From contig JAEUTC010000043.1 in assembly GCA_016787985.1 (NCBI GenBank), positions 17,145 to 81,144 of the forward strand: DNA of 64,000 bases. Reading direction: 5' to 3'. The notes beneath the pieces were generated by a model. It made no database searches. It saw nothing but the letters and a program-made list of their open reading frames with translations, and was not told where the DNA came from. Positions within the stretch are counted from its first letter, which is position 1; each line of letters starts with the position of its first letter. A program made the position numbers and the translations under genes. Source of the DNA: Flavobacteriales bacterium. Its GTDB lineage: Bacteria; Bacteroidota; Bacteroidia; Flavobacteriales_F; PHOS-HE28. This document shows, in pieces, positions 1-64,000 of this stretch.

Positions 1-1774
1 CTGCTCCACCTCACAGCCATCCACTTCCATCCCCTTCGAGCCACTGTCGGCACCGGATACCGTATGGACAGAGGCGGCGCTAGCAGCGCTGGAACGGTCC
101 CATCAAATAGTGTATGCCGACCAGCGACGCATCACGAACGGACCACAAGGCGACATGTTGGAGGGCGCCAAGCTGGTGAAGCCCGGCCGTGGCTTCTGGT
201 CGGTCTACCACCTGCCGGTTTTGATCAGCGCACCCCAACAGGACTATGCCATCGAAGGGTTCAGTGAAGACGGCAGATACCTAAGGCTGACCCAACGGTC
301 GGGCAGCCTCACGCGTGGCCATGAGAACGCGACCGTGGATCTTCTTTGGGTGGATCTTGAACGTGCCACCTATGCGACCATCAATGTCCGAACGTTCGAC
401 CAGCAATGGGATATGGATGGGGCGGGCACCGATACCAAAGGCCGCATAAGCATCGATTCGGCAGTGGTGACCTGCGCAGGCTCCCATCTATACATCACCC
501 ATGGATGTAAGGTAGATGGTCGTTCAGTGCCGTGCGAAGATCCTGGTGGGGCCTATCTCATCACACCCGAATCGCTGGTGCTCGACACGACCATCTCGGT
601 AGCCCGAACAGACATCGCCGACAATGGACCTCCCGCTCTATTGACCGCGATCGACAGGGCCAGCTTCGTAGAACTGGCGCGCTTATGCCCAGGTGATAGA
701 GGAACACGATCCACATTGGCACCATTGGATGGTGGTGCACGCGAACGACTGCTCCAAGACCATGCCCCTCGTTATGCGAACTGCGCCCTCTCCTACGGCT
801 GGTTGTTGCAGGAAGGACCGCAGACGCGTATCATGCTTCTTTCCGACCGGGATGATGACCATGATCTGCTCTGGTTGGCCTACGACGATGCGGGTAAGCT
901 GGTCGGTTTGGATACCATGGCCTCCCAGTGGGGCGATGGTCAGTTGATCCGTTGGGAATGTGCGGACATTGACCCGTACGGTAACCTCCGAGTAGAAGCG
1001 GTGGAGGAAGAGACTTTGCGCGATGAAGTGGATACCATGGCCTACCGTCGCGACACACTGATCTACACGATCCGGGTCGAAGGCACAGGTCTCTTGGATG
1101 AACAAGGAGAGGTCCGATCGCACTACGCACTTAAGCGACTCCCCGAGGATCTGACGCGATGCTGGGTGGAAAAGCACGCCGCAGCCAATAGACCACCCTA
1201 CCCGTGGAAGTCACTGCGTACGGTGATACCGGAGGATCGGAAGGTGTTCCAACACGTGATAGGCGACTTGAACCGGGATGGTGCGCAGGACCATGTGCTT
1301 GTGTTGACCAACGAAGCGGATGACGGACCTCGCGACCTCCTCATCGCCTTCACCGCGGTCGATCGTGGACAATACGTGCAGCATTCGCTCTTAAAGGCCT
1401 TCCTCCCCGAGAAGACCAGTGGTGGGTTCCATGATCCGATCGGCGAAGAAGGGATCAGCGGGATCTCGATCAACGCAGACACACTGGTGATCACACAATT
1501 CGGTGGTAGTGCCTGGAAGTGGACCAGTACTGACAAATATGTACACGATGGAAGGCGGAACGCATTCTACCTCGTGGAAACCGGTGGACGTAGTTTCCAC
1601 GCGGCCGGAGAAGAAGGCCTGCATGAAGAGCTGAAAGAGCTTGCCATCTTGAAAGCTCGACAAAAGCTCACCCCAGAACAGAGGGTCCGCTACACAGAAC
1701 TGAAGGATCTCGAGGAGAAGGCCACCTGGCGGTCAACACGTTTTGCAGTGGGCCAGAAGCCCATGGCGCGTTGA
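1..1774 (+). CDS. hypothetical protein; reading frame is open from position 2, so the 5' end probably lies outside the window
   Basis: Long ORF (track 110..1774) with varied, protein-like composition; no stop codon in frame upstream of the ATG at 110 back to the window edge. Confidence 0.5.
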   Translation, partial: CSTSQPSTSIPFEPLSAPDTVWTEAALAALERSHQIVYADQRRITNGPQGDMLEGAKLVKPGRGFWSVYHLPVLISAPQQDYAIEGFSEDGRYLRLTQRSGSLTRGHENATVDLLWVDLERATYATINVRTFDQQWDMDGAGTDTKGRISIDSAVVTCAGSHLYITHGCKVDGRSVPCEDPGGAYLITPESLVLDTTISVARTDIADNGPPALLTAIDRASFVELARLCPGDRGTRSTLAPLDGGARERLLQDHAPRYANCALSYGWLLQEGPQTRIMLLSDRDDDHDLLWLAYDDAGKLVGLDTMASQWGDGQLIRWECADIDPYGNLRVEAVEEETLRDEVDTMAYRRDTLIYTIRVEGTGLLDEQGEVRSHYALKRLPEDLTRCWVEKHAAANRPPYPWKSLRTVIPEDRKVFQHVIGDLNRDGAQDHVLVLTNEADDGPRDLLIAFTAVDRGQYVQHSLLKAFLPEKTSGGFHDPIGEEGISGISINADTLVITQFGGSAWKWTSTDKYVHDGRRNAFYLVETGGRSFHAAGEEGLHEELKELAILKARQKLTPEQRVRYTELKDLEEKATWRSTRFAVGQKPMAR

Positions 1775-1827
1775 TCGGATCCGCAGGCTGTCGTCCTTCT
1801 CCTGCATCAAGAGGCACGCATCCTCAT

Positions 1828-2175
1828 CTACGAAGACAATGGCCTTGAACAGCTTCGGGTTTCACCGCTCGTGCGGCTACGGATCGGACTAAGACAGGAC
1901 TTCGCCATCGCAAATGATGCTCGGAACCGTCCGGACTGTGCTGGTTCCGCGAGAAATCCCTTCACCTTCAACCCATCCGAGATATAGGTGATCCGGTACA
2001 CGATCACGGCAGCAAGCAGCCTATCCCCTTCGGGCATGGAAGTGCGCATATCGTCCACGATCTTCTTGGGCCATTCGAAGGGAGTGCCGTCGAGCAAGGT
2101 TCCGTCTTGAGCGAACACTGGAGCTGAGGCTCCTGCCAAGAGGCACTGGAAATGGATGAAGAGCGCGCTACGCAT
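1828..2175 (-). CDS. small secreted protein; possible N-terminal remnant of an alpha/beta-hydrolase (S9-like) gene
   Basis: Signal-peptide-like N-terminus (MRSALFIHFQCLLAGASAPVFAQ). The segment YRITYISDGLKVKGFLAEP resembles the start of alpha/beta-hydrolase domains but the ORF stops after 115 aa. Confidence 0.3.
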   Translation of the reverse strand: MRSALFIHFQCLLAGASAPVFAQDGTLLDGTPFEWPKKIVDDMRTSMPEGDRLLAAVIVYRITYISDGLKVKGFLAEPAQSGRFRASFAMAKSCLSPIRSRTSGETRSCSRPLSS

Positions 2176-2327
2176 GAGTACAAAGTACTAAGGCGATTTT
2201 ACGGCTGGCTCAGAGGATGCACGATGGCCAGAGGCACCTTGACCCGTGTGGTGAATAGCGGACCTATTCTCCGCATATTTGACGGACATTCGCTAGAGCG
2301 GATCCATCATCATCGGAAGAACGCACC

Positions 2328-2906
2328 ATGAACCCCAAAGTCGACTGGTTCTTCGAGAAGGAAGGGCCCTGGCAGAAATGCTATGCCAAGCTGCGCACTT
2401 TGGCACTGGACAGCGGCCTCACCGAGGAACTCAAGTGGGGCCATCCCTGCTACACGCTCAAGGGCAAGAACGTATTCCTCATCCACGGCTTCAACGACTA
2501 TTGCGCGTTGCTCTTCCACAAAGGCGCGTTGTTGAAGGACGACCACGGCCTCCTCGTACAACAGACGGCCAACGTGCAAAGCGCTCGGCAGATCCGCTTC
2601 ACCAGCCTGAAGGAGATCACGAAGCTCGCACCGGTGCTGCGCAGCTACATGCAGCAGGCCATCGCAGTGGAACAAGCCGGCATGAAAGTGCCGATGAAGA
2701 AGACCACGGAGTTCGACATGCCGGAGGAGTTCGCGATGCAGTTGAAGGCAATGCCGGCATTGAAGAAGGCGTTCTTCGCGTTGACACCGGGTCGACAGCG
2801 CGGATACCTCCTGTACTTCGCGAGCGCCAAGCAAAGCAAGACACGTGAAACACGCATCGAGAAGAACGTGGAGCGTATCCTCGCCGGAAAGGGCTTGGAT
2901 GACTAG
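2328..2906 (+). CDS. YdeI/OmpD-associated family protein (DUF1801 plus YdeI-type C-terminal region)
   Basis: 192-aa ORF. The N-terminal block (WGHPCYTLKGKNVFLIHGFNDYCALLF) and the C-terminal QRGYLLYFASAKQSKTRETRIEK motif are typical of this family. Confidence 0.7.
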   Translation: MNPKVDWFFEKEGPWQKCYAKLRTLALDSGLTEELKWGHPCYTLKGKNVFLIHGFNDYCALLFHKGALLKDDHGLLVQQTANVQSARQIRFTSLKEITKLAPVLRSYMQQAIAVEQAGMKVPMKKTTEFDMPEEFAMQLKAMPALKKAFFALTPGRQRGYLLYFASAKQSKTRETRIEKNVERILAGKGLDD

Positions 2907-3273
2907 AACGACACACATACCCATGCTCACCGCCATCATCCCCAAGCTGCCCATGCGCGACCCGGCGGCTACACGTGCCTACTATGTGGACCAACTCGGT
3001 TTCACGGTGGAAGGGAAATATGAGAACTACCTCATCGTGGAACGCGACGGTGTGGAGTTGCACTTCTTCCTTTTTGAAGACCTCGATCCCAAGGAGAATT
3101 ACGGCCAGGTCTATATCCGGGTGAACGGTATCGATGCGCTACACGACGCATGGTCCGCACAAGGCGTGCGCATCCATCCCAACGGAGCGCTTAGCGACAA
3201 GCCATGGGGACAGCGTGAATTCGCGTTGTTGGACCCGGACCATAACCTGTTGACGTTCGGTGAAGCCCTATGA
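2899..3273 (+). CDS. VOC/glyoxalase-bleomycin resistance family protein
   Basis: About 125-aa ORF with IPKLPMRD...YYVDQLGF and ELHFFLFED motifs typical of glyoxalase-fold proteins; internal ATG chosen to avoid overlap with the previous gene. Confidence 0.65.
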   Translation: MTRTTHIPMLTAIIPKLPMRDPAATRAYYVDQLGFTVEGKYENYLIVERDGVELHFFLFEDLDPKENYGQVYIRVNGIDALHDAWSAQGVRIHPNGALSDKPWGQREFALLDPDHNLLTFGEAL

Positions 3274-3710
3274 CCGCGGAGAGGAAGCGGACTTCGCAGC
3301 TACTGACCGGAGGCACGCGCTTCGCAGCCGTTTCCGACCTCCTGGACTTCCTACCTGCCGACGAGCGCGCCCTGACCGAGCGATTACGGGAGCTCATCAT
3401 TTCCGAAGTGCCGGAACTGAAAGAGCGACTTAGCTTCAACGTGCCGTTCTACAAAGGTCGGCGTGACGTATGTTTCCTCTGGCCTGCATCGGTACTATGG
3501 GGAAGGACGAAGACCTACGAGGGGGTGCGCTTCGGGCTGAGCTATGGGAGCCTGGTACCTGGCTGCGAGCCCTACCTGCAACGGGGAGAGCGCAAGCAGG
3601 TGTGCTGGCGGGACCTCCAGGAATTGACCGACCACGACGAACGAAGGATCCGCGCCCTACTGCGCGCAGCTGTCGTCGTGGATCAGGAACGGGCGGGTGG
3701 ACTGCGTTGA
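3270..3710 (+). CDS. DUF1801 (YdhG-like) domain protein
   Basis: 146-aa ORF with a 4-nt overlap onto the upstream gene; LSFNVPFYKGRRDVCFLWP is a DUF1801-type motif. Confidence 0.6.
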   Translation: MTAERKRTSQLLTGGTRFAAVSDLLDFLPADERALTERLRELIISEVPELKERLSFNVPFYKGRRDVCFLWPASVLWGRTKTYEGVRFGLSYGSLVPGCEPYLQRGERKQVCWRDLQELTDHDERRIRALLRAAVVVDQERAGGLR

Positions 3711-3985
3711 GCGCGACGTGACCGAGACGCACCGCGCGCCATCCCGCTTTCAAAGTCGCATCAGCGGAAGGTTCGGGGCCTCCTCCCCTATGCCGATCCG
3801 CGCGTTATAACGAGCCGCTTTCAGGCTGCTCAGGTCGATCTTCGTTAACCGACCTGGGGTGGCTGGCGGAAGTACTAGATCGGCAGGTCGGGACAAAGAT
3901 CCTCTGTAGACGTAATGTAGCGCGTGAGCCCACACCTCGCCGTAGTGAAGTGGTGTGTTCACATTCGAACAGGGACCTCGATAAG

Positions 3986-5242
3986 ATGGAAACACACCGG
4001 ATCATGAACCGCCCCGCCTACCTCATTATCGGCCTTAGCGCACTGCTCTTCTCCTGCGGCGAGAGTGCCGAGAACACGATGGACCAATACGGCCAAGACC
4101 CCAGGATGAGCGAGTTGGAAGCGCGGATGGCGCAGATCACCGGCCAACCCGCACCAGAAGGCCAGTCAGCCAATGGCTGGGAACAACAGGGGGGTGAAGA
4201 AGGTGGATCAGGCTTCGCTCAACGAACTGCAACAGCAGCAGGCATGCGCACACATACCCTGAACAGTTCATCCTATAACGTTCCCTTCGCGCAGCTGGAT
4301 CTGCCCGCCCATTGGAACGTCCAAGGCATGGAAAGGGGCGACTGGACCGCGACGGCCCCCGGGGCGAACGTCAGGAACACGAAGCCCGCCAGCTTCATGA
4401 TGGTGGGTGGTCAGCTGGGTCAATTCTACCAGGCGAACGGACAGCAGATGCGTGCCCCGGTATCCCCTGAACAGGTGGTGATGCAGGACCTGGCTCCGCG
4501 GATGCGCCAGCAGGGCTACGAACTGGTCGGCCAAGCGCCAGCACCCGGCGTGGAACAGGTCGATCAGCGTGGCATGAACGGCTTGTACGTATCGGGGCAG
4601 GCACAAAAGACCTGCAAGGCCAACCTCAGCGAATGGCGGCGTGGCGACAAGCGGCTTGCCGTAGTGCTGCATTGGTTCAGCATCAGTAGTGCGGACATGG
4701 TGAACTGGGGCTACTACACCACCGAGTTGGAATCCACCGAAGGCACCTACGAACGTGAGAAGAGCGGATTGCTCAGTGGTCTCTCCACGATGCGTTTCAA
4801 TCCCGCCTACTTCGCGGCCCAGCACCGCCAAGCCAGACAGAAGGAGCAGGAGAGCATGGCCGCACACCAGCAGCAAATGATGAACAACCAGCAGAGCTGG
4901 AATGCCCACAACGCCCGCATGCGCAGCAACCAAGCCGCCTTCGATGCCAGCCAGGCCGCACACCGCGACATGGTGAACAGCGTGAACAACTCCATGATGG
5001 GCACCTGGAACAACACCAACGCCACCATGGATCGCATGCAGGATGCGACCATCAACGGTATCCGTGGGGAGCAGAACGCTTGGAACCCACAGACCGGCGA
5101 GCAAGGCAAGGTGGAAGCCGGGTACAACAACTACTGGGTGAACGGCGATGGCCAGTACTTCGGGACCAACGACGTCATGTATGACCCGAACGTGGGAAGT
5201 CAGTCGGGTGAACAATGGCAACAGATGGAGACCGAGCCGTGA
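3986..5242 (+). CDS. lipoprotein with a Q/N/M-rich low-complexity C-terminal half
   Basis: Lipobox LLFSCG after a hydrophobic leader (start could be 3986 or 4004). The C-terminal roughly 150 aa is dominated by Q, N, M, A and W (QQQMMNNQQSWNAHNARMRSNQAAF...). Confidence 0.6.
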   Translation: METHRIMNRPAYLIIGLSALLFSCGESAENTMDQYGQDPRMSELEARMAQITGQPAPEGQSANGWEQQGGEEGGSGFAQRTATAAGMRTHTLNSSSYNVPFAQLDLPAHWNVQGMERGDWTATAPGANVRNTKPASFMMVGGQLGQFYQANGQQMRAPVSPEQVVMQDLAPRMRQQGYELVGQAPAPGVEQVDQRGMNGLYVSGQAQKTCKANLSEWRRGDKRLAVVLHWFSISSADMVNWGYYTTELESTEGTYEREKSGLLSGLSTMRFNPAYFAAQHRQARQKEQESMAAHQQQMMNNQQSWNAHNARMRSNQAAFDASQAAHRDMVNSVNNSMMGTWNNTNATMDRMQDATINGIRGEQNAWNPQTGEQGKVEAGYNNYWVNGDGQYFGTNDVMYDPNVGSQSGEQWQQMETEP

Positions 5243-5251
5243 TGGCACGCC

Positions 5252-5977
5252 GTGGAGTGGCTCAGGAGTATCGAACTTCGCCGCATGCCCACGACGCCAT
5301 CGGTCATCATCCCGAAGTCGACCCTCAGCTTCCTCGACGACTTGGAGGCGCACAATGAAAAGCCCTGGTTCGAAGCGAACAAGCCCAGGTACCAGACCGC
5401 CCACGCGAACATGGTGGCCTTCGCCGAAGCGCTGTTGGAACGGATGCGGGTGCATGACAAGCTGAGCACCCCCAGCGGCGCGAAGAGCCTGATGCGCATT
5501 TACACGGATCAGCGTTTCCACAAGGACAAGCCGCCCTACGCGCCGCGTTTCGGAGGTCGCTTGGCACGGGTGAAGCCGGCCCTACGCGGGGGATACTTCT
5601 ACCGGATCCAGCCCGGTGATCGGTCGCACGTCACCTGCGGCTTCATGGGACCCGAACCGGAGGATCTTCGACTGATCCGGCAGGACATCGCCTACGACCA
5701 CGCCTCCTGGCGGAAGATCCTTCGTGGCAAGAACCTTCGCATCCACTTCGGAGAACTTTTCGGTGAGGAAGTGGCCACGGTCCCCCGTGGATATGCGAAG
5801 GACCACCCTGCTGCCGATCTCTTGCGGAAACGCCAATTCCTTCTTCGCCGCACGTTCACGGACAAAGAAGTCCTTTCGCCGGTATTCTTGGATGAAGTGG
5901 TGAAGACCTACCGCTCGGTACGTCCGTGGTTCGATCATATGACCGCTGTGCTGACCACCGACGGCAACGGAGCATAG
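5252..5977 (+). CDS. DUF2461/TIGR02453 family protein
   Basis: 241-aa ORF; the PWFEANKPRYQ...FGGRL...GGYYFRIQPG pattern matches the TIGR02453 family. Confidence 0.7.
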   Translation: MEWLRSIELRRMPTTPSVIIPKSTLSFLDDLEAHNEKPWFEANKPRYQTAHANMVAFAEALLERMRVHDKLSTPSGAKSLMRIYTDQRFHKDKPPYAPRFGGRLARVKPALRGGYFYRIQPGDRSHVTCGFMGPEPEDLRLIRQDIAYDHASWRKILRGKNLRIHFGELFGEEVATVPRGYAKDHPAADLLRKRQFLLRRTFTDKEVLSPVFLDEVVKTYRSVRPWFDHMTAVLTTDGNGA

Positions 5978-5978
5978 A

Positions 5979-6692
5979 TCAGGATCGCGTTCGGTCAGAC
6001 CGACCCAGGATGCGCATTTGCAGTACATCCACGAAGAAGGCGAAGGCCATGGAGCCATAGATGAAGCCCTTCGGGATCGGATGACCGGCTCCTTCGGCCA
6101 CCAGCGCCACGCCGATCACCATGAGGAAGCTGAGCGCGAGGATCTTGAAACTGGGGTGCTGGGCGATGAAAGCGGCGATGGGTTTCGCGGCCACGAGCAT
6201 GATCACCACGGTGACCACCACGGCCACGTACATCATCCACAATTCGTCCACCATCCCCACCGCGGTGATGATCGAATCCACCGAGAAGACGAGATCCAAC
6301 AGCAGCACCTGCATCAGCAATTGGTTGAAACCGGCGGCCTTGGTCTGCACGGCTGCGTTCGGTCCTTTCTCCCCGCTCAGGTGGAAGAGTTCGCGCGTGG
6401 CCTTGTACAGCAGAAAAACACCACCTACCAGCAGGATGAGTTCCTTCCCACTCACACCCTGTCCGAAGACCGTGAAGAGATCGGCATCGAGCTTCATGAT
6501 CCATGAGATCACTGCGAGCAGGCCCAGCCGCATGACCATGGCCAGGCCGATACCCAGCTTCCGCAGCTTGTCGCGTTGGGACTCGGGCAGTTTATCCGCC
6601 AGGATCGAGATGAAGATGATGTTATCGATGCCCAGTACCACCTCCAGGGTGATCAGCGTGAGCAGCGCGATCGTGATATCGAGGATCTCCAT
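5979..6692 (-). CDS. TerC family integral membrane protein
   Basis: 237-aa hydrophobic ORF with the VVLGIDNIIFISIL and SVDSIITAVGMVD motifs typical of TerC. Confidence 0.85.
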   Translation of the reverse strand: MEILDITIALLTLITLEVVLGIDNIIFISILADKLPESQRDKLRKLGIGLAMVMRLGLLAVISWIMKLDADLFTVFGQGVSGKELILLVGGVFLLYKATRELFHLSGEKGPNAAVQTKAAGFNQLLMQVLLLDLVFSVDSIITAVGMVDELWMMYVAVVVTVVIMLVAAKPIAAFIAQHPSFKILALSFLMVIGVALVAEGAGHPIPKGFIYGSMAFAFFVDVLQMRILGRSDRTRS

Positions 6693-6736
6693 GTTTTCGC
6701 ACTGATTCCGTCGGTATGCCCATCAGGGCGGGACGC

Positions 6737-7090
6737 TCAAGCCTTCTTCACGAACTCGCTCTTCAAGGCCATGGCGCCAAAGCCCTCGATGCGGCAATCG
6801 ATGTTGTGTCCCGCAGTACTGCGGGAGCCTTCCACGAGTTTAATGCCGCGCACTTTCGTTCCAGCCTTGAGCGCTTTGGGAGCGCCTTTCACGGCCAGGT
6901 CCTTCACCATCACCACATCATCGCCATCTTTCAGAATGTTGCCATTGGCATCCTTAACCACTGGACCGGCCGCTTCCGCCGCTACTTCCGCCGGGTTCCA
7001 CTCATGGCCGCATTCAGCGCACATCTGAGATGTCCCGGTGGGATAGGTGATCGTAGAGCGACATTCGGGGCAGGGGGTGGTATCGGGCAT
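6737..7090 (-). CDS. phnA: PhnA/YjdC-type zinc-ribbon protein
   Basis: 117 aa; N-terminal CPECRS...CAECGHEW zinc ribbon followed by the [20 protein letters not shown]...[20 protein letters not shown] PhnA C-terminal domain. Confidence 0.8.
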
Positions 7091-7196
7091 GGTGGCCGCG
7101 AAAGTACCGGTCTAGTTCGGATGTGCACCGTTGGAAGGGGGATGGAACGTGCGATCCGGAGCGAACCCTTCTACTGGGTTCGTGGTTCATTGCAGC

Positions 7197-8897
7197 ATGA
7201 ACCATACCCTAGCCTTCGCCTGTTGGTGCTCTTGTGCGCTGCCGGTTCACTCTCAAGAACCCTTGGAACACGTTTGGGCCCGGCGTGTGGGCAGCTCGAA
7301 CGAGAACGAGAAGCTCTGGCGTATGGCCGTGGACGAAGCCGGCAATGTCTTTGTAACAGGCTATTTCCGGGGCACCTTCGCAGAACAAGGTGTTTCGGTC
7401 ACCAGCGTAGGCGGCGCCGATGTACTCCTGCTGAAGTATTCATCACAAGGTGAACTACTGTGGGCCCGGTCGGCTGGTGGCCCACTTGGAGATGGTGCCT
7501 ATGGCATCGATACGGACAAGGATGGGAACGTGTACATTACGGGAACCTTCTCTGGGCTGGCCGTTTTCGGCGATACATTACTCGCTGTGAGCCATCCAGA
7601 GGAGATCGAGTTACCGTTCAGTTTCGTGGCCCGATACTCCTCATCCGGCGAGTTGGCTTGGGTGCGCGCGATGGAGGCAGAAATGGTAGCGGGTAGTTAT
7701 CCCTTTGGACAGAGCTATGCCGTGCGTGTAGGACCCGGTGGCGACCTGATCATTTGCGGCACCTACGCCTCAACTGATGCATCCGCCGGCAACCCTGCGT
7801 TAAGCACGCTCACCTTCGGAGGACAGCCGTTCAGGACATGCGGTCTTCCTTACGAATCGACCTACGTGATGCGAATGGACACCTTGGGCAACACCGAATG
7901 GGTGCACACCGTAGGTGGTCTTAATGGACAAGGGGTCTTCCAAAGCATCGCCTTCGACACGGGGGGTAACATCTGGGTGGGCGGGAACGTCGTTTCCAAC
8001 GCGGGATCCCCGTACGTGGATGGACCGGTGAACCTGGGCACGAGCGCCACGACGACCTACACCGGCGGGGTGATGCGGCTTAGCGGATCCGGTGATCCGA
8101 TCAGCGGCTTCCTGCTTTCGAGCACCAACACCAGCAACGTGGAGGACCTCATCGTTGCTGGGAATGGCGATATCTACCTCAGTGGCTGGCACCGAGGTTC
8201 GCTGTTCGCTTCGCCCTCAGCCACACAAGTGGATGGTTTCCTGATGCGTGTTTCCAACACCGGCTCACCCATCTGGACCAAGCGGCTCACGGGCCCTGGC
8301 AGCGACTTCTTCAGCGGTATAGCCACCACCACTGAACCCAACGAATTGGTAGGTGGCGCTTATTACTTCTTCGATGCGGACCTGGAAGGCGCCGACTTAG
8401 CCGCCAGCCCAGGGAATACGAGTGCGTTGGTCCGCCTCGATACCATGGGCACGGTGCTGGAGGTGGTCCAGCCGGAAGTGCTCTCCGGTTACAGCCTGAT
8501 CGCGGATGTGCAAAGCGACCTCTTCGGGAACTTCTACCTCTGTGGTGATGTCGGTGGTGAGGTGCGCTACGGACCCGACACCATCACATGCCTATCCCAA
8601 GACATGTACGTGGCCAAACTTTCGCCGCAACTATCCACCGGGCTAGAGCTGGTGGAGGTCAACGATCGGTCATTGCTGACCGGTTATCCGAATCCGACGG
8701 ATGGGCTCATCCGCATCAATGGTCCCTCTGCTTCAGGTTCATTCGATCTGTTCGATGCACGTGGCACGTTGGTAAGGCGCTTCACACGACCCGGCCAGGA
8801 CCCCGTACTCGACTTAGGCGGCTTGGCCTCCGGTATCTATGTGCTCTCCGATGGGCAGGGAGCGACCACTCGCATCGCACTGGAAGGAACTGATTAG
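7197..8897 (+). CDS. secreted beta-propeller (SBBP-like repeat) protein with a T9SS C-terminal sorting domain
   Basis: Signal peptide (MNHTLAFACWCSCALPVHSQ); repeated D.AGNV(F/Y).TG..-type units; C-terminal roughly 80 aa (LTGYPNPTDGLIRING...GIYVLSDGQGATTRIALEG) resembles the Por_Secre_tail. Confidence 0.75.
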   Translation: MNHTLAFACWCSCALPVHSQEPLEHVWARRVGSSNENEKLWRMAVDEAGNVFVTGYFRGTFAEQGVSVTSVGGADVLLLKYSSQGELLWARSAGGPLGDGAYGIDTDKDGNVYITGTFSGLAVFGDTLLAVSHPEEIELPFSFVARYSSSGELAWVRAMEAEMVAGSYPFGQSYAVRVGPGGDLIICGTYASTDASAGNPALSTLTFGGQPFRTCGLPYESTYVMRMDTLGNTEWVHTVGGLNGQGVFQSIAFDTGGNIWVGGNVVSNAGSPYVDGPVNLGTSATTTYTGGVMRLSGSGDPISGFLLSSTNTSNVEDLIVAGNGDIYLSGWHRGSLFASPSATQVDGFLMRVSNTGSPIWTKRLTGPGSDFFSGIATTTEPNELVGGAYYFFDADLEGADLAASPGNTSALVRLDTMGTVLEVVQPEVLSGYSLIADVQSDLFGNFYLCGDVGGEVRYGPDTITCLSQDMYVAKLSPQLSTGLELVEVNDRSLLTGYPNPTDGLIRINGPSASGSFDLFDARGTLVRRFTRPGQDPVLDLGGLASGIYVLSDGQGATTRIALEGTD

Positions 8898-8952
8898 AAC
8901 CAACTGGTTGGATCCAGCACAATAGCATGCCTCACCGTGCGTTGGGTGCATC

Positions 8953-9276
8953 GTGCTTCGGTTGACCCAAATCCTTTTCACCACTTCGCTCGTCGCCGGC
9001 TTCTGGTTGTGGTGGGTGTTGGACCACGTGGGACACGGTTACCCTCCGGAAGGCGGCTTCCTGCGCTGGTGGCATGACTTGGAGGGGCAGCCCGAGTTCT
9101 ACCTGCTCTTTGTCCAACTCACCTACCCGCTTTATTGGTGGCTGAGCCGCAACGTCAAATGGTCGGCGTTCTGGCGCACCTGGCGGACGGCCCACATGGC
9201 ATTGGTGCTCCTGCTTCTATTGGCTACGGGTCTTATGTGGCTGGCCACGCCGGACCTTGGTGGTCACTGGGGTTGA
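8953..9276 (+). CDS. small Trp-rich hydrophobic protein (hypothetical)
   Basis: 107-aa ORF with two hydrophobic stretches lying between convergent genes; no recognisable motif. Confidence 0.3.
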   Translation: MLRLTQILFTTSLVAGFWLWWVLDHVGHGYPPEGGFLRWWHDLEGQPEFYLLFVQLTYPLYWWLSRNVKWSAFWRTWRTAHMALVLLLLLATGLMWLATPDLGGHWG

Positions 9277-9280
9277 ACCG

Positions 9281-12200
9281 TCAGGGGATCACGAAGCGCA
9301 AGGTCTCCGAGCGGCTTTCTCGGCGTAGAATGGCCACATAGACACCGGAAACACCACCGCTGAAATGCCACTGCCCATCGGTTAGTGGACCTGAAGCGAC
9401 AAGCCTGCCATTGTGATCATGCACATGGACCTCCTCCCACCCAGAACCATGCAGCACGACACCATCCCCGGGGATGGGTTGCGCCCACACCTGGGCCGCT
9501 GCGCGGTGCTCGATCGCCACCGGACCATGGTAGGCCACCGTACCATCAAGATCGACCTGCGCCAGCCGGTAATACGAAAGGCCATTCAGCGGTACGGGAT
9601 CAGTGAGGGAATAGTCGATCACCGCCGCGCTGAAACCCGCTGCCGGTAAGCTGCCGATGGTGATGTAGGCGATGCCATCACTCCCGCGTTCTAGTTCGAA
9701 ATGGCTCGTGTTGTGTTCCGTGGCCGTGGTCCAATCCAGGCGCACTGCAGAGACTTCATCCGTGCCGGTGAACGAAAGCAGTTCCACGGGAAGGATACCC
9801 ACGGACTCCCAAACGTAGTCCTCCGTTTCTCCCAGCGGTGCGGCCATGTACGGGAAGGTCACGGCCATGCTATCCACGGAAAGGCGCAGTCGGATGTAGA
9901 ACAGCCCGAAGGGGTTCGCAAAGGGCGGTACGGTGAAATGCATCAGGTGCGAACCCAAGCCGGTGAACGGGGCCTTCACCACCGTGTTGGACGAACTCTC
10001 CAAGGAATCGAGGAAATCACCGTCGGCGTTCCAGTCCACGAAGGCATGGACGAAACTCGCGTTGGCCGTGTTGTTCGTTGCTCGGATCTGTAGATCGAAA
10101 GCCCCGCCTATACCCGGCCATGGCGCCGTGTAGGGATTGGTGAGCAGCGCGTCCTCCTCGTTGCCATCGCCATCGGCCATTACGCTGTTGTGCGCGATGC
10201 TTTCCGCACTGGGGCCTGAAAGACCTAATACAAGACCATTCAGAAGTGTAGAAGCCGCGGCCGGTGGCTGGTAGTTGATATTCATGTCGTACACCACCGG
10301 CGCATCACCATAGTCGTACTGCACGTTGGCGATATCGATCTGGCAACTCACCGTAGCATCGCAGCCGCTGACGCTGAGCGCGGTGAGGCTGATGGCCACG
10401 AAGCCATTGGCCACATCGAGCGGTGTGGGCACATAGGTGAGCGTTGGGCTCGACACGGTTCCGCCACCGGTGATCGACCCGACCGTCGTGCTCGCCCATT
10501 GCACGGTGGCAGCGCCAGTAACGGAGATCCCCCCCAAGGTGATATTCCCACCTGCGTTGATGGCACCCGGGCATGTGAAGTTCGCGATGACCGGGACGGT
10601 AAGTGCAGTAACGCCGTTGGCGTCGCTGGCCGTGTTGCTCAAGCCGCTCGCGTTGATCCCCGTGTGGATATCGGTCACCTGCACGAAAAGGTTCGTAAGG
10701 GTGCTGCCGATGTTGAGGTCCACTTGGAACGTGCTCACCCCTGGTGGTAGCGACAAAATGGGCAACAGTACGGAACCGGAGTGACCGTTGATGGCGTGGG
10801 GTACGAACGGATAAGCCGGATCAAGGAGGTTGGGTGCGGCGAGGTCCAACCCTGCACTCAGGTTGTACGGTTCACCGACGTAAGTGGCACCGAGCCCGAC
10901 CAGGTTCATGTCAAGATCCGCACCGGTGATAGTGGTGCCACTGGTATTGGTGATGGTGATGGTGGCCTGCGCATAGTTGCCATTGCCACAGCTGCCAACG
11001 GTGGGAATATTCACGCTCACGCTTATCCGATCGCCGGTAGCACAAGGGCTGCCAGCAGCAGGGATGACCGCATTGTCGCTGGTATGCACGGCACCGTTGA
11101 AGCCACTGATATCCACGAAGGTGCCCGCGTTGAAGTGCTGGTCGGGCATGATGAGGGGCGCGGGATCGCCCGGGGTGAACACCGAGGCGGCAAGTCCCAT
11201 GCTCAGGTTGTAGGTTCCCGCACCCAACGCGCTGTAATCGTAGATGTACTGGCGCACGAAGCACTCGCCGGGATAGAGGATACGCGGTAGCTCATGCTCG
11301 CCGAACTTGGCCAGGTAGGCATCGTCGTTGTCATTGTTCACCGTTTGGTGTGCACCCGTAGTGGCCAGATCGACCAAGCTGGCGGTGAGCCCTACCACGT
11401 ACACATCCCCTGCTGGATCAACGGCCACGGCATAATTCTCATCATCATCCTCGCCACCGAAATACGTCCCCCAGAGCAAGACACCGTCGTTGCTGAACTT
11501 CATCGCGAACGCATCGCGGTTGGTGCCATCGATGGACTCCTTGAAGGAGCCGAACGTAGAGATGCCCGATACGCTTTTGGTGAAACCAGCTACCGTGACA
11601 CGACCAACGGCGTCCATGGCCACATCGTTCATCACCTCATCATCTTCGCCACTCACGTAGGTGCTCCAAACAGGCGAACCGGTCGCATCGAACTTCGCCA
11701 AGAACCCATCATCGCCGCCATTGCTGAAGGGCTGGTAAGGAGCGTTGATATCGATCACGTCCGTGCTATTCGTAGTACCGTTCAAGAAGATGTTCCCAGA
11801 CGGATCACAGGCCACCGAGGGGAAAGTCTCAACGCCAGTGCCTCCGAAATAGGTAGCCCACTGGCGCACACCCGCGCCATTGAAACGGACGAGGTATACA
11901 TCGTCACTATTGTTGATCGATTGGAACGCGCCGGCCGTTGCGATACCGGTGGTGCTCAACGTCTGCCCCACCAGATGCACGTTACCGGCAGGATCACACG
12001 CCACGTTGGCCAGGTCCTCCGTATCGCTACCGCCGTAGTAGGTCGCCCACTGACGCACACCCGCACTGTTGAACTTCACCAAGAAGTTGTCCCCCAGCCC
12101 ACCGTTCGCCACTTGATGGGCGCCCACCGTGGCGATGCCCGCCCCACTTTCCGTGGTTCCCACGAGGTACACGTTACCCACGGCATCCGTCGTCACCGAA

Positions 12201-13954
12201 TAACCGATGTCAGCACCGGTTCCGCCGTAGTAGGTGCCCCATTGCCGCACTCCGGCGCTGTTGAATTTCACCAGGAAGGCATCATCGCTGCCCCCCAACG
12301 CGGCTTGGTGTGAACCCACTGTGGAAATGCCGGTCGCGCTCGAAGTGTAGCCCGCGAGGTACACGTTGCCGGCCGCGTCGGTAGCCACCGAAAGCCCGAA
12401 GTCGTTACCGGTTCCGCCGTAGTAGGTGGCCCATTGACGAACACCAGCGTTGTTGAACTTTGCCAAGAAGGCATTGCGTCCACCCGGCGCAGCAACGAGA
12501 TGCGAACCCGCTGTGGAGATCGAGCCAGTGCTGCGCGTAAGACCAGCCAGGTACACATTCCCGGCGGCGTCCGTGGCCACGGCCTGGCCCTCATCCAATA
12601 AGGTACCACCATAGTAGGTAGCCCAGTCAAGATCGGCGGCATAGGTTCCGATCTCGTTCAAATTCGTCACTGGCACTGCGCCTGGCACGGCTATGGGTAA
12701 CGTGGGAACGATGTAGGCAGCCGCATCGCCGGTGTTGCAGATGCTCACATCGTACGGCACAAGGTCATCACAGCCCACGCCCAGGTTGACGATGGTGGCG
12801 GACAAAAGCGCTTGCGGCGGACAGGTCACCGGATCGTTCACACGGTCCCTGCGCGGGCTCACATTGTTGAAGGTGGCCCACTCGTCCGGAGTGAAAGTCT
12901 CGTTTGGTGGCAAGTAGCCTATCGGTGGTGCGTGCCCAGCTATGGCACCGTTGAAGTTGACGATCGCGTATAGTGCAGTTGTGGAAGCCAGCACGCTGCC
13001 CGATAGGTTTCCGCTGATGCTGGCACCTGCCGGTAGTGATACCGTGCCGAGGTGCTGGGTGGTGAGGAAGGCGCTGGTGCTCAACGCGGGATCACCGTTG
13101 TAGAACGAGATCATCAACGGGCCATTGAAGTCCGTAGTCGCGTTGTTCGTCACCGTGTAGCTCGCTTGAAAAGCCGGCGTTCCGGAGATGCAACCCGATG
13201 CGGTGAAGCTGTCGAAGACGATGCTGAGGTCATAGCTCGGGTCAACTCCCACGCTGCATCCCGCGTTGATCATGGCCTGCACCAGCTGCACGTTGGCCTG
13301 CACCAGCTGCGCGTAGGTGGGCGCGCTGAAGTACGCTCCAGGGCTGGCCACTTGACCACCCATGAGCGAGGTGCAGTACGAAGCCGCTTCGATGGCCACC
13401 ACCACGATGGTGACGCCCGCGTTCTTGATCTGCGTCGCCAGCGTGGTCAATCCAGCAGGAACCTGGGAACAATCAGCATCGGTCATCAATACGATGATGG
13501 GCTTGGCGGTGCGCCCAGCGATAGGCGCCTGGCCTATCTGCTGAAAAGCCCTTGTGAGCGCTGTGACCGGATCGGTACCGCCGAGCAGGGCGCGCTGTGC
13601 GTTCTGGTAGGCCAGCACATCGCTCATCTCCGTAGTGTAGCTCGCACCCACAGAGGGGAAGCTGAACTGCTGCCACACGTTGGGGCTATCCCAATCGGCG
13701 ATGGCCATGCGGCTTTCTCCGGCGCCCGTGCCCCAAGGCTGCATGCCCATGAACAAAGCGCTGATGAACTGCCGGCTCTGGGTGTTCTCAAGAGCGCTCA
13801 CCGAGCCGCTCTGGTCGTTGGCCACGAACACATCAAGCGCACAAAGCTGCGCATGGGCCATATTCGTTCGGAGGAGGACAAGGGCGAACAGTACAGCGGC
13901 GGATCTCCACCGCAAGGATCCGTTGGTCGTGGTGGTGGATCCGATCAGTGGCAT
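9281..13954 (-). CDS. giant (about 1557 aa) secreted VWA-domain / SBBP-repeat adhesin-like protein with a T9SS C-terminal sorting domain
   Basis: Signal peptide; N-terminal VWA-like region (DVFVANDQSGSVS...IIVLMTDAD); more than 8 repeats of YYGG(T/S)..D.....DAAGNVYL.G.T; a conserved pre-tail module; C-terminal roughly 75-aa sorting tail. Confidence 0.85.
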   Translation of the reverse strand: MPLIGSTTTTNGSLRWRSAAVLFALVLLRTNMAHAQLCALDVFVANDQSGSVSALENTQSRQFISALFMGMQPWGTGAGESRMAIADWDSPNVWQQFSFPSVGASYTTEMSDVLAYQNAQRALLGGTDPVTALTRAFQQIGQAPIAGRTAKPIIVLMTDADCSQVPAGLTTLATQIKNAGVTIVVVAIEAASYCTSLMGGQVASPGAYFSAPTYAQLVQANVQLVQAMINAGCSVGVDPSYDLSIVFDSFTASGCISGTPAFQASYTVTNNATTDFNGPLMISFYNGDPALSTSAFLTTQHLGTVSLPAGASISGNLSGSVLASTTALYAIVNFNGAIAGHAPPIGYLPPNETFTPDEWATFNNVSPRRDRVNDPVTCPPQALLSATIVNLGVGCDDLVPYDVSICNTGDAAAYIVPTLPIAVPGAVPVTNLNEIGTYAADLDWATYYGGTLLDEGQAVATDAAGNVYLAGLTRSTGSISTAGSHLVAAPGGRNAFLAKFNNAGVRQWATYYGGTGNDFGLSVATDAAGNVYLAGYTSSATGISTVGSHQAALGGSDDAFLVKFNSAGVRQWGTYYGGTGADIGYSVTTDAVGNVYLVGTTESGAGIATVGAHQVANGGLGDNFLVKFNSAGVRQWATYYGGSDTEDLANVACDPAGNVHLVGQTLSTTGIATAGAFQSINNSDDVYLVRFNGAGVRQWATYFGGTGVETFPSVACDPSGNIFLNGTTNSTDVIDINAPYQPFSNGGDDGFLAKFDATGSPVWSTYVSGEDDEVMNDVAMDAVGRVTVAGFTKSVSGISTFGSFKESIDGTNRDAFAMKFSNDGVLLWGTYFGGEDDDENYAVAVDPAGDVYVVGLTASLVDLATTGAHQTVNNDNDDAYLAKFGEHELPRILYPGECFVRQYIYDYSALGAGTYNLSMGLAASVFTPGDPAPLIMPDQHFNAGTFVDISGFNGAVHTSDNAVIPAAGSPCATGDRISVSVNIPTVGSCGNGNYAQATITITNTSGTTITGADLDMNLVGLGATYVGEPYNLSAGLDLAAPNLLDPAYPFVPHAINGHSGSVLLPILSLPPGVSTFQVDLNIGSTLTNLFVQVTDIHTGINASGLSNTASDANGVTALTVPVIANFTCPGAINAGGNITLGGISVTGAATVQWASTTVGSITGGGTVSSPTLTYVPTPLDVANGFVAISLTALSVSGCDATVSCQIDIANVQYDYGDAPVVYDMNINYQPPAAASTLLNGLVLGLSGPSAESIAHNSVMADGDGNEEDALLTNPYTAPWPGIGGAFDLQIRATNNTANASFVHAFVDWNADGDFLDSLESSSNTVVKAPFTGLGSHLMHFTVPPFANPFGLFYIRLRLSVDSMAVTFPYMAAPLGETEDYVWESVGILPVELLSFTGTDEVSAVRLDWTTATEHNTSHFELERGSDGIAYITIGSLPAAGFSAAVIDYSLTDPVPLNGLSYYRLAQVDLDGTVAYHGPVAIEHRAAAQVWAQPIPGDGVVLHGSGWEEVHVHDHNGRLVASGPLTDGQWHFSGGVSGVYVAILRRESRSETLRFVIP

Positions 13955-14110
13955 GGTGTGGTGGCTTGCGGACCGAAACTATTTCCATGGAATGGACCAT
14001 CATGGGACGAAGCGGACGAAGCGGCAATTGGAGATGCCGAACCGGGCGATCGAAGTATCCGGACCTCACCGGGAAAAGAGCACCCGGCACCCAAGCCCTA
14101 CCTTTCGGAC

Positions 14111-14944
14111 ATGATCCGACCCGGTCGTACCCAGTTGCTCCGCATCCTCCGTCGTAACCGCGAAGGCTTGGTGCTGGGCGATGACGATGCCCTGGAGGTG
14201 GTGCTCCCCTTGAGCGAAGCTCCGCGCGATGGCAGCGAAGACGGGCACCTCAGGGTGTTCGTGGCCCCGAACGCGGATGGCCGATTGACCGCCACCACCC
14301 GTACACCGAAGATCGAGGCTGGCACCTTCGCCAAGTTGCGTGTTCTGGCCATCCGTGGCGCTGGAGCCCACGTGGACTGGGGCATGGATACTCCCCTGCT
14401 CATCCCGCACGACGACCAGAAGAAGCCCATGGAAGATGGGCGGTGGTACGTCATGGGTGCCTACTATGACAAGGAGGCCAAGCGCCTGCACGGTAGCACC
14501 CGCATCGAAGAGTTGCTCGACAACACCGAACTCACCGTAAAGGAGAAGGAAAAGGTGGACCTGCTCGTCTTCGGCAAAAGTGACCTGGGCCTCTCGGTGA
14601 TCGTGAATAACAAGCACCAAGGCCTCGTGCACGCCAACGAGGTGTTCAAGCCCGTCACCGTAGGCGATCGACTCATCGGTTATGTAAAGACCGTTCGACC
14701 GGACAACAAGTTGGACATCGTACTGCAACCCATAGGCTACCGGCAATACATCGATGCCCACACCACCCTGCTGGCGAAGCGGCTCGAGGCCAAGGGTTAC
14801 CTCGCCCTCACCGACAAGAGCTCCGCAGAAGAGATCTACGAAGAGTTCGGCATCAGCAAGAAGGCCTTCAAGAAGGCATTGGGCGCGCTCTACAAGGAGC
14901 GTCTCGTGCGCATCGGCGAGGACGGGGTGGTCTGGATCGGATGA
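14111..14944 (+). CDS. CvfB/YitL-family S1 RNA-binding domain protein
   Basis: About 277-aa ORF from MIRPGRTQLLRILRRNREGLVLGDDD; S1-like repeats and the C-terminal winged-helix segment (GYLALTDKSSAEEIYEEFGISKKAFKKALGALYKERL) are typical of CvfB. The 5' extension in the track ORF overlaps the converse gene and is rejected. Confidence 0.8.
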   Translation: MIRPGRTQLLRILRRNREGLVLGDDDALEVVLPLSEAPRDGSEDGHLRVFVAPNADGRLTATTRTPKIEAGTFAKLRVLAIRGAGAHVDWGMDTPLLIPHDDQKKPMEDGRWYVMGAYYDKEAKRLHGSTRIEELLDNTELTVKEKEKVDLLVFGKSDLGLSVIVNNKHQGLVHANEVFKPVTVGDRLIGYVKTVRPDNKLDIVLQPIGYRQYIDAHTTLLAKRLEAKGYLALTDKSSAEEIYEEFGISKKAFKKALGALYKERLVRIGEDGVVWIG

Positions 14945-15223
14945 CGCATTCATTCTAGGGAATGACCGCTGTTCTCCGATCGAACGAGAACGGAACCAAG
15001 CCCTTACTCATCCGGCGGGTATTCATCCTGATGGCTCCTATCCATAGCCATGCTGCACCAAATTCCAGATGGAGGATACCAAGGTCACACCCGCGTGCCT
15101 TTGAACGGTTGATGCACATCACGGAAGACGACCCGGCGAATTGCTGGTTCAAGCCACCGAGGGATCCTGATAGGACCACCACCCGACATGGAGGTGCTCA
15201 TCACCGCCCAGCGGGCCGAATGA

Positions 15224-15610
15224 TCAACCCATGACCTCCTTGATCCAAGCACGCGCTTCATCGCCATTGCGGAAGATGCGCGTGGGAAAGGTCTGTGGGT
15301 GGTAGGTGTAGTAGATGCTCGACATCGAGGCCCCAAGGTCATCCTGGGTAACGATGGCCAGGGCCGTGATCTGTTCGTTCGCGTTGGTAAGACCGAAATA
15401 ATCCACCTTCATCACGGCAAGGTCTGAAAGCGTCCCGGCTTGAAAGAACCCGATCATGGCACAGCGCGCCGTGGTCAACTCCCTGCGTCGCAGCTGCACC
15501 TCCATCAATCCTTCCACATTCAGATCCAGACCCGCGCGGTAATGCACCTCGATGGTGGTGCCATCTTCAGACAGGACCATATCCGCCAGCTGCGTAGTGA
15601 TGCGTTCCAT
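15224..15610 (-). CDS. hypothetical protein
   Basis: 128-aa ORF of plausible composition; no motif recognised. Confidence 0.45.
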   Translation of the reverse strand: MERITTQLADMVLSEDGTTIEVHYRAGLDLNVEGLMEVQLRRRELTTARCAMIGFFQAGTLSDLAVMKVDYFGLTNANEQITALAIVTQDDLGASMSSIYYTYHPQTFPTRIFRNGDEARAWIKEVMG

Positions 15611-15672
15611 CGGTGAAGGGTGAAGTTACAGCGCCTTTTCCACAGAACGACCCGAGACCTACCTTTCCTGCC

Positions 15673-16020
15673 ATGGAAGCAACACTGGTGCGGGCAATGG
15701 CCCTGGACATGCCCGGCACGGCAGAGAAGGACCACTTCGGAAAGCCGGCCTTCAGTGTGAAGAAGAAGATCTATTGCACCTGGTGGGTGATGGAAGAGCG
15801 GGCTGTATTGAAGCTCACGCGTGAGCAACAGGCCACCTTGAGCGAAGAACAGCCGGACGCATACCGCCCGCTACCCAACAAATGGGGACTCCATGGCTGG
15901 ACCAACGTGGACTTGGGCACCGTGGGCGAACGCTCCTTCCGCTATGCGTTGGACCTGGCTTGGCGAAACGTTGCACCCAAGTGGTTGATCCCCACGAGGC
16001 TCGCGCCCCCAAAGGGATAA
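15673..16020 (+). CDS. MmcQ/YjbR family DNA-binding protein
   Basis: About 115 aa from MEATLVRAMALDMPGTAEKDHFGKPAFSVKKKIYCTW...; matches the MmcQ/YjbR family pattern. Confidence 0.65.
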   Translation: MEATLVRAMALDMPGTAEKDHFGKPAFSVKKKIYCTWWVMEERAVLKLTREQQATLSEEQPDAYRPLPNKWGLHGWTNVDLGTVGERSFRYALDLAWRNVAPKWLIPTRLAPPKG

Positions 16021-16080
16021 AGAAGCCTACCGAGGCCACATCGTGCGTTGGTCCCTTGGTATCCCGAGCGATGTGAACGA

Positions 16081-16827
16081 TCAGTGGAAGAACTGCATCA
16101 CCTTGCTCCAGAGCTTCCGGGTCACCAGCAACGGCGGGGCTTGTAGGCCGTTCAATCCCCAAGAGGCGCGCACTTCACGGTTGGCCTTCAGGATGTGTTT
16201 CACGCTACCGTTGCTCATGCCACCCAACCGGAAACGCACCAGCACCTCGCGCAAGTGGACCGTGCGGATCTCGTGTTTGTAGAGCATACGCAGGAGGATC
16301 TCGTAGTCCGCAGCGATACGCAGGTCGGTGTTGAAATGCCCGAAGCGGTCGTATGCGCTTTTCCGGATGAAAGTGCCCACATGCGGTGGCATCCAACCAC
16401 GGCGGAAGTTGTCGCGGTGGTAGGTCCCACTGAGCCACGTCCGGTGCACTTTGTGGATGTCATGCTCGTCCACCATGATGATGTCCCCGTAAACGGCATC
16501 GGCATGGCTCCGCTGGAACGCATCCACCACCTGGGCGATCACCTGGGGGGTCATCAGCAGGTCACCGGCGTTCACGAAACCGATCACCTCGCCGGTGGCC
16601 GCGCGCAGCCCCTTGTTCATGGCATCGTAGATCCCCTTGTCCGGCTCGCTCACATAGTGCGCCAGCCGGTCTCGGTGGCGCTCCACCACCTGTTGGGTGC
16701 CGTCGGTGCTGGCCCCGTCGATCACGATCACCTCGATGTCGGTGTGCGTTTGCGCGAACACGCTTTCCAACGAAGCGCCGATAACAGCGGCCGCGTTACG
16801 ACATACGGTGATGAGGGTGACTTTCAT
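16081..16827 (-). CDS. family 2 glycosyltransferase
   Basis: 248 aa; VIVIDGASTDGT, the DxD region (YGDIIMVDEHD) and overall GT-A fold signature. Confidence 0.85.
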   Translation of the reverse strand: MKVTLITVCRNAAAVIGASLESVFAQTHTDIEVIVIDGASTDGTQQVVERHRDRLAHYVSEPDKGIYDAMNKGLRAATGEVIGFVNAGDLLMTPQVIAQVVDAFQRSHADAVYGDIIMVDEHDIHKVHRTWLSGTYHRDNFRRGWMPPHVGTFIRKSAYDRFGHFNTDLRIAADYEILLRMLYKHEIRTVHLREVLVRFRLGGMSNGSVKHILKANREVRASWGLNGLQAPPLLVTRKLWSKVMQFFH

Positions 16828-16944
16828 GGATGCTTATCCAGCTCCTACCGTGCGAAGATGAGAAGTCTGCCGAGAAGCCTGAATGCGAACCTCCCACCCC
16901 AACCCGCGAACCAAGACCAACCTGGTGCTGTTCTGGACTACGCC

Positions 16945-17571
16945 ATGGAAAAGCTTCGGATCCTCCAATGTATTCTCTTGCTAGCGGTAACTTCCTCCTC
17001 GGCTCAAGACGTTGAGCATCCATTCCGTATGGGCAGCAACGTCGAGATCTCCGCCGCGCAGCTCCTGATCGCGGGAAGTAACCAATACGCGGACAACATC
17101 CTCGACCGCCAACGCGGCGACGCCACCTTTATCGGTGCCAGCTACCTGCTCGGCGACACCACCGACCAGGGCCGTGGCATCGGGCGTTTCGCCGTAGGGA
17201 TCGGCGCAGGAGCACTGCTATGGGAAGGTATCACCCTGATGCCTGTATTTGGTCAGGTCAACTGGCACCCCTTCGTCCGCCGAGCCCCATGGGCCAGCGT
17301 GCACCTCAGCCGCTTGGGCATCGCCATGCGCTTCGGCGGCATCCTCGGCGCGTGGAAACCCACCACCCGTGGCCAACTCGCCGGGCACACGTACACCGAC
17401 CTGGCCTTCAAGTACCCCGCCCACCTCGGTCGCTTCAACCTGAGCCTCGATGCAGGCCTCGGAATGATCCTTCTACGCGGTCCCTACACCATCGCTGAAG
17501 AAGGCTTGGTGGAGGACAGACGCTTCGCCGAGTTCATCTACCCACGGTTGGGTCTGAGCGTGGGTTTCTGA
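16945..17571 (+). CDS. secreted/outer-membrane beta-barrel-like protein (hypothetical)
   Basis: Signal peptide MEKLRILQCILLLAVTSSSAQ; Gly/aromatic-rich; terminates in ...GLSVGF (C-terminal Phe typical of OM barrels). The 5' part of the track ORF 16195..17571 is antisense to the GT2 gene. Confidence 0.55.
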   Translation: MEKLRILQCILLLAVTSSSAQDVEHPFRMGSNVEISAAQLLIAGSNQYADNILDRQRGDATFIGASYLLGDTTDQGRGIGRFAVGIGAGALLWEGITLMPVFGQVNWHPFVRRAPWASVHLSRLGIAMRFGGILGAWKPTTRGQLAGHTYTDLAFKYPAHLGRFNLSLDAGLGMILLRGPYTIAEEGLVEDRRFAEFIYPRLGLSVGF

Positions 17572-17593
17572 GTCGATCACGTTGACCACCCGG

Positions 17594-17932
17594 TCAACGC
17601 GCACTGCGGGCCCTGGCGTTGTAGGACAGGCAAATGCGCATGTAATACTGAAAGTCGTGATCGCGCTGGAGACCTTCAGCGTGGATGTAGCAATAGCCCT
17701 TGTAGGTCTTGCCCTTCATCAGCATGGTGGCGTAGCCCGCGCGCTCAGCCAGCACTTCCTGCAAATCCGGGTCGAAGCGCAGCATCAGGCTATCACCGCG
17801 AACGCATACACAGGTCTTCCCATTGACCATGAAATTGAGCACCCCGAACATCACCTTTTCTTCTACGGAGATGCCAAGGGTGGCGGCCAGGTGCTCACGC
17901 ACCCGGTCCGCCAGCGCTACATCGTACGGCAT
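17594..17932 (-). CDS. TfoX N-terminal domain family protein
   Basis: 112 aa from MPYDVALADRVREHLAATLG...EKVMFGVLNFMVNGKTCVCV; typical TfoX/Sxy N-terminal domain pattern. Confidence 0.7.
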   Translation of the reverse strand: MPYDVALADRVREHLAATLGISVEEKVMFGVLNFMVNGKTCVCVRGDSLMLRFDPDLQEVLAERAGYATMLMKGKTYKGYCYIHAEGLQRDHDFQYYMRICLSYNARARSAR

Positions 17933-17936
17933 CGTT

Positions 17937-18311
17937 TCACCGGCGGGAATGGAGTCCCACGGTGTTCCCTTCCGTATCCTTGAAGATGGAGACGAAGCCG
18001 AACTCGCCGATGGCCATCTTCGGCCGCAGCACTTCGCCTCCTGCACGTACGATGCGCGCCTCCTCGGCCTCACAATCCGCTGTTTCGAAATACACCACCG
18101 TGGCGTTGGATCCGTGTCGCAGTTCAGATGTCTCCACCAAAGCCCCCGAGATGTTCCCACTAGTGGGGTCGAAGGGGAACAAGGCCTGCCTGCCCCATTG
18201 TGCGGGCATGTCCGTGAGTTCGATCTGGAATACGGTTGCATAGAACGCTTTGGCGCGCTCCAGGTCGGCGACGGGGATGTCGAACCAACCTACAGGGTTC
18301 TGGTTTTTCAT
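17937..18311 (-). CDS. VOC/glyoxalase family protein
   Basis: 124 aa from MKNQNPVGWFDIPVADLERAKAFYATVF...; glyoxalase-fold signature; start codon confirmed at 18309-18311 (cat on the plus strand). Confidence 0.75.
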   Translation of the reverse strand: MKNQNPVGWFDIPVADLERAKAFYATVFQIELTDMPAQWGRQALFPFDPTSGNISGALVETSELRHGSNATVVYFETADCEAEEARIVRAGGEVLRPKMAIGEFGFVSIFKDTEGNTVGLHSRR

Positions 18312-18440
18312 GTGATGGATCTTCGGTATCGCACCTTGGGTGCCGGGTGCAAAAGTGGATCCACACGGATCGGCGGAATTGTAAAAATGGGACAGTGATC
18401 GGCTGTGATCGATGCGCCTGTTCACGCGCACGGATCAGGC

Positions 18441-19295
18441 TCAAGGCCGATGCACCACGGTGTGCTGGGACATGCGGGCATACTCCATTCCATCGAAGAT
18501 CAACGACATCCGCAAGGCATCGCCGCGAGAGCCCCCCGGGGTCAGGCCCGTGAACGCCTTGAAATCCTTGATGAAGTGTGCCTGGTCGAAAAAGGAGCTC
18601 TCGTAAGCGAGGCCCGTCAGGTCGTTCACCTCATCGAAGAGCATGCGGCGCAGGGCGGACTGGATGCGTACGGTACGCGAATACTGTTTCGGCGATAGGC
18701 CGATGAGCGTGGAGAACTTACGGGCCAGGTGGCGGCGATGCACATGGCTGCGCCGTGACAGTTCATCCACGGTGAGGCTCCCGTTCGTCGTGCGGATGTC
18801 CAAGAGAGTGCGCGCGATCACCGCATCAGCCTGTGGCCGCGTGGCCAAGCGATGGAACAAGAAGCCCTCCACCAGGTCGATCCGTTCTGCGGTGGTGCAC
18901 GCATCCAGGACCCGGCGCCCGATCACATCCCCCTCGAAACCGAACAACCCCTGCAGGGGCACCGCCGTGTTCTCGAACGCCTTCAACGGACCGCCCCAGA
19001 ACGGCTGGAAACCGCCGGGGTGGAAGCGCACCACGAACGACCCCGTGCGCCCCAGCGGACGCACCACGAACGGCTTCGTCAATTGACCGATCAGGAAGCA
19101 GCGCGGCAGATCCACCCACACGCCGGGCCGGGGCTGGTGCAGGTAGGGATCGCCGTAGTGGAAGATCAGCTTCATGGTGCCATCGGGCACGATGGTGTTC
19201 ATCACCGGCGTGTCGTGCGGTTCGCCCACGAGGTTCCAATGGCACATCACGTGCGCATCCAACCCGCGGGAAACTGGGAAGATCTCTGAACGCAT
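18441..19295 (-). CDS. AraC family transcriptional regulator
   Basis: 284 aa; C-terminal AraC-type HTH (RRSHVHRRHLARKFSTLIGLSPKQYSRTVRIQSALRRM...FFDQAHFIKDFKAFTGLTP). Confidence 0.8.
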   Translation of the reverse strand: MRSEIFPVSRGLDAHVMCHWNLVGEPHDTPVMNTIVPDGTMKLIFHYGDPYLHQPRPGVWVDLPRCFLIGQLTKPFVVRPLGRTGSFVVRFHPGGFQPFWGGPLKAFENTAVPLQGLFGFEGDVIGRRVLDACTTAERIDLVEGFLFHRLATRPQADAVIARTLLDIRTTNGSLTVDELSRRSHVHRRHLARKFSTLIGLSPKQYSRTVRIQSALRRMLFDEVNDLTGLAYESSFFDQAHFIKDFKAFTGLTPGGSRGDALRMSLIFDGMEYARMSQHTVVHRP

Positions 19296-19468
19296 GATAC
19301 TCCGTTGGGACCTCCGGTATTCAGGGGGCTAACTATCCGCCACACCGACTTCGGGCAACGCCACGGCAAAACTACATGCCAACGAAGGCTGGCCCTACAA
19401 GCGATGATGCCATGAAGTCCAGCGGCACGAACCAGCTGAGCGACCAAAGGCTGACACAGCGATCCCAA

Positions 19469-20101
19469 CTAGAAGTTGAATCCCACATGCAAACCCGGTT
19501 CGCCGAGGATGAACTTGGACCACTTGTCGTCCAGCTGCTTGAAGCCATCCGGTAACCGTGTGTGGTAGGCCCGGTGCGTGATGGCGATGGACGGTTGGAA
19601 GAAGAAACGGTCCTTGAAGAGCTTGATGTGATAGCCGGCCCGGTAGGTGTTGAAGACCTGGAACCCGCCATCGATCTTGTTCCCTTGGTCGTTCACGAAG
19701 TCCTGCAAGGTGGGCATCACGTTCAGCTCGGCATAGAGGCCCTTCCAAAAGAAGCGTTGATAGGAAAGCGAAAGGCCATACTCGCGCACATACCCTGGGA
19801 ATTTCTCTTCCGGCTTTTCGTAGGCATTGTTGAGGAACGGATGTATACCATTGGGCCAGGCATACTTCCAGGTCTTGGGTTCCACGGTGATCACATCCCG
19901 ACCCGTGAGGCGATAGCCGATGTTGAGTTGAAAGAAATCCGGTGGATTGTCGGTGGGCGCCAGGTTACCCACCAGCACGAAAAGGCTGGTTCCCACGAAC
20001 CAGCGCTTGTAGGTGCTGTCCGTTCTCGAGTATTGTGCTTGGAGGTTGAACGAGCTGGTCATCACCAGCGCAAGAATCACGAGTCCGATGTTCTTCTTCA
20101 T
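19469..20101 (-). CDS. outer-membrane beta-barrel protein, paralogue A
   Basis: About 210 aa from MKKNIGLVILALVMTSSFNLQAQ (signal peptide); ends ...GLHVGFNF; roughly 45% identical to the downstream paralogue. Confidence 0.7.
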   Translation of the reverse strand: MKKNIGLVILALVMTSSFNLQAQYSRTDSTYKRWFVGTSLFVLVGNLAPTDNPPDFFQLNIGYRLTGRDVITVEPKTWKYAWPNGIHPFLNNAYEKPEEKFPGYVREYGLSLSYQRFFWKGLYAELNVMPTLQDFVNDQGNKIDGGFQVFNTYRAGYHIKLFKDRFFFQPSIAITHRAYHTRLPDGFKQLDDKWSKFILGEPGLHVGFNF

Positions 20102-20161
20102 CACTTCTTCTGTTGTTTTCAACGACGGCGCAAAACAAGACCGGCGATGGGCCTCCACTCG

Positions 20162-20175
20162 TTCACTTTGGTGAA
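20162..20175. promoter_or_regulatory. 14-bp palindrome TTCACTTTGGTGAA about 65 bp upstream of OMP paralogue A (candidate Crp/Fnr-family or AraC operator)
   Basis: Inverted repeat TTCAC-N4-GTGAA embedded in a roughly 60-bp block conserved with the equivalent position upstream of paralogue B. Confidence 0.4.
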
Positions 20176-20317
20176 GGAATGCGCCACACGAACGCCTTTT
20201 TCCGGATGCTCCCGAGCCATGCAGGCATCGCCAGCACGCTCGTGCTACGCAGGACCGCATGGAAAATGAACCGACCCGTTGGTCGAGGATGACAGCCTGT
20301 CTGCCGCCCCTGGTCCT

Positions 20318-20935
20318 CTAGAAATTGAACCCGAAGTGAAGGCCTGGCTGGATGAAGTAGTTGGGCCATCTACTTTCCACGGCCTTGAACACTTCAGGAA
20401 CCTTCGTCCGTACCGGCCAATAGCTACAGCCCATGGCTGGCTCGAAGAAGAACCGGTTCTCCCAGAACCTGAACTGATAACCCAGGTGGAAGTTCAGGTA
20501 CAAGGTGTACCCATTGCCGATCTTCTTTTTGTCCTGATCCATGTATTTCTCGAAGGCGTTCAAGGCATAGATGGAAGTATAGACCCCTTTCCACCAGAAG
20601 CGCTGGTAGCCCACGGTTGGCGCCAGTATGCGCGCATGGCCGGGGTAGTTCAGGCCGGGTGCATCGAATGAGGGACCGAATGGAATACCGATCGGCCACG
20701 CGTAGATGGATCGTTTGAACTCGATCGAGATCACATCCTTCGGGGTTAGCCGATAGCCCACGTTCAACTGGACGTACTCAGGTTTGTTGACCCGATCCAG
20801 ATTCCCGAGCAAGTACAGTGAACTCCCAACGTACCACCGCCGATAGGTGCTGTCCTGCAGGGCAGTTGCAGCGCGGAGTTGGAGCGTGCTGGCCATCAAG
20901 ATCACAAAACCAATGAGAGTGCTTTTCTTCTGCAT
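20318..20935 (-). CDS. outer-membrane beta-barrel protein, paralogue B
   Basis: 205 aa; signal peptide MQKKSTLIGFVILMASTLQLRAA; ends ...GLHFGFNF; collinear similarity with paralogue A throughout. Confidence 0.7.
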   Translation of the reverse strand: MQKKSTLIGFVILMASTLQLRAATALQDSTYRRWYVGSSLYLLGNLDRVNKPEYVQLNVGYRLTPKDVISIEFKRSIYAWPIGIPFGPSFDAPGLNYPGHARILAPTVGYQRFWWKGVYTSIYALNAFEKYMDQDKKKIGNGYTLYLNFHLGYQFRFWENRFFFEPAMGCSYWPVRTKVPEVFKAVESRWPNYFIQPGLHFGFNF

Positions 20936-20992
20936 GCTACCCTACGTGTTGATCGAGGCCGCAAAAGAAGACCGGCGGGTCGCCCCACCGCG

Positions 20993-21006
20993 TTCACTTA
21001 AGTGAA
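20993..21006. promoter_or_regulatory. perfect 14-bp palindrome TTCACTTAAGTGAA upstream of OMP paralogue B
   Basis: Exact TTCAC-TTAA-GTGAA palindrome; the flanking block aagaccggcg...cgttcactt..gtgaaggaatgc is shared with the paralogue A upstream region. Confidence 0.45.
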
Positions 21007-21013
21007 GGAATGC

Positions 21014-21595
21014 TCAGCCCCTCTCCTTCTCGATGATCCGTGCCCTGAGCCGGCTCAACGATTGGGGGGTGATGCCCAGGAAGCTCGCCAGCTGGTGCTG
21101 TGGCACACGCTGAACGAGGTCCGGACGTGTGCGCAATAGGTTCAAGTACCGCTGTTCGGGTGATGAGGTCTTGAACGCATCGAACTCCACGCGCTCCTTC
21201 GCCAGTAGCTCTTCGGAAAGCACCTTACACAGCGTCTCGAAGCGCGGGAAACGGCTATTCATGTCCACCTCCAGGTCCGCGTCCGAAACGGTCAGGATGG
21301 TGTCTTCCACACAACTGATGGAATACTCGGAGGGCGTTCGGCTCACCACGCACGGTGGTGTCAAGGCCTCCAGCTCGCTATAGAAGGAGGTGGTCCGCTC
21401 CTCGCCATCCACGATGTAGTAGGTGCGGATGCAGCCTTCCAATACGAAGTAGCTGTTCCGCGATCGTTCTCCGGCGTTGAGCAGTATGGTCCCTTTCTTC
21501 ACCGTTCGGAAGATGTCCAAGGAACCGACCACGCTCTTCTCCTCCTCCGTCAAGGTCATGTACTTGGCGATGAAGGCGAAGAGTTTGTTCTGCAT
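21014..21595 (-). CDS. Crp/Fnr family transcriptional regulator
   Basis: 193 aa; N-terminal cNMP-binding-like beta-roll (GTILLNAGERSRNSYFVLEGCIRTYY) and C-terminal HTH (QHQLASFLGITPQSLSRLRARI). Confidence 0.85.
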   Translation of the reverse strand: MQNKLFAFIAKYMTLTEEEKSVVGSLDIFRTVKKGTILLNAGERSRNSYFVLEGCIRTYYIVDGEERTTSFYSELEALTPPCVVSRTPSEYSISCVEDTILTVSDADLEVDMNSRFPRFETLCKVLSEELLAKERVEFDAFKTSSPEQRYLNLLRTRPDLVQRVPQHQLASFLGITPQSLSRLRARIIEKERG

Positions 21596-21769
21596 GGATC
21601 ACCGGTCCAGTCTTCGACGGTCATGCGCTACACCCCGCTGATCTTCTTGCGCCACAACCGAACAGACAGCAAAGGTACCGACTCAACACGAGGCGTGCTA
21701 AACGTGGGCTACGGACCTAAGGACCGCAAATCCTGGAACACCTGGCCCCAGGAGAAGGCCGGCACCCGA

Positions 21770-23149
21770 TCACTCCTTCAACTTCACACGCACCTTCTCG
21801 CCATCAGCAGTGATCCGGACCAACGCGTAGTTGCTCACGTTCGCGGGAGAGCCCCAATGCCTCACATCCATCGTCGGCGTAGCGGTGCCCGAACCATCGG
21901 GGTACACGGTAACCGTGTAGCCCCCTGTGGGGGTTTGGGTGGTGTGGGTGTACTTGGTCGCCACGAATTGCACGATCACATGGTATTCACCGGGCTTCAG
22001 GTGCTGGAACGAGAAGCCTCCCCGGTCATCGGTGACCTCGGTGAGCAGGGTCTGTTCCTTCACTTCCAACGGCAGCGGGAAACCTGCGCAGCCGTTGAGC
22101 ACCTGGCCAGCCACGATGGTCGGGGGGAATTTGGTGCGGACGGCGGTGTTGAAGGCCAGCCACTCCTTGAAGTACGGCGTTTGGGGAATGAGCATCACGA
22201 TGCTGCCCTTGGGCGCAAGGATCCTCTTGGGCCGATCCAGCAAGGCCCCGGGCATGCCTTCGTCCGTGGTGTACGCCTGGCCTTCGATGCTGGAATTGCC
22301 CGCGCTGATCATCGCCCGGGCCGCGGCCGCATCGAACGGGGTCACGATGGGGTTGCGGTCGGCTTGCGTATCCATGTAGGTCACGCCGAAGGAGCCGGGG
22401 TCCTTGCTCACGAACAGGATCCTCCGCGACTCCTTCTCGATCACGATCTTGTACGTGTTCGTCGCGGTCAACGTATTACGGAGTTCCACCACGAAGACGT
22501 CCACCACCTCGCCGATGGCACACGACGGCATCTTCATCTCCTGCAAGCTCTCGATCTCCCAGCGCATCACCTTCGTGCGGTAGCCGTCATCGAAGGTCAC
22601 CTGCGGGATCAGGGCCCGGTAGCCCGCCTTCAGGGGCAATAGGCTGACCAGGAACTCCAACGAACTCCCCAGGAAGAACGGCTCTTCGAGGGGTTCATCG
22701 AAATGCTCCTTCTCCCCTGTCCTGTACACCTCGATATCGCCCTTCAATGTCTTGCCGCAGACCAGGTCGTACGAGAAGCCCACCGTCTCGGCCTGCGCAC
22801 GGATGGGCCCGAAGGTGCGGGCGTCCAACACGAGTTTCCGTTTCACCACATCCGCACCCTGCTCCGTATACCGCTCTTCGATCACGATCTCGCCCGCCGT
22901 GCGGCTGATGGTCACGAACCGTTGATCCGGCTTCTGGGGTTCTCCGGAAGCGAATAGACCGCCGGTCGGTCGTTCCCACACGAAACTGCCGGTGTGCAAC
23001 AGCGCCGTGTTGAGGCTGGCACTACCGGGCAGCACGATATCGGGCTTTTGCGCCACCACACGGGTGGGAGCCATGAGCAGTACCGCCATTGCGGTCGAGA
23101 GGGCGAAGGAGACGCGGAACACCATTCCAGCTGATAGCATGTTGATCAT
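21770..23149 (-). CDS. secreted hypothetical protein with a C-terminal carboxypeptidase-regulatory-like beta-sandwich
   Basis: 459 aa; signal peptide (AVLLMAPTRVVAQ); the C-terminal GGFSFQHLKPGEYHVIVQFV segment is typical of CarbopepD_reg-like domains. Confidence 0.55.
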   Translation of the reverse strand: MINMLSAGMVFRVSFALSTAMAVLLMAPTRVVAQKPDIVLPGSASLNTALLHTGSFVWERPTGGLFASGEPQKPDQRFVTISRTAGEIVIEERYTEQGADVVKRKLVLDARTFGPIRAQAETVGFSYDLVCGKTLKGDIEVYRTGEKEHFDEPLEEPFFLGSSLEFLVSLLPLKAGYRALIPQVTFDDGYRTKVMRWEIESLQEMKMPSCAIGEVVDVFVVELRNTLTATNTYKIVIEKESRRILFVSKDPGSFGVTYMDTQADRNPIVTPFDAAAARAMISAGNSSIEGQAYTTDEGMPGALLDRPKRILAPKGSIVMLIPQTPYFKEWLAFNTAVRTKFPPTIVAGQVLNGCAGFPLPLEVKEQTLLTEVTDDRGGFSFQHLKPGEYHVIVQFVATKYTHTTQTPTGGYTVTVYPDGSGTATPTMDVRHWGSPANVSNYALVRITADGEKVRVKLKE

Positions 23150-23548
23150 CGTTCATCGATCCAACGGCACACCACCACGGATAAAGGCGGAAACGCCCCT
23201 AAAAGAACCGTGATACGCGTGGGATCATCGCGGCAAGCGGGAGAAGCGCATCAAGACCGGGAGAGGTCGATCCTTCTTCACCTGAACACCTTTGCCGAGC
23301 GGTGCCAAAAGTATGCCAGTGATCCTATCGCCTTTGGGGAACAGGGCTTCCGCGTTGAACCGCCGGTCACAAAGCCGGGACGCGTTCGGCATAGCATGCC
23401 CCGCCGTTGGCGCACAGTACCTGAGTTGAGCGAAGCTGTTCAGCGCCACTCGAAAAGCGTGACAGGATGTTCGAAGAAACCTACTAACCAAAGAAAGACT
23501 GCTCAGACCTTGAAGCTGTTCTAGGACGTGTCACTCGGGCAATCCTAC

Positions 23549-23938
23549 TCATTCTAATCGTGACTTCCATGCACAAGCCCTAGCCCCCGATCTTAAAACG
23601 CGCATTGGCGATGAGCCGTAGATGAGCAGCGGCACCAATACGACTATGCTTAGGATGGTACATTTAGCCAGCTTTTCGCCTGTGCTGTAGGTGGCGCCTT
23701 TGGTCCACAGTAGAACTACGGATGCCAGCCAGAACACCCCGGCACTGCCGCCGGCAGCGAGCAGGTGACCCAAGCCATCCAGGTAGTCATGTGCCAGGGC
23801 TAGTGAAAGACCGAAAGCAAGGAGCGTTCCGCCGAGAAAGGAAGCCACAATGCCCACGAGCACCCCATTGCTCATGGTGGACCGGTGGAGCCACCGGAGA
23901 CAAAGAACCAGCACGGCAACGTTCAGGAGAACGGACAT
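23549..23938 (-). CDS. hypothetical integral membrane protein
   Basis: 129-aa ORF with 3-4 predicted transmembrane helices; no motif recognised. Confidence 0.4.
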   Translation of the reverse strand: MSVLLNVAVLVLCLRWLHRSTMSNGVLVGIVASFLGGTLLAFGLSLALAHDYLDGLGHLLAAGGSAGVFWLASVVLLWTKGATYSTGEKLAKCTILSIVVLVPLLIYGSSPMRVLRSGARACAWKSRLE

Positions 23939-24023
23939 CCGCGTTGTTCAAGGTTGGTTCAGCAAGCTCTTCGTAGCCGCTTCGATGAAGCGGGTCTAGT
24001 TCGTTCGCAGCCGTGGTTCGCGG

Positions 24024-24218
24024 TCAGCCCTCCGTCTTCTCCTCCTTCTTCCCCCGCAGGATCAAGAACAGCGAGAGCCCAAAGCCGAACATATAGACCA
24101 AGGCGAGGGGCAGGTGCCGGAAGCGGAGGGTCTCGAAGTCGAACTCCCTGAAGAGGGAGATGCCGATGATGAGGGTGATGACCTGCATCGGGAAGGACGC
24201 GGCGAGGAGCTTCTTCAT
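24024..24218 (-). CDS. small membrane protein (hypothetical)
   Basis: 64-aa ORF with two hydrophobic helices; lies between direct repeat R1 and the upstream gene. Confidence 0.3.
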   Translation of the reverse strand: MKKLLAASFPMQVITLIIGISLFREFDFETLRFRHLPLALVYMFGFGLSLFLILRGKKEEKTEG

Positions 24219-24242
24219 GGTGGTGAGACTTAAGCGGTGGGG

Positions 24243-24283
24243 TCCATCACCCGTTCGCGCACGGGCTGGGCGAGGTTGTCTTC
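24243..24283. repeat. direct repeat R1: partial copy of the 3' end of the acetyltransferase gene
   Basis: tccatcacccgttcgcgcacgggctgggcgaggttgtcttc matches 24820-24860 (about 36/40 nt); on the minus strand it encodes ...NLAQPVRERVMDPTA*. Confidence 0.8.
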
Positions 24284-24758
24284 AATTATCGTCGGTACAA
24301 CTTCGGCACCGCTTCATGCTGATGATCTCTCCGTTCCTGAACTCAGCCCTGAAGCCGATGCTTCTCTTCCAAAGCAGTCGTTCGTATGTCTTCGCCGCTA
24401 CAAGAACGAAGTCGTATTTGGTGGTGTCAAGTGGAAAATCAATGACTTGGAACTCCACAATGCCAACAGACCCTTTCAAAAATGCCCAACGCTCATAAGC
24501 CCTGGTGCTTTGCGCGATGAATTCGTCAAACTGAGGAATGTAGCGCGCATAGTCCTGCACGAATGCATTTAAACGGTCAAGTTGTGCCTGGTCAACGTTC
24601 TTCTTCGGCGCCCTGAAATAGACGTCACAAGAGATCGTTTGATGAGGGAATGGCCAAGTGAAATGATAGTTCTCCCTACCAGACCAACTTCGAACGAATG
24701 AGAGGTCATTCCTAACCTGCTCAAGGTTCATAAGTGGAGGTGAGAATTGCTCCATCAC
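24282..24758 (-). CDS. hypothetical protein encoded on a low-GC insert
   Basis: 158-aa ORF with visibly lower G+C (about 48% by eye) than its flanks, bounded by repeats R1/R2; no recognisable motif. Confidence 0.5.
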   Translation of the reverse strand: MMEQFSPPLMNLEQVRNDLSFVRSWSGRENYHFTWPFPHQTISCDVYFRAPKKNVDQAQLDRLNAFVQDYARYIPQFDEFIAQSTRAYERWAFLKGSVGIVEFQVIDFPLDTTKYDFVLVAAKTYERLLWKRSIGFRAEFRNGEIISMKRCRSCTDDN

Positions 24759-24815
24759 AGTTCGCTAGATGGGACTAAAGTCTGGTTACCTAGTTGGAGG
24801 GTCAATACTCGTTGG

Positions 24816-25391
24816 TCATTCCATCACCCGCTCGCGCACGGGCTGGGCGGGGTTGCCTTGGTAGATGGTGTAGGGCTCCAGGTCCTTGGTGGCCACGCTT
24901 CCGGCGGCCAACACACTGTGGCTCTTGAGGGTGACGCCCAGGGTGACGATGGCCCCCGCTCCCACCCAGCTGCCATCTTCCAACACCACCGGCTTGGTGT
25001 AGGTGGGGTAATCCACCTTCTTGTAATCGTGGCTACCCTGGATGATCATGGCGCCCTGGCTGATCACCACGTTGTTGCCGATGGTGAGGGTATCGAGGTT
25101 ATCCAACCAGGCACGCTGACCGATCCAGCTGTGGTGGCCGATGCTGAGCTTCCACGGGAACTTGATGTTCACGCTGGGGTGGATGACCACACCTTGCCCC
25201 ACGTGCGCGCCGAACAGCCGCAGCAGACCGGGTTTCGGCGAGCGGAACGGGAAGGCCGGGTTCTGGAAGATGAGGGCGTTGACGAAGAACCACAAGGTGC
25301 GTTTGAACACACCGGCGCCGGGGTGGAAGGTCTTCGAGTTATCGAAGCGGCTGAGGTCTACCTGGGGGCGTGCGGTCATGGTTTTGGCCAT
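24816..25391 (-). CDS. hexapeptide-repeat (LbH) acetyltransferase, WcaF-like
   Basis: 191 aa; left-handed beta-helix hexapeptide repeats (VVIHPSVNIKF, IGNNVVISQGAMII, VGAGAIVTLGVTL); typical of polysaccharide O-acetyltransferases. Confidence 0.8.
   Translation of the reverse strand: MAKTMTARPQVDLSRFDNSKTFHPGAGVFKRTLWFFVNALIFQNPAFPFRSPKPGLLRLFGAHVGQGVVIHPSVNIKFPWKLSIGHHSWIGQRAWLDNLDTLTIGNNVVISQGAMIIQGSHDYKKVDYPTYTKPVVLEDGSWVGAGAIVTLGVTLKSHSVLAAGSVATKDLEPYTIYQGNPAQPVRERVME
24820..24860. repeat. direct repeat R2: the native 3' end of the acetyltransferase gene, partner of R1
   Basis: tccatcacccgctcgcgcacgggctgggcggggttgccttg, encoding ...NPAQPVRERVME*. Confidence 0.8.
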
Positions 25392-25639
25392 CCTTCCAAG
25401 AGTATCACATTCACATCACCATCCAAGACCCTGAAGTCCTTATCGGCCGTTAGCAGTGGCACATCCTTGCGCAACGCCGTTGCTGCGATGATGGCGTCAA
25501 CGACCGCCATGTTGTGCTTCCTTCGAATGCCGATGGCCAGGTCTGGCAACCCTGGTCCATATTCAAGGGAACTAGTGCCGACCACGACGCATAGCTTTCT
25601 GTTGTACCACGGGATCACCTTCAAAAGGGATCGTCCCAA
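25376..25639 (-). pseudogene. PIN-domain (VapC-like) toxin remnant: C-terminal half only
   Basis: 87-aa ORF; the segment AVVDAIIAATALRKDVPLLTADKDFRVLDGDVNVILL matches the C-terminal half of PIN domains. No intact N-terminal half or antitoxin is visible; roughly 490 bp of apparently non-coding sequence follows. Confidence 0.45.
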
Positions 25640-26128
25640 CGAAGCGCGAGACGCTGGCCCCCTTGCGCTGTTTCCGGGCCAACCGCTTCAATGCAGCGGT
25701 AAGTTGGCCCTTCAGCAGTTCTCCTTCGCGCAGTACTATCATGATCGTGATCGGTAGTCTTCAAAGATACCGGTTCCTTGACATCCAAGCCAGCAAGGAG
25801 GGCCTCACCGCGTTGCGTCGGATGCGCGGTATCACACAAGGACTGGACCTGCGCCTTGCCACAACAGGCTGCGGAACTGTGTGTCGGGATCTGCAACACA
25901 CTGTTGTTAGCCACTACCAGAAGAAAGAGCGCGAAGCGCCAGGCAAAGCTCGCCATGCGAGCGATTCCTCTGCGTTCTCTGCGCCTCTGCGTGAGGAAGC
26001 GAGGGACGCTCTCAAGCCCAACCCATCCATGCCCAAGAACTTGCATCGCTTTTGCCGGTCGAAAGGCACTGCGCGGCCCTCTCACACTTCCTTTGCCGCA
26101 AAGCGCGCACGTTATCGCCAACGAACAG

Positions 26129-27271
26129 TCATGGCGCGAACATCCGGAAACTGCGCTCCACCGGAGCGGGATCGTTCAAATATCTGGTTCCCATGGCGTA
26201 GGCACCACGGGCCAGTGCATCGTAGGCGGCTTGGTCCATGTCCACGGCGGTCTGTAAGGCACGCTCGAAAGCGGTCTCGTCGGTGAGGGGCAGGTCCCAG
26301 CCGGCTTGTTGCGCTGCGAGGTCCTTCCACGGTGTGCGGTCGCTGATGAGCAGGGGCCTACCGGCGGTAAGGGCCTCCAGCATGGTATGCCCGAAATTCT
26401 CACCCACGCTGGGCATGTAGAGGAAGTGGGCATCGGCGAGGGCTACGGCCACTTGATCGTTGGGCAACTGGCCACGCCACTCCACCACCACGCTGCTGGG
26501 TAACTGGGCGATGGCCTGCTGGCATTCGGCCCAATAGTCCTGATCGTAGATGGTGCCGTACAATTCGTAGCGGATGCGACCCTTCAAGCGCGTGAGGCGT
26601 TCGATGGCGAAAAGCGTATTCTTCTCTTCCGCGATGCGCGCGAGGCTGATGAGGCGGAGTTCGCCGGCGCATTTCTGCACGGGCAGCGGTTCCTGTTCCG
26701 GCGTTTTGCGCGCGAGGTTCTGCACCAGGTGGATGCGGGTGGCCTTGCCGATCCAGCGTTGGATATCGGCCACCTCTTCGGCGTTGGTGGCCTGGAATTC
26801 CACGCCCTTGAAACAGCCGAGCACCTTCATGCCGAAGAGGAAGAGGCGTTTCTTCAGGCGGCTTTGCTGCATAGGTCCGGCGGCGAGCATGCCACGCACG
26901 GCCACGATGCGCCGCGTGTCGCTGCCGCGCAATAGCCACAGCGGCACGATGGTGGACCATACCGAGAACAACCCGTTGATGTAGACCACATCCCACTGTT
27001 CCTGGTGGATGAGCCGTTGCCACACCTGGCGTGTGCGTTGCGCGGGCGAGGCGTGGTAGACCTGTTCGCCAGCGTCGGCGGTGGTCCACTGGTCGGTGGG
27101 CACCTGCGCTTCGTTGGTGGTGGCGGTGTAGTCGCGGTCGCCGGTGACGATGTGGAAGTGAACGCGGGTGCCGAGGTGCTCCACGAGGTTCACCATGCTG
27201 CGCACGGGACCACCGGCCTTGAAGTACGGTTTGTACCAATCGATGAAGGCGAGTACCCGTGGTGTGCTCAC
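26129..27271 (-). CDS. family 4 glycosyltransferase (GT-B fold)
   Basis: 380 aa (GTG start); C-terminal GT4 signature (LYMPSVGENFGHTMLEALTAGRPLLISD); 4-nt overlap with the upstream GT4 gene. Confidence 0.8.
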   Translation of the reverse strand: MSTPRVLAFIDWYKPYFKAGGPVRSMVNLVEHLGTRVHFHIVTGDRDYTATTNEAQVPTDQWTTADAGEQVYHASPAQRTRQVWQRLIHQEQWDVVYINGLFSVWSTIVPLWLLRGSDTRRIVAVRGMLAAGPMQQSRLKKRLFLFGMKVLGCFKGVEFQATNAEEVADIQRWIGKATRIHLVQNLARKTPEQEPLPVQKCAGELRLISLARIAEEKNTLFAIERLTRLKGRIRYELYGTIYDQDYWAECQQAIAQLPSSVVVEWRGQLPNDQVAVALADAHFLYMPSVGENFGHTMLEALTAGRPLLISDRTPWKDLAAQQAGWDLPLTDETAFERALQTAVDMDQAAYDALARGAYAMGTRYLNDPAPVERSFRMFAP

Positions 27272-28365
27272 CGCTTCAGCAGGGTTTGGTCGGCCAATTC
27301 AGCCCAGCGCTCGGGAGTCCAGGTGGCGCCCAGTTCTGCGGAGCGGTCGCCCATGCGCAGGAGCTCGGCGTCGGGGGTGCCGATGATGCGGAGCAGGCAT
27401 TGCTGCAGGTCGGCCTTATCGCCGGCCTTGTGCAGTGCGCCGTTCACGCCGGGTTCCAAGAAGCGTTCGCCCGCGCCCACGGCATCGCTGAGGAGCAGTG
27501 GTAACCCGATGCAGGCGTGCTCCTGCACCACCACGCCCCAAGGTTCGTAGAGGCTGGGCAACACGGAGGCACCGGCTTCGGCCAGCACAGCGGGGATATC
27601 CGTGGCCTGCACGAAGCCACGGTGGACGATGCGCGGGTGTCGGCCGCTGGCGCTGTTCTTCACCTGTTCGTGGAGTTCACCGGTGCCCACGAGGTGCAGC
27701 TCCCAATCGCCCGCGCGGCCATGGTCGCACAGTTCGGCGAAAGCGTCGCAGAGCAGTTGCTGGCCTTTGGTGGGGATGTAGCGCGCCACGTGGATGAAGC
27801 GGTGCGGATAGCGCTGCTGGCGTGCTAGGCGCGCGGCATGGAAAGCCTCGCGGAAGGGCGTGGTATCGGCGGCGTACAGACCGGTGAGGATGCGGCTCGC
27901 GGGCAGGCCTAGCTTGCGTGCATAAGCCACCTGACGCGTACCGGTGGCCCAGATGTGGCTGTAGGTGCGCGGCATCCACAGGCGTGCGAGCGCGGCGGAG
28001 ATCCATTGTTTGGCATCGCCCCGCCAGGCTGTATCGAGGTTCATGCTGGTGGGGATGCCTTGGCGGCGCATGGCGCGGCACACCTTGAGGTAGCCTTTGT
28101 CCACCCAGCCGCTGGCGATCACGAACTGCGGTTGGAGGTCGAGTGCGAAGGCGAGCAAGCATTCGTCGCTGAAGTCGCGGCGGTCGTGCAGGGTGATGCC
28201 GGGGTGTGCGCCGAGGGCGAAGGGGGCTTCGGCATTCACCGGCCAGCGCACGAGTTGGATGCGGGCACCGGTGCGGGCCACGAGGGCATCGAGACAGGCG
28301 AGCACGTAGGGTGCGATCTCGGTATAGAGCACCAGCACCCGGGGTTCGTTGCGCGTAGGTTCCAC
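27268..28365 (-). CDS. family 4 glycosyltransferase (GT-B fold)
   Basis: 365 aa; the EPWGVVVQEHACIGLPLLLSDAVGA E-x7-E-like motif region. Confidence 0.8.
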   Translation of the reverse strand: MEPTRNEPRVLVLYTEIAPYVLACLDALVARTGARIQLVRWPVNAEAPFALGAHPGITLHDRRDFSDECLLAFALDLQPQFVIASGWVDKGYLKVCRAMRRQGIPTSMNLDTAWRGDAKQWISAALARLWMPRTYSHIWATGTRQVAYARKLGLPASRILTGLYAADTTPFREAFHAARLARQQRYPHRFIHVARYIPTKGQQLLCDAFAELCDHGRAGDWELHLVGTGELHEQVKNSASGRHPRIVHRGFVQATDIPAVLAEAGASVLPSLYEPWGVVVQEHACIGLPLLLSDAVGAGERFLEPGVNGALHKAGDKADLQQCLLRIIGTPDAELLRMGDRSAELGATWTPERWAELADQTLLKR

Positions 28366-28448
28366 GGTGGAAGCGAAGGTGCCAAATGTACCGTTGCGGC
28401 GGACAGGCTTGGAGGGCGGGTACCTAACGGTGCTGGGTTGAATGCACT

Positions 28449-28547
28449 AACCACGGATGGACACGGATCCACACGGAAAATGCCCGGGCTCGTGGTAATG
28501 GGCTAGTCTTCCCTCCTATCCGTGTTGATCCGTGTCCATCCGTGGTT
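28449..28547. repeat. long inverted repeat (28-nt arms, 1 mismatch, 43-nt loop) between the membrane-protein gene and the GT4 operon
   Basis: Arm 1 aaccacggatggacacggatccacacgg (28449-28476) pairs with arm 2 ccgtgttgatccgtgtccatccgtggtt (28520-28547); the loop contains a gcccgggc palindrome. Confidence 0.7.
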
Positions 28548-28568
28548 GAACAACCGCTCAACGCACGC

Positions 28569-29270
28569 TCACTTGATGCGCACCTCCACCACGTCGCGGG
28601 CGCGGCGGCCACGGGAGAGCTTCTTGCGGTAGTGGTTCGTCCAAAGGATGATGAGCGGCGTGCCCACCAGCGTAGGCCACAACCACTGTAACCACACCGG
28701 CTTGATGAAGGTGAAGTTGACCGCACTGAAAGCCGAGACCGTGGCGATATAGCCACCGAGGAAGCCGGACATGTGCGCGTAGAGCCACTCGTGCTTCTCG
28801 TGGCTGCGCTTGTAGAACCGTTGCAGGTTGCGCCACACGAGCAAGCTGCCGATAAGGCCGAAGGCGAGGAACAGGATGGTACCACTACCGCGGTTGCCGA
28901 GGAGGATATTCACGAAACCCCAGATGAAGAGGCCGCCGTTCACCACACCGGCGGTGCCTTGTACCACCACGTCCATGGTGTCGGGTTTCTGCCCCTCGTG
29001 CAAGCGCTTGTGGTACAAGGAACGGTAGCCGGAAGCCACCAAGTGGAAACTGAGCACGGCGAGCATGGCGAGGAAGAGGTTGTTCTTCCATACGCCCACC
29101 ACGATGGCCGTGATGGCCACCACCGCCATGGCATAGAAGAAGACCTTGCCCCACAACCGGTGCTGATCGCTTCCCTTGCGCACCACCATGGCGATGGGCG
29201 CCACGAACAACGCGATGAAACCCGCCGCGATATGGATCCACCGGAATATGCCGATCACCTGCTCCTCCAT
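28569..29270 (-). CDS. hypothetical integral membrane protein
   Basis: 233 aa with about 6 predicted TM helices; located in the glycan locus. Confidence 0.55.
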   Translation of the reverse strand: MEEQVIGIFRWIHIAAGFIALFVAPIAMVVRKGSDQHRLWGKVFFYAMAVVAITAIVVGVWKNNLFLAMLAVLSFHLVASGYRSLYHKRLHEGQKPDTMDVVVQGTAGVVNGGLFIWGFVNILLGNRGSGTILFLAFGLIGSLLVWRNLQRFYKRSHEKHEWLYAHMSGFLGGYIATVSAFSAVNFTFIKPVWLQWLWPTLVGTPLIILWTNHYRKKLSRGRRARDVVEVRIK

Positions 29271-29276
29271 CGATAG

Positions 29277-30692
29277 CTATCGGATTGAACCTTGGGCTGA
29301 AAGTACGGTGTATGGTCCAACGGGAAGACGGAACCATGACGTACCGTTGCCACAAAGTTCACCTTCGGGAAGCAGACCGGAGAGATCGGCGGTGGTGGTA
29401 TGGGGTGGACACTCCTCGCGCACCACCACCGTCACGCTGGCTTCGCGGCCATCCAAGGCGCTGAGCAACAAGGTCTCGAAGGCCATGGCCCAATGGATAT
29501 GGAGGCCTTGTGCATCGAGTTGCTCAGGGGTAGCGCAAGCCTTGCGGACTTCCTTCGTGTGCAACTCGTCCACCAGCACGCGGATCTTGGCGAGCCGTTC
29601 ACCAGTGGGGCGAGACGCGAAGGATATTCCCCGGAATTGCAGGAAGAGCACGAGGGAGAAGGGGACCAGCACGAGCCAGGCATTGCGGGTAGAAAGGCGC
29701 TCGAACCGCAGCAGCAGGGGCAACGCCACGAAGGCCGCCATCGGCACGAAGTTCTTCTCCATCATCATGGCCGTTTCGCCCGCGTGATAGGTGAGCACAT
29801 GCAAGGCGATGAAGCCCGCCACGCTCACGATGATCCAGGAGAGCTCTAGAAATGCGCGTTGGCGCAAGAGCACGATGAGCAGTGCGAGCAGCGCCACCCA
29901 GAAAGCCACATAGTGTGCGGTGAAGTGAACAGTGTGATCGATGAGGAAGCGCCAGCCCGGTAGCGCGAAGAACGAGGTGATGGAGGCAAGGCCCGTTCCC
30001 GTGGAAGCGTAGAGATCGGCCTCGTAGGCGGTGGGCGGAAAGAGCACGCGGAAGATCAGGGGCCATGCCGCGCTAAGGCCGATGAGCGCGAGCAGCACTT
30101 GCCGGGCGGTGTGGCCGCGCACATACATCAACACCAGCACGAAGACCGCGGCGATGAAGCCAACCGGATGCACCAGCAGTACCAAGAACAACGCAGCCAG
30201 GACCGTTAGGAGCACAAGTGGCTTGCGCGATACCATCAAGGGCCCGGTGACCAGGGCCGCGAGCAGGAAGGGATAGCTGAGCAGGTAGTTCGCCTCCAGC
30301 ACGATGCCATAGAAGGTGAGCCGGGTGCAGAGGACTTGGGCGAGCACAAGGCCCAACGCGATCCACGGCTGCCGCAGCCCATGTGCGATGAGGACGAAGA
30401 GCACATAAGGCACCAGCACATGCGCGAGCGAAGCCACGGTGAGCAGCACCTGGAGCGGCGCACCGGTAGTGGCCACGGCCTTCACCAGCAGCTGCGGCAC
30501 CACCGCCGTGAAGCGATGGGCTTCCACCCCAACGCCCGGCACATGGATCCACTTGAAGATCTGGAAGGCCGAGTCGACGTGCACCACGCGGGTGGGCATG
30601 TGGAGGTAGGCGAGTGCGAAGAGGCCGAAGAAGAGGACATGGCCTAGGAGGAGGTAGGCCCGCAGCACAGGAGCGTTCCGTTCGCTGCTCAT
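29277..30692 (-). CDS. polytopic membrane protein (about 12 TM) with a C-terminal soluble domain; possibly a polysaccharide polymerase/ligase-like protein (unconfirmed)
   Basis: 471 aa, very hydrophobic N-terminal 350 aa and a soluble tail of about 110 aa; 4-nt overlap with the downstream gene. Confidence 0.6.
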   Translation of the reverse strand: MSSERNAPVLRAYLLLGHVLFFGLFALAYLHMPTRVVHVDSAFQIFKWIHVPGVGVEAHRFTAVVPQLLVKAVATTGAPLQVLLTVASLAHVLVPYVLFVLIAHGLRQPWIALGLVLAQVLCTRLTFYGIVLEANYLLSYPFLLAALVTGPLMVSRKPLVLLTVLAALFLVLLVHPVGFIAAVFVLVLMYVRGHTARQVLLALIGLSAAWPLIFRVLFPPTAYEADLYASTGTGLASITSFFALPGWRFLIDHTVHFTAHYVAFWVALLALLIVLLRQRAFLELSWIIVSVAGFIALHVLTYHAGETAMMMEKNFVPMAAFVALPLLLRFERLSTRNAWLVLVPFSLVLFLQFRGISFASRPTGERLAKIRVLVDELHTKEVRKACATPEQLDAQGLHIHWAMAFETLLLSALDGREASVTVVVREECPPHTTTADLSGLLPEGELCGNGTSWFRLPVGPYTVLSAQGSIR

Positions 30693-32107
30693 TCCGCTGC
30701 GATCACCAAGGGCAACCGTTGGGTACCACCCCGTGCGTCCCGCACTTCAATCACGTAGAGCCCTGCATCCAGGTCCACCGCTACTGGCACACCGGGAAAG
30801 ACCCAAGGCTCGGCCAGGACCAAGCGTCCATCGGTATCGAACACGGACAGCGCACCAGGTGGCACATGGCGCAACGTGAATGTATCCGCACAGGGATTGG
30901 GGAAGATGTTGGCGGGGGGGGCGATGTTCTCTTCGTCGATGTTTACAGGATCGAAGGACTCATTCACACTCTCACTCGCGGTGGTACCATTCTCATCGGT
31001 CCGAACAACGAATAGATCCCGCCCACCTGCTCCGTAGCTATCCGTCCATCCGGCGCAGAGGAAACCGGTATCATCGGCATCAAGGCTCAATGCCACATCA
31101 TCGGCCGCACCACCGAACGTGCGACCAAATACGAAATCACCATTCTCCGCACTCTTCAATAGGAACATATCGCGCTCGCCGCCTCCAGAAGTTTTCGTGT
31201 AGCCTACGGTGACATACTCCCCATTCTGCAATTGCAAGTGATCATAGGACCCCTGATCGTTGATCTGACCCCAGCTTCGGAACCACTGCAGCCCGCCTGA
31301 CGCATCCGTCTTCAAGTGATAACCTTCCTCGAAGTTCGAATAGCTCCGCGTGATACCGACCAAGGAGAATCCGCCATCGCTGGTGTGGACGACATCATAA
31401 GCCACATCAAGGGAATCCCCCCCGTGGGTAACGGACCAGAGCTCGTTCCCTTGCTCGTCCACTCGCAGGAGAAGCGCATCCGTCGCATCACCGATGCCAG
31501 AAGAGCCACCGATAGCAAAGCCATCAGGAGTTACGCAGAGGCTGTAACCATTCTGCTCACCTGCTCCTCCGTACCAACGCTCCTCCATCACCTCTCCGGC
31601 GGCATCTAACCGGATCATCCAAACCTCACCGTCCACGGTTGGTTGATAGGATTGCCCGACGACGATGAGTTCTCCATTCGGCAAAACGGTCAATTCCCGA
31701 AAGAGATCCCAGTCCTGTCCGCCGTAGCTGCGCTGCCAGATGACCTGGCCGAGTGCGTCCGTCTTCACCAAAAGGCCATCGTAGTCGCCGCCATCGTTGC
31801 TGTTGCCCGCTATCATCAGTGAACCATCGCCAAGTACTCGTAGGTCAACCGCTTGTTCCACTGCGGGTGTCCCGATGGTGGTGCTCCAAAGTCGTGTTCC
31901 GGTTCCATCCAAGGCCATCAAATAGATATCCGACGCGCCTGCGCCACCGCTTCCAGTGGATCCGGCGACGACGATCAGATCCTCCCCTGCCCAACGGACG
32001 GCCTGTGCCTCCTCGGAACCATAGGCTCCATAGGCCTTTCGCCAAGTTTGCCCCTCTACGAATAGGGCCAAGCAGGAACAAAGGCAGCTGAAGAGTGTTC
32101 TTGTCAT
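30689..32107 (-). CDS. secreted beta-propeller protein with a T9SS C-terminal sorting domain (Por_Secre_tail)
   Basis: 472 aa; signal peptide; repeated GG.D...(A/L).....DG(G/S) blades; C-terminal ...NIFPNPCADTFTLRHV...DTDGRLV...GLYVIEVRDARGGTQRLPLV is a classic type-A CTD. Confidence 0.8.
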   Translation of the reverse strand: MTRTLFSCLCSCLALFVEGQTWRKAYGAYGSEEAQAVRWAGEDLIVVAGSTGSGGAGASDIYLMALDGTGTRLWSTTIGTPAVEQAVDLRVLGDGSLMIAGNSNDGGDYDGLLVKTDALGQVIWQRSYGGQDWDLFRELTVLPNGELIVVGQSYQPTVDGEVWMIRLDAAGEVMEERWYGGAGEQNGYSLCVTPDGFAIGGSSGIGDATDALLLRVDEQGNELWSVTHGGDSLDVAYDVVHTSDGGFSLVGITRSYSNFEEGYHLKTDASGGLQWFRSWGQINDQGSYDHLQLQNGEYVTVGYTKTSGGGERDMFLLKSAENGDFVFGRTFGGAADDVALSLDADDTGFLCAGWTDSYGAGGRDLFVVRTDENGTTASESVNESFDPVNIDEENIAPPANIFPNPCADTFTLRHVPPGALSVFDTDGRLVLAEPWVFPGVPVAVDLDAGLYVIEVRDARGGTQRLPLVIAAE

Positions 32108-32178
32108 CGTTGGCTGTCGATCTTGTTAAAGATCCCAGTGGTGCAAGATCGCACTTGTCGGCCACCTAGCTTCGTTCC

Positions 32179-33432
32179 ATGTCCCCCGCTGCCCTCCGCA
32201 ACTTCATCCTTTTCCTGGTCCTTCTCGTATTGATCGACCTTTACGCCTACAAGGGTGTGAACACGGCGCTCGCGAACCACTCGCTGGTGTTGCGGCGCAT
32301 CGTCCGTATCCTTTATTGGATCGTGTCCCTTGGCATCATGGCCGTGCTGATCTGGACCATGGTGAGCATGCAGGGCTCGCAAGTACGCCGCGACCATAGC
32401 TACGTGTTCTCGCTGGTGGCGCTCTTCCTGCTGTTCTTCCTGCCCAAGCTGGTGATCGTGATCTTCCATGGCCTTGATGACCTGCTGCACCTAGGACGTT
32501 GGGGCTGGTCCAAACTGCTGCCTGGGAAGCCCGACGGCACGGGAGAATTGCTGGACCGCGCCAACTTTCTAAGCCAATTGGGGTTGATCGTAGCTACTGT
32601 ACCGTTCGCTGGCGTGCTCTACGGGGTCACGAAAGGTCGGCGGAAGTTCAACATCGCACGGGTGCCGATCCATAGCCCGAACCTACCGGATGCGTTCCAT
32701 GGCTTGCGCATCGTGCAGATCAGCGACATGCACTTGGGAAGCTTCGGCGATGATGCATCCATCGTGCAGAACGGTGTGGACCTGATCAATGCCGAATCGC
32801 CCGATCTGGTGCTCTTCACCGGCGATATGGTGAATGACTATGCGGATGAGGCCGAGCGCTTCACGGAGATCTTCGCCCAGGTGGAAGCCAAGATGGGGAA
32901 GTATAGTATTCTAGGGAACCACGACTATAGCGATTACGTGAAGTGGGACAGCACCGACGCCAAACGTGCCAACCTGGACAAGTTGAAGCGCATCCATCAC
33001 GAGATGGGGTTCAAGCTTCTAATGGACGAACACGTAACGCTGAAGAAAGACGAAGCACGGATCGGATTGCTTGGCGTACAGAACTGGGGGCGACGTTTCC
33101 AACAGTACGGTGATCTGTCAAAGGCCATCCATGGTTCGGAGAGCCTACCGTTCCGGATCCTCATGAGCCACGATCCTACGCACTGGGAGGAACAGGTCTT
33201 GGGCACCGGCATCGATCTCACCTTGAGCGGGCACACGCATGGTGCGCAGCTTGGCGTAAAGTTGAATGGGATCGTGTACAGCCCAGCACAATGGGTCTAC
33301 AAGCACTGGGCAGGCTTGTACACCGAAGGGAAACAACACCTCTACGTGAACCGTGGATTCGGCTTCATCGGATTCCCCGGCCGAGTGGGCATGCCACCGG
33401 AGATCACGGTGTTCGAGTTGCACAAGGCCTGA
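32179..33432 (+). CDS. membrane-anchored metallophosphoesterase (calcineurin-like)
   Basis: 417 aa; N-terminal TM helices; the QISDMHLG, GDMVND and GNHDY motifs. Confidence 0.8.
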   Translation: MSPAALRNFILFLVLLVLIDLYAYKGVNTALANHSLVLRRIVRILYWIVSLGIMAVLIWTMVSMQGSQVRRDHSYVFSLVALFLLFFLPKLVIVIFHGLDDLLHLGRWGWSKLLPGKPDGTGELLDRANFLSQLGLIVATVPFAGVLYGVTKGRRKFNIARVPIHSPNLPDAFHGLRIVQISDMHLGSFGDDASIVQNGVDLINAESPDLVLFTGDMVNDYADEAERFTEIFAQVEAKMGKYSILGNHDYSDYVKWDSTDAKRANLDKLKRIHHEMGFKLLMDEHVTLKKDEARIGLLGVQNWGRRFQQYGDLSKAIHGSESLPFRILMSHDPTHWEEQVLGTGIDLTLSGHTHGAQLGVKLNGIVYSPAQWVYKHWAGLYTEGKQHLYVNRGFGFIGFPGRVGMPPEITVFELHKA

Positions 33433-34293
33433 TCACCCCGGGAACACCCGCCCGGCCAGCGTAACGGAACGCTCCAGGTCCGCGAGGTCCAGCCCTGTGG
33501 TGATGCCTTGCTCCTCCAACGACTGCACGAACAGCTCCATCTGCAGGTTGCCCACCAGATCATCCTCCGCCATGGGGCATCCGCCGTAGCCTTTGATGGC
33601 ACCATCGAATCGGCGGCAACCGGCATCCCAGGCGGCCTGGGTCTTCACCGGCCAGTTCTCGGGGGTGCAATGCAGGTGCGCGCCGAATTCCACATGCGGC
33701 AAGGCGGGGATCAATGCGCTGAACATGCTTCGGATATCCTCGGGTCGTGCCACGCCCACCGTATCGCTTAACGCGATGATCCGCACACCGAGCTCGTTCA
33801 CCAGCCGTTCGGTCCATTGCAGGGCCACCTCGGCGTTCCACGGGTCGCCGTAGGGGTTGCCGAAGGCCATGCTGATGTAGACCACGAGTTCCTTGTTGGC
33901 GGCGTTCGTCAATTCCGCGATGCGGGCGATGCGGCCCCACGAGCCTTCGATGCTTGTATTGGTGTTGCGCTGCTGGAAGGTCTCGCTGATGCTGAACGGG
34001 TAGCCCAGGTAGGTGACGCGTTCCTGCTCCACCGCTTGCTCGGCACCGCGCTCGTTCGCTACGATCACGAGCAACTTCGATGCGGACGGCCCGATCCGCG
34101 CGAGCACGTCAGCCGTGTCCGCGAGCTGTGGAATGGCCTTCGGGCTCACGAAGCTGCCGATGTCGATGGTATCGAAGCCCACGCGCAGCAAGCTGTTCAG
34201 GTATTCCACCTTCAGGTCGGTGGGGATGAACGGCACGATACCCTGCATGGCATCGCGAGGACATTCGATCAGTTTCACTGGCGTATTTTCCAT
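33433..34293 (-). CDS. hydroxymethylglutaryl-CoA lyase family protein
   Basis: 286 aa; N-terminal VKLIECPRDAMQG and TIM-barrel HMGL-like motifs (SDTVGVARP, HLHCTPE). Confidence 0.8.
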   Translation of the reverse strand: MENTPVKLIECPRDAMQGIVPFIPTDLKVEYLNSLLRVGFDTIDIGSFVSPKAIPQLADTADVLARIGPSASKLLVIVANERGAEQAVEQERVTYLGYPFSISETFQQRNTNTSIEGSWGRIARIAELTNAANKELVVYISMAFGNPYGDPWNAEVALQWTERLVNELGVRIIALSDTVGVARPEDIRSMFSALIPALPHVEFGAHLHCTPENWPVKTQAAWDAGCRRFDGAIKGYGGCPMAEDDLVGNLQMELFVQSLEEQGITTGLDLADLERSVTLAGRVFPG

Positions 34294-35297
34294 TGCGCGA
34301 ACTCTTCGTTGATCCGTACGATGAGCTTCGGCCCTTCGTACACCAGACCGGTATAGACTTGAACCAGATCCGCACCGGCTTCCAACTTCTCCAGTGCGGC
34401 TTCCGCGCTGTCGATGCCACCGACGCCGATGATGACCACCGGCTTGGGAAGTCGTGCGCGCAGGTATTTTACTACGGCGGTGCTACGGGCCCGCAGAGGA
34501 GCACCACTTAGCCCTCCTGCACCGATCGTTTCCAATGTGGCCTTGGTCGTGAGCAGTCCATCACGGGCGATGGTCGTGTTCGTGGCGATGACGCCGGCGA
34601 TGCCGCTCTCCTTCACCACGGCCACGATGTCATCCAACTGACCATCGGTGAGGTCGGGCGCGATCTTCAGCAGGATCGGACGGTGTACGGCCTTCGCCGC
34701 ATCGCGTCGCTTCAATTCGTTCAGGATCTCCAGCAGCGGTCCTTTTTCCTGCAAGGCGCGCAATCCGGGCGTGTTGGGGCTGCTCACGTTCACCACGAAG
34801 TAGTCGACGACCGCGTGCAAGGCTTCGAAGCAGATCACATAGTCGTCGATCGCCCGCTCGTTGGGTGTCGCCTTGTTCTTGCCGATGTTGCCGCCTACGA
34901 TGATCCCGGGATTGCGGCGTTTCAACCGTTCCAATGCGGCGGCCACACCACCGTTGTTGAAGCCCATTCGGTTGATCAGCGCGTTGTCGGGCTTCAGCCG
35001 GAAGAGGCGCGGCTTGTCGTTACCCGGTTGTGGGAGCGGTGTCAACGTACCCACTTCGATGAAACCGAAGCCGATGCGCGCGAGGGCGTTCACATGCGCT
35101 GCATCCTTGTCCATGCCTGCAGCGAGCCCGACAGGTCCGGGGAATCGCAGTCCCATCACCTCCACGGCCGCCGTACCAGGAGGTGCCGCACCACCGCTGA
35201 GCGCGGTGGCACCCGGCAATTCCAATAACGAGAAAGTAAGGTGGTGCGCTTTCTCCGGAGAGAGCAGGAAGAGCAGCGGGCGAAGAAGACCGTACAT
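34275..35297 (-). CDS. pyrD: dihydroorotate dehydrogenase (quinone), class 2
   Basis: 340 aa; the GLRFPGPVGLAAGMDKD, FGFIEVGTLTP, VNVSSPNTPGLR and GVIATNTT motifs. Confidence 0.9.
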   Translation of the reverse strand: MYGLLRPLLFLLSPEKAHHLTFSLLELPGATALSGGAAPPGTAAVEVMGLRFPGPVGLAAGMDKDAAHVNALARIGFGFIEVGTLTPLPQPGNDKPRLFRLKPDNALINRMGFNNGGVAAALERLKRRNPGIIVGGNIGKNKATPNERAIDDYVICFEALHAVVDYFVVNVSSPNTPGLRALQEKGPLLEILNELKRRDAAKAVHRPILLKIAPDLTDGQLDDIVAVVKESGIAGVIATNTTIARDGLLTTKATLETIGAGGLSGAPLRARSTAVVKYLRARLPKPVVIIGVGGIDSAEAALEKLEAGADLVQVYTGLVYEGPKLIVRINEEFAQWKIRQ

Positions 35298-35460
35298 GCG
35301 CCGCGAAACTAGCGCAAAGTGTAAGCCGCTTGGTCCACTTCAACCTGTGACCGCAGTTCATCACGGCATGTTGGTCTGGTCCCAGTGTAGGTCGATACAT
35401 TGAAGGGTGGCGTTCTTGGCGTTCTGGGAACCTCACCGGATGCGAACGAACAGGTGCGTT

Positions 35461-35525
35461 TGACCCTGGAAGGGTCACAGACCGTAGTTCGAAGCGTTCA
35501 GGGATCCTCCGACCCCAGCGGGGTC
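35461..35525. repeat. REP-like palindromic units (GACCCT-gga-AGGGTC at 35462-35476; GACCCC-agc-GGGGTC at 35511-35525)
   Basis: Same palindrome family as 59956-60057; the first unit is followed by the same CACAGA(A)C tail as the unit at 60042. Confidence 0.6.
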
Positions 35526-35580
35526 GCAGGCATGCAGCAGCGAGAGCGGATGGAAAGATGTTCCGGCATGACACCGCTGA

Positions 35581-37845
35581 TCAACCTAGCACCCAACGTA
35601 CACCGATGTAACCCCGCACACCTTGTAATGAGGCGTAGATGTAAGTGGCATCAAAGGTGTAGCCATTCGGATTGGTGGTAGCATCACCTGAGGTGCGATC
35701 GAAAGGATCGAACGGCCGCATGAGCGGATCCGTCGGCCGGAAGTCGAGCAGGTTCTTCACACCGCCATAGACTTCAAGCTGGTCGTGCACGCTCTTCTTC
35801 ACTTGTACGTTGACCAAGGCATAGACCGGCGAATACTCCGGTCGGAAGTCGTTGAGCAAGGTGGGCAAACGCATGGGTCCGTAAGCCTGGCCGGTGAGGT
35901 CCACATTCCATCGCATCGGAAGTTGATAGCTGGCCGTGAAGGTGCCTGACCAGCGCGGTGCGAAGAATTGATCGGCCCGCTCGCCATCGCTCTCGGTGTA
36001 GACTTCCATGTACGTGGCACCGGCCAAGACCCGCAACGGTTCGCCCAGTCGCGCTTCCAAGTTCAGGCTAACCCCTCTGGAAACGGCGGTACCAGAAAGG
36101 TTGCGATAGAGGATCAAGTCGTTGTCGGTGGTGTAGTCGGGCAGGATCCGGTTGCTGAAGTGCGTATAGAACACCGAAGCATCCACACCGAAGAAATGGC
36201 GCTCGCCGGGCCATTTGCGCACCACGTTCAACGTGCCGTTCATGGAACGTTCGGGCTGTAGGTCCTCTTCGATCACCACCGTGCGCGAACCGGTGAGGGC
36301 GGCGTGCTCTTCGGTGAAGAGGTTCACCACGCGGAAGCCGGTGCCGAAGTTGGCGCGCACCGCCCAGCGTCCGTTCGGTGCCCATTTGTAGGCGAGCCGC
36401 GGACTTTGCACGAGGCCATGGTCGCGATCATGGTCGAGGCGATACCCGGCCAACAACTTGTGGACTTCGGTGATGCTCCACTCGTCTTGGACGAACAAGC
36501 CCGGCAAGGGACGTCGTTCAGGGGCATTGCGCAGCACACCGCCACGTTCCTCGGCGGTGGCCACCGTGTTGTCATCGTAGTGCGTGTAGCGATAGGCCAG
36601 TCCGGTGAGGAGGTCGTGCCGCGCTCCGATGCGCTTCGTCCAATAGAGCTGCCCGAATAGGACCTGCTGGTCAGCATCGTAGGGCATGGTGCCGTACCAC
36701 GAGCGCTGCTGGTGCCCGTTGGCGCTCACCTGAAGCATCACCGTGCCCGGCATCGGCAACTGGTACTGACCGATCAGCTCCCAGCGTCGGGTGCCGATGC
36801 TCTCCCCGTAGATGCTGTCGCCACCAGCGAAGGCAGGTGTCCACCCCATCTGCCCCCCCCAGCGATCCTCGTATACGTAACGCCCGGCGAGGTTGGCCAC
36901 GCGGCGATCGCGGCGCTGAACGGCGATCTTGTTGAAGATGGAGATGCGCTGTTGCAGCGTGACATCGGTGAAGCCGTCGCCGTTGCGGTCGCGCGCATCA
37001 TCGTAGTGGAACATGTTCACGCCGAGCAGGTCGTTCACCTTGTCGTGGCGGAATCGTGCGCCCAAGTCGAGCGAATGCTCCTGCCAGCTGGTGGTCATGG
37101 CCTCCACCGACAGGCGCGGGGCCAGCACCGGGTCCTTGGTGATCACGTTGATGATGCCCCCCATGGCCTCGCTGCCGTAGAGGGAAGAGCCCGGCCCCTT
37201 CATCACTTCCACGCGCTCGATCAGGCTGAGGGGTATGCCACTGAGACCGTACACCGTGCTTAGGCCGCTCACGATGGGCATGCCATCGATCAGGATCATC
37301 GTGTAAGGCCCTTCCATGCCGTTGATGTGGATATCGCCCGTGTTGCACACACCACAGTTGATCTGAGGCCGCACTCCGTTCACCATGGCCACGGCATCGA
37401 ACAGCGCCGGGCTGGGATCCTTGCGGAACAACGCCGGGGTGATCACCTCCACCGGGACCGGGCTTTCACTGCGCGAGATGGCCCGCATGGTACCGGTCAC
37501 CACGACCTCGTCCAATTCGGAGGCATCAGCCTGAAGCACCACTTTACCCACATCATGCTGACCTGTCCCGATGGCAGGAACATCAATGGTCCGGGTGCGC
37601 AAGCCGATGGAACGGCACACGAGCCGAAGCGGCGTTCCACACGGTACCACGATCTCGAAGCGCCCGGAGACATTGGTCACGGCGCCGGTCGTCGTGCCTT
37701 CCAACACCACGTGGGCGAACGGGACCGCCCCTTCAGCCGCGCGCAAGAGCCCCACCACCGTGCATTGCCCGATGACACGGACACCGGACACCACCAGCAG
37801 CAAGAGAAGGACCACCGTCCGGAACATGCGGCGAAAGTAATCCAA
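35581..37845 (-). CDS. TonB-dependent receptor with an N-terminal carboxypeptidase-regulatory-like domain
   Basis: 754 aa; signal peptide; plug-domain motifs (DEVVVTGT, SGIPLSLIERVEVMKGPGSSLYGSEAMGGIINVITK); C-terminal barrel ending in aromatic residues. Confidence 0.85.
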   Translation of the reverse strand: MDYFRRMFRTVVLLLLLVVSGVRVIGQCTVVGLLRAAEGAVPFAHVVLEGTTTGAVTNVSGRFEIVVPCGTPLRLVCRSIGLRTRTIDVPAIGTGQHDVGKVVLQADASELDEVVVTGTMRAISRSESPVPVEVITPALFRKDPSPALFDAVAMVNGVRPQINCGVCNTGDIHINGMEGPYTMILIDGMPIVSGLSTVYGLSGIPLSLIERVEVMKGPGSSLYGSEAMGGIINVITKDPVLAPRLSVEAMTTSWQEHSLDLGARFRHDKVNDLLGVNMFHYDDARDRNGDGFTDVTLQQRISIFNKIAVQRRDRRVANLAGRYVYEDRWGGQMGWTPAFAGGDSIYGESIGTRRWELIGQYQLPMPGTVMLQVSANGHQQRSWYGTMPYDADQQVLFGQLYWTKRIGARHDLLTGLAYRYTHYDDNTVATAEERGGVLRNAPERRPLPGLFVQDEWSITEVHKLLAGYRLDHDRDHGLVQSPRLAYKWAPNGRWAVRANFGTGFRVVNLFTEEHAALTGSRTVVIEEDLQPERSMNGTLNVVRKWPGERHFFGVDASVFYTHFSNRILPDYTTDNDLILYRNLSGTAVSRGVSLNLEARLGEPLRVLAGATYMEVYTESDGERADQFFAPRWSGTFTASYQLPMRWNVDLTGQAYGPMRLPTLLNDFRPEYSPVYALVNVQVKKSVHDQLEVYGGVKNLLDFRPTDPLMRPFDPFDRTSGDATTNPNGYTFDATYIYASLQGVRGYIGVRWVLG

Positions 37846-37892
37846 TTTTTAGCCTCGTCTAATTTATTCGTCTATATTTGCCTCATCATCCC

Positions 37893-38549
37893 ATGCTCAC
37901 CCGCAGCGAAGAGGACCACTTGAAGGCCGTCTATGCCCTGTTGCTCGATGGCGACAGCGCGCTCACAAAGGACATCGCACACCGCTTGCGGACCAAGGCG
38001 AGCAGCGTCACTGACATGCTGAAGAAGCTGGCGGACAAGGGCCTGCTGAAGCATGAGCCGTATTATGGTGTGAAGTTGACCGCCAAGGGACGCGGACATG
38101 CCGTACAACTCGTCCGTCGGCACCGGTTGTGGGAGACCTTTCTGGTCCAACGCCTTGGCTTCGGATGGGACGAGGTGCACGAGGTGGCCGAGCAGTTGGA
38201 ACATGTGGCCGACGACAAGCTCACCGACCGTCTGGACGACTATTTGGGCAAACCCGCCTTCGATCCGCACGGCGACCCCATCCCCGACCGCAAGGGCCGC
38301 ATTCGACCCCGCAAGACCCAACGCTTGAGCGTATGCCGTGCTCAAGAAAGCGTGCGCATCGCTGCGGTGAGCGAGACCACGGACGGTCTGCTGCGGCTGC
38401 TCGACTCCAAAGGCCTGCGCATCGGCACACAGCTTACGGTATTGGAAGTACACCCCTTCGATGGCAGCATGGATATCAAGCCCAAGAATGGCGCATCCTT
38501 CAGCGTGAGCAAGGAAGTGAGCCATCACTTGCAAGTAGAACCCGCATAA
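37893..38549 (+). CDS. DtxR/MntR-family metal-dependent transcriptional regulator with a C-terminal FeoA-like domain
   Basis: About 218 aa from MLTRSEEDHLKAVYAL... (the track ORF starts at an upstream TTG at 37878); HTH plus metal-binding helix pattern. Confidence 0.85.
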   Translation: MLTRSEEDHLKAVYALLLDGDSALTKDIAHRLRTKASSVTDMLKKLADKGLLKHEPYYGVKLTAKGRGHAVQLVRRHRLWETFLVQRLGFGWDEVHEVAEQLEHVADDKLTDRLDDYLGKPAFDPHGDPIPDRKGRIRPRKTQRLSVCRAQESVRIAAVSETTDGLLRLLDSKGLRIGTQLTVLEVHPFDGSMDIKPKNGASFSVSKEVSHHLQVEPA

Positions 38550-38553
38550 GCCC

Positions 38554-39384
38554 ATGGAGCCTTTCGCCCAGATCGAACGTTACTTCAGCAGCATCGACCC
38601 GGTGCTCGCGGCATTCTTGGCCACCACGTTCACCTGGTTGGTCACCGCGGCCGGCGCCAGCTTGGTCTTCTTCTTCGGCAACGCCTCGCGCAAATGGCTC
38701 GATGGCATGCTCGGCTTCACCGGTGGTGTGATGGTGGCGGCGAGCTTCTGGAGCCTGCTCACTCCGAGCATCGACATGAGCGAGCGCATGGGCAACATCC
38801 CCTGGCTGGCGCCGGCGATCGGTTTCGCGGCCGGTGCGCTTTTCCTGTTCGCCTTGGACAAACTGCTTCCACACCTGCACATCAACTTCGACCCTGCGCA
38901 GTCCGAAGGCCCCAGCACCAAGTGGCACAAGACCACCTTGCTCGTCCTGGCGATCACCCTGCACAACATTCCCGAAGGGCTCGCCGTGGGAGTGCTCTTC
39001 GGCGGCGTGGCCGCAGGTATGCCCGAGGCCAGCATCGGCGGGGCGTTGGCGCTGGCCATCGGCATCGGGCTGCAGAACTTCCCCGAAGGTTTCGCGGTGA
39101 GCATGCCCTTGCGACGCCAGGGTCTCAGTAAATTCAGGAGCTTCTGGTACGGTCAGCTCAGCGCCATCGTGGAACCGGTGGCCGGCGTGGTCGGCGCAGT
39201 GGCCGTGATCCACATGCAGGGCTTCCTCCCCTACGCGCTGGCCTTCGCGGCGGGCGCCATGATCTACGTGGTGGTGGAGGAAGTGATCCCCGAAACGCAG
39301 CAGGACAAGTACACGGATATCGCCACGCTCGGCTTCATCGGCGGCTTCATAGTGATGATGATCCTGGACGTGGCCTTGGGGTGA
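38554..39384 (+). CDS. ZIP family metal cation transporter (ZupT-like)
   Basis: 276 aa; 8 TM; the HNIPEGLAVG and QNFPEGFAVS ZIP signature motifs. Confidence 0.85.
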   Translation: MEPFAQIERYFSSIDPVLAAFLATTFTWLVTAAGASLVFFFGNASRKWLDGMLGFTGGVMVAASFWSLLTPSIDMSERMGNIPWLAPAIGFAAGALFLFALDKLLPHLHINFDPAQSEGPSTKWHKTTLLVLAITLHNIPEGLAVGVLFGGVAAGMPEASIGGALALAIGIGLQNFPEGFAVSMPLRRQGLSKFRSFWYGQLSAIVEPVAGVVGAVAVIHMQGFLPYALAFAAGAMIYVVVEEVIPETQQDKYTDIATLGFIGGFIVMMILDVALG

Positions 39385-39401
39385 ATTAGCTTCGCGCTCC
39401 C

Positions 39402-39845
39402 ATGTCCAGTACCATCGAGGTCAAGAACCGCAAGGCGGGGTTCGAATACCACCTGCTCGATACGTTCGAGTGCGGCATGGTGCTCATGGGATCCGAGATA
39501 AAGAGCATCCGCAACAACGGCGCCACCATCGGCGAAGCCTTCTGCCAGTTCGTGGGGAACGACCTGCTGGTGCGCGGAATGCAGATCAACCCATGGGGTT
39601 CCAATCCGCACTATGTGCACGAGCCCAAACGCGATCGGAAATTGCTGCTTCACCACAAAGAGCTGGACAAGTTGCGACGGAAGTTGCGCGACACGGGCAT
39701 GACCATTGTGCCAGTGCGGCTCTTCATCGCACCGAACGGTTTCGCCAAGCTGGAGATTGCACTGGCAAAGGGCAAGAAGACCTTCGACAAGCGCGACAGC
39801 TTGAAGGCCAAGGACGTGCAGCGCGACCTGGACCGCATGGGTTGA
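39402..39845 (+). CDS. smpB: SsrA-binding protein SmpB
   Basis: 147 aa; the NRKAGFEYHLLDTFECGMVLMGSEIKSIR N-terminal motif and basic C-terminal tail. Confidence 0.9.
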   Translation: MSSTIEVKNRKAGFEYHLLDTFECGMVLMGSEIKSIRNNGATIGEAFCQFVGNDLLVRGMQINPWGSNPHYVHEPKRDRKLLLHHKELDKLRRKLRDTGMTIVPVRLFIAPNGFAKLEIALAKGKKTFDKRDSLKAKDVQRDLDRMG

Positions 39846-39849
39846 TCCG

Positions 39850-41823
39850 ATGGAGTGGCGCCGCCATATCGCTCGCTACGGCGATGGCTGGTTCCCTGGC
39901 GAACCGTGGGTGAAGTGGTCTTTCGTCGCGCTCTTCGCCCTAGCGGCCGTGCTCCGCTTTTGGAACCTCCCCGGACTGCCCTTCACCCACGACGAATTGA
40001 GCGCACTGATGCGCATCTACCCCACGCTTGGAGAGACCATCCAACGCGGCGTGATCGAGTTGGATACCCATCCGCCCGGCGTCCAGGTGTTCGAGTGGGC
40101 ATGGACCCGAATCTTCGGCACGTCAGAGGCTGCGGTCAAATCCCCTTTCATCCTGCTGGCGCTCATCGCGCTGTTCCCCCTCTATCGCTTTGCCCTCGCC
40201 TGGTCCTCCGCAGGCACCGCATTGGTGAGCACCGCCCTGCTCGCCACGTTGCAATACACGGTGCTGTATGCGCAGATCGCACGGCCCTATGCCATCGGCT
40301 TCTTCACCATCGCGTTGCTAGCGGATCACATCACACGATACCTCGCGTTCAACCGTCGCACGGATCTGTTCGGCATCGGCTTGGCGGCGGTGCTCAGTGC
40401 GTACACACACCACTTTTCCCTATTGCTGGCGGGCATCATGGTGCTATCCACAGGGCCCCTGCTGCTGCGCGAGCAGCGGAAGCCCTTCCTGGTGATGTGT
40501 GTGGTGAGCGCCGTGGCCTATGCACCGAACCTGGGCATCTTCGCCAAACAACTCGGCCTTGGTGGCTTGGGCAACTGGCTGCCACCGCCCGACGCTCAGT
40601 GGCTGCCGCGCTACCTGCAATGGATCCTGCATTTTTCAGAGCCGTTGATGGTGGTTGTCGGTGGGGCCTTCGTGATCGGTCTTGGCCTTGCGGTGAGGCG
40701 GTCCGGTGAACGAAGTCCGGCACGATGGCTGCTTCCCCTTTGGGGGCTTGCCCCGCTGCTGATCGGGTACGGCTACAGTGTTTGGCGATCACCGGTATTG
40801 CAATACAGCTTGGTCCTGTTCAGCTTCCCCTTTCTGGTCCATTGGGTGTTCATGGGGTTCCGGAATGCACCGAAATGGCTGGTGCTCGGGACCGCAGGCC
40901 TGATCGCCATCACCTCCACCACCACGTTGGTCCTGGAACGCCAGCACTATCGCGTCTTCTCCGATACCCCTTACGCGGCCATGGTGCGTGTGATGATGAA
41001 CCACATCGTTCGCGCAGGTCCGGAGCGCAGCTTCGTGATCTTCGATGCGCCACGGCCACAGGTCGAGTTCCACCTTCGTCGGCACGGGATGGATCCTGAA
41101 CAGGGGATCGTTTGGCCCCGCGAGCGGGAAGCCCAAGGGTTGCAGGAGCAGCTGCAAGATCCACAGTGGACGCATGTGGTACTGGGCACCAGCAACGGCT
41201 GCTTGGAAGAACGCGTGGCTTTGGTGCGTGCACACTTCCCCTATCTGGTGCATCTGGAGGATCATGTGGAAGGCCAAGTGCATGTCTTCGCGCGGCAGCA
41301 GCCGGAGCACTCGATCGCCGATCGTCGGTTGCTTCAGGTGATCAGCCCAAGTAGACGGGCCGGGCATGTGCACGTGGACCAAGAACTGACCATGTGGCAC
41401 GACACCGATGCACGGAGATCTTGTTGGGACTTGGTGGATCATGAGTTCGGTATTGAAGCGAAGTACACCCTTCCTGCGCAACCCGATACACGAGAAGATC
41501 TCTATGAAGTGGAAATGGAAGTGTCGCACATCCCGGTAGGCACGGACCTATCCCTAGTGGTCGAATTGCGCAACGCCCGGAACGAATTGCTGCTGTACCG
41601 CGCCAGTGCTGCACCAGCAACGGCAGGCACCGCGGTGGTGGCGCTATCGCCATCCTGGGTCGATGCCGGAGAGGCTCCGCTGGAAGTGAACATGTACGTG
41701 CAGAACAGGACGAAAGGGCCTGCGCGCATCCATGCGTTGCGCCTGTACCGAAGGGAGCAGAACCCGGTGCGCAATGCCCTGCTGGCACCAGTGCGTAACC
41801 TGGGCCACCTTCCCTTGAAATGA
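39850..41823 (+). CDS. GT39/ArnT-like family integral membrane glycosyltransferase
   Basis: 657 aa; N-terminal roughly 12 TM with a PMT_2-like pattern (RFWNLPGLPFTHDE...) plus a C-terminal soluble domain. Confidence 0.7.
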   Translation: MEWRRHIARYGDGWFPGEPWVKWSFVALFALAAVLRFWNLPGLPFTHDELSALMRIYPTLGETIQRGVIELDTHPPGVQVFEWAWTRIFGTSEAAVKSPFILLALIALFPLYRFALAWSSAGTALVSTALLATLQYTVLYAQIARPYAIGFFTIALLADHITRYLAFNRRTDLFGIGLAAVLSAYTHHFSLLLAGIMVLSTGPLLLREQRKPFLVMCVVSAVAYAPNLGIFAKQLGLGGLGNWLPPPDAQWLPRYLQWILHFSEPLMVVVGGAFVIGLGLAVRRSGERSPARWLLPLWGLAPLLIGYGYSVWRSPVLQYSLVLFSFPFLVHWVFMGFRNAPKWLVLGTAGLIAITSTTTLVLERQHYRVFSDTPYAAMVRVMMNHIVRAGPERSFVIFDAPRPQVEFHLRRHGMDPEQGIVWPREREAQGLQEQLQDPQWTHVVLGTSNGCLEERVALVRAHFPYLVHLEDHVEGQVHVFARQQPEHSIADRRLLQVISPSRRAGHVHVDQELTMWHDTDARRSCWDLVDHEFGIEAKYTLPAQPDTREDLYEVEMEVSHIPVGTDLSLVVELRNARNELLLYRASAAPATAGTAVVALSPSWVDAGEAPLEVNMYVQNRTKGPARIHALRLYRREQNPVRNALLAPVRNLGHLPLK

Positions 41824-41824
41824 A

Positions 41825-41849
41825 AGAAGGCCGCATGAAGCGGCCTTCT
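41825..41849. terminator. bidirectional hairpin terminator between convergent genes
   Basis: agaaggccgc-atgaa-gcggccttct: perfect 10-bp GC-rich stem, with T-rich flank ttgttg on the plus strand. Confidence 0.5.
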
Positions 41850-41868
41850 TGTTGAACAAGGCTTGGGA

Positions 41869-42822
41869 TCAGAGCTTGAAGCTGAGACCGATCCCGAGGG
41901 TTTGTTTGAATTGGGTAGCTGGGCCGGTGTACGCCAAGCCGGCATCATCCACCCGTGGAAGTTGGGTGTCGTGGTCATAGATCAGCACCGTGTTCAAGGT
42001 GGCGGCGAACCACTCGTTCACCTTGAAGGTCCACAAGGTCTCCCAGGTCACATCGATGTTCTGAGGGTTACGCAGGTAGTTGCTGAAGAGATCGCCGCGT
42101 GTCAGGAAGGTGATGTTCTTGGCCAGGTCTTTTTTGTACTGCAGACGGAGGTAACCACCCAGTTCGAGTTCGGAGGTGCTTCCGTTCTTCACGCCGTACA
42201 CACGGTCATCCGGCCCGAGTCCTTCGAACAGCAGATCATCGTTCACCACTACCATACGGGCCGTGGCGGGCGAGAAGAACACGGTGAAGTTCTCACTGGG
42301 TCGGTAGTCCAGACCCACACCGAGAAGCGCGTAGCCCGGAGCCATGAAGTTCGAGATGCGGTTGCCCTCAGCGTTGAAGCCCTCGGTGAATTGGGTGCGG
42401 AACTGGAAGACACCAGCGAGGTAGAGACTTTTCTTGAGTTCGTAGCCGTACTTGCTGTTCAGTTCGATACGGTCATCGGTCTTCTGCGGCTCCGTGTTGT
42501 TGTGCACGTGCTGGCCACCGAAGGCGAGGATCAAACTGTTGTCCCAGGCTTTGCGTCCTTTCTTCCAGTTGGCCGTGCCGTTGAACATGGCGATACCGCT
42601 CACCGAGCTGAAACCACCAGCCGCCCAGTTGGTCAGGTTCACCTGGGTCATGTTGATGTTGATGATGCCGCTCTTCTTCCATCCATCAGGAATGGTATCG
42701 GGAGGCACTCCGGTCTGCATGGTCGCTGCGGCGGCGTCGCGTGCACCTTTATCCACGTCGTTCTGCGCGATGGTCGGCAGCACAACGAAGAGGGAGAGCA
42801 AAAGGGTTAACGGTCGGTTCAT
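41869..42822 (-). CDS. DUF3078-like outer-membrane protein
   Basis: About 317 aa from MNRPLTLLLSLFVVLPTIAQ (signal peptide); ends ...GIGLSFKL. The track ORF 41869..43671 is an artefactual fusion. Confidence 0.7.
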   Translation of the reverse strand: MNRPLTLLLSLFVVLPTIAQNDVDKGARDAAAATMQTGVPPDTIPDGWKKSGIININMTQVNLTNWAAGGFSSVSGIAMFNGTANWKKGRKAWDNSLILAFGGQHVHNNTEPQKTDDRIELNSKYGYELKKSLYLAGVFQFRTQFTEGFNAEGNRISNFMAPGYALLGVGLDYRPSENFTVFFSPATARMVVVNDDLLFEGLGPDDRVYGVKNGSTSELELGGYLRLQYKKDLAKNITFLTRGDLFSNYLRNPQNIDVTWETLWTFKVNEWFAATLNTVLIYDHDTQLPRVDDAGLAYTGPATQFKQTLGIGLSFKL

Positions 42823-42872
42823 GTTCTTTGTGGGTGGTTTTGGTGTCCTTCCGAGGCGCGAAGGAAAGAAGT

Positions 42873-43715
42873 TCAGGCGTGTTTCGTGGTGACGGTCATA
42901 CTGGGTTTCGGCCCGTTGATACCAGCAGCTTGCAAAGCTGTGATCCCTTGTTCTAGGATGCCGAAGTATACGGTCCAGTAGTCCTTGGGGTCGCACCACG
43001 GGCGCACGGCCAGTTCGATGCCTTCCAGGTTCAGCTTGTTCACCGTAACGCTCGGCGCAGGTTCTTGCAACACCAGGGAATTCGCGTTCATCACGCCTTC
43101 CAAGACCTGCCTCACCTTGTCCAAGGGTTCGCCGTAGGCCACGCCCATGGTCAGGTCCACACGCATCTTGCCATCCGCGCTGTAGTTGATGATGTTGCCG
43201 TTGGCCATGGCGCCATTGGGGATGATCGCCGTTTTGTTCTCCGGGGTGAGTAGGACAGTGGTGAAGATCTGGATCTCCTTCACCGTGCCGAGTATGCCTT
43301 GGGCCTCGATCAGGTCGCCCACCTTGTAGGGTTTGAACAACAGGATGAGGGTGCCTCCGGCGAAATTCGCCAGGGTGCCCTGCAAGGCTAGGCCCACGGC
43401 CAGACCCGCCGCGCCTACGATGGCCACGAAGCTGGTGGTGGCCACACCCATCATCTGGATCACCGTGAGGAACAGCAGCACCCGCAAGGAGATGGTGACC
43501 AGGCTGTGCAGGAAACGCTTCAGCGTGGGTTCCACACCACGGCGGTCCAACACCTTGTTCAGCAAGCTGGCGAGCATTCGGATAAGCAACGAACCGATCC
43601 AGAGTACGATGAGGGCCATGAGCACCTTCGGAGCGTACTCCACGACGAGTTGCATGCCCTTGGCGGTCCAAGTGCTCAGTTGGTTCACGGGTTCGGCGAT
43701 GATCTCAGGTTCCAT
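42873..43715 (-). CDS. mechanosensitive ion channel, MscS family
   Basis: 280 aa; 3 TM then an MscS beta-domain (GDLIEAQGILGTVKEIQIFTTVLLTPENKTAIIPNGAMANGNIINYS). Confidence 0.85.
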   Translation of the reverse strand: MEPEIIAEPVNQLSTWTAKGMQLVVEYAPKVLMALIVLWIGSLLIRMLASLLNKVLDRRGVEPTLKRFLHSLVTISLRVLLFLTVIQMMGVATTSFVAIVGAAGLAVGLALQGTLANFAGGTLILLFKPYKVGDLIEAQGILGTVKEIQIFTTVLLTPENKTAIIPNGAMANGNIINYSADGKMRVDLTMGVAYGEPLDKVRQVLEGVMNANSLVLQEPAPSVTVNKLNLEGIELAVRPWCDPKDYWTVYFGILEQGITALQAAGINGPKPSMTVTTKHA

Positions 43716-43738
43716 GGTCTGTGGTGGTTAGTGTCCGT

Positions 43739-44632
43739 TCAGGCGAAAGGGGCCTTGTGGGTGGTAGTGGTCTGGTCGACTCGCTGATCGCCCCGTGATT
43801 CCGCTTTCCGCGGAGCGTCGATCACTTCGATCCGTTCGGTCACGAGCCTCTTGCTGGGGATCATCACCACACGGTCGCTCTTGCGCAGGGTCATGCTCAC
43901 ACTATCGATGCGCTCGATCACCCCTTCATCATCGCCGATGCGGACGTGCATGCCCGGCTTGAACCGCTCGTTGCCGTAGTAGCTGCCCAGGATGTTGCTG
44001 AGCACATCGCGCGCGGCGAATCCATAGGCCACACCGAAGGCGAGCAAGAGCCCACCAAGGATGATCTGGATGTTCGTGGTAATGAGGGTCGTATCCACAC
44101 CGGCCACGTTCAGTGCGGTGATGGATGCGAAAACGATGGTGATCACGGCCAGGATACGCCCGACGATACGGCCGGCGGACAACTCGACCACGTTGCTCAA
44201 TTGGCTCACCAATCGGCTCACTTTATCCGCACCCCAGATACCCAGTACGAAGATGGCCAATGCGGTAAGCAGCGTAGGCAGGAAGGCGAACGCGCGCTGC
44301 ACCGCGAAGCTCACCAGATGGAGCCCCATGAGATCAGCGGCCGAAAGCACGGCAATGAGCACCATCAGCCACCATACCATCGTGGCCACAAGGCGTGCCG
44401 GCGTGAATCCACCGAAACGGGCAATAGCACGATCGACACCTGAACGCTGAGCCAATGGATCCAATGTGCGCTCGCCGATACGTAGGGCGATCCACCGGAG
44501 GCCTCTGGCCAGCAACAAGCCGACCAAGAGTACCAACAGGCCGGTTAGCACCGCCGGTAGCCTATCGATGATGGCGGCGCCATAAGTGTTGAACGCCTGG
44601 GGCAGTCGGTCTTGGAAGAAAGTCATGTCCAT
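43739..44632 (-). CDS. mechanosensitive ion channel family protein (MscS-like)
   Basis: About 297 aa from MDMTFFQDRL...; TM helices; the RIGDDEGVIERIDSVSMTLRKSDRVVMIPSKRL beta-domain motif. Confidence 0.75.
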   Translation of the reverse strand: MDMTFFQDRLPQAFNTYGAAIIDRLPAVLTGLLVLLVGLLLARGLRWIALRIGERTLDPLAQRSGVDRAIARFGGFTPARLVATMVWWLMVLIAVLSAADLMGLHLVSFAVQRAFAFLPTLLTALAIFVLGIWGADKVSRLVSQLSNVVELSAGRIVGRILAVITIVFASITALNVAGVDTTLITTNIQIILGGLLLAFGVAYGFAARDVLSNILGSYYGNERFKPGMHVRIGDDEGVIERIDSVSMTLRKSDRVVMIPSKRLVTERIEVIDAPRKAESRGDQRVDQTTTTHKAPFA

Positions 44633-44642
44633 GGTGGAGAGA

Positions 44643-44870
44643 TCAAGTAGTTGGGTCCTTCGGGGGTTCAGCGGTGTTCGACTTCCGTCCTTCACCGGAC
44701 CCACCCACGATACGGATCCGTTCGAAAAGTGCCGCGCTGGGGTCGGCCACGAAGAGTTGCAGCATGCGCATGAGCATCATCACGAATTTCACACTTCCCA
44801 CCACTTCGGCACGCAAGTGCTCGGGCGGTTGGTCGGTGGACCGGATCAGCTTGAACGGATTCTCGCTCAT
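44643..44870 (-). CDS. small protein downstream of and overlapping the ECF sigma gene (candidate anti-sigma or regulator)
   Basis: 75-aa ORF with a 4-nt overlap onto the sigma-factor stop; no recognisable motif. Confidence 0.35.
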   Translation of the reverse strand: MSENPFKLIRSTDQPPEHLRAEVVGSVKFVMMLMRMLQLFVADPSAALFERIRIVGGSGEGRKSNTAEPPKDPTT

Positions 44871-45454
44871 GGCTCTTCCGGGAATAAGACGTGATACTTC
44901 GCCAACGCTCGCTCCCGCGCCCGCATGGAGCGCATCTTCACGGCGCTTTCGGAAAGGGCCAGGACATCCATCATGTCCTTCACGGACAATTCATCCTGGT
45001 ACTTCATCAGCAGAATGCCGCGGTCCGCAGGTTCCAAGACATCAAGAACCTTGGCCAGGCGGTCCGCCCGAAGGGAGAGCAGCTCGGCTTCATAGCGTTC
45101 ATCGGCTCCATCATCGATGCGCTCGTCGTCGTCCAACTCGGAGGTCCGCTGCTTTTGGTCCTTGCGCAGATGGTCAAGGCAATAGTTGTAGGTGATGCTG
45201 TACAACCACGTCCCGAAACGACTGCGGTGGTCGAACTTCGTCAGGTTCACGAACGCCTTCAGGAAGATGTCGTGCGTAAGGTCCTGCGCTAGTTCCTTGT
45301 TCCGCGTCATGCTCACGCATTTCTGGAATACCTTGCTCGAGTAGCGGTCGTACAGGATCCCGAAACGGTCCGCGTCCATGTCCCGCTGAAGCTCCGCCAC
45401 GAGGTCCTCGTCGCTAAGCTGGCTGACCGGCTTGGCCTTCTTCCTGAACAACAC
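44867..45454 (-). CDS. RNA polymerase sigma-70 factor, ECF subfamily
   Basis: 195 aa; region 2 (DLTHDIFLKAFVNLTKFDHRSRFGTWLYSITYNYCLDHLR) and region 4 (LSVKDMMDVLALSESAVKMRSMRARERL). Confidence 0.85.
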   Translation of the reverse strand: MLFRKKAKPVSQLSDEDLVAELQRDMDADRFGILYDRYSSKVFQKCVSMTRNKELAQDLTHDIFLKAFVNLTKFDHRSRFGTWLYSITYNYCLDHLRKDQKQRTSELDDDERIDDGADERYEAELLSLRADRLAKVLDVLEPADRGILLMKYQDELSVKDMMDVLALSESAVKMRSMRARERALAKYHVLFPEEP

Positions 45455-46079
45455 TTGGGGAGAGCGTATTCGCCGTTTGGACGTGGAGCGGTGAAAAGGT
45501 CACATACGTCGGATCGGAAGCCTGAAAGAAGGCTGAAGGACGCTGCTTATTGATGAGGATGCCGACCGGTGTGTACCCATGGTGCTACGACGCGAAGCCA
45601 CCTGGGAGAGGCGCTGGCTGATAAAGACACTCAAGCCACCTTGATTGACCCGACTAAAGTCAGTTCACAAAGCACGAGCTTGTTGTGCCTCTTGGCGCGA
45701 AAGTACAGCAGACCACTAAATCGCTGCTACCTTGCAATGAAACGCCATTTTGACATCACAATGCACTACCTACTCACAACTAAGTGGTATCCCAGAGCTC
45801 TAGGTTGCGCCATTATGTCATTTGACCAGCGCTCCAACAGCCTTCCTCTCTACAAGATACGACGTCCTACCCACACCTGAGTTATGAACGACTTGCTGTT
45901 CCATGACAATACCCACTCTTGAATCAAAGAATCCATCATTTGACTGATTATCTGACACTTATATCCTCCTCTACTGCCCACATACAACACAACCGGTCAA
46001 GTTAGTTATTAAGGGGTCCTCATTCTGACACGGTATTTGGATGTAACATTGTGCAGCACACCAGATTGTTGATAACATG

Positions 46080-46110
46080 TTGACAAGAAAACGCACAGAG
46101 GGTAGATTTG
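46080..46110 (+). promoter_or_regulatory. Bacteroidetes-type sigma-A promoter (-33 TTG / -7 TAGATTTG) driving the islet operon
   Basis: TTG (46080-46082), a 20-bp spacer, then TAGATTTG (46103-46110), matching the TAnnTTTG -7 consensus; about 55 bp upstream of the first islet ORF. Confidence 0.5.
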
Positions 46111-46165
46111 GCAAATATTTGGAGGCGTCCAGCAGAAGGTCTTCGACTAATGAACTCTAAGGCCG

Positions 46166-46396
46166 ATGAATCCAATTGAACTAGCAGACCTCATTAGGCA
46201 GTACTCGACTAATGCCAAGGTCAATCGTGAGAACTACGAGGCTGAGTTGCTTCGCATTGTTCAGGACGAGAATCAATTCAACGAACGCGTAATCAACCTT
46301 CATCGCGAGCGTGAACGAATGGAGGAAGAAGCAGAAGCCAATCGCTCATTCGATCCTGAAGTACTTCGTGTTGTGATATCTTATAAGGCCCGTTGA
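46166..46396 (+). CDS. small highly charged protein (76 aa), first gene of the islet operon
   Basis: ORF of plausible composition (RERERMEEEAEANR is coiled-coil-like); ends 21 nt before the next ORF. Confidence 0.45.
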   Translation: MNPIELADLIRQYSTNAKVNRENYEAELLRIVQDENQFNERVINLHRERERMEEEAEANRSFDPEVLRVVISYKAR

Positions 46397-46417
46397 GTTC
46401 TACGCTCAACGCTAATA

Positions 46418-48013
46418 ATGACATCAAGTTCTTCCTGGTCTCACTACATCTGCCCAGAAGCTCAGAGTCCAAGTGAGTGGATTCTTGAGACTCTAGTCAA
46501 AATTGCAAGGAAACGCTTTCCCAGCTATAAGTACAAGGACTTAAAGAGAGATGCCCATCTCGGTTACTTCGCGGACTACTTCTCAAGTCAATCTAGGTTC
46601 ATCGCGGCAACAATCATATGTGAGCACGAATATCACAGTGTGAGCTATGCGAGTGACTATTCGAGGTATTATAGTCAAGCGCATCGCAACATTGAGAAGA
46701 AAGTTGCTCGGATTCACTTCTTCTCAGAACGTCTTCCTCGTAAAACTATAATTGATTCGTTAGGTACAGCAAATTTTAAAACGTACGTCGCAGAGAATTA
46801 TCTTGGTCATATAACGCTGAAGCCCATTCTAAACTCACTTGTAGGAGCCTCTATAGTCAAGACATACCCACAAACGAAAGCCAGATTTTTTTCCGTTGTA
46901 CGGAACTATACCGTCAATCTCTTTGGAGAAGACATTAATTTAAAATCACTTGTATTCCAACAACAAGATGGCGCGGTAAGCGCATGTGCCACTGCTGCAC
47001 TATGGATGGCCTTCCACAAAACACATCTTGATTTCAGACATGCACTGCATACACCTCACGAAATCACATCACTAGCAGGCTATGGGGACGGTGTTGGTCG
47101 AAACTTTCCCAGCACAGGACTTGATGTAAACCAAATTATTTCCGCAATAGCTGCCCATGGCCTCGACCCTGAGTTGCGCACTCGAAACAAGTTTAAGACT
47201 ACATATCTGAAAGACGACCAACTCGTCACAGAGTCGGTGCTTGAACCCATTTTCCTAAAACGATTCGCATATTCATACCTATCAGCTCAAATACCAGTGC
47301 TACTTGGCTTCAACTATGGTACTGCGTATCACCTAGTCACACTAAACGGATACCGTTTTGTTGATGACGAGAAAGAAATTATGTCCTTGAATCATGTCAA
47401 AGACGACCATCCAATGATAGCTGATTATTTATGCCGACTTTATTGTCATGATGATCAAATTGGCCCTTTCGCTCGAATTGGTTTTCCTCAGTATTTTCCG
47501 AATGCAATTTCTTTCATGCAGGAAAGCAAAATAGCTTACCCCAGAGTTTTGATTGTGCCTTTGCAAACTAGTATAAGAGTGAATTATAATGACATTAGCG
47601 ATGTAGTGCGATGGACACATCTTCAATATAAAGTGCCGGGGCAGCCAACGCCATATATATGGGATATTAGACTCCTCCGCAGTAATGACTACAAAAGGAC
47701 AGCATGCCGCAATCGAGGAATTTTACCATCGATTCGAGAAAAAATCGTAACCGCCTCATTGCCTAAATATGTTTGGGTTGCCTCCCAATACGCTGCGACA
47801 GATTTGCAACACCCTCTAATGGACATGGTATTTGATTCAACTGGCACTCGTGGTGCCTTCTGTTGTGACATGATTCATTTCTATAGTCCTGCCCAAGCAA
47901 ATCTGGCTCGAAGAGTATTTGAACAGGTACTAGCAAGTAGTAAGGATGACTACCCCGACTTTTATGCAGACATGATCGTCGAGTCCGCAACGAAACACCT
48001 TGCAAACACATGA
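46418..48013 (+). CDS. 531-aa multidomain protein with a central C39/papain-like cysteine peptidase-type signature
   Basis: Gln-x6-Cys motif FQQQDGAVSACATAALWMAF (Cys190) and YHLVTLNGYRFVDDE...NHVKDD (His305, Asp316/317), spaced as in the C39 and BtrH-like papain fold; unknown flanking domains of about 180 aa. Confidence 0.7.
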   Translation: MTSSSSWSHYICPEAQSPSEWILETLVKIARKRFPSYKYKDLKRDAHLGYFADYFSSQSRFIAATIICEHEYHSVSYASDYSRYYSQAHRNIEKKVARIHFFSERLPRKTIIDSLGTANFKTYVAENYLGHITLKPILNSLVGASIVKTYPQTKARFFSVVRNYTVNLFGEDINLKSLVFQQQDGAVSACATAALWMAFHKTHLDFRHALHTPHEITSLAGYGDGVGRNFPSTGLDVNQIISAIAAHGLDPELRTRNKFKTTYLKDDQLVTESVLEPIFLKRFAYSYLSAQIPVLLGFNYGTAYHLVTLNGYRFVDDEKEIMSLNHVKDDHPMIADYLCRLYCHDDQIGPFARIGFPQYFPNAISFMQESKIAYPRVLIVPLQTSIRVNYNDISDVVRWTHLQYKVPGQPTPYIWDIRLLRSNDYKRTACRNRGILPSIREKIVTASLPKYVWVASQYAATDLQHPLMDMVFDSTGTRGAFCCDMIHFYSPAQANLARRVFEQVLASSKDDYPDFYADMIVESATKHLANT

Positions 48014-48732
48014 ACTACCTGGCAAAATATCAAGGAGCAACCAAATCATGGGTGCATGAGCCCGTATCAAATGAAAGACTAGTTGAAGACCTACCTGAGT
48101 TGCTGAGTAAGGTGAATAGAGACCTCGACTTTGTCTGTATGTTCAATGGTGGTGATTGGAGTGAGCTCAATTTAGTGCTTCAGAATCCAGAGTTTCAAAA
48201 GGAGCTGCATGAAATAAGCAAGAATAAAGTTCTCTTTGTTCATCTCGTTATGAAAGGCCGAAATGATACTGGAGAGCGATTCGGCGATTTGGCACAAATC
48301 GAATTCGGCGATGACAGTAGAGCCGAATTTTGGCGAGCCTTTCTGGCGAAGAATTTTAAAGATCGGGCAGGTTCTTACATAGAGGAAATGTCTGACCTTC
48401 TAAGCAGGCCGTCAATCGCAATTTTTCGATTGTTCCGTAACTTGGATTCTAACGAAGCTCAGAGTATTGAAGATGCATTTGTACAGCCATTAATGCCAGT
48501 TTCGCGGGCAGCATACGAGAGAGACCCACTTAAGGTAGACGACATTTATGAATCCACTCTGGAGTACTTCAAGCTCATTAATGATCAAATCATTAGTGAC
48601 CAGCAACATTGGCAGGACATGAAAAAAAGAGAAGATATGCGCACATGGCTGGAGCCCCTAATCAAGAACACCCCAAAGGGGGTAAGTCTCTCAAAAATAA
48701 TTGTAATGAGCGCTTCTCAGTTCTTTGGATAA
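48010..48732 (+). CDS. hypothetical 240-aa protein, translationally coupled (ATGA overlap) to the peptidase-like gene
   Basis: ORF with a 4-nt overlap onto the upstream stop; acidic, no recognisable motif. Confidence 0.6.
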   Translation: MNYLAKYQGATKSWVHEPVSNERLVEDLPELLSKVNRDLDFVCMFNGGDWSELNLVLQNPEFQKELHEISKNKVLFVHLVMKGRNDTGERFGDLAQIEFGDDSRAEFWRAFLAKNFKDRAGSYIEEMSDLLSRPSIAIFRLFRNLDSNEAQSIEDAFVQPLMPVSRAAYERDPLKVDDIYESTLEYFKLINDQIISDQQHWQDMKKREDMRTWLEPLIKNTPKGVSLSKIIVMSASQFFG

Positions 48733-48998
48733 ATGTGAGTACAGGCTTCCTCATTTCTTGGCTGTAAACTTCACAAAGGTTCGGCCAAGTGATAGCCGGG
48801 TGGCCGGAGGGTGCCCCGTTAATCCAAGTCTCATTCAAAAAGGGTACTCAAAACACCACTTTGGAAAGAAGAAAGGTTGTCAAAGAACAACTTTGGCTGA
48901 TTCAGGGTGGACAAGAGTAGAACCAATTGCTAGTTAACTCAATTTATGGCTGTGCGATGTACGTTAATGCATGATGCACACACTAAAAGTAATTCATG

Positions 48999-49073
48999 TG
49001 GGCAATGCCGGATTCGAACCAGCGACCCCTACCTTGTCGAGGTAGTGCTCTGAACCAGCTGAGCTAATTGCCC
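48999..49073 (-). tRNA. tRNA-Val (anticodon GAC); CCA not encoded; anticodon loop reads UCGACAA (C at position 33)
   Basis: Cloverleaf drawn by hand: acceptor GGGCAAT/ATTGCCC, D-arm GCTC/GAGC, anticodon stem CTACC/GGTAG, T-arm GCTGG-TTCGAAT-CCGGC, discriminator A. Overall very similar to E. coli tRNA-Val(GAC). Confidence 0.85.
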
Positions 49074-49189
49074 GTTCCCTGCGGAGGGCGGCAAATATAT
49101 GGTTCTGTGCCGGATTTGCGGCCCCTTGGTCCGATTTCTGATGGTCCGTCCGTGCACATCCTGATCGGGATCAGTCAGGTTGTGGTGCG

Positions 49190-49855
49190 TTGGCGCTAGT
49201 TTTGCGCCCGAAAGCCATGCCACCAGCCAAAGCAGCCACCAGCGGTAGGATCTTCCAGAATCCTGTTCTGGAAGCGCTCACCAAGACCCACATCGCCGTT
49301 CCCTTGACCATTTTCTTCGGTCTTGGCGCCGTTTCCGGGTATTTCTCGGTACATGTCATGGGGTTCTCGGTGCTCAACACCGTATCCATGTACTTGGTCG
49401 GTGCGCTTTTCTTCACCTTCATCGAGTACATCGCCCATCGCAAGTTGTACCACATGGGCACCTCAGGTAGTGAGCGGAAAGCCCGCATTCAGTACATCAT
49501 GCATGGCGTGCACCACGATCATCCGCGCGATAAGAAACGCCTGGCCCTCCCGCCCGTCGTTTCCGTGGTGCTGGCCACCCTGTTCATGGGCTTGTTCCGC
49601 TTGGTGCTCGGCCCCAGCGGCATTGCCTTCGGTGGTGGGTTCATGACCGGCTACGCCACCTATTTGATGGTCCACTACGCGGTGCATACCATGAATCCGC
49701 CCAAGAACATCTTCGGCGTGCTCTGGAAGCACCATAACCTGCACCACTATGTGGGCGACAAAGGCGCTTTTGGTGTGAGTTCGCCCCTTTGGGACTACGT
49801 CTTCGGTACCATGCCCGAGGACCCCAAGGCCGGTCGCCGTCCGGTTTCGGCCTGA
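49190..49855 (+). CDS. fatty acid hydroxylase superfamily (sterol-desaturase-like) membrane protein
   Basis: 221 aa; the His boxes HRKLYH, HGVHHDHP and HHNLHHY; start may be the internal ATG at 49217. Confidence 0.8.
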   Translation: MALVLRPKAMPPAKAATSGRIFQNPVLEALTKTHIAVPLTIFFGLGAVSGYFSVHVMGFSVLNTVSMYLVGALFFTFIEYIAHRKLYHMGTSGSERKARIQYIMHGVHHDHPRDKKRLALPPVVSVVLATLFMGLFRLVLGPSGIAFGGGFMTGYATYLMVHYAVHTMNPPKNIFGVLWKHHNLHHYVGDKGAFGVSSPLWDYVFGTMPEDPKAGRRPVSA

Positions 49856-49862
49856 TCCCGCC

Positions 49863-50678
49863 ATGCAGGCTGCACGCTTCGGGCTTTGGAGCTTGCGACC
49901 TGGAGCACGAGGTTGGTTCTTTCTGGTGCCGCTGTTCGGCCTGATCACGGCGTGCGGCGAACCCGATACCACCGGGATCCTCCTCATCGGCCATGGCGGC
50001 CTAGGGCCCGATGCCCCCCACCCTATGAACAGCCAAGAAGCTTTTGTGGGGGCTTTGGAACAGGGCTTGGACGGCGTGGAGATCGATGTGCAACTGACCA
50101 AGGACTCTCAGCTGGTGGCCCACCATGATCACGCCCTGAGCAGCAACGGCTGTTCGGGTCGCATCCACGACCATACCTGGAAGGAATTACAGATGTGTGA
50201 ACAGTCCGAGCAGGCCGAGGGTGCTTTCCATGGCGTGCAGGTCCCATCGTTGATCGAGGAGCTTCAACGTCGCTTTCCCAAAGCACACTACACCCTGGAT
50301 GTGAAACTGAATAGCGGGGCCGATTGGTGGAGCTACCTGCACACAACCGCCCGCGCCATCGCACGCCTACATGCACAGCTGGGATCTAAGGACAACCTCA
50401 CGGTGGAATGTCGTACGCCGGATCTCCTGCGCGCCATGGCCGAAAGCGCCCCTGGCGTGCCTTACCACTTGATCACCGAGGATGTGTCGAAGGACCTTTC
50501 GACCGCTGTGGCTCTCGGGTGCGCGGGCATTACGGTACAAGCGGATGCAGTGGATGCCGATGAGGCAGCGGCCATCCACGAAGCCGGTCTCGCATTGACG
50601 CTGTATGGAGTGGGATCTCCCTGGAGCTTGAAGCGTGCGATCGCCCTCAAGCCTGAAGCCATCCAAGTGGACCTTTAA
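49863..50678 (+). CDS. glycerophosphodiester phosphodiesterase family lipoprotein
   Basis: 271 aa; lipobox ITACG; the GHGG...PHPMNSQEAF...GLDGVEIDVQLTKDSQLVAHHD GDPD-fold motifs. Confidence 0.7.
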   Translation: MQAARFGLWSLRPGARGWFFLVPLFGLITACGEPDTTGILLIGHGGLGPDAPHPMNSQEAFVGALEQGLDGVEIDVQLTKDSQLVAHHDHALSSNGCSGRIHDHTWKELQMCEQSEQAEGAFHGVQVPSLIEELQRRFPKAHYTLDVKLNSGADWWSYLHTTARAIARLHAQLGSKDNLTVECRTPDLLRAMAESAPGVPYHLITEDVSKDLSTAVALGCAGITVQADAVDADEAAAIHEAGLALTLYGVGSPWSLKRAIALKPEAIQVDL

Positions 50679-50681
50679 CGC

Positions 50682-52454
50682 TCACTGCGCTCGGATGAGG
50701 CGCAGGTCTTCCTGTTCGAGCATGATGGCATACTCGTTCCTGAATCCGTTCTCCGCACCGGTGCGGCTCATTCGGAAACCCATGTGCAACGGCTCCGTGC
50801 GCACCTGGTCGAAATGCTCAGCGAATCCAAGCCCTTCGGAGAGGAGCGCTTTGAGGTAGAAGAAGGTGACATCGAATCCCAGCAACGCGTACTCGTCCAC
50901 ATCGGTCTTGTACCGCTCGCGATAGGCCGTGGTGAAATCGAGCACTCGCGGGTCGGTTGGATCGAAGAAAATTCCGGCCGCGTAGGTGAAGTCCAAGACC
51001 TCAAGGTCCGTGATGGATACCGACGGCATGCCATACCATGACTCCATTCCGACCAAGCGGATCTTGTGTTTGGTGGCCATCCCTTTCAACTTCGTCACCA
51101 GCGCGGTCACGAACTCCACGTCCTCGCTCGGGGCCACGATCACATTGAGTCGGCCGGCGTCCAATTTGCTCATCAGATCCGCGAAATCGCGCTTACCGGG
51201 CTTGGCGACCAACACCGAATCACGCAACCGTTCACTGCGCTGCACCAAGACCTCGTTCAAGGCCACACGCACCTGGTCCTGGGTCTCCTTTTCATTGGCG
51301 ATCTCCGGACGGAGCAGGATCACGTTCGAGGCGGCGTACTTGTTGGCCACATAACGGGCTGCATGCTTCACCAGATCGGAGCGTGTGGGCACCACCTTGC
51401 TCACCGTAGGCATCCCCAGGATCACCTTATTGCTTTGCTGCACCGGACACACGATGTGCGCGCGCTGATTGGTGCGCGCGAGCTGCTCGATGGCAGTGCG
51501 ATGGAATGGGCCGATGAAGAGGTCGTACTCCTGGATCTCGGGCTTGCGGATCACGGTGTTCCAATCCTTCAGACCATCACCCATGTCCACCACGTCCACG
51601 TCGGCGTGCAGGCCGATCTTCCGCAGTGAATCGATGGCCATGCGGGCACCGTTATGGAACTGGATGGCCACACGGGTGGGTTCGTAGTAGGTGGCCTTTT
51701 CGCCGGAGGTCGCTCGGGAGAGCACGCTATCGTTGCGTTGGATGGAGAACGGGAGCAGCATGGCCACCTTGTAGCGCATGTGCTCCTTGATCCGCACCAA
51801 CGGCTCCGCCGGGCTTTCCTCCTCCACCGCGCTGGGTATGATGATCGAGGCACCCGTCTTCAACCCTTCGGGCAATCCTCCGTTGGCTGCGCGGATGGCT
51901 TCGGGGTCAACACCATAGCGCTTGCCCAACCCGAACAAAGTCTCGCCCGGCTGCACCGTGTGGTCGCCACCGGTGCCCGGCGTAGCTGGAAGCAAGGCTT
52001 TCGGCGGCGCACCACCCACCTTCGCCACCGGGATGATCAGTTCCATTCCCTCCTTCAATGTCAACCCCGCCGGATTGCGCTCGAGCAATTGGTTGATATC
52101 CACATTGTACAGCCTGGAGATCCCGAAGAGCGTCTCCTTCTTGCGGACCACGTGCACCAGTTCGCCATCGTTCCGCAGTACCGGCGCCGACTTCAACTCC
52201 TTCTTCACCACGGCATCCAGCGGTATGAGCACTTCCTCTCCGATGCTGAGTCCATCTTGCGCCGAAGGGTTGGAGGCGAGCAACACGTCCACCGGCACCG
52301 CCTTGGCCCGTGCGATCCCGAAAAGCGTTTGACCGGCTTCCACCACATGCACCGCATACTTGCGGCCGTTCAGCACGCGCTGCTCCTGTGCCAGGGATGC
52401 CAAAGCCTGGCAGGCACAGAAAAGAAAGGTCACGATGCGGAAGTTCACTCCCAT
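50682..52454 (-). CDS. LysM-repeat protein (3 LysM) fused to a periplasmic-binding-protein-like domain
   Basis: About 590 aa from [23 protein letters not shown]; three LysM units (..GQTLFGIA.., ..[17 protein letters not shown].., ..[14 protein letters not shown]..); the C-terminal roughly 350 aa is PBP type 1-like. The track ORF's 5' extension overlaps guaA. Confidence 0.75.
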
Positions 52455-54046
52455 TCGATGGTGGCCGGTGGTTTGGAACTGATGTCGTACACGACGCGGT
52501 TTACGCCGCGCACCCGGTTGATGATGCTGTTCGAGATCCGTGCCAGGAATTCGTACGGGAGGTGACACCAATCGGCGGTCATGCCATCGGTGCTGCTCAC
52601 GGCACGCAGGGCCACGGCGTTCTCGTAGGTGCGTTCATCGCCCATCACCCCCACGCTGCGGACCGGAAGCAGGATGGCACCCGCCTGCCACACCTGATCG
52701 TACAACCCCTCGTCGCGCAGGCCTTGGATGAAGATGTGATCCACTTCCTGAAGCAAGGCGACCTTTTCTGGGGTGATCTCGCCCAGGATGCGGATGGCGA
52801 GACCTGGGCCCGGGAAGGGATGCCTGCCGAGGATATTCGGATCAAGGTTCAGCTCCCGCCCTACCCGGCGCACTTCATCCTTAAAAAGTAGGCGCAGGGG
52901 CTCCACCACTTTCAGGTTCATGCGTTCAGGCAATCCACCTACGTTATGGTGGCTCTTGATGGTGACGCTGGGTCCGTTCACGCTCACGCTCTCGATCACA
53001 TCGGGGTAGATCGTGCCTTGGCCCAACCACTTCACGTCCTTGATCCGGTGGGCCTCCCGATCGAACACTTCGATGAAGGTCCTGCCGATGGCTTTGCGCT
53101 TGGCTTCGGGTTCCTCCAGACCTTTAAGGGCCGCATAGAACTCGTTCCGGGCATCCACCCCGGTGATGTTGAGACCCAGGTGCCGGTAGCTCTCGAGCAC
53201 TCTTGTGTATTCATCTTTCCGGAGCAAGCCATTGTCCACGAAAATGCAATGGAGCCTGTCGCCTATGGCCCTATCCAGCAAGAGGGCAGCCACCGAGCTG
53301 TCCACCCCACCGCTCAAGGCCAGCACCACCTGATCTTCGCCGAGCTGGCGTTGCAGGCTGGCCACGGTGCTCTCCACGAACCCGTGGGGGGTCCAATCGC
53401 CGTCGCAGCCGCAGATGCCGATCACGAAATTGTGGAGCAGCTGCAGTCCATCGGTGCTGTGGTACACCTCGGGGTGGAACTGGACGGCATAGGTGGGTGT
53501 TCCGAGCAGCTTGTAGGCGGCCACGGCCACCTCGGGGGTGCTGGCGATCACCTCCATGGCCTCGCTGGGTGCGGTAATGGTATCGCCGTGGCTCATCCAG
53601 ACCTGCGAACCGGCCTCGATGCCATCGAAGAGCTCATTCTGGGCGATGGTGGTGAGGTGGGCACGGCCATATTCCCGCACCTTGCTACGCTCCACCGGAG
53701 CTCCTGCCCGTTTAGCGAGCAATTGAGCCCCGTAACAGACGGCCAGTATCGGCAACCGACCAAGGAAGCCATTGATGTCGGTATCCGGCGCGTTCGGCTC
53801 ATGCACGCTGCTGGGGCTGCCACTGAGGATGACCCCGGCGATGTCCGGATCGTTCGCGAACTGTTGTGCCTTGGAGAAGGGATGGATCTCGCAGTACACA
53901 TTCAGCTCGCGTACACGCCTGGCAATGAGCTGAGTATACTGGGAGCCATGATCGAGGATGAGGATGGAGCGCGGCACCGTGGAGCGGCCCAGGATTGAAC
54001 AGCCCGGGGGGCTAAAAGTAGCCTTCGGCCGGGGTACGCTCCGCAT
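52445..54046 (-). CDS. guaA: GMP synthase (glutamine-hydrolysing)
   Basis: GATase domain ([27 protein letters not shown]), ATP-PPase P-loop (LSGGVDSSV) and C-terminal ...ATIEWE; the exact start is uncertain (possibly a GTG downstream of 54046). Confidence 0.9.
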
Positions 54047-54271
54047 CGAACAGAATGCGCGATCGATCGTGGAAAACGGGGCGGTCCCGGAGGCATCGAA
54101 GGGGGGCTACTCCACGTCTAAAGGACAGGTACGATAAGGGAGACTGTGGCAACCGGATCGGTGAACGGCACCAATGAAGTCATCAACAGCCGGTTGTTCG
54201 TATCCCGGATCGTGCGATCTTTGCCCATAGATGGTGTCTCCAATGACGCAGGCACCTTGAACGACCAGAAC

Positions 54272-57200
54272 ATGACCATGGGTAGCACCACACGTGCCAT
54301 CTTCCTTTCGGTTCTGTTCGGGCTGGTATCCCTCTCCCTACACGCCCAGCAGTTGCTGGATGATTTCAACCGCGCGGCGGACAACGTCGTAGGTGGAGGT
54401 TGGACGGAAACGGAGACGTCCTCTCCCACAGGCGCGCGCATCAATAGTGCGGGACAGCTGGAAATGGGCAGTACGACCCAAGGACGGGATTATGTGTCCC
54501 AGGACATCACGGGGCTATATGGCACCACGTTCGGTACCAATTCGTGCTTATTGACATGGTCTTTCTTCTTCCGACAAAGTCGAACAGACCCCAGTGGTTA
54601 TGCGCTCGGCGAGTACGCTGCGGCTTTCGTATTGGGTGCCACTACGGCCAATCTCAACACGGTGAGCAACGGCTATGCTGTGGTATTCGGTCAGAGCGGC
54701 TCCACTGACCCGATCCGATTGGTCCGTTTTGCTGGAGGTCTGTCGGGCACCTTGACCAACGTGATAACCGGCACGGGCGCCGGAGCGGATCTTGGGGCAG
54801 GTTACTATGGCGTGCGGGTGACATACGCACCAGCAACGAACACATGGACGTTGTACTTGGCCGTCCTTACGGCCGGAACATTTTCCAGCACCGCGCCAGC
54901 GGCCATTACCACATCGGTCGGATCGGCGGCCAACGCGTTCTACACCGGCACCAACCTTCCCTTTATCGGGGCCTACTGGAACCATGCGACCTCGGGCACT
55001 GATGCTGCCATATTCGACAATATCCACGTTCCTCAGCTCTGCATCCCCACGGTGAACCTCACCTCCACAGCAGGATCGGCAGGCGAGAACGTTGGTACCG
55101 TCACTGTGAATATCAGCATCTTCCCGGCAACGCTTACCGGAGGCAACATCGTGGTCACGGTGACCAATGGAACTGGGGTCGTGTATGGCGCTGGCAACGA
55201 CTACACCACGACCCCCGCCGTGGTCGGTACGGACATCACCATACCGGTCCTGGCCGGTGCTACGACCGCCTCCTTCACGATAGCAGTGAACGACGATGCG
55301 CTCGATGAAGGCAACGAGTTGATCTCCTTCGCCTTGAGCGCCACCACAGGTGACCTCGTTCTTGGATCGACGTTGGACTACGAACAGACCATCATCGACA
55401 ACGATGGTCCTCCGCAGATCAACTTCACCACGCTGAGTCAAACAAGGCTTGAGACTTCTGGAGGTTCGGTGGTGTTCAACCTCAGCATCAGTCCTCCCGC
55501 ACCGTCGGCGGGCAATGTCACGTTCAGTGTGACCCCGGGGATCGGTGCCGTTTGTGGCGTCGGACAGGATTATCAGGTACAAGGGTTCGCGTGTCCGACC
55601 CCCACGTTCACGGTCGCGATCCTTGCAGGGGCCACGAGTTTATCGTTCACCGTGAATTACTACGACGATGTGATGATCGTGGAGCCCACGGAGGATGTCA
55701 CCTTCACCATTACGAACACACCTTGGGGCGTAGGGGGCATCGGGGCGGCCAATTCCGGAGTGCTGTTCATCGCGGATAATGATTCCCCACCAACGGTGCT
55801 TGCTGCAGGAGACATCCTCATCGTAGGTGTGAACGCGAACAACGGAGCATGCCCCGGTGGTTCTACGGGTGAGGATTTCGTCAGCTTCTTCTCATTCAAG
55901 CCCATTCAGTTCGGCACACGGATCATCCTTACGGATAATGGGTATGAACGATGCACGCCTGGCCTATGGGGCAACACCGAAGGAACGGTGGAGATCCGAC
56001 GTACCGGTCCTGCAATACCGGCCGGTCAAGTCGTGACGATTAGGATCACCGGGACCAGTGGCACAGGCAATGTGATCGGCGTGGCGCCGGATGCGAATTG
56101 GACGTGCTCTTCGCTCAATGGAGGGACCTCTCTGGCACTTAATGTCGGTGGCGACCAACTGTTCTTCATGCAGGGTGGAACGTGGAACACGAATACCGTC
56201 GGCGGGAACAACGCCACGTACACGGGAACCGTGGTCTACGGATTCAGCACGAACCCAAGCTTCCCTTGGAGCCAAACGTGTCCTAGCCCAGCCGGCAACC
56301 AACGAAGCAATCTTCCACCTGGGATGAATTGTTTTAGCATGTCCCCCACCCTCGCTTCGGACTTTAACAAGTACATCGGTCCGTTGACGATCGCCTCCCA
56401 GCGCGATTGGATCATACGGCTTGACAATACGGCCAATTGGAGCACCTACGCGAATTGTGGCGCGTACAACAGTGCGTTGCCGAATTGGCTGCTCTCGCCG
56501 ACCCTACCCATCGCTCCAGGAACGCCAACACCTGGGCTGTGGAAGGGAAGCACCGCTCCCACAGGCACCGATTGGTTCGATTGTAAGAACTGGGACGACG
56601 CCACGGTGCCCACCCCAACCACCAACGTAAGGATCGACGAGACCGCGAACAACAACTGCGTCGTTGGTGTGACGGCTGGTGGGAACGCTGTTTGTGCAAG
56701 TTTGGTCCAAACCAACTTCGGCACGGCTCGGAACCTCACCATCCAGAATAACAGCAGTTTGGCGGTCGGGGGCCCCATTACGGTGCAGCGCACCAGCGCC
56801 GGCACTCCGATCTTCCTGACCGTTCTTGGGAACAGCACCCTCACTGCGACGAACTTCACGATACAAGGCACCGCGGCGAATGAGGCTCGCTTCGTGAACG
56901 AAGTTCCAGGGAACACCGTCTCCTTCTCCGGCGACCTCACCATCGGCACGGGTGGTTTCGTGGACCTCGCCGGGGCTGGTGTGGGCGGCACCATCTCCAT
57001 CGCAGGGAACTACAGCAATGCTGGACCCACGGAGGCCACCTTGGATGAGACCTTCGGGACCTTGCGGTTCAACGGACTCGGCTCCCAGAGCATTTCCACC
57101 AGTGGATTCCAGGAGGTGATGACGAACCTTTCGTTGAACAAGGCTGGCGGTAGCCTCACGTTGAATGCTCCGGTAGCGCTGCGCGGCGTGCTCACGCTCA

Positions 57201-58288
57201 CGAACGGCCTGGTCAACACCACGGCCACCGAACTGCTCACCCTGCGTGCTGGCAGCAGCGTATCAGGTGGCAGTGACCTCAGCCATGTGAATGGCCCCAT
57301 GGAGAAGATCGGTAACACGAACTTCACCTTCCCGGTGGGTAAAGGTGGCGACTACCGCCCCTGTGGCGTGAGCAGCATCAGCGGCTCGGTCACCGATGCG
57401 TTCCGGGCGGAGTACTTCCCTCTTTCTGCGGCGGTATGGGGCTCTACTGGAGACCCCACACTACACCATGTGAGCACGTGTGAATATTGGACCATCGACC
57501 GGAGCGTCGGCACACCGAATGCGGTGGTATCCCTCACTTGGGAAGCGCCAGCGAGCTGCGGTGTCACGGACCTGCCGGAGTTGCGCGTGGCCCGGTGGGA
57601 CGATACCGCCTTGCCCGCCCCAGGTACTTGGCGCGATCGCGGGAACGGAGGCGCAGCGGGCACCCTTGCGTCTGGCACCATTCCTACGGCAGCGGTGCAG
57701 AGCTTGTTCAACGCCACCACCACGGCTTGGACCTTGGCGTCCATCACCCAGAGCAACCCACTACCGATCGCACTCCTCGAGTTCAACGCCAAGCCGGAGG
57801 GCAGTGTGGTCCGCGTGGAATGGGCCACGGCCTCCGAGCGGGACAACGCCTTGTTCACGGTGGAACGAAGCCGCGATGGAGTGGCGTTCGAAACGGTGGC
57901 TAATGTGCCCGGTGCAGGTTCGAGCAACACCTTGCAGAGCTACTCGGAGATCGACCCATCACCGATCTCTGGCCTTAGTTACTATCGCCTGCGGCAGACC
58001 GATGTGGACGGTACGAGCACCGTCTCGAACATGGTGGCCGTGATGTTCGGCGCGTTGAGCGAACGACCGTTGGTGGTGTTCGGTGATGGCACGAATTGGA
58101 CCGCAGTGCACGGTTTCTCGGCAGGTAGCACCTATGAGATCGTGGACATGACCGGTAGGCGGATCCTGGGCGGGAACACGCTCATGGATGGTCGCACGGA
58201 CTTCTACGGCTTGGTGCTTTCCCGCGGCGCATATGTCCTGCGCATCACCGATGGTGAGCGCGTGGAAAGCCAGCGCTTCGTGTTTTGA
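54272..58288 (+). CDS. giant (about 1340 aa) secreted Calx-beta-domain adhesin-like protein with a T9SS C-terminal sorting domain
   Basis: Signal peptide from MTMGSTTRAIFLSVLFGLVSLSLHAQ; at least two Calx-beta-like units (...FTIAVNDDALDEGNELISF..., ...FTVNYYDDVMIVEPTEDVTFTI...); a conserved pre-tail module; C-terminal roughly 80-aa sorting tail. Confidence 0.8.
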   Translation: MTMGSTTRAIFLSVLFGLVSLSLHAQQLLDDFNRAADNVVGGGWTETETSSPTGARINSAGQLEMGSTTQGRDYVSQDITGLYGTTFGTNSCLLTWSFFFRQSRTDPSGYALGEYAAAFVLGATTANLNTVSNGYAVVFGQSGSTDPIRLVRFAGGLSGTLTNVITGTGAGADLGAGYYGVRVTYAPATNTWTLYLAVLTAGTFSSTAPAAITTSVGSAANAFYTGTNLPFIGAYWNHATSGTDAAIFDNIHVPQLCIPTVNLTSTAGSAGENVGTVTVNISIFPATLTGGNIVVTVTNGTGVVYGAGNDYTTTPAVVGTDITIPVLAGATTASFTIAVNDDALDEGNELISFALSATTGDLVLGSTLDYEQTIIDNDGPPQINFTTLSQTRLETSGGSVVFNLSISPPAPSAGNVTFSVTPGIGAVCGVGQDYQVQGFACPTPTFTVAILAGATSLSFTVNYYDDVMIVEPTEDVTFTITNTPWGVGGIGAANSGVLFIADNDSPPTVLAAGDILIVGVNANNGACPGGSTGEDFVSFFSFKPIQFGTRIILTDNGYERCTPGLWGNTEGTVEIRRTGPAIPAGQVVTIRITGTSGTGNVIGVAPDANWTCSSLNGGTSLALNVGGDQLFFMQGGTWNTNTVGGNNATYTGTVVYGFSTNPSFPWSQTCPSPAGNQRSNLPPGMNCFSMSPTLASDFNKYIGPLTIASQRDWIIRLDNTANWSTYANCGAYNSALPNWLLSPTLPIAPGTPTPGLWKGSTAPTGTDWFDCKNWDDATVPTPTTNVRIDETANNNCVVGVTAGGNAVCASLVQTNFGTARNLTIQNNSSLAVGGPITVQRTSAGTPIFLTVLGNSTLTATNFTIQGTAANEARFVNEVPGNTVSFSGDLTIGTGGFVDLAGAGVGGTISIAGNYSNAGPTEATLDETFGTLRFNGLGSQSISTSGFQEVMTNLSLNKAGGSLTLNAPVALRGVLTLTNGLVNTTATELLTLRAGSSVSGGSDLSHVNGPMEKIGNTNFTFPVGKGGDYRPCGVSSISGSVTDAFRAEYFPLSAAVWGSTGDPTLHHVSTCEYWTIDRSVGTPNAVVSLTWEAPASCGVTDLPELRVARWDDTALPAPGTWRDRGNGGAAGTLASGTIPTAAVQSLFNATTTAWTLASITQSNPLPIALLEFNAKPEGSVVRVEWATASERDNALFTVERSRDGVAFETVANVPGAGSSNTLQSYSEIDPSPISGLSYYRLRQTDVDGTSTVSNMVAVMFGALSERPLVVFGDGTNWTAVHGFSAGSTYEIVDMTGRRILGGNTLMDGRTDFYGLVLSRGAYVLRITDGERVESQRFVF

Positions 58289-58297
58289 AGCTGTCGG

Positions 58298-59881
58298 TCA
58301 GCAGACCACCAACTTGAAGGTCGGATCCAACGGATCGAGCGTTCGCATCCAGTTGTCCAACGCTGCGAGGCCTTCGGCCGCGAGCTGGGGAAGGATGTTA
58401 TCCCGCCGCTCTTGCAAACCACCGCTAGGGAAGAGCGCTGTTCGCACAGCGGCCAGGCGCCCAAGCGCCACCGTTTGATCTCGTTTGGCTGCGCGAAGCA
58501 GCCCTTTCTCCAGCCGCTCAAGGCCCCGCAGGGCTTGCATACGGCGCGCTTCCACTGCACCCTTCAATGAAGCATCAGCGCGCAAAGCGGTGGACATCAC
58601 GTCCTGGTAGGCTTGGTCGATGGCTGCCCGCTCCACGACAAGATCGGTGCGGAAGGTCGCATCGCGCTTGGCCACCAGCGCCTGTAGCACGATCGGATCA
58701 GTGAAGAGGTCCTTCGGAGCAAGTCCCAGGTCACTCCATTGCAGCATGTGTTTCGCACTGATCGTAGCCGCGCTCGTTCGCAAGAACAGCACGGGCATGG
58801 GTACACGCAAGGCTTGGAAGAGCCAACGCAACTGGATCCAATAGGCCAACTCCCCTCCACCTCCGATGTAGGCGATATTCGGCAGGATGTGCTCTTGATA
58901 GACCGGCCGCAACACCACGTTCGGCGAGAAGTCCTCCGGACGGGTTTCCACCTGAACGAGCAACTCCTCTAATGTCCAGCGTGGGCCGTCATCCAATACC
59001 TGGTAATGATCACCGTGCCGTTCGATGCGTGAGCGATGGCCCTTACGCAAGTGGAAAAGGTTGATCTCGCGCGCGTGGGCTTGTGGGGCGTACCGTTCGC
59101 GCATTTTCTCATTGGCATAGGCCACGGAACGCTCACCCACCTGGTTCACCAGTTCCTCCACCATAACGGGCGCGAACAGGCGCTTCAAGGCTGCATCATC
59201 ACCATCCAGGATCACCAGTCCGTAGTGGCCGAAGAATGCATGGATGAAGTGCCGGGTGGCTTCCGTCAAGGTGCGACCTTCCGTGTACGCTTCGCGCAGG
59301 GCGCTCGCCACCATGGCGCTTTCTGTTCCCGGCCCGAACGCCGCGATGGCCTCTTCCACCTGCGCGGTGATGCCCGTGAGCTTCATGCGGCCCACTGCAC
59401 CACCGGAAGCGCCTGTCCAACGGATGGTCCGGCCATTGATCACCGCGTGATCGATCTCCGCAGCGTCATGATCCTCCGATGCCATCCAGAACACGGGTAC
59501 CACCGGACGACCCAGCAGGACCTCTGCTTCCCGAGCGAGTCGAATGGTATTGAGGATCTTGTAGGGTACGTAGAGTGGCCCGGAGAACAGGCAGAGTTGA
59601 TGGCCGGTGGTAACGGTCAGACACCGTGGATCACGCAGTTTCCGGAGGTTGGCGCGGACCTCGGAATGCAGTTCGAGCGTGCTGTATTGGGCCTCCAGTG
59701 CGTTACAGAGGATGGTACGGAAGCCCGGATCGAAGGTGCGCGCGGCGGCGGCTTGCCGAAGACCGGACGCATCCGGTGGGAGTTCGAGGAATTGGCGCAC
59801 GAACGCATCACCGCTCAAGTGATCCAGTACCGGGGCCGCGAACCTTCCGGTGTCCGCGTAGGCGATCCGCTCCACAGGCAT
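58298..59881 (-). CDS. bshC: bacillithiol biosynthesis cysteine-adding enzyme BshC
   Basis: 527 aa; FWMASEDHD and NIAYIGGGGELAYW match the BshC (YllA) signature blocks FWVAGEDHD and AFIAGPGEINYW. Confidence 0.85.
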   Translation of the reverse strand: MPVERIAYADTGRFAAPVLDHLSGDAFVRQFLELPPDASGLRQAAAARTFDPGFRTILCNALEAQYSTLELHSEVRANLRKLRDPRCLTVTTGHQLCLFSGPLYVPYKILNTIRLAREAEVLLGRPVVPVFWMASEDHDAAEIDHAVINGRTIRWTGASGGAVGRMKLTGITAQVEEAIAAFGPGTESAMVASALREAYTEGRTLTEATRHFIHAFFGHYGLVILDGDDAALKRLFAPVMVEELVNQVGERSVAYANEKMRERYAPQAHAREINLFHLRKGHRSRIERHGDHYQVLDDGPRWTLEELLVQVETRPEDFSPNVVLRPVYQEHILPNIAYIGGGGELAYWIQLRWLFQALRVPMPVLFLRTSAATISAKHMLQWSDLGLAPKDLFTDPIVLQALVAKRDATFRTDLVVERAAIDQAYQDVMSTALRADASLKGAVEARRMQALRGLERLEKGLLRAAKRDQTVALGRLAAVRTALFPSGGLQERRDNILPQLAAEGLAALDNWMRTLDPLDPTFKLVVC

Positions 59882-59955
59882 CAGGGCGCAAAGGTAGCCG
59901 TGTTCATCCGGCGCACATGCACGGCCGTCAGGGCAATCGCCTCTTCATTCTCTGC

Positions 59956-60057
59956 GACCCCGCTGGGGTCGAAGACATTGCTTTTTCGATCTTTTCTAAG
60001 CTCTTTGACCCCTCTGGGGTCAGGACGAAAGGACCTTACCTGACCCCAGAGGGGTCA
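59956..60057. repeat. cluster of three REP-like palindromic units (GACCCC-N3-GGGGTC); the last two form a larger 19-nt-arm inverted repeat
   Basis: gaccccgctggggtc (59956-59970), gacccctctggggtc (60007-60021), gaccccagaggggtc (60042-60056). tgacccctctggggtcagg (60006-60024) is the reverse complement of cctgaccccagaggggtca (60039-60057). Confidence 0.75.
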
Positions 60058-60212
60058 CAGAACATAGCTTTCAACAGTAGCAGATAACATTCGACCCGCC
60101 GTACGGCGGGTCGCAGAGCAGGTCCATCAATTTGCGTTCGAAAGAAGACGCGGGAGCCCTGGCACGACCATCAAGCCACACTTCGTTACATTTCGAGGCC
60201 CTAGTCCCGAAG

Positions 60213-60533
60213 ATGTCCACCGACACTCCGCGTTATACGTCCTTGAAGGAGTTCTTTCCCTTCTACCTGCGCGAGCACCAGCACCCGACCAGTCGGCTTC
60301 TGCACTTCACGGGTACGGCTTTGATCGGTGTGTGGATCGTGCTGGCGTTGGTCACCAGGAACGCTGCATGGCTTTGGATGGTGCCCATCGGAGGTTACGG
60401 CTTCGCTTGGGTGGGCCATGCCTTCTTCGAGCGCAACAAGCCGGCCACCTTCCAATATCCGTTGTACAGTCTGGCGAGTGACTTCATCCTTTTCTGGCGT
60501 CTATTAACGGGGCGCGAACGATTCCGCCCGTGA
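60213..60533 (+). CDS. DUF962 (Mpo1-like) membrane protein
   Basis: About 106 aa from MSTDTPRYTSLKEFFPFYLREHQHPTSRLLHFTGT...; typical DUF962 N-terminal motif. Confidence 0.65.
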   Translation: MSTDTPRYTSLKEFFPFYLREHQHPTSRLLHFTGTALIGVWIVLALVTRNAAWLWMVPIGGYGFAWVGHAFFERNKPATFQYPLYSLASDFILFWRLLTGRERFRP

Positions 60534-60570
60534 GCGACTTTCCCACCCGAACCATCAACACCCGACCACC

Positions 60571-62181
60571 ATGCCGATCAGAATGACCGACGACCGCAAT
60601 GAGCAGCAACCCAGCCGCCGTTCTACTGGAGGGGGTGGCGGTGGCATGAGTGGAGGCGGCGGAGGCATGGGCTCGTTGTTGCCGATGCTCATCGGGCTGC
60701 TGATGAAGAAACCCAAGTTGATGCTCATCGTGCTCGGCATCGGGGCAGTGTTGTACTTCACCGGAGGCCTGAAGGGCTGCCTTGGCGAAGGCGGCGGTGA
60801 TGTGAGCCAACTGCTCAAACTCGCCACGGGTGGCAACATGGACCCAGCGGTCTACGACAAGGCGGAGGTCTTCGAACCCCTCGCGGACAATGTGAACGCT
60901 CCTTTGCCCGAGCGTCATTCGCTGGAGCAGTACGCCCCCAAGCGCCAGAACCAAGGTCAACAGGGCAGCTGCGTGGCATGGGCCAGCGCTTATGCGGCAC
61001 GCACCATCGTACAAGCGGCAGCCACCAAGCAGGATCCGAACAGCACGGCGTTCAGTCCGGCGTTCATGTACAACCAGATCAAGATCGAGAACAGCGATTG
61101 CCAGGGCAGCTACATCCAGCGCGCCATGGACCAGATGAAAGGTGGTGGCGCCCTCCCCTACAGCCAATTCGGGTACACGGACGAGAGTTGTGCCAAGCTG
61201 CCCACCGAAGAGCAGCGCCGCCAGGCTTCGCAGTTCCGGATCAAAGGTTCCCAGCGGCTTTCGAAGAGCGACGATCCCCGCTCCATGGTGGACATGGTGG
61301 CCATGAAACAGCAACTGGCGCAAGGCAGTCCCATCGTCATCGGCATGATGGTGGGCGGCAGCTTCATGCAGGACATGATGGGCCAGGACAAGTGGCTGCC
61401 CACGCAGAGCGACTACGCGATGCGCGGTTTCGGTGGCCATGCCATGTGCGTGATCGGATACGACGACTACAAGTTCCAGAACGAGTACGAGAAGCCGATG
61501 GGAGGCTTCCAGATCATGAACTCGTGGGGACCGGAATGGGGTAAGAACGGGCTGGCGTGGGTGAGTTATGACGACTTCGCCCACTTCACCAAAGAGGCCT
61601 ACGCCGTGTATCCGCAGGGCGAAGGCGTGGATGTGAAGCCGAGCGCGTTCGACATCCGCTTCGGCCTGCCGATCGTGGATGATGCAGGCAAGCCCACAGG
61701 GGAGTACATCGCCTTGAAGCACATGGGCGGCCGCACGTTCAGAACGGAGAAGCCCATCGCCAAAGGCACGCGCTTCAAGGTGGAGATGACCAACAATACC
61801 GAGTGCTACGCTTATTGCTTCGGGCAGGAAGTGGATGGCAGCACCTACGTATTGTTCCCCAACACGCCGAAACACTCCCCTTACTGCGGCATCACCGGCA
61901 CACGCCAGTTCCCGCGCGACCAGAGCATGACGGCCGATGATGTGGGCACCACCGACGTGATGACCATCCTGGTCTACAACCAGGCCATCGACTTCAACAA
62001 GGTGGACGGAGCGTTGAAGACCTCCACGGCCAAAGGAATGGACGCCAAATTGAGCGCAGTGCTCGGCACCGAACTCGCTGAGGCGAGTCTTTTGAACTAT
62101 ACCCAAGGCAAGACTTTTGGCGCCACAGGACCAGCCACTAAAGCGGCCATGGCAGTGGTCTTGGAGATCGAGAAGCGATGA
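60571..62181 (+). CDS. membrane-anchored papain-family (C1) cysteine peptidase with a C-terminal extension
   Basis: 536 aa; Gly-rich low-complexity N-terminus plus a TM helix; the C1 catalytic motifs QGQQGSCVAWAS (Cys), GGHAMCVIGYDD (His) and NSWGPEWGKNG (Asn/Trp). Confidence 0.8.
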   Translation: MPIRMTDDRNEQQPSRRSTGGGGGGMSGGGGGMGSLLPMLIGLLMKKPKLMLIVLGIGAVLYFTGGLKGCLGEGGGDVSQLLKLATGGNMDPAVYDKAEVFEPLADNVNAPLPERHSLEQYAPKRQNQGQQGSCVAWASAYAARTIVQAAATKQDPNSTAFSPAFMYNQIKIENSDCQGSYIQRAMDQMKGGGALPYSQFGYTDESCAKLPTEEQRRQASQFRIKGSQRLSKSDDPRSMVDMVAMKQQLAQGSPIVIGMMVGGSFMQDMMGQDKWLPTQSDYAMRGFGGHAMCVIGYDDYKFQNEYEKPMGGFQIMNSWGPEWGKNGLAWVSYDDFAHFTKEAYAVYPQGEGVDVKPSAFDIRFGLPIVDDAGKPTGEYIALKHMGGRTFRTEKPIAKGTRFKVEMTNNTECYAYCFGQEVDGSTYVLFPNTPKHSPYCGITGTRQFPRDQSMTADDVGTTDVMTILVYNQAIDFNKVDGALKTSTAKGMDAKLSAVLGTELAEASLLNYTQGKTFGATGPATKAAMAVVLEIEKR

Positions 62182-62672
62182 AAAAGGTCCTTTGGATATT
62201 GGCTGCGCTCTTGGTGATCGCCCAATTCGTGCAGCCCGACCGCACCGTGGAGGCCAATGCACCGGAACATGACCTCATCGCCGTGACCGAGCCACCTTCG
62301 GAGGTGAAGGACCTTCTGCGCTCGGCCTGCTACGATTGCCACAGCGACCACACGACCTATCCGTGGTACAGCAGGATAACGCCGATCAACTTCTGGTTGC
62401 AAGACCACATCGAGGAAGGCCGGGCGGAATTCGACATGAGCTCGTGGGGTCGCCGGCGCGCCAAGTGGCAGCGGCATAAGGCCGAAGAGAGCGTGGAGTT
62501 GATCGATCAGGAAGAGATGCCACTACATAGCTACACCTGGGTGCATGGTGAGGCACGGCTAAGCCCGGCTCAACGGCAGGTATTGTCCACCTTCTTCGGC
62601 GCTTTGCGCGATGCCATACCCGCCGAGGTCGGTGCAGGAAATGGCACCGGTGGTGGAAAAGGAAGGCACTAA
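62178..62672 (+). CDS. haem-binding-domain (Haem_bd-like) protein
   Basis: 164 aa; signal peptide; a CYDCHS haem-binding-type motif; ATGA overlap with the peptidase gene. Confidence 0.65.
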   Translation: MKKVLWILAALLVIAQFVQPDRTVEANAPEHDLIAVTEPPSEVKDLLRSACYDCHSDHTTYPWYSRITPINFWLQDHIEEGRAEFDMSSWGRRRAKWQRHKAEESVELIDQEEMPLHSYTWVHGEARLSPAQRQVLSTFFGALRDAIPAEVGAGNGTGGGKGRH

Positions 62673-63982
62673 GCCACCACGGCGCGCAGGTCGTGTTCGT
62701 TCGCCTCGGTGATCCGCACCGTTGCGAAGTCCCCGATCCGCAAGTGCACATCCGCGCTGAAAGGGATGAGCACTTCGTTATCCACCTCGGGGGAGTCGAA
62801 CTCGGTACGAGCGATCCAGTGGCCGTTCTCAGCCTTGTCCACCAATACCTTGTAGGTCTTGCCCACCTTGGCCTGATTCAGTTCCAAACTGATCCCGCCC
62901 TGCAACTCCATGATCTCCTGCGCGCGCTCCTGCTTCACGGCTTCAGGCACATCATCGGCCATGGTGTGGGCGTGGGTATCCTCTTCATGGCTGTAGGTGA
63001 AGGCACCTAGCCGATCGAAACGCATCCGCTCGATCCAGCGCAAACTGTCATCGTGGTCGGCCTGGGTCTCCCCAGGGAATCCGGCGATGAGCGTGGTGCG
63101 GATGGCGATGCCAGGGACCTTATCGCGGATGGTGGCCACCAGGGCCTCGGTCTTCTCCTGCGTGATGCCCCGCCGCATACGTTTCAGCATTTCGGTGCTG
63201 CCGTGTTGCAGGGGCATATCGAGGTAGTTGCACACGTTGGTCCGATCCCGCATCACGTCAAGCACCTCCATGGGGAAGCCACTTGGGAAGGCATAGTGAA
63301 GACGGATCCAGTCGATACCCTCCACATCGCTGAGGCGCGCCACGAGTTCATCCAGGTTGCGCTTCTTGTAGATATCGAGGCCATAGTAGGTGAGGTCCTG
63401 TGCGATGAGGATGAGTTCCTTGACACCTTGCCGCGCCAGACCCTGCGCGTTGGTGACGAGCTGATCCATCGGTGTGCTCACATGCTTGCCGCGCATCAGC
63501 GGGATGGCGCAGAAGCTGCACTTGCGATCACACCCTTCACTGATCTTGAAATAGGCGTAGTGAGCCGGTGTGGTCAGGAGGCGCTCTCCAACAAGCTCCT
63601 TTTTGTAATCGGCCTTCAGGGTCTTCAAGAGCCGGGGCAGATCGCGGGTGCCGAACCATGCGTCCACCTGGGGGATGCCGTCCTTCAACTCGGGGGCGTA
63701 CCGCTGACTTAGGCAGCCGGTGACGTACACCTTCTCCACCAACCCTTGATCCTTGGCCTTCGCGTAACTCAGGATGGTATCGATGCTCTCCTGCTTGGCG
63801 TTGTCGATGAAGCCGCAGGTGTTGATCACCACCACATTGTGCTCTCCGGAATCCGATTCGTGATCCACAGCGATACCATTGGCCTTGAGCTGGGCCATCA
63901 TCACCTCACTATCGAAGGTGTTCTTCGAACAACCGAGCGTGACAACGTTGACCTTGGTAGGCCTGAGCGTGCGGACTTTCAT
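62669..63982 (-). CDS. rimO: ribosomal protein S12 methylthiotransferase RimO
   Basis: 437 aa; MTTase N-terminal domain, radical-SAM CxxxCxxC (CDRKCSFCAIP) and a C-terminal TRAM domain. Confidence 0.9.
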   Translation of the reverse strand: MKVRTLRPTKVNVVTLGCSKNTFDSEVMMAQLKANGIAVDHESDSGEHNVVVINTCGFIDNAKQESIDTILSYAKAKDQGLVEKVYVTGCLSQRYAPELKDGIPQVDAWFGTRDLPRLLKTLKADYKKELVGERLLTTPAHYAYFKISEGCDRKCSFCAIPLMRGKHVSTPMDQLVTNAQGLARQGVKELILIAQDLTYYGLDIYKKRNLDELVARLSDVEGIDWIRLHYAFPSGFPMEVLDVMRDRTNVCNYLDMPLQHGSTEMLKRMRRGITQEKTEALVATIRDKVPGIAIRTTLIAGFPGETQADHDDSLRWIERMRFDRLGAFTYSHEEDTHAHTMADDVPEAVKQERAQEIMELQGGISLELNQAKVGKTYKVLVDKAENGHWIARTEFDSPEVDNEVLIPFSADVHLRIGDFATVRITEANEHDLRAVVA

Positions 63983-64000
63983 TCAGAGGAGCCCGTGGTG

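What the first reader, a model, noticed from the sequence alone, without database searches (positions are those of the whole stretch)
46418..48013. 531-aa islet protein carries a papain-fold, C39-like cysteine peptidase catalytic signature embedded between two unknown domains
Directly visible motifs: FQQQDGAVSACATAALWMAF, a Gln seven residues before a Cys (Cys190) followed by small residues, as in C39 (Q-x4-(D/E)-C-G-x-A-C) and papain QGxCGSCWAF oxyanion-hole/nucleophile segments. About 115 residues downstream sits GTAYHLVTLNGYRFVDDEKEIMSLNHVKDD (His305, with Asp316/317 or Asn310). This parallels the H-(Y/F)-V-V-L-x-G-Y...D block that carries the catalytic His/Asp of C39 and C39-like (BtrH-N-like) domains. 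The roughly 180-aa N-terminal and C-terminal regions have no motif I can assign. A protease domain fused to unknown domains, co-transcribed with two small unknown proteins on a foreign islet, is typical of effector, processing or abortive-infection proteins.
Basis: partly seen in the sequence, partly recalled or inferred. Interest (0 to 1): 0.75.

Follow-up and report, generated by a model that had tools for sequence, protein, structure and literature searches.

The report
Papain-fold protease with conserved small partner
The 531-aa gene on this foreign islet encodes a cytoplasmic papain-type cysteine protease from a large uncharacterised family that almost always travels with a tiny upstream partner protein, which makes the pair a good candidate for a new mobile toxin/defence-type module.

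Summary
ORF 46418..48013 (+) encodes 531 aa with both quoted motifs, on a 3.35-kb low-GC islet beside tRNA-Val.

The papain-fold reading also holds:
- Cys190, His305 and Asp184 are invariant in 219 of 219 homologues, and Gln183 in 217.

- The third catalytic residue is Asp345 (211 D, 7 N; HDDQIGPF motif), not Asp316/317 or Asn310.
- "C39-like" is true only at superfamily level. The window protein hits no Pfam model. One distant homologue just passes Peptidase_C39_2. There is no ABC transporter or Gly-Gly substrate.

New findings:
- The upstream 76-aa protein belongs to a fast-evolving small-partner family found in about 62 of 83 evaluable loci. Its tail, phi-D-x3-L-x3-phi-T-phi, sits at the extreme C-terminus.
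- The 240-aa downstream protein is an orphan.
- Neighbourhoods are rich in defence and mobile genes, and two members carry EAD11 adaptor domains.

Most likely this is a mobile two-gene conflict module (TA or abortive-infection type) with a protease effector. The function itself is inferred, not shown.

The parts
46166..46396 (+). 76-aa small partner protein, predicted helical. It is a divergent member of the small-protein family encoded directly upstream of the peptidase across phyla.
   Evidence: ORF. Same position, strand and size as the partners in 80/88 loci. An iterated HMM unites the partners of 33-50 loci. For the window protein: HMM p~0.01, pairwise E=0.004 to the partner of the closest relative, and hhalign P=0.004 in register.
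46349..46384 (+). Partner C-terminal tail motif F-D-P-E-V-L-R-V-V-I-S-Y, followed by a 3-residue extension (KAR) and the stop codon.
   Evidence: Family tail is phi(-11)-D(-10)-x3-L(-6)-x3-phi(-2)-T/S(-1)-phi(0), and 46/50 members stop exactly at position 0. A regex for the tail matches 1 of 884 window ORFs (this one), with a background of about 4e-4 per ORF in the loci.
46418..48013 (+). 531-aa cytoplasmic papain-fold (clan CA) cysteine peptidase-like protein, complete ORF.
   Evidence: No signal-peptide-like N-terminus in any of 219 family members.
46418..46957 (+). N-terminal family-specific alpha+beta domain (residues 1-180) with near-invariant E69, Y72, D80, R98, H100, F102, Y128 and G130.
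46958..47572 (+). Papain-like catalytic core (residues ~181-385).
46964..46969 (+). Gln183 (oxyanion-hole candidate) and Asp184.
   Evidence: Q183 in 217/219 and D184 in 219/219. Coordinates.
46985..46987 (+). Cys190, the predicted nucleophile, at the N-terminus of helix 190-205.
   Evidence: 219/219 invariant. Helix position.
47330..47332 (+). His305, the predicted general base, on strand 303-314.
   Evidence: 219/219 invariant. Strand position.
47450..47455 (+). Asp345 (predicted third catalytic residue) and Asp346, in the HDDQIGPF motif at the end of strand 338-345.
   Evidence: D345: 211 D and 7 N. D346: 216 D and 3 E. H344: 215/219. The strand follows the His strand, as in papain-type triads.
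47573..48010 (+). C-terminal alpha/beta domain (residues ~386-531) with conserved W415-D416, P449, W453 and D473. This region varies in length across sub-families; some members add EAD11 after it.
48010..48732 (+). 240-aa orphan protein, translationally coupled to the peptidase (ATGA overlap). Lineage-specific third gene.
   Evidence: Only its own copy among 5.8e9 proteins. No family hit. The closest relative, P0002, has a 222-aa gene with the same 4-nt overlap and weak local similarity, E=3e-4.
45650..48997 (.). Low-GC islet (~3.35 kb) between an ECF sigma-factor gene and tRNA-Val. It has no integrase and no att-like repeat.
48998..49073 (-). tRNA-Val (GAC). Its 3' end abuts the islet.
46080..46108 (+). 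Sigma-70-like promoter match (TTGACA-17-TAGATT) 58 nt upstream of the 76-aa ORF. Weak evidence only.
   Evidence: The number of such sites in the region is not above the shuffled expectation, and Bacteroidota promoters differ from this consensus.

Best explanation
The ORF encodes an active, cytoplasmic clan-CA (papain-fold) cysteine peptidase. Its active site is Gln183 / Cys190 / His305 / Asp345. The catalytic core sits between a family-specific N-terminal alpha+beta domain of unknown fold and a C-terminal alpha/beta domain. The protein is the large component of a horizontally mobile two-gene module. The other component is the small upstream protein (76 aa here), a fast-evolving helical protein whose extreme C-terminal tail (phi-D-x3-L-x3-phi-T/S-phi) is its conserved feature. 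The most likely function is a conflict module of the toxin-antitoxin or abortive-infection type. In that model the peptidase is the effector, and the small partner keeps it inactive or tunes it until a trigger such as phage infection or loss of the mobile element. One plausible mode of control is the partner's C-terminal tail docking in the substrate cleft. The 240-aa downstream gene is a lineage-specific accessory. Shown here: the fold, the catalytic-residue conservation, the cytoplasmic location, the partner co-conservation, the sporadic and mobile distribution, and the defence-rich neighbourhoods. Inferred: proteolytic activity, the effector role, and the partner acting as an inhibitor through its tail.
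Against: There is no functional data of any kind, and no paper in the searchable library describes the family. PADLOC, PHROGs and NCBIfam have no model for either protein. Defence association is qualitative: neighbours also include housekeeping genes, and I could not compute an enrichment statistic. The partner has no recognisable DNA-binding fold of the kind classical type II antitoxins have. The window partner's family membership rests on several weak signals plus position, not on a significant HMM score. The tail-in-cleft idea is untested, because no complex could be modelled and no coordinates were accessible. Cys-His-Asp papain folds also catalyse acyl transfer, transamidation and lyase reactions, so 'peptidase' is the commonest but not the only chemistry.
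Confidence: 0.5

Rival explanations
1. C-terminus-handling enzyme for the small partner. The papain-like enzyme recognises, and in some lineages trims, the partner's C-terminal tail, as UfSP or Atg4 do for pro-UFM1 and pro-Atg8. It might also transfer the partner onto targets by transpeptidation. The pair would then be a minimal protein-tagging or maturation system rather than a toxin plus inhibitor.
Confidence: 0.12
2. Bacteriocin or RiPP leader peptidase in the strict C39 sense. The small upstream ORF would be a precursor peptide that the peptidase matures.
For: There is a weak relation to Peptidase_C39_2. C39 PCAT, ComA and LahT domains are among the top structural hits. A small ORF lies directly upstream.
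Against: There is no match to the C39 transporter-domain model and no ABC transporter or modification enzyme in the window or conserved in 88 loci. The partners have no double-glycine site, no hydrophobic or Cys-rich core and no signal sequence; what is conserved is the very C-terminus, not a leader. The enzyme has no membrane or secretion signal.
Confidence: 0.04
3. Not a protease. The Cys-His-Asp papain fold carries out another reaction on a small-molecule or nucleic-acid-linked substrate, such as acyl or amide transfer (as in BtrH/CtaG or N-acetyltransferases), deamidation or lyase chemistry. The invariant N-domain would be the substrate-binding or second catalytic site.
Against: Almost all of the closest structures are bona fide peptidases or isopeptidases. 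No biosynthetic genes are conserved nearby.
Confidence: 0.12
4. Cell-wall or secreted hydrolase, of the NlpC/P60, CHAP, PeiR or staphopain type, or a secreted toxin.
Against: No signal peptide or transmembrane segment in 219 members. No NlpC/P60, CHAP or cell-wall-binding domain hit. No secretion-system gene is conserved nearby. The viral hits have TM-scores of 0.2 or less.
Confidence: 0.03

Closest known systems
Pfam PF13529 Peptidase_C39_2 ('C39-like', e.g. PDB 3erv from Bacillus anthracis)
   Different: The window protein itself does not match the model even at E<=10. This family is about 500 aa, with an extra conserved N-terminal domain of unknown fold and a C-terminal domain. It has a 20-30-residue variable insert between the His and Asp strands and an obligatory small partner gene. 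None of these is part of the C39_2 definition.
MEROPS C39 bacteriocin-processing peptidase domains of PCAT ABC transporters (ComA, LahT150, PCAT1)
   Different: Not fused to or next to an ABC transporter, no double-glycine substrate, soluble and cytoplasmic, about 400 additional residues.
UfSP1/UfSP2 and ZUFSP/Mug105 (Ubl- and ubiquitin-specific clan-CA proteases)
   Different: 9-13% identity only and no sequence-level relation. The partner is not a beta-grasp Ubl, and no conjugation machinery is associated.
Staphopain (C47) with staphostatin, and other protease plus dedicated small-inhibitor pairs
   Different: Staphopains are secreted pro-enzymes. Staphostatins are beta-barrel lipocalin-like proteins encoded downstream, not helical mini-proteins encoded upstream. 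There is no sequence relation.
Type II toxin-antitoxin / abortive-infection two-gene modules
   Same: A small, fast-evolving upstream gene tightly linked to a larger conserved enzyme gene. Sporadic distribution across bacteria and archaea; found on islets, plasmids and defence-rich neighbourhoods.
   Different: I found no described TA or defence family that uses a papain-fold or C39-like toxin. The partner lacks a recognisable DNA-binding domain. Toxicity and neutralisation are untested.

Membership tests
Clan CA (papain-like fold) cysteine peptidases | Alpha-helix with the nucleophilic Cys at its N-terminus, packed against a beta-sheet that carries His and then Asp/Asn, in the sequence order Cys-His-Asp/Asn. 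| tested here: met
Clan CA (papain-like fold) cysteine peptidases | Catalytic Cys and His, the third residue and the oxyanion-hole Gln conserved across the family. | tested here: met
   C190 219/219, H305 219/219, Q183 217/219, D345 211 D plus 7 N.
Clan CA (papain-like fold) cysteine peptidases | Active-site geometry (Cys S to His N distance ~3.5-4 A) and demonstrated thiol-dependent hydrolysis. | not testable with these tools
MEROPS C39 / Pfam PF03412 bacteriocin-processing peptidase | Significant match to the C39 profile. | tested here: not met
   No PF03412 match for the window protein at E<=10. PF03412 is also not among the families matched by the 59 members at E<=1.
MEROPS C39 / Pfam PF03412 bacteriocin-processing peptidase | N-terminal domain of, or adjacent to, an ABC exporter (PCAT). 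| tested here: not met
   No transporter in the islet and none recurrent in 88 loci.
MEROPS C39 / Pfam PF03412 bacteriocin-processing peptidase | Cognate substrate with a double-glycine leader. | tested here: not met
   The partner proteins have no conserved GG site; their conserved element is the C-terminal phi-T-phi end.
Pfam PF13529 Peptidase_C39_2 | Score at or above the gathering threshold (24 bits). | tested here: not met
   The window protein has no match. 12/59 relatives are sub-threshold, best E 0.0028. One distant relative (P. aeruginosa plasmid protein) scores 24.7 bits. The relation is therefore remote homology, not membership of the window protein.
BtrH_N/DUF4872, NlpC/P60, CHAP | Profile match, and for NlpC/P60 the circularly permuted topology. 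| tested here: not met
UfSP / ZUFSP Ubl-specific proteases (C78 and relatives) | Fold similarity together with a beta-grasp Ubl substrate and its conjugation pathway. | tested here: not met
Type II TA-like / abortive-infection two-gene module | Small gene and enzyme gene co-oriented, adjacent and co-conserved across distant taxa. | tested here: met
   80/88 loci have a small upstream same-strand ORF. 33-50 loci fall in one HMM family, and about 62/83 evaluable loci have a recognisable tail. Gaps are 5-84 nt and 21 nt in the window.
Type II TA-like / abortive-infection two-gene module | Toxicity of the large protein, neutralised by the small one; phage or plasmid-stability phenotype. | not testable with these tools
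   Requires experiments.
Type II TA-like / abortive-infection two-gene module | Match to a known defence or TA protein model. | tested here: not met
   No PADLOC hit for any of the three islet proteins, and no NCBIfam or PHROG hit.
EAD-coupled effectors of NTPase conflict systems (Kaur et al. 2020, PMC7159879) | Presence of an effector-associated (Death-like adaptor) domain. | tested here: not met
   The window protein has none. Two family members (P0100, P0108) carry C-terminal EAD11, E 1.9e-11 and 4.3e-16. This shows that the family is used as an effector in such systems, but the window protein is not itself EAD-coupled.

The most novel reading that the evidence does not exclude
The small partner is not just an inhibitor. 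It would be a new kind of non-beta-grasp mini-protein whose precisely conserved C-terminus is read by the papain-fold enzyme, and trimmed in lineages such as this one that carry a 3-4-residue extension. The pair would then be a minimal maturation or tagging system, or a tail-plug switch, analogous to Ubl/UfSP-Atg4 chemistry. The fold-orphan N-terminal domain would act as the trigger sensor of a previously unrecognised anti-phage or addiction system found in bacteria and archaea.
Probability: 0.15. Interest if true: 0.85.

Novelty: new variant of a known kind. Interest (0 to 1): 0.6.

Why it matters
Cysteine proteases are emerging as executioners in prokaryotic immunity (caspase-like and CHAT proteases, gasdermin activators), but I could find no papain-fold or C39-like two-gene module in PADLOC, NCBIfam, PHROGs or the searchable literature. 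This family is sizeable, with about 3100 clusters at 50% identity. It is spread by horizontal transfer across Bacteroidota, Proteobacteria, Planctomycetota, Nitrospirota and methanogenic archaea, and it has an invariant active site. It carries a conserved N-terminal domain with no structural relative. Its mini-protein partner is recognisable mainly by an exactly positioned C-terminal tail. If the pair proves to be a defence or addiction module, it adds a new effector class and a compact, testable regulator-enzyme interface. If the tail is processed or transferred, it would be a new protein-C-terminus chemistry in prokaryotes. On the practical side, the deposited annotation truncates the protein by 74 conserved residues, and most gene callers probably miss the partner.

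Tried and rejected
1. Direct profile searches of the three islet proteins (Pfam, PADLOC, NCBIfam, PHROGs) gave only noise.
2. Sequence searches against PDB chains found nothing relevant, whether with the protein, the family profile or the P. aeruginosa homologue.
4. Model coordinates are not exposed, so I could not measure active-site distances or cut out domains.
5. The search for related loci failed with the 59-sequence alignment, which had no conserved 7-10-mer. A 12-sequence alignment worked.
6. I looked for a conserved third gene. The window's 240-aa protein is an orphan. It shows only weak, partly out-of-register similarity to the downstream genes of the closest relatives. No downstream family recurs beyond sub-clades.
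7. I looked for island integration signatures. There are no att-like direct repeats, no second copy of the tRNA 3' end and no integrase.
8. Rfam found only the tRNA.
9. Phage origin is rejected: no tblastn hit in 50,697 phage records, no BFVD structural match at E<=1e-3, and only 2 hits in IMG/VR.
10. No partner-peptidase fusion (Rosetta stone) exists among the family members.
11. A profile search with the N-domain alone, meant to find it in other architectures, returned only two truncated family members. The word prefilter passed just 424 candidates, so the test is uninformative.
12. Seven literature searches found no description of the family.
Full report
1. THE OBSERVATION

The ORF 46418..48013 (+) starts with ATG and encodes 531 aa. 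The residue numbers are right: Q183, C190, H305, N310, D316 and D317.

The gene lies on a low-GC islet. GC is 0.37-0.49 from about 45,650 to 48,997, against about 0.58-0.62 on both sides. The islet is bounded on the left by an ECF sigma-factor gene. On the right it is bounded by tRNA-Val(GAC) at 48998..49073 (-), whose 3' end faces the islet. I found no integrase, no att-like repeat and no second copy of the tRNA 3' end.

Three same-strand ORFs fill the islet:
- 76 aa (46166..46396);
- the 531-aa ORF, which starts 21 nt after the 76-aa stop;
- 240 aa (48010..48732), which overlaps the 531-aa stop by ATGA.

The identical protein is deposited from a Flavobacteriales MAG as a 457-aa hypothetical protein that starts at GTG codon 75. 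That annotation is too short. Residues 36-75 align with the N-termini of the homologues and contain family-conserved Y50, Y54, E69 and Y72.

2. WHAT THE 531-AA PROTEIN IS

No curated model matches it in Pfam, NCBIfam, PADLOC or PHROGs, and no PDB sequence matches it. It is not an orphan, though. The word-indexed search found 76 homologues, none with a precomputed Pfam domain. The exhaustive HMMER scan found 3113 cluster representatives at E<=1e-3, of which 674 are at E<=1e-30. They are typically about 500 aa and align over query residues ~40-500.

- ZUFSP, 11.2;
- PeiR, 10.7;
- Alr0975, 10.4;
- PCAT1, 10.4;
- LahT150, 10.3;
- Mug105, 10.3;
- ComA peptidase domain, 10.2;
- UfSP2, 10.0;
- SpeB, 9.9;
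- the 'putative C39-like peptidase' 3erv, 9.7.

Only 130-195 of the 531 residues are aligned, so the papain core is one domain of three.

The secondary-structure positions are canonical. Cys190 is the first residue of helix 190-205, His305 is on strand 303-314, and Asp345 ends the next strand, 338-345.

In a 219-sequence alignment, C190, H305 and D184 are invariant. Q183 is present in 217. Position 345 is D in 211 and N in 7, which is the D/N alternation typical of the third residue of papain-type triads. D346 is D in 216 and E in 3.

3. HOW 'C39-LIKE' IT IS

Twelve of 59 members give sub-threshold matches to PF13529 Peptidase_C39_2, with a best E of 0.0028. A 726-aa homologue on a P. aeruginosa plasmid is related to the window protein at E=3e-31, with C190/H305/HDD aligned to its C197/H308/HDD. 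That homologue reaches the Pfam gathering score: 24.7 bits against a cut-off of 24, over profile positions 4-141 of 143. This explains why a few database entries are auto-named 'C39 family peptidase' or 'Peptidase C39-like'.

The relation is remote and at superfamily level. The window protein itself does not match. Staphopain (C47) and UfSP/ZUFSP are equally close in structure.

The defining biology of true C39 peptidases is absent:
- there is no ABC transporter;
- there is no double-glycine substrate;
- none of the 219 members has a signal-peptide-like or membrane-spanning N-terminus.

The protein is a soluble cytoplasmic enzyme.

4. THE FLANKING DOMAINS

Residues 1-180 carry near-invariant E69, Y72, D80, R98, H100, F102, Y128 and G130. 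Modelled alone, this region folds confidently (pLDDT 90.6, pTM 0.88), so it is an autonomous alpha+beta domain.

This C-terminal part varies between sub-families. Some members run to about 720 aa. Two add a C-terminal EAD11 'effector-associated domain', E 1.9e-11 and 4.3e-16. That domain class was defined as an adaptor that couples effectors to NTPase conflict systems (PMC7159879). The paper does not describe the present family.

5. THE CONSERVED PARTNER (NEW RELATIVE TO THE FINDING)

In every genomic context I sampled, a 52-92-aa gene lies directly upstream on the same strand. A systematic analysis covered 88 loci: 80 from a scan of species-representative genomes, in which 152 relatives were found.
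- 80 of the 88 loci have such an ORF. Five of the 8 exceptions are contig-edge cases.
- All-against-all clustering shows that these small ORFs are the only neighbours that recur across clades.
- An iterated HMM unites the small proteins of 33 loci (strict inclusion) to 50 loci (looser inclusion) in one family. The loci span Bacteroidota, Proteobacteria, Planctomycetota, Nitrospirota, candidate phyla and archaea.
- About a dozen more show the same tail by eye, giving about 62 of 83 evaluable loci.

The family looks like helix - 'W..S.EG' - helix - tail. The tail is phi(-11)-D(-10)-x3-L(-6, 42/50)-x3-phi(-2)-T(-1)-phi(0). In 46 of 50 members the stop codon falls exactly after position 0.

The window's 76-aa protein reads F-D-P-E-V-L-R-V-V-I-S-Y, in perfect register, followed by KAR. 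The partner of its closest relative (P0002, 41% identity) reads V-N-V-H-R-L-D-I-K-I-S-Y followed by RLDS.

Statistical support for the window protein is modest in each test but consistent across tests:
- HMM p~0.01;
- pairwise E=0.004 to the P0002 partner, and hhalign P=0.004 in register;
- a tail regex that matches 1 of 884 ORFs in the window (this one), with a background of about 4e-4 per ORF in the loci.

No Pfam or NCBIfam model covers the partner. No fusion of partner and enzyme exists among the family members.

6. THE 240-AA GENE

It is an orphan: only its own copy is found among 5.8e9 proteins. The three closest relatives of the enzyme also have a 222-259-aa gene immediately downstream. 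In P0002 it has the same 4-nt overlap. Similarity among these downstream genes is marginal and partly out of register. In other clades the downstream gene is unrelated or absent. I treat it as a lineage-specific accessory gene.

7. CONTEXT AND DISTRIBUTION

The family is patchily distributed across bacterial phyla and archaea. It occurs on plasmids of Hymenobacter, Pseudomonas, Shewanella and Mesorhizobium. It is essentially absent from phages.

Individual neighbourhoods include:
- type I R-M plus an integrase;
- AbiGi;
- a TIR-TPR protein;
- TraG/TrwB-type coupling proteins;
- a multiubiquitin/ThiF/DUF6527 operon and ImmA/HTH between IS elements;
- in Hymenobacter, caspase-like C14 proteins on both sides, one of them fused to a DEAD helicase.

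I scanned in bulk the 142 nearest substantial ORFs from 80 loci. The recurrent families were caspase (7), DEAD/HamB-like helicases, mad2/mad3, PDC candidate-system proteins, AbiEii-type and AAA_13 ATPases, ResIII, integrases and transposases. Unrelated housekeeping genes were also present. This is the signature of a small mobile cassette that often lands in defence or mobile regions. I could not compute a formal enrichment.

8. MECHANISM

Shown:
- a papain fold with an invariant Gln/Cys/His/Asp set and no degenerate members, so the enzyme is active and under selection;
- cytoplasmic location;
- an obligatory, fast-evolving mini-protein partner with a fixed C-terminus;
- horizontal mobility;
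- conflict-type neighbourhoods;
- recruitment of the family as an EAD-tagged effector.

Inferred: the pair is a conflict module of the TA or abortive-infection type. The protease would be the effector, and the partner would restrain or gate it.

Because the partner's conserved feature is its very C-terminus, I propose that the tail occupies the substrate cleft in a product-like manner. I rate that sub-claim at about 0.25. The N-domain is a candidate sensor or substrate-recognition module.

Rivals, in order of my confidence:
- a C-terminus-processing or tagging system, suggested by the UfSP/Atg4-like neighbours and by the KAR/RLDS extensions in this sub-clade;
- a non-proteolytic Cys-His-Asp chemistry that uses the N-domain;
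- a C39-style precursor-peptide maturase;
- a secreted or cell-wall hydrolase.

The last two are contradicted by the missing transporter, Gly-Gly site and signal peptide.

9. NOVELTY AND VERDICT

The fold and chemistry are of a well-known kind, and a remote link to Peptidase_C39_2 exists, so this is not categorically new. The three-domain architecture, the fold-orphan N-domain and the conserved mini-protein partner with its exact C-terminal tail are not covered by any model or paper I could find.

I classify it as a new variant of a known kind, with interest 0.6.

Noticed in passing
window 46418-46642: The deposited annotation of this gene (MAG Flavobacteriales, JNN32_02285, 457 aa) starts at GTG codon 75. 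That removes 74 residues which align with the homologues and include family-conserved Y50, Y54, E69 and Y72. The ATG at 46418 is the better start.
   Followed up: yes
window 48998-49073 (-) and 45455-46165: The islet abuts the 3' end of tRNA-Val(GAC), a classic island insertion site, yet has no integrase, no att-like repeat and no duplicated tRNA fragment. Its left ~700 nt (45455-46165) are non-coding, with GC falling gradually from 0.57 to 0.41. They hold only an unsupported 103-aa GTG ORF (45569..45880) with no family match. This may be a decayed island remnant.
   Followed up: partly
window 48010-48732: The 240-aa protein, translationally coupled by an ATGA overlap, has no homologue at all among 5.8e9 proteins except its own copy. 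The closest relative of the peptidase nonetheless has a 222-aa gene with the same 4-nt overlap and one short similar segment (F.KE...ISK.KVLFV.L, E=3e-4). It may be a very fast-evolving third component.
   Followed up: partly
L003/L004 (Hymenobacter tibetensis plasmid CP094674) 3745-10746; also L020, L080, L084: In the Hymenobacter clade the partner-peptidase pair sits between a 593-aa caspase-like (Peptidase_C14) protein upstream, on the opposite strand, and a 1017-aa C14-DEAD/Helicase_C fusion directly downstream. This larger conserved block combines three protease-type proteins and may be a composite defence system.
   Followed up: partly
L088 (P. aeruginosa plasmid p4782_002, NZ_OX638702.1) 2322-9115: The 726-aa homologue and its 55-aa partner lie immediately downstream of a multiubiquitin / ThiF-family E1 / DUF6527 operon and an ImmA-HTH pair, all bracketed by IS21 and IS1182 elements. 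It is a defence-island-like cargo region on a clinical plasmid.
   Followed up: no
P0100 (L093 2584-4599) and P0108 (L092 679-2682): Two family members carry a C-terminal EAD11 (PF19964) adaptor domain yet still have the small upstream partner. No EAD11-bearing NTPase is encoded on these short contigs, so the presumed cognate partner must lie elsewhere.
   Followed up: partly
L005 4885-7758: An AbiGi-family gene (253 aa) sits directly upstream of the 67-aa partner and the 585-aa peptidase, without an obvious AbiGii. The peptidase pair might substitute for the usual AbiGii component.
   Followed up: no
L047, L061, L064, L074, L078, L081: The module occurs in archaeal MAGs (Methanomassiliicoccus, Methanobacteriota, Euryarchaeota) with partners ending '...DLFKRFTI' or '...DLLKKFTI'. 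This indicates inter-domain transfer of the pair.
   Followed up: partly
window 41863-43731 and elsewhere in the high-GC flanks: Many long antisense or alternative-frame ORFs overlap the real genes. An example is the 600-aa ORF 41869..43671 (-), which overlaps the MscS gene 42873..43715. This is ordinary for ~60% GC DNA and these are not genes. It does mean that ORF lists in the flanks cannot be taken at face value.
   Followed up: no
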